Part shown: in pieces, positions 1 to 20,000 of the stretch
Numbering within the stretch: the first letter of the stretch is position 1
Layout: each line of letters begins with the position of its first letter
Source: Sphaeroforma arctica JP610
Lineage: Eukaryota
Length of the DNA stretch: 20,000 nucleotides
Assembly (NCBI RefSeq): GCF_001186125.1
Contig: NW_014040521.1
Location: 162,141-182,140 of the forward strand
Reading direction: 5' to 3'
Position numbers and translations under genes: made by a program
The notes under the pieces: generated by a model
Databases searched by the model: none
The model's input: only the letters and a program-made list of their open reading frames with translations
Told to the model about the DNA's origin: nothing

Positions 1-1341
1 CTTAACAATATTCTTAAGATGGATAAGTAAAATAAGTAAAAACCAAAGTGTCTTGTACCACATAGAAGTCAAAGATTTATTACACTGACTCACCACGACT
101 AACACCAGGACAGTTTGAAATACTGTGCCGATGAACAGCTATCGAAATACCAAAACTATAATCACACAATGTATTAAACACCGTGTAGGTCTTTGATAGA
201 CCGCTTGACGGTCTTTGTATGAAAATCCAGGGCAGCTATCTGTTTTCATGCGAGTATTAGAGTAACTGGAAGGTACGACCATAAGAAATATTACACCTCT
301 TCTTTGGTGTCACAGTCTAAGGGGAGCGCGCTGAGTCTTTATTTGTGTTTTGTGTTTTTTAATTCACTAAGCTCGGGTTTCCATTTTAGCCGGTGTTCTC
401 GGCATATTGTTGATGACTCGAATACTAGGAATAGATATCTGGGCCTGTGCCGGAAACTCGGGATTCAGGATCCAAGAATCCTTGGGGTTGTGTTCTATTG
501 ACGTCACTTTATGGATTGCCTTTTCTAGTACCTAGATCTTACATACATTGAAAGCGCCAACCACACCCTCCATGATATTCAAAAAACAAAACTTAAACTA
601 TTGTGAGTCCACGATCGCGAAGAGAGCAAATATATATAGAATCGTGAGTCCTTGGAACAGGGATGATATTATTTATTTCAATCTGAGATAAATTATCATG
701 TGTCTACATGCGCATCAGGCTGCATATTCGTCGGATATGTTCTGGGAAGATTGAAGAGAAGGTAGTAATGTCGAAGTACCGCGAGAAACTACGGGCGAGT
801 AAAGCAACGATGGAGGATATTACGGTGCGTTGATTCGTGACGATGAAAAAAGAACACTTCCACTATTGGGTGGGAGCTAAAACTCGTGTACCATTGTCTG
901 ACATGTTAGAAGCACATGTTTACATAAATCTTAAATATGGAATACGTGCAAATCAGAAAGAAAAAATAGTGATGACAAAAATTGCTAAAAAATGTAAGAG
1001 CTGTGGTACTTTATAGTAGACAAGTAGGTCGGGTTTTTTTAATGAAATAGTTTTCTACTAACCATTGAATGTATGTATGTACGGCAGTGTGTTAGACTGT
1101 CAGTGTGTCAGACCTGAAGGAACACTTAAATACAAATATAACAATCACAGAGCAAAAAAACATACGTGAATACAATAGAACAGTGAGAGTCTTCATGGCC
1201 AGCCAACTAGATTATCCCATCTATGCATCTAATGGAGTGGAGAGCTAGCTTCAAAGAGACGGGCTTCTGTGTGCGGCAAGTCTCTGCACCGACTTGGTGT
1301 TCTACATATTTAGATTATATTTTCGTTCATTAAGTTGGTTT

Positions 1342-1360
1342 TATATATATATATATATAT
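1342..1360. repeat. (TA)n microsatellite
   Basis: tatatatatatatatatat. Confidence 0.9.
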
Positions 1361-4176
1361 TTGCAGCCGTGGACTTATCTGATCGGACATATATTTGAAG
1401 TGTTGTTAACATCTGAAATAAATATAGAACGAGGTATGTGATAGGAGCGGCACCGTATAGATCAGTGTCTCATCTTATTTCCCCCTTCTCTTTTAAGTTA
1501 CCACCAAGAGCTAAAGGTAAACAGCATGGTTAGAAATATAGACCCCAAAAGCATGATAAGAAGATTTGAGAGGCCTCATAAAGGTAACCAATCGTTGAAG
1601 ATCCTTACAACTGTATAGCCAAGGTGGCCAAAGGATTCTTCGATAACCCTCATTCTACATCTTAAGTAAAGTTCAAAAAGCGATCCTTGAACCACCCCTC
1701 ATTAAATCGAACAATGTTAATCTCAACTAACTGCGATAATCGCCGTGATAGTTCAGAATTTACAAATCAAGGGGTATTGTGCTCCCAGTTATCCTCGGAT
1801 ATAGCGAAAATTGCTAACAGCTGACTAGCCAAATAAACATACAGGGTGCCAATTACACCAAAAACCCCCAGATGTATCTTGCGTTGTTCCTCACGAGCAA
1901 GTGAATACATTTGTGAACTACGTCCTACTATTAATACACCTACGATGGTTCAACCCCTTTAGGTTAACGAACCAGACTCTTAAGATAGTGCAACCGATTC
2001 CACGCTGCTGTGAAACACACAAGTACTAATTACAATGAAGAAATCTGTACAGCTGACTACCCCTTAAACGATAATCCTATCCGTTTCTTATATTCGACAT
2101 TGTATCCACTTATGCAATATTGTCGCGCCATCATTGTCACTTATATGAGATTGCTATGAGTAAATTTGTACGATCACATCTATACAGATTAAGAAGAGCC
2201 CATCGTAAACGTTGTATCTCACCACGTACAACCAATCACTTTCCTGTGGGCAATATACCATACTCGGCTGCCTCTTATGACCAGCCGTACACTAAGTATT
2301 CAATCAGATATTGTAAGAATCTGGAGACATATACAATAGCTTTTGATACTCCTCGTTCTATGTATGCTTCATGTATTCGATCGCATTTGTGTCAATTCAG
2401 CATCGTCTGATCGGGAATCATTTAGACAGGATAAAATTGTTTCAGAATAAATAAAACGTAAAAGTTGAAATTAAAGTGAACGGCGACACTGTTATCATCG
2501 ATTCAACAGAGTCTCTGGGAGGTTACTCTGATGTAACATCTAGGTACTAGGATAGCTCAAAAACCACAACTCATATGAGACAGGTCAAATATATTTACGA
2601 TATTGAGTCATTAGATGTGAAGCGGGACCGGTAGACATTCTCTAAGTCCCACATGACAGAAGAGTTCACTATTAATAAAACCTCAATACGGCTACATTTA
2701 ACTGGAACAATTTATTAGCTGAGATTAGACATACTTGAGAAGTTGTCTGTTGTTGTTGCTTACGGTCGTATATTCCTAACTACTCTCATACTCTACACTG
2801 AGTTGTATGACAGGTTCTATGTATACCACATTAGTGGATTTCGACCAATCGTGAGATCGAACAATAGGTACATTTGAAGTTCAGACAGTAAGTGATTCGT
2901 TAATATCGAATCTTGCAAATAAGCAAAATCCATACATATTTGAAATGTATCATAACAGTAAATAATAGTCCAAAAAGGTATTATTAGACCTTTTTAGTAG
3001 TAAATGCGTCAGCTAGGCCACACATTGTCATAGTAAGCGCGGGTAGTACTGGACTCGGCGCAACTTAATTTTCTCTGGCCGTAGTAGTCCATGAATGAGA
3101 TACTATGAATATGCCTAATGCTGACACATAAACAAGGCCTGTGACTATATTTGGGCGATAGAGCGGTTACACAAAATTAATGAATAAAAAAGCCCGGTGA
3201 GGTTATGAATTATTCATTCCCAGTAATCAATGTGAAAGTATCTGAAAGTGTAGATGTTTTAGTTAAATATTTACATGGAAACCTCACAATCGGGCATACA
3301 AAATATACTCTTAGAGCTTAATTATCACATTTTCAAGCCAAATTTAATAGCCCCACTTACTTCGAATTTATCATGTAATCCCCTGCTGAGGGGTACCGAG
3401 AGACTCTGATACTCTAGATACATAGAGGATGACCGATATCTTATCCCAAAGTAAAGTACTACAGGATATTAAGTATACAGTATATGAGGGCTCCTAGAAA
3501 GGAAAAGGAGGGTCCTTTCCAGTAATACCCTTCGAGGGGGAACGTCCTAGTAATTACCTTTATTCTTATTGTCGCACCTATCGTCCGATATACGGGTAAA
3601 CCCGATAGAGTACGGTGCCGAACTAGATGTTTATTGACTGTGACTAGCCTATTACCCATATTGTTACTTTTATTCGTTGATGGCTAACTAATCCACTTAA
3701 AATCGGTGGTTCATTAAAACCTTTCGTACATGTTCGATTAGTGAGTCTCACAGCGATGCTGGCATCTGTTCTTATGCTTTATTTCTGGGTTTTAAACCAC
3801 AGAAGCCAACCATATGTAACTCTTCACTACCTGTTAGAAGAGCTCTGCCCCACACAACTGACCTATATAAAGGGTCCCGCCTGATCCTGCAGGGATCTCA
3901 CTGAATGTCAGTGTCATTCGCTCCTATGGGTATCGCTGACATTTGTGATCTCTCATCCCTGACGGGGTTCACTTCAAAGAAAGTACAAGAGTAAAGGCCA
4001 CCCACACCATAAGCAGTTAAGCTAACCTATGGTGTAATACTGCCAGGTTAGCTATATACCTAGTAGAATAGAAAAGCTGTAGCTCCCTGAGCTTTCATAG
4101 CTTTTTGGTCTGAACCGTTCCTTGCTATTGCTATTCACACGAAAAATAGGCAACCTTCGAGTACGGCTATTTTATC

Positions 4177-4199
4177 GGGCGGGGGGGGGGGGGGGGCGG
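4177..4199 (+). repeat. Poly-G tract
   Basis: gggc followed by 16 G and cgg. Confidence 0.9.
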
Positions 4200-4250
4200 A
4201 TTGCTCTCTCTACACTAAAGGCAATAAATCTTTTGACAATAACTTATCGC

Positions 4251-4737
4251 TGTCGACAACTACCCCTGTATAAACAACTACCTGAGAGACTACAGGAGTA
4301 GACGTATTTCTGAATATGTTAATAACGGTTTACGTCGTCAGCCCGAGAGCAAATTGGGACTTGCCCTCAAATTAATACATGTATAGGTGGCTCCGCCCGA
4401 GAGAACGTAAAGGTACTTTGAGAATTCTTCTCAGATTATTATATCTATAGGACACAGGCCACCGGCTAGTCGAGAGCCGAGGTCCGAGACTGAGTGTACA
4501 TAACAGAGAATATGATATATTTATTTCTAGAAAATATATCCGAGTGCTAAAGTGTTCTGCATAAGGTTTCTCATACTGATCATATAAGTTTTTACCCTGG
4601 CTGGCCCAAGTGGTTGAACACCAGTACAAACACCATCAGTATATAACTGAGGGTGAGATCATTAATAAATTCATTCGAACGCATTATTCTTTAGATATTT
4701 GCACTTTATTTAAAGTCTACTACCTTGCACTCTAACA
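4251..4737 (+). repeat. LTR-like dispersed repeat (probable solo LTR)
   Basis: Starts TGTCGA and ends CTAACA (TG...CA). AATAAA lies near 4664. A second copy is inverted at 18746-19413. Confidence 0.65.
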
Positions 4738-5220
4738 CTACCCTTATATACACAACTTCCTCAATTGAAGAAATAGTCAGCTTTGGCTAATCATATATCT
4801 AGGGATAATATTATTTATTTGCTACCATATCCTACACCACATATATCTAGTGTTAAAATTTTCTACTATCGAAAAAAGAAGCATATCATTATACTATCTT
4901 ACAAACATCACAATCTTTATTTTCGAACCAATTCCGCTCTCTGTCTTAAAAAAGTATCTTATCTACTGGTAATAACCTACATCTGTTGACAGCTACCCTT
5001 ATATAAACAACTTCTTAAGTAGAGGGGTCATCAGTCACTGTAATTTATGTATTGGCTAATCATTTCGCTAGTGTTGTAATTTATACTCTCGAGGAGAGAA
5101 ACATATCGTTGTATTATATCACAAATATTCTTTATCTTTCTTTTCGAGGGAGATAACTCGAACCTACATGTGTTTCATATCTTAAACATATCCTAATTAT
5201 TCCATAGAGAGACCTAATTA
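4738..5220. repeat. Diverged tandem duplication (~250-bp unit)
   Basis: The blocks ctacccttatata.acaacttc, ttggctaatcat, catatc.tt.ta.tat, ttttcga and tcttaaa recur in order in 4738-4980 and 4993-5220. The first block also resembles the start of the 4251 repeat. Confidence 0.65.
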
Positions 5221-5816
5221 TTATGACCGCATAAGTAACTCTATCGTTATATTACAAATATTAACTAGAATGAACAGGTGATTATATGCTCGATTTCCGT
5301 GGACGACGATCTTTCAACCTGTTTAGAGAGACTTCACTGACAGAGGCAATCATATCTCACACGTATAACCTCGATTACCCCATTCATCAACCTTTGTCTA
5401 TTCCGTGAATATAAGAGAGGACATATTTTTGGAGTAAATATGTGTATGTGTTATCTCTATTCGATTCTATCAATGGACATTTGGTGTCTACTTGTATCTT
5501 ATCGTCAGGCAATGCGACTGCTATCGGTTGTAGCTGCTGAAAGTCCTTTCGAGAATTTTGTTCTTGAGACATGGTACACACCCTTCAATGTATTGTTTTA
5601 CATTTTCTTTCTGATATAACCATGCGTGGCCATCTAATCGTAGCTTGTTTATGTTTCTTCAACTATATACCCTACTAGGTGGTACTGTATTGTTAGAATA
5701 GCTCTTGTTTCATTATATATGACCGTGTCTAAATCTGCCGACTCGTCCGCGGTTTGTACCGCCGAGATATCTATGGATGGGTATGCTAGTTTCTGGTCAA
5801 AGTATATTGACTTTGT

Positions 5817-6213
5817 GCCTATCTTGACTACTAGTTTGATCCCCCACGACATCCTGCCGTAAACTGCCGAGCCTGCTTACAATAACGTGTTATTCGTGTT
5901 TTCTACTATCATCTGGTCTTGTTCTACTAGTGACAAGAATTTGGGGAACCACGTTGCATTTGGGTAGCAGGGTACACATATTGTGATACATGGATTCCTC
6001 TATAACCTTAACAGGAACCTCTGATGTTATCTCCCAGGAAGGATTCGCCCATGCGTTCATCTTATTTGCCCACTTTTGAAGTAGTGCATTCTGTTCTTTG
6101 GTGTAGGGATTGACTGTGTGTGCATTATGTGCTGTCGCGAATAACTATGTGATGGTGAAATTCCCAAACATGCGTTCTGCTTCGTTATAGAATCGTGGAT
6201 GTGGTTTCCAGTC
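5817..6213 (-). pseudogene. Dam-like (DIRS/phage-type) N6-adenine DNA methyltransferase domain inside Gypsy pol
   Basis: DWKPHPRFYNEAERMFGNFTIT*LFATAHNAHTVNPYTKEQNALLQKWANKMNAWANPSWEITSEVPVKVIEE /frameshift ~5995/ PCITICVPCYPNATWFPKFLSLVEQDQMIVENTNNTLL*AGSAVYGRMSWGIKLVVKIG. The DLFA-like SAM-binding motif is at ~6147-6136. NPSW at 6045-6034 is one T>C change from catalytic NPPW. WFP is at 5951-5943. Confidence 0.82.
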
Positions 6214-6341
6214 GGTAGCAGAACCCGGATGGGCATGTTTGTTCCAAGTTTCAAGTATAGTGCATTCTTGACCATTGTGTGTGCTCTTGAAAGCTTCCGT
6301 CAACACATTTGCTGTTTGACGTTGAAGGTATCTTCCTATAA

Positions 6342-6485
6342 TCGTGATAGCATGTCGGCCATTCGGTTGTCTTTGCCAGGCACATTGCAAATTGTGAAGT
6401 GGTGCTAAAATGTTTTTGCTATCCACTTTGCCAGCATGATATGCAGCGTTTGCTGATGGTTCATCTGACATAGCGCCTTGGGATC
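6342..6485 (-). pseudogene. Ty3/Gypsy RNase H C-terminal half
   Basis: DPKAL...LAKW...FTICNVPGKDNRMADMLSR matches the Gypsy RNase H pattern TDHKAL...LARW...F.I.H.PGK.N..AD.LSR. It is in one frame with one internal stop. Confidence 0.9.
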
Positions 6486-6974
6486 TAATCACAGCTTTAT
6501 ATCGCCTTCTTTGATGTACTCTGAAAAGTCACTATCGCTTGAAACTCTTTCGTATTCGTCCCATACATTTGTTATGCGGGGCTTAAACCTTTCGAGAAAT
6601 GGATAATATCTCGTTTGACCCCGTCTATGATTTGGAATAGACAGTCTACTTAAGCATGTGTCATTTATGATATGGAATCACTAATGATTACGGAATAGGA
6701 AACTGCCTATTCCAATGATTCTGTAGTTTTGGGGTTTGAATTGGCGTTGTGATAATCTGGTCCCCAATTTTGTACTTCTGAGTCTGCATAGGAGTGGATA
6801 GTAAAATACTACATTACTAGACTATCTTTAGGTTGATGGTTTTGTACAGGGAGAAACTTGTTTCTTAAGGGTAGATGAAAAATCTGCCATCATTACCTAT
6901 TCTTACATATTACCTAATTAATTATACTATTATGGGAGATCGGAGTCAGTCTTGATATGTACTCTCAATTGATA

Positions 6975-8188
6975 TCAACCGGGCATAGGAAAATGCATCT
7001 CAACGGTGGCTCTACAACCGAGTCGTTGGTCCTCATCCACCTGGCGTGGGGGCGGCACATGCTTCAAGGTGAGAAAAGTAAGATTGTTCCTTAGTATCAG
7101 TAAAACTTGGTTAAGTGCCCCGTCTCGTGCACTTTCTGTTGCTCGCTGATCATTTATCAATGCTCTTAGCTGAGCGCGCAGTCGGTATAGTGTAAGACTA
7201 TCAGCATATGCAATGTCTGATTCATGCATCCAGAACGGCCTGTGGTCGAGTATCAAGAAGTACTGAGTCTCCTCAGCTGGTTGTACTTGGCTATTGGGAG
7301 TTAATTCTTCCGAAACATCGACCTTCTTGACGAAGATCGCTGACCGAGTTAAGAAGGCTGCCGACAAAGTACCCGGTGCCCTCCTTGCTTATTATTTTGA
7401 ATGGCCCACCATATGGTTATATCATTTTGTTCATTTCACCTTGATATCACAATGTCCCCTTCCTGGAAGTGTACATACTTTCTTTTTTTTGGTATATTCA
7501 GCCATATGCTGTGCGTTGTTTTTTTCTTCTTCTTGATATTGCGCAACATTAGTGTATAGTTGTGGTATAATTGACTCTTTTGGATTCTGCTGTCGCTGTT
7601 CCCATGATGCTGTCATAGTAGTTGGTGCGTTCATTGATGTGTTGTAGTCCGTGAGTTGGTCTTGTCTGCGTCCAATGTACACATTAAATCTAGTTGAGTT
7701 GTGTCTTCTCGATGAACGCAAATTGCGACCCATTTGTACGAATGGAAGTCGAGAACACCGGTTACCTGGAAAATGTTTATCAATTTCCTTAACAATGGCA
7801 TGAGGTCTCTACGTGATCGCCCGTTTGCGCCTAAGACTTTGGGTTGGTACGAGTGAGAGACTTGGTGTTGTGTCGACGCTTGTTCAAATAGATTCGAGAG
7901 TGTTATATCAATAATATATTCAATGCTTTGATCTGTTGGCATGATTTGTGGGGACCCATGTTCACACATTATTGGTACCAGCGTTCTTGCTACAGTGGCG
8001 TGTGAAGTATGATGAGTGTACACCTTGCCACACAATCACTTACGCGTTATCTCTGTTGGAGTCTAGTAACGGGCTTATGGTGTCCACTTGGTTTTGTCAC
8101 CATGAAACGGGATGGAACCCCTTTTTATAAATTTGTTCTTGAGACACCGTACACATCCCTTGACTTGTTTGTAAACCTGTTGTTTTAA
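6975..8188 (-). mobile_element. pol: Decayed Ty3/Gypsy integrase (family A) with GPF module and probable chromodomain
   Basis: KQVKGCVRCLKNK/KKGFHPVS (~8185-8100), QVDTISPLLDSNRDN, HGSPQIMPTDQSIEY (second Asp), SHSYQPKVLGANGRS (Glu position mutated), YGGPFKIISKE (~7413-7381), YFLILDHRPFWMHESDIAY (chromo-like). Region ~8040-8165 is visibly homologous to ~5445-5590. Confidence 0.82.
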
Positions 8189-8191
8189 AAG

Positions 8192-8395
8192 GTACTTAGT
8201 AAAGTATTGACGGACAAGGCGTCCGCGACAGCGTGTCTCCCGTTGAACACTCGGGCGCCATGGTTTCCTCTGCTTCTATCGATGATGCAAGCAGATCCAT
8301 TGCTGATCCCGCGCACAGCCCATACGTTCTTGAAACATGGCACACAGGCATGTGGGAAGTATCCATGGGAACATACGGAGGTGGTACGTATTGGC
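8192..8395 (+). pseudogene. C-terminal half of Dam-like methyltransferase domain, in frame with the integrase
   Basis: VLSKVLTDKASATACLPLNTRAPWFPLLLSMMQADPLLIPRTAHTFLKHGTQACGKYPWEHTEVVRIG aligns almost gap-free with the family A segment ITICVPCYPNATWFPKFLSLVEQDQMIVENTNNTLL*AGSAVYGRMSWGIKLVVKIG. It resembles the DIRS MT tail (VL.K....A...I.P.W....WFP.L). It is 5'-truncated just after where NPPW should be. Confidence 0.75.
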
Positions 8396-9720
8396 CATCC
8401 ATCGGGTTATAAAGTTTCTCCATCATTCTGGTATAACTTGGGTCTCGAAGTACCTGTGTGTGAGGAAGCTAAGGATCGTTATCAAGAAACATGGGCGCAA
8501 CCAGCCATGACCAAACGGACACGACAGATTGCGGAACAGGTGACTGAGATTTGTGCAGGGGCGACGGTGATAAATCATCCTGTACATGAAGAAGCTAATC
8601 GACGGGTACAGCTTACTTGGCAGTTTCATGAACAAGGACATCCTGCTCCAGCGATCACAGTGCAACAGATGCGAGACGATGGACACAATTGGGACCAAAT
8701 GCTTCCAATCACGGAAGAGGTCCATAAATTATGTCGCACATGTTTAGGTAATGACACTATGAAGAAGGGATTTCATCCTTTAATGAGTATTACGGCACAC
8801 TATCCATGGGACCATATTCAAATGGATCTCATTCAGATGGCAGTGACATCTACTAAAGGCAACAAGTTTATTATACATGTCTTGGATGTCGCATCCGGCA
8901 ACTCTATTTTACGGGCGCTGCCTGCAAAAGATGCTAAGACGATGGAGACAGAGTTAGTATCGGGTTAGTGAGCATGGCTTTCCTCGTTGAAAATTCAGAG
9001 TGATGAGGGGACTGAATTTGTCAACAACATTGTCAGGGCTATAACACGAGCACTCAGAATTATACACAAGTCATTTCAACCATACCGTCCTCAAACATTG
9101 GGTGCGGCAGAGCGCCGACATAAAGAATTTCACAAATGTGTGCACGCGCTTTGTGTTGGCTGTCCGTAATTCTGGGATGAACGCTTACCTTTTACTATGC
9201 TTTACCAGAACCTCCGGATATCACGTCGACACATGTCAGCACCATTTAATATTTACTTTGGGCGCCGCTATGTTCCATTTGCAGACATGACTGATGACCT
9301 ACCTGATCACATTCCCAAAACGAATGATGCATGGCTTAAGCGATGACCTTGAGAAAACAATTCTGCCAAAACTTCATCAGAAAACTACCAAGTAAACTGA
9401 TGCTATGGCTGAGGCCACTGACCAGATGCGGAAATTTGATTTAATTGAATTTAAGCCAGGGGACGTGGTCATGATACTCGCACAAGGAGCGACTACCAAA
9501 GCCATGAAGCCCTTGCTGGGCCCATACGTAATTCACAGCCGTGTGAATCAGAGATACCATCTACGAGACAAGGATGGCAGCAAACCACCGGAACTCAGAG
9601 ACCGTCCAGTTAATGTGAAGATTATTCGGCTAGTTCACCGGGCTACAGAGCCACCGCTAGATGAATCGCTAAGGAGAGAAGGGGGATCGACATTCCGGCA
9701 CATCATATCACACCGTCACA
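8192..9720 (+). mobile_element. pol: Decayed Ty3/Gypsy pol 3' part (family B): MTase C-terminal half - HHCC/DDE integrase - GPY module - truncated chromo-like start
   Basis: FHEQGH...CRTC (8627-8743), PWDHIQMDL (D 8825), IQSDEGTEF (D 9002), YRPQTLGAAERRH (E 9110, 35 residues between second D and E), FKPGDVVMI..LLGPYVI (GPY 9519-9527), TFRHIISHRH. Frameshift/stop near 8966 and further stops downstream. Confidence 0.92.
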
Positions 9721-10259
9721 ATGAGGCGATTCTGTCTGGCTGGGGCTGCGCCCTTGCTGCATGCATGAGTGACGTCTGCACGAGAGGATACACACTCACA
9801 CGTTATCATTAAAAAGTAAACTTACGTAGACTTTGAGACATGAATACAATACTTGCACGACATATACAGGATAGGATATTAGTTATCATTACAATAGTCT
9901 TATTTATCATATACAATTCACATAGGTCAAGTATAACGGCTACGATACTACAACACAATCGCAGAGCGATATCCACACGTATATACATATTCATAACAAA
10001 TACTACAGCAACTATACATATAGGCTTAATTAAATTACATTATAAGATCGCATTGAGAAAACATTAATACATCCCAGTGATACGTGGGTGATGTGATATA
10101 GTGTCCTTGATGCGACACATGTACCACAGCCCAACACTATACATGCATAGGCATGGCATAACACTTTGGACATAAACATACGAAACAGAACGTCATGTGG
10201 CAAGGATATCTATATGCTTAGAGTACAGGCGAGCACCCTGTTGGCTCTAACTCAACGGC

Positions 10260-10463
10260 GAGCAACCCTGAGGACACGGCGCATTGAACTTTGTGTGAGC
10301 TCGGTTATCATCCGCAGCTTCGAGCGTATTATGTTTATTTAGATGCTGAGAATGCGGGCAAACACCCTGTATATTCTTACTCAGAGGTGAGCAACCCTGA
10401 GGACACGGCACATTGAATTTTGCGTGAGCACTACAGTCGGTGAACAGCCGCAGCTTCGAGCGT
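10260..10463. repeat. Direct repeat pair (~70 bp)
   Basis: gagcaaccctgaggacacggc.cattgaa.ttg.gtgagc...ccgcagcttcgagcgt at 10260-10327 and 10390-10463. Confidence 0.9.
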
Positions 10464-10500
10464 GTTGCATAGTCGCCCTGAGTGGTGTTGAGTTGGATAA

Positions 10501-10708
10501 CGTTATTACGTAAAAGTCGGAAAGTGTTACATAACTACGTAGGAGGCGGAACATGTACAACATCATTACGCAAGAGTCGGAACATGTACGAATTATTACC
10601 TAACAAGTCGGAACATTAGCATCATTACGTAAGAGGCGGACCATGTATAACATTATTACACAAGAGTCGGAACATGTATCACTATTACGTAAAAGTCAGA
10701 ACGTGTAA
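10501..10708. repeat. Minisatellite, 7 diverged ~30-bp units
   Basis: Consensus approximately CATTATTACGTAAGAGTCGGAACATGTAYAA, repeated head-to-tail with no spacers. Confidence 0.9.
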
Positions 10709-11090
10709 GGCGCTGTGACGGAGTCACCGAATGCGCGCCCAACTCGAGTATGCTTCAGAGGACACGACACTATACTCGCACACTCGCTCACAGTTAACAA
10801 TACATCAAGAAGTATATCATATTTATACTCGAGAAGATAATGATACAACATCGATGAAGGAGCTGACTACGCACGGCAGGTATAGGTTATCTCTGAGCAT
10901 CGTTTATTCATAAGACGGGCTTGTATCTGCTTCGTCGAACCTGTGATGAACAAGGAAGAAAGAGGATATGCTGACATTCGAACAAGTACCAAGTATAACG
11001 ACAGGTTTCTGCACCCTCGTAGACGAAGGGGTGCGAAATACATTTTCTGTCATGAACGTATTGCTTTTAGTCTAATGGTGGGATCCTCTA

Positions 11091-11988
11091 NNNNNNNNNN
11101 NNNNNNNNNNNNNNNNNNNNNNNNNNNNNNNNNNNNNNNNNNNNNNNNNNNNNNNNNNNNNNNNNNNNNNNNNNNNNNNNNNNNNNNNNNNNNNNNNNNN
11201 NNNNNNNNNNNNNNNNNNNNNNNNNNNNNNNNNNNNNNNNNNNNNNNNNNNNNNNNNNNNNNNNNNNNNNNNNNNNNNNNNNNNNNNNNNNNNNNNNNNN
11301 NNNNNNNNNNNNNNNNNNNNNNNNNNNNNNNNNNNNNNNNNNNNNNNNNNNNNNNNNNNNNNNNNNNNNNNNNNNNNNNNNNNNNNNNNNNNNNNNNNNN
11401 NNNNNNNNNNNNNNNNNNNNNNNNNNNNNNNNNNNNNNNNNNNNNNNNNNNNNNNNNNNNNNNNNNNNNNNNNNNNNNNNNNNNNNNNNNNNNNNNNNNN
11501 NNNNNNNNNNNNNNNNNNNNNNNNNNNNNNNNNNNNNNNNNNNNNNNNNNNNNNNNNNNNNNNNNNNNNNNNNNNNNNNNNNNNNNNNNNNNNNNNNNNN
11601 NNNNNNNNNNNNNNNNNNNNNNNNNNNNNNNNNNNNNNNNNNNNNNNNNNNNNNNNNNNNNNNNNNNNNNNNNNNNNNNNNNNNNNNNNNNNNNNNNNNN
11701 NNNNNNNNNNNNNNNNNNNNNNNNNNNNNNNNNNNNNNNNNNNNNNNNNNNNNNNNNNNNNNNNNNNNNNNNNNNNNNNNNNNNNNNNNNNNNNNNNNNN
11801 NNNNNNNNNNNNNNNNNNNNNNNNNNNNNNNNNNNNNNNNNNNNNNNNNNNNNNNNNNNNNNNNNNNNNNNNNNNNNNNNNNNNNNNNNNNNNNNNNNNN
11901 NNNNNNNNNNNNNNNNNNNNNNNNNNNNNNNNNNNNNNNNNNNNNNNNNNNNNNNNNNNNNNNNNNNNNNNNNNNNNNNNNNNNNNNN
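11091..11988. other. Assembly gap (N run)
   Basis: Continuous Ns. Confidence 1.
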
Positions 11989-12350
11989 ACTACATATATA
12001 CATCCATTATATACAATTTACATACATATAATATATATTGTACATTTATATATAAACCAACCATCATGCATATACATGATAACATAATATACATTATACA
12101 TATACACATGTATAGTAATAACAATAAATATACTTATAATAAAATATATTTTATAATATATACATATTATAATATATATATATCATTCATGTACGGTTAA
12201 ATATATATAATCAATATATAAGCGATGGTGAGCATGAACACAAATAGTAAATTGATTTAACATAGAGGCAAGGGTGTAGAGACGCTCACATACATGTATA
12301 AAAACATATAATCGGCATATATACATATAACATGCTACAACATCGTAAAC
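11989..12350. repeat. AT-rich low-complexity tract (ATA/ACAT-like)
   Basis: Degenerate TA/ACAT runs with very little G, flanking the gap. Confidence 0.75.
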
Positions 12351-13275
12351 ATTATACAAATTGAATCAACTGATTCAATTCGACGTTACAAACACGAGGT
12401 TATATGGGAATAAATACTTTAACAACGAGCCTGCATCTGACACAGAAGCCATACACTCGTCGAAATCCACATCACGATATCCCAGTCAACAGTATCGGGC
12501 ATAGGGCCACAGATACTCTTCATTTAGCTGGAATTAATGAACCATACACACATAGACTACGAACACGTATATGAATTATGAGGTTTATTTACTACATTTC
12601 CATTATACTTTTGGGTATCTAAAATTGATAGAAACATAAAGAATCAGACGGTTGATATATCCGTTCGCAAACCGGTATAAACCGTTTCTAGATACTATGC
12701 CACGGTGCACCATAGAACAATAGCACATATAAATAACCGTTTAAACGTGTTCGAAAACAGAACATTCATAATCAAACATGCGTCAGATACCAAATTAGTA
12801 TATATATTTAGAATAAGACAATAGGTTAAACGAACCACATAGGTCAGTTTAAATAATAACGAGTTACAACAATTGGCGACACGAATTTTAGACATGAGTC
12901 GTAAAGTATTAAACATAGTTTGGACCGGATACAAATACAAGATATATAAAACGACAATATATAAATCTAGGACTGTTCTTAATTGTATTTATTGTTGTTC
13001 AGATATTTTTCTTGCATTTACAAAAGGACAAAAGAATTTAGTACAAACAGCAGATAATACTACCGCATTTCAAATATTTTAATATAAAACAGGTACTTTA
13101 GTCTGTTTACAGTTGACTGAGTGATACTTTAGCCACGACTATTAACGACACTTGTAATAATTGGCAAATAATAATTATGACGACGCATTAACCCCACGGT
13201 CCGTGTAGGATATTACCTTCAGATTTGTGGCATAAATAGTCATTACAAAAATACCAACACTGAACTTGGCGGGGC

Positions 13276-13691
13276 TGTGGACAAAGTACCGTAGACGGAG
13301 ATGTAGGGCCGGACCAGAGGACCGGACCGACATGATGAATCTAGGACCAGACCAGAGGACCGGACCTAGGATAAATTATTTAAAGACCGAGCCATAGGAT
13401 CGGGCCTGAGAGGATTTAATTGTGATCCGAGGATCGGACTAGATAATATAATATATGATTTAGTGAGAGATAATGATGACTCACCGGAAGTCATCATTAT
13501 TTAGTAACTAGAAGACCAGAATCTTAGATACGGATATTTTTACAATCTGCCGTTGTTAGTGAAAATCTCGTCCCACATAGGAACGTGATTAATAAATACA
13601 GCAGACGCGCCGATCATAACAGCACTTCTGACTGAGTTTACTTATTTCAGACTTAACACTCTTTATTAAGTGTTACTTGGTTTTGACCACA
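13276..13691 (+). repeat. LTR of the GGACC-rich family, copy 1
   Basis: TGTGGACAAA...TTTGACCACA (10-bp inverted termini, 1 mismatch), internal GGACC subrepeats, AATAAA and the shared 3' block cacttctgactgagtt..cttatttcagactt. Homologous to 14220-14550 and 15264-15620. Confidence 0.85.
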
Positions 13692-14219
13692 CCTTTTATA
13701 CATTGGAACTAACTAGGCTGAACCAGTGAACCTGTAAACCATCTAGCTTCTCCTATACGCGTACCTTGAGTGTACTTACAACTAAGCTCTACTAGCCAAA
13801 CTAGGACGAATCCCCAAGAACCCTAGTCATATTTAATCATAACTTTTAATCTATTTTATGTGAACACCTCCTGTAACTTAGTTTCTCACAGCACAGTTTA
13901 ACAATTAAGGTCCAATCTCTTCCCACCTATTATAAGAAGCTCTGAAGACCCATCTTCATCTTGTTCTTCCTATGGGGAAAGCAAAAATTATCGCGAGAAT
14001 ACACTTGCTTCCTTGCGGAGGATGCTCGTGTTGGCTTCTTGCTGCGGCATATCGATCAGATTATCCAAGTTAAAATGTGTGATGGCTGAACTCGGCTTCG
14101 GTGCCCAGGTGGCAATTATCAAACGCTATCTTGTTGTACATTACGGTGCATCCACCCGCCTCTGTCGCCCGGATAACGTCTCCGAGCTACTCGACCAGGC
14201 GAAACGCCTGAATACATCC

Positions 14220-14550
14220 TGTGGACAAAGTGCCCTCTCTAGGAGGATAGTTTGGACCGGACCAGAGGACAACCGGACATGAGAGAGGAGTTTAGGACCG
14301 GACCAGATAACCGGACCAGAGAACCGGACCGATCAGTGTAATAGAGAAGTTAATAAGATAGAAGTGATGACTCATCCGAAACCATAGAGACGGGTATTTT
14401 CACGTAAACCGATGGTAGAGAGAGTCTCGTTCCATATATGATCGTGATGAATAAATATAGCAGGCACGCCATTTGCAATGGCACTTCTGACTGAGTTCAC
14501 TTATTTCAGACTTCACACTCTTTACTAAGCGTAACTCTGTTTGGACCACA
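14220..14550 (+). repeat. 5' LTR (GGACC family, copy 2)
   Basis: TGTGGACAAAG...TTGGACCACA, homologous to copies 1 and 3. Confidence 0.85.
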
Positions 14551-15263
14551 TTTGAAGTGACCGAACTACTGTATTTACTACATTAAGCTCCTCACAGGGT
14601 AAGCTAACTAAAATTGAATAGGTATGAAATTTTTGTTACACGATGAATGAAGTTACTGTGTGAACAAGAAAGCCTGTGTTCGATTGTTGAAACGACTGCT
14701 TAGAATACATCGGGAATCGCCATTGCGTAATGATGAGGTGGCGATATACCTTTCCTCTGATTTGATACCGGATGAAAAACCAAGACAGAGGTCTATACTA
14801 CGCTAGATTATTTTGATATTTGGGACTCAACAATCGATATCTATGTTGGATAAGGCTGTACAACATATGGAAGGGGTTGTCAAGCAGAGCAACAACTTAG
14901 GGCTGCTGACACATGTGCAAAAGGCTAAGAAGGCTATTTTTTAATTCGGCTACTAACTCGAGAAAAAAAATTCGTGATTTTTCTTAGAGTGGGTTGACTC
15001 GTCTTAAAGCGATGGTCTAGTCTGGACGGATCCAGACCATACGATTGATAGAGGCTTACGAAGTTTTTTCAGGTGCCGACCAAAATCTACCAGTTCCGAA
15101 CTTGCCAACTGTACGTAGGGGACAGCTTCATACTAATTAACCGTCAGGAACTAAGCCAGCCATCACTGTACAGGAGCTACGTGGACATTATACATCCTGT
15201 TAAAATTTATGCTGGTGGTTAAGGAAAACACTACAAGCTAATATGGTGTAGAACCGACACAGA

Positions 15264-15620
15264 TCTGACCAAAGCACCCTATAGGAGGGTAGTCAAGACT
15301 GGACCTTAGGACCGGACCTGAGAGATGAGTTTAGGACCGGACCAGAGGACCGTACCTAAGGGAATATTCGAGGACCGGACAAGAGGACCGGACCGATTAG
15401 TGCAATAGAAAACTTAATGAGATACGAGAAGTGTGTGATGACTCATCCGAAAGCATAGAGACGGGTATTTGCACATAACCCGATATTAGAGAAAGTCTCG
15501 TTCCACACAGGATTGTAATTAATAAATATAGCAGACGCGCTATTCCCAATGACACTTCTACTGAATTCACTTATTTCAGACTTTAAACTCTTTACTAAGC
15601 GTCACTCGGTTTTGACCACA
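15264..15620 (+). repeat. 3' LTR (GGACC family, copy 3)
   Basis: Degenerate start TCTGACCAAAG, end TTTGACCACA. Shares tgatgactcatccgaaa..catagagacgggtattt with copy 2. Confidence 0.8.
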
Positions 15621-16173
15621 ATCCCACTACCGTGATGACCATACCAAGCTAATTTACTTATTTGATTATTTACCCCAAGAACGAGAAATGTATCATCTCG
15701 CTGATGCGGTACTCAGCTACCTATCCCGCCCCCCCCTCCCCCGCAATACCAGATACGTCACAAGCGTCCACGCTCTCTGAGTGACCGCGATCGTTCTCGT
15801 CACCGCTCGCTCCGTCAACGATATTATACCACAAGACCCACACCACGGTCAATACTCAACTGAACGATGCACATGCACACGTTCGACAGCCGCAATTCCA
15901 TCGCACCATGATAACACACGGTTGACCACTTCTACAGTCCGGTCTGAGATCGTACGGCACTTAGACCACCGTTTGTGGTAGCTCTGCCCATGCAATTGGC
16001 AACTCAGCCACATCGCGTGATGCTCGATAACGTGATCATTAATGTCGCCCGGCAAGTGAATCACAACCCCGGACACGCAGGCACCACCATGCTAGCTCCA
16101 AATGCAAACCACACTACCGACGTAGTACAACGCGCCCACGGACACGCGACCAGGAGATCCCAGTACCCAACAT

Positions 16174-16430
16174 TTGAAGATACAGCGCTCACCCATCACT
16201 GCTTTTCGGACTCGCAACGCGCTTGCTCGTTCTGGCATGGTTACGATGCTAAGATTGTCCAGCGCGACTTCCACCAGAAAACGCGAAAACGCTTCTCGAC
16301 GCGCCCAACGCAGAGTTGTACAATACACAAGTACATCTATTTGCTCCAACGTAATTGTTGGTTCTCACGCTCACGCATGACGTATTCTATGGCCACTACA
16401 TTCATACATCTGGCATACATGGTGACAGTC
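16174..16430 (+). pseudogene. Possible retropepsin (aspartic protease) remnant
   Basis: With frameshifts it reads LKIQRSPITAF/SDSQRACSFW (cf. I.G..I.AL.DSGA..SF) and later THDVFYG/TTFI (cf. DVILG..F). Heavily decayed. Confidence 0.4.
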
Positions 16431-16714
16431 TGGCACGCTTCGTCCAGCCCACCGTGTCTAGCATCGATTCCTGCCGCACACATCCCGCTGCCCACGCCCT
16501 ACCGACATGGGAAGCAATCGTTTGTAATGTGATATACAGCGAGACGCATACAAACAAAGAATATTTCATAATCAAACTTTGGTGCCACTCACCACAACAA
16601 TCGACGCATGTGAGACTTTGATTTTAATCTGGTACCTCGCAACGCCCTACGAGCATTTATTACAGCAGCCTGTAGGGGTGAGTTCAAGGAACAGACATAT
16701 ATAGTCCGACCTAA

Positions 16715-17238
16715 GCAGCTACTTCCATGGCGTCAGTGTATTTCTTCGGCAGGATTGTCATTTCCGGGTCATTCAACCGCTTAAGCCATACCTCATTCGT
16801 CGTCGGAATATGAACAGGTTATTCATCAGTCATGTCTGCAGACGCAACATGGCGACGACCAAGACAAACACTAAATGGTGTTGACTTGTGACTTGTGATA
16901 TCTGGAGGTTCTGGTAAAGCATAGTGAAAGGTGAACGCTCATCCCACAATTCCGGACAGCCAACACAAAGTGCGCGCACACATTTGTAAATTTATTTGTA
17001 CCGGCGCTCTGCCGCACCCAATGCTTGAGGGCGGTATGGTTGAATGTCTTGTGCATAATTCCGAGTGCTCATGTAATAAATTTCGCAATTTTATTGACAA
17101 ATTCTGTCCCCTCATCACTCTGAATTTTCCGGAAAAAAAGCCATGCTCACAAAATACCGACGCTGACTCTGTCGCCACAGTCTTAGCATCCTTTGCATGT
17201 AGCGCCCGTAGAATAGAGTATCCGGATGCTACATCCAA
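16715..17238 (-). mobile_element. pol: Second, inverted fragment of the family B integrase core
   Basis: Nucleotide homology to ~8882-9415. Translation LDVASGYSILRALHAKDAKTVATESASVFCEHGF, then KIQSDEGTEFVN and YRPQALGAAERR in shifted frames. Confidence 0.92.
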
Positions 17239-18204
17239 AATATGTAGAACAAGCTATTCTCCATGTTCCATACATGTATGTAAATGAGGTATTACTCCCG
17301 GCGCTGCCCAACAAGGTCACCGCAGCGACAGCTACCACCACTGAACCAGCTGAGGATATTACATCACTCGTTACGGGAGTATCTCAAGAGAGCGTTGACG
17401 GGAGTCAGGGACAGCGACCATACATGCAAGCCCCAATCGACGACACACAATACAACACCTGTGTGGCGCTGCTCCCGCCGCCGTCTATGAACTTCACTAC
17501 CACGATGACGACGAGGAGTTATATATCAATGACGAGAACCACACACGCAACATCACCTGTCGAGGAGGATGCCGACCAACATATAGCAACATACGCAGTC
17601 GAGTGAACGGGTCTAGTAGTACAAGCAGTTTGTGAACATGAGGACCTTTGAGTTTACGTTGATACTAGTTCTAAACCAGCTATGTTACTAATATCATTCG
17701 TAGAGAGACTCAACTTTCACATACAATTAGTATCGCCAGTGTATTCACAAGATTTTGGTGGTGATGGTCAGACTATCCTAACTACTGTTGAATGCGCAGG
17801 CACCAAATGAGGTGGATTTCGTTGTCTCCGACTAGCTACCATGCGACTGCGAGATCCTATTTGACTTGTATGCTTTGCTTCTTCAGACTGGCATATCTGG
17901 TTGGCTGAACGGAGTGAGGATAAACTAAGCAACACTAGTAGTCCTTAGAAACCCATGTTTGGTTGAGCCATCTCGCTACCGAAGTATTCAGATATAAATA
18001 GATTTGGAAAGCAAATATAGTTTTATTAATAGAACTAGTCCAAATCATATCTTTGGCATTTTATTCAGGCCTTTTAATGGCCTTGTCCAAATATCTAATA
18101 TGTAAAATGGAAAAATATATTTAATTAATAAAACCGTTACAACCCATTTAAGGAAAACTAAGAGTACGTTTATATACAAGATTCTAATGTAGAGGCCCGG
18201 CTAT

Positions 18205-18745
18205 TACAGCGGACATTTCAAAAACATCATAGTACACTCAACGGCTGACCTCGCGGCATCATAGTATCAGCTTCTTTTTTACCAGGATTCACGTGATTAT
18301 TTAACATTTATTACGGCTAATGGACGTTTCCACCAGCCACACTGTCTTATGGAAGGGATCGAAATGGGCGTTATGGCATGCAGCACTACATAGACTCCAC
18401 CTTCTGACTTATAACACAAGGCCTTCAGGGCTTACCTGGATGATGACAACCTAGCGACATTTCGGAAAGCGGCCCAGACGATCCTCGAAGCGCTGAACGG
18501 ACCACTGGAACGACATCTCCCGAATATTCTGCATCTGTATAAGAACGTTATCCAGTTGCAACCTCGCGAATGCCAGTCGGTAGTGCTTATCGACTGTACC
18601 ATTATCTTCTTTGGCCGAGAGAATATCCGAAACAGCTATGCAGTCAATTTTAAACGTCCACAAGTCTTACCACAAGTGTTATTCGACAGACCAGCGCCCA
18701 TAAACAGATTAGGGCTTATCAACCTCCTTGCTGTGTTATCCTGGT
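18205..18745 (+). pseudogene. pol: Ty3/Gypsy reverse transcriptase remnant
   Basis: STADLAAS*YQLLFYQDSRDYLTFITANGRF..., MQHYIDSTF (shifted frame), FRAYLDD (YLDD 18433-18444), IQLQPREC...IIFFGREN, PAPINRLGLINLLAVLSW. These are Gypsy RT motifs in the expected order. Confidence 0.85.
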
Positions 18746-19413
18746 AGTTAAAGCGCAATGTGGGGGACTATAAGTAAAGTGCAAATGTATCTAATGAATG
18801 ATACGTTCGAATGAATTTATTTATTGATCTCACCACCAGATATATACTGAAAGTGTTTGTACTAGTGTTCAACCAATTGGGTTGTCCAGGGTAAAAACTC
18901 AAACTTATGCAGAACACTTTAGTACTCTGATATATTTCTAGGAATAAATATATCACATTCTCTGATGCATACTCTCAGTCTCGGAACTCGGCTCTTGGCT
19001 AGCCGGTGGCCCAAGTACTATAAATAGAATATTCTGAGAAGAAGTCTCAAATTAGTATTACTTTGTGGTCAGGAATACAGGCTTAGGGTTATTGGGTTTA
19101 TTTTGATAGAATTTGTAAACTATGTTTAGGGTTTATTTGATCAATATTTCTGATCAAATAAACACATGGTTTTATAAACCAAAGATATTCAAAAAATAAC
19201 CAACGACTGACCTCTGTAGAGGGGAGTACGATGGGATATAGTTATCGAATCGTGTTTTACTACAACTTCCTCTCGGGCTGACCCACCTATACATATATTA
19301 ATTTGAGAACATGTCCCCAATTGACGGCGTAAAATGTTATTAACGTATTTGAAATACGCCTACTCCTGCAGTTTCTCACTGGTGGGTTGATTATATACCT
19401 GGTAATGCCAACC
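18746..19413 (-). repeat. LTR-like repeat inserted in the RT, an inverted homologue of 4251-4737
   Basis: The reverse complement aligns along its length with 4251-4737 (shared blocks such as ggccaccggctag, ctaaagtgttctgcataag, aataaattcattcgaacg). Ends are approximate and no clean TSD was found. Confidence 0.8.
19064..19264. mobile_element. 201-bp insertion with TG...CA ends and 4-bp TSD (solo-LTR-like)
   Basis: ACTT|TGTGG...CTACA|ACTT. Absent from the homologous position of the 4251-4737 copy. Confidence 0.75.
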
Positions 19414-19680
19414 AAGCGGCGATCCTATCTGACTTAACACGCAAGGGTGCTGTGTTTAAGTGAGAAGTTCAAGAGATCGCCCATACATACCTGTTCTCCG
19501 CTGTGGTCTTTCGGATCGCCCCTACCATCCGCTTCCCCGCCAGCAATTGGTAGCTACACCAGACGCGAGCAACAGAGGTATCGGAGCCGGTGTCTCTGTC
19601 CAGATCCCACCTCTGGGTACCCCTGGATGGGATGTAGAACAAGTGGTTATATGTGAGTGCAAGGAGTACCGTGCTCATTT
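19414..19680 (+). pseudogene. pol: RT connection/RNase H N-terminus continuing the RT after an insertion
   Basis: AAILSDLTRKGAVFK* (A.PL..LT.K...F.W pattern), then LVATPDASNRGIGAG (DAS at 19562, RNase H TDAS..GIGA motif). Confidence 0.82.
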
Positions 19681-20000
19681 TAGTTTACCACCTGTTCCGA
19701 ATCAGCCCCCGAGTACTCGCATACGGTAAATATAGCTAGTTTACCAGCTCCTACGAGCTCAACGACTGCAGAGACCCTGGTAGCTCAAGATGCCATAGTT
19801 ACAGCAATGACGAACAACAAACTCCGCACCGACCTCCCGGTGTGTTTAGCACAGCCGCGAGCTTTCGAACCTCGCATGACTGCAGCTGCGAGCCGTGCCA
19901 GTATCCTGTGATATTCGAACGGACAATGCATTTCTCTGTGCAGCTTCATCTACAGACCCTCCATTGCTCTTAGAACAGATGAGGGCAGCTGAAGAATGAA

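What the first reader, a model, noticed from the sequence alone, without database searches (positions are those of the whole stretch)
8192..8968. A second, divergent Gypsy family has the same methyltransferase tail in frame with its integrase
Seen: one uninterrupted frame joins VLSKVLTDKASATACLP...APWFPLLLSM...PLLIP...GKYPW..VVRIG to the HHCC finger and first catalytic Asp. It aligns at protein level to family A, with little obvious DNA identity. Inference: the MT-IN fusion predates the split of the two families and was retained. That argues for an ancestral, selected domain rather than a chance nested insertion, and it is the best internal support for the top finding.
Basis: partly seen in the sequence, partly recalled or inferred. 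Interest (0 to 1): 0.85.

Follow-up and report, generated by a model that had tools for sequence, protein, structure and literature searches.

The report
Gypsy retrotransposon with inherited adenine methyltransferase
This is a broken, front-cut copy of a repeated jumping gene whose integrase is fused to a DNA-adenine-methyltransferase-like domain that it likely inherited from an ancestor shared with the neighbouring family and likely uses to mark its own new copies, a kind of element already described in a 2026 preprint.

Summary
Observation confirmed. 8189-8968 is one open 259-codon frame: the C-terminal half of a Dam-like adenine methyltransferase, a spacer, the HHCC finger and the first integrase Asp. 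It aligns to family A (36% over 61 aa; 0 of 5000 shuffles reach the score). This copy is cut at 8189, but other copies continue upstream, and in 2 of 4 runs they read NPPW in frame. Integrase and Dam trees both put A-type, B and Abeoforma elements in one supported group, and Dam is as conserved as reverse transcriptase, so an old, selected fusion is supported. One nested relative lacks Dam. B's own DLFA motif and a formal dN/dS were not obtained. The closest named relatives are Sphaeroforma arctica proteins. Such DAM-LTR elements, including an ichthyosporean lineage, were described in bioRxiv 10.64898/2026.05.21.726589, and this scan noted the architecture in other genomes. One addition: that preprint says the lineage lacks chromodomains, yet 11 of 14 members tested end in a divergent chromodomain with an incomplete aromatic cage. 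Catalytic activity remains unshown.

The parts
8189..8410 (+). Family B: C-terminal half of a Dam-like N6-adenine methyltransferase domain; the copy is cut at 8189, 24 nt after the start of the NPPW motif that other copies show
   Evidence: Dam profile E 6.4e-21; alignment to A; loose ends
8411..8626 (+). Family B: in-frame spacer between Dam and integrase
   Evidence: open frame; 72% identical to a Sphaeroforma protein P0004; bridged by diverged contigs 8306-8626 and 8409-8859
8627..8743 (+). Family B: integrase HHCC zinc finger
   Evidence: sequence; Pfam Integrase_H2C2 E 0.029, below cut-off
8744..9346 (+). Family B: DDE integrase core, broken by stops at 8966-8971 and 9167-9169
   Evidence: Pfam rve E 7.8e-8 with X at stops
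9345..9728 (+). Family B: integrase C-terminal region in another frame (GPY motif) and, at 9693-9728, what aligns to the first strand of a chromodomain; the window copy departs from other copies behind 9729
   Evidence: tblastn with P0170; loose end behind 9729 in one run reads EYLVRW in this frame (table 7)
6216..6677 (-). Family A: RNase H and linker, broken
   Evidence: 50% identical to P0005 residues 521-674
5790..6215 (-). Family A: Dam domain in two frames; motif IV reads NPSW in this decayed copy
   Evidence: Pfam Dam PF05869 E 1e-7, 32.2 bits, cut-off 28.1
5408..5789 (-). Family A: spacer, integrase zinc finger and start of core, broken
   Evidence: 45% identical to P0005 in three pieces
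7176..8185 (-). Separate A-type 3' fragment (integrase core to a chromodomain with an internal deletion) that abuts the cut end of B back to back
   Evidence: tblastn with P0005 and P0170
16723..17262 (-). Second family B fragment, integrase core only
   Evidence: 81% DNA identity to 8865-9370

Best explanation
8189-9728 is a dead, 5'-cut copy of a repeated Ty3/Gypsy-type retrotransposon in which a Dam-like adenine methyltransferase domain is fused in frame ahead of the integrase, a fusion likely inherited from the ancestor it shares with family A, and in live elements the domain likely methylates adenines on the element's own new DNA copy so that it stays transcribed. Shown here: the fusion; other copies of it; NPPW upstream in other B copies; the order protease-RT-RNase H-Dam-integrase-chromodomain in full-length relatives; congruent Dam and integrase trees; RT-level conservation of Dam. 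Inferred, following the preprint's model: the domain is packaged with RT and integrase because it is part of Pol; it puts 6mA on the cDNA or RNA:DNA intermediate before integration; the host AMT1 then maintains the mark and the new insertion sits in permissive chromatin; the divergent chromodomain steers the insertion site. My odds: identity 0.95, fusion older than the A/B split 0.85, this particular mechanism 0.45.
For: frame and alignment; Dam and integrase profiles; other copies, NPPW; full-length RT-RH-Dam-IN proteins such as P0005, P0009, P0013, P0171; trees; Dam 45% against RT 46%, RNase H 41%, integrase core 40%, linkers 22% and 15%. NPP(W/F) is kept in all 9 full-length members aligned (8 by pattern; P0010 read). 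The preprint reports more 6mA and more expression on DAM-LTR than on other LTR insertions in S. arctica and A. whisleri.
Against: No activity has been shown: eukaryotic DAMs expressed in dam-minus E. coli did not raise 6mA (preprint). The 6mA enrichment is a correlation. P0078 sits inside the group with a full Pol and no Dam, so the domain is dispensable in at least one branch. Outer Dam-bearing elements have altered motif IV (NIPF, APTE, FPPY, FPPW). DLFA was not seen in B proper; its nearest sister fragment reads DVFVS and CPPW (P0099). B is a long branch and only its tail enters the Dam tree.
Confidence: 0.5

Rival explanations
1. The domain travels with the integrase and methylates the target site or flanking host DNA during or after integration, rather than the cDNA beforehand.
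For: Dam is in frame with the integrase through a variable spacer, and the integrase ends in a chromodomain.
Against: In DIRS elements the same domain ends the RT-RNase H frame with no DDE integrase attached (L002, L004, L005). The RH-Dam linker is better conserved than the Dam-IN linker (22% against 15%; 79% against 43% in the closest pair), which fits Dam staying with RT.
Confidence: 0.15
2. The domain acts on RNA (element transcript or primer), or binds nucleic acid or SAM without catalysis, as a helper of reverse transcription.
For: The best structural neighbours of the model mix RNA and DNA N6-adenine methyltransferases (DIMT1, KsgA, PCIF1, CamA, M.TaqI), all tied at Z 4.2-4.8. The E. coli DNA assay was negative. 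Motif IV is altered in outer lineages.
Against: The Pfam family is the phage DNA enzyme Dam. NPP(W/F) is kept throughout this group. The structural scores are weak and show no substrate.
Confidence: 0.2
3. The methyl mark shields cytoplasmic cDNA from host nucleases or sensors, as phage orphan methyltransferases shield phage DNA, and has nothing to do with later transcription.
For: Relationship to phage Dam (Pfam PF05869); DIRS carry it in hosts without AMT1 (preprint). The phage analogy is recalled knowledge.
Against: DAM-LTRs are mostly found in AMT1-positive hosts, 9 of 13 (preprint).
Confidence: 0.1
4. A and B share the domain through a later swap of a Dam or Dam-integrase block between Gypsy families in one host, or through two captures, not through common descent.
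For: Outside this group, 6 Dam-bearing integrases lie scattered among Dam-free ones; the label needs 5 changes on the 45-row tree. The preprint reports repeated transfers. B's RT is not available, so a swap of the whole Dam-IN block is not excluded.
Against: Dam and integrase trees recover the same group, which spans two named genera. Third codon positions between A and B are at chance identity, so any swap must itself be very old.
Confidence: 0.12

Closest known systems
DAM-LTR retrotransposons, ichthyosporean lineage (Fernandez-Moreno et al., bioRxiv 10.64898/2026.05.21.726589; whole main text read; figures and supplements not seen)
   Same: Ty3/Gypsy organisation with a DIRS-type Dam domain and NPP triplet. 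The nearest named relatives of B are Sphaeroforma arctica proteins (82, 73, 60% identity) and Abeoforma whisleri Pols, two of the three species named for the lineage.
   Different: The preprint says the lineage lacks chromodomains; here 11 of 14 members tested, including an Abeoforma Pol, end in a divergent one. Its main text does not discuss two deep families in one host, selection on Dam (0 occurrences of 'purifying' or 'synonymous') or a nested loss.
DIRS-type retrotransposons with an RT-RNase H-methyltransferase frame
   Same: The same Dam domain directly after RNase H (L002, L004, L005 score E 1e-32 to 1e-34 against the Dam profile).
   Different: In DIRS the frame ends after Dam and integration uses a tyrosine recombinase; here Dam runs on into an HHCC/DDE integrase.
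Chromoviruses with group II chromodomains (PMC3605345, passages only)
   Same: Chromodomain at the integrase C-terminus with an incomplete HP1-type aromatic cage.
   Different: The third cage aromatic is absent in 11 of 11, but the first is kept in 5 of 11. That 2013 paper reports group II only from plants. RT-based placement among chromoviruses was not tested.

Membership tests
DAM-LTR retrotransposons | Dam-family domain (PF05869) in the pol frame | tested here: met
   Family A E 1e-7, above cut-off; B tail E 6.4e-21 against a custom Dam profile, not hit by Pfam alone
DAM-LTR retrotransposons | Ty3/Gypsy-type pol with RT, RNase H and DDE integrase | tested here: met
   B: rve above cut-off. 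A: RH-Dam-IN order in the window. Full order in relatives P0005, P0170, P0171. B's own RT is not in the window.
DAM-LTR retrotransposons | Asn-Pro-Pro catalytic triplet | tested here: met
   Other B copies read NPPW in frame in 2 of 4 runs; the window's A copy reads NPSW; close A relatives read NPPW
DAM-LTR retrotransposons | SAM-binding D-x-F-A motif in family B | tested here: inconclusive
   Lies beyond the 30 loose letters shown; the sister fragment P0099 reads DVFVS
DAM-LTR retrotransposons | Paired long terminal repeats, primer site, polypurine tract | tested here: inconclusive
   Only fragments in the window; no paired repeat around B; no purine run of 9 or more behind either 3' end
DAM-LTR retrotransposons | 6mA enrichment and expression of insertions | not testable with these tools
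   Reported in the preprint for S. arctica and A. whisleri
Ichthyosporean DAM-LTR lineage | Dam groups with Abeoforma and Sphaeroforma elements | tested here: met
   One group, 98/97, rooted on three DIRS; the preprint's own sequence set was not seen
Ichthyosporean DAM-LTR lineage | Described as lacking chromodomains | tested here: not met
   Chromodomain in 11 of 14 members, including Abeoforma protein P0009. I read this as a gap in the description (hits fall below Pfam's cut-off), and file the element under DAM-LTR, grouping with these species.
DIRS-type retrotransposons | Pol frame ends after Dam; tyrosine recombinase instead of DDE integrase | tested here: not met
   Dam runs in frame into HHCC and rve
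Chromoviruses, group I chromodomain | Complete three-residue aromatic cage | tested here: not met
   Third aromatic absent in 11 of 11; first present in 5 of 11
Chromoviruses | RT phylogeny within the chromovirus branch | not tested
   No reference RT set was available

The most novel reading that the evidence does not exclude
These elements are an old holozoan lineage of Gypsy retrotransposons that pairs an active adenine methyltransferase with an overlooked cage-less chromodomain: the chromodomain would steer integration to a mark other than H3K9me (possibly active chromatin) while Dam primes the new copy with 6mA, making a reader-writer pair for installing the element in transcribed chromatin. 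Two deeply split families in one host plus a relative that lost Dam but kept the chromodomain give a natural comparison.
Probability: 0.2. Interest if true: 0.65.

Novelty: already known. Interest (0 to 1): 0.27.

Why it matters
It independently confirms a recently described element type and adds three small points to it: Dam is as conserved as reverse transcriptase across deeply split families, which argues for function despite a negative E. coli assay; a nested member has lost it; and the lineage said to lack chromodomains has a divergent one. If the domain methylates the element's own cDNA, it would be a transposon writing an activating host mark on itself.

Tried and rejected
No whole genome was held, so full-length B copies could not be pulled. 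Word-based protein searches were nearly blind: 1 hit among 680 longer candidates, a Dam-free element, and 0 of 211 near-length candidates. A metagenome scan with B found 0 relatives among 37 pattern matches; the second scan gave 6 loci of 150 matches, one A-type RT fragment and five Dam matches, of which three were examined and are DIRS. No RNA holder was listed among the sequencing runs; this says nothing on expression. Summed contig depth over the tail and the integrase is far above the single-copy depth but is not a copy number and was not used as one. The Dam profile has no sequence match in the PDB (best E 0.45, unrelated). The Dam model was mediocre (pLDDT 67.5; residues 25-61 under 50); Foldseek gave no match at E 0.001 and the wide search only Z 4.8 or less, though nearly all top rows are SAM-dependent methyltransferases. 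Foldseek of the chromodomain model had no row at E 0.001 either (best 5.6e-3, probability 1.00). Chromodomain profiles did not detect the broken window copies. Variant sites among B copies give only weak selection evidence: 8 of 13 listed sites synonymous in 8223-8260 (p 0.035 against one third) and 7 of 18 at sites where this copy differs from most (p 0.085); both lists are filtered by the tool. AU tests did not resolve whether A and B are sisters (p 0.36), and the second test (p 0.19) did not test the alternative I intended. Assembly artefact and chance nested insertion were rejected. Earlier-findings look-ups by place and by sequence returned nothing.

Full report
Observation. With X at the stops, the same frame scores Pfam rve above its cut-off (E 7.8e-8). 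The first 74 residues match the last half of a Dam profile built from 12 other elements (E 6.4e-21). The tail aligns without gaps to family A at 5984-5802 (minus strand), 22 of 61 identical; 0 of 5000 shuffles reached the score. DNA identity is 48, 62 and 25% at the three codon positions, so third positions are at chance level while the protein is kept. Family A itself hits Pfam Dam above the curated cut-off (E 1e-7), between RNase H and integrase.

Surroundings. The B copy is cut at 8189. To its left lies an A-type integrase fragment on the other strand (8185-7176). An 846-nt contig with no mismatch spans the junction in all 4 runs and 3 of 4 runs, so the junction is real; these runs may be one strain and are not independent. 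To the right the integrase is broken by stops at 8966-8971 and 9167-9169 and by a frame change near 9345. A second B fragment, integrase core only, lies at 17262-16723 (81% DNA identity). No LTR pair was found.

Other B copies. Diverged contigs bridge the tail and spacer to the zinc finger (8306-8626, 53 differences) and the spacer to the core (8409-8859), so the fusion belongs to the family, not to this copy. Contigs that fit from 8189 onward continue upstream with other letters. Read in frame, these give WMNPPWRLIH before KVLSKV in runs X1 (4 contigs) and X10 (3 contigs), and MNPPW in one further single contig in each. In X5 the loose letters were too short (8), and in X12 they did not read NPPW (table 7). 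The D-x-F-A motif lies beyond the letters shown; the nearest sister fragment, P0099, reads DVFVS and CPPW.

Relatives. An unrestricted HMMER search found 678 proteins at E 0.001 or better, of which the best 150 were returned. The closest are Sphaeroforma arctica fragments (82, 73 and 60% identity); Abeoforma whisleri Pols follow. The host is therefore likely an ichthyosporean protist; this is inference from named hits. A custom profile found Dam in 33 of 170 fetched proteins, several of them near-duplicates. Full-length ones show the order protease-RT-RNase H-Dam-integrase. P0005, P0170 and P0171 stand in for family A (P0005 is 45-55% identical to its pieces) and are also B's best full-length matches (33-34%).

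Is the fusion older than the split? In an integrase tree of 84 rows of known Dam state (40 rows of unknown state left out), and in a careful tree of 45 of them, B, the A stand-ins and the Abeoforma elements fall in one 14-row group (SH-aLRT 99; 99/98), 13 with Dam and 1 without. Without the longest branch the group holds at 99/98. In a Dam tree rooted on three DIRS elements from metagenome contigs, the same set is one group at 98/97. The two trees agree, which supports one ancestral fusion. A and B are not shown to be sisters (87/82 in one Dam tree, unresolved in the others; AU p 0.36). P0078, nested in the group, has a complete Pol with a short RNase H-integrase spacer and no Dam, most simply a loss. 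Six further Dam-bearing integrases lie outside the group among Dam-free ones, so gains, losses or swaps do occur in the wider family. B's RT is missing, so an old swap of a Dam-integrase block is not excluded. The rows were chosen by likeness to B, and the outgroup is three related DIRS.

Selection. A formal dN/dS could not be run. As a stand-in, mean pairwise identity across 9 full-length members is 45% for Dam, 46% for RT, 41% for RNase H, 40% for the integrase core, and 22% and 15% for the linkers on either side of Dam. NPP(W/F) is kept in all 9. Variant sites among B copies lean synonymous but the lists are short and filtered (8 of 13).

Mechanism. Shown: the architecture, its age and its conservation. 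Inferred: as part of Pol, the domain would be in the particle with RT and integrase and would methylate adenines on the new cDNA or RNA:DNA intermediate, so that the host AMT1 keeps the insertion marked and transcribed. This is the preprint's model; it rests on more 6mA and more expression on DAM-LTR insertions in S. arctica and A. whisleri, and is weakened by a negative E. coli assay. My fold of the domain was of moderate quality and matched N6-adenine methyltransferases of both RNA and DNA only weakly (Z 4.8 or less), so it does not decide the substrate. I give this mechanism 0.45. Rivals are target-site methylation, an RNA-directed or non-catalytic role, and protection of cDNA.

What is known. 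The bioRxiv preprint 10.64898/2026.05.21.726589 (whole main text read; figures and supplements not seen) reports Dam domains in Ty3/Gypsy elements as five lineages, one from Pirum, Abeoforma and Sphaeroforma arctica. It was one of two papers holding all five search terms (the other, PMC5890265, seen as a listing only). Six earlier notes of this scan describe the same architecture in other genomes; I did not test them. The element type is therefore known.

One addition. The preprint says the ichthyosporean lineage lacks chromodomains. A profile of 90 chromodomains taken from outside the group scored the C-termini of 11 of 14 members at 13.7-40.7 bits, against a maximum of 7.6 in 280 shuffles; of the other three, one is truncated, one scored 2.9 bits and one had no hit. 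A profile of six tails matches HP1 at E 4.4e-7, and nearly all of its best 60 PDB hits are chromodomains. The model (pLDDT 83.6) returns chromodomain proteins in every listed Foldseek row, though none reaches E 0.001. Pfam scores stay below cut-off, which likely explains the miss. The third cage aromatic is absent in 11 of 11 and the first is present in 5 of 11 (P0013 read by eye), resembling the group II type defined in PMC3605345 (passages). For B itself the evidence is thinner: the window copy aligns up to the first strand, and a loose end behind 9729 in one run reads EYLVRW in frame. A search for Sphaeroforma arctica, retrotransposon and chromodomain together listed three papers: the preprint, PMC4007536 (passages read, on Capsaspora chromoviruses) and PMC11244446 (listing only). 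I found no report of this chromodomain in what I read.

Verdict. The kind of element is already described, so interest is modest (0.27).

Noticed in passing
P0005, P0009-P0013, P0078, P0159, P0170, P0171, P0174 C-termini; window 9693-9728 (+) and about 7290-7176 (-): Divergent chromodomain with an incomplete aromatic cage at the integrase end of a lineage published as chromodomain-free.
   Followed up: yes
P0078: Full Pol nested in the Dam-bearing group but with no Dam domain; it keeps the chromodomain. A likely loss and a natural control.
   Followed up: partly
P0008, P0017, P0024, P0035, P0060, P0062, P0122: Unnamed, mostly metagenomic Gypsy Pols with Dam between RNase H and integrase that lie outside this group, scattered among Dam-free integrases; several have an altered motif IV (NIPF, APTE, FPPY, FPPW). 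May be lineages beyond the five published.
   Followed up: partly
window 13275-13691, 14219-14550, 15279-15620: Three copies, about 1 kb apart and 77-79% alike, of a non-coding repeat rich in GGACCGGACC units.
   Followed up: no
window 4269-4736 and 19395-18747: Two inverted copies of a repeat, 76-79% alike, about 14 kb apart; possibly solo LTRs.
   Followed up: no
window 10207-10466 and 10503-10708: A 129-nt two-copy repeat and a tandem array of about 30-nt units behind the 3' end of B; could be part of an LTR.
   Followed up: no
window 11091-11989: Assembly gap of about 900 N, followed by an AT-rich low-complexity stretch.
   Followed up: no
L002, L004, L005: DIRS-type elements with RT-RNase H-Dam frames and intact NPPW; L004 holds an overlapping frame with a tyrosine-recombinase-like HSLRSG motif (motif recalled; no Pfam hit). 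Used as outgroup.
   Followed up: partly
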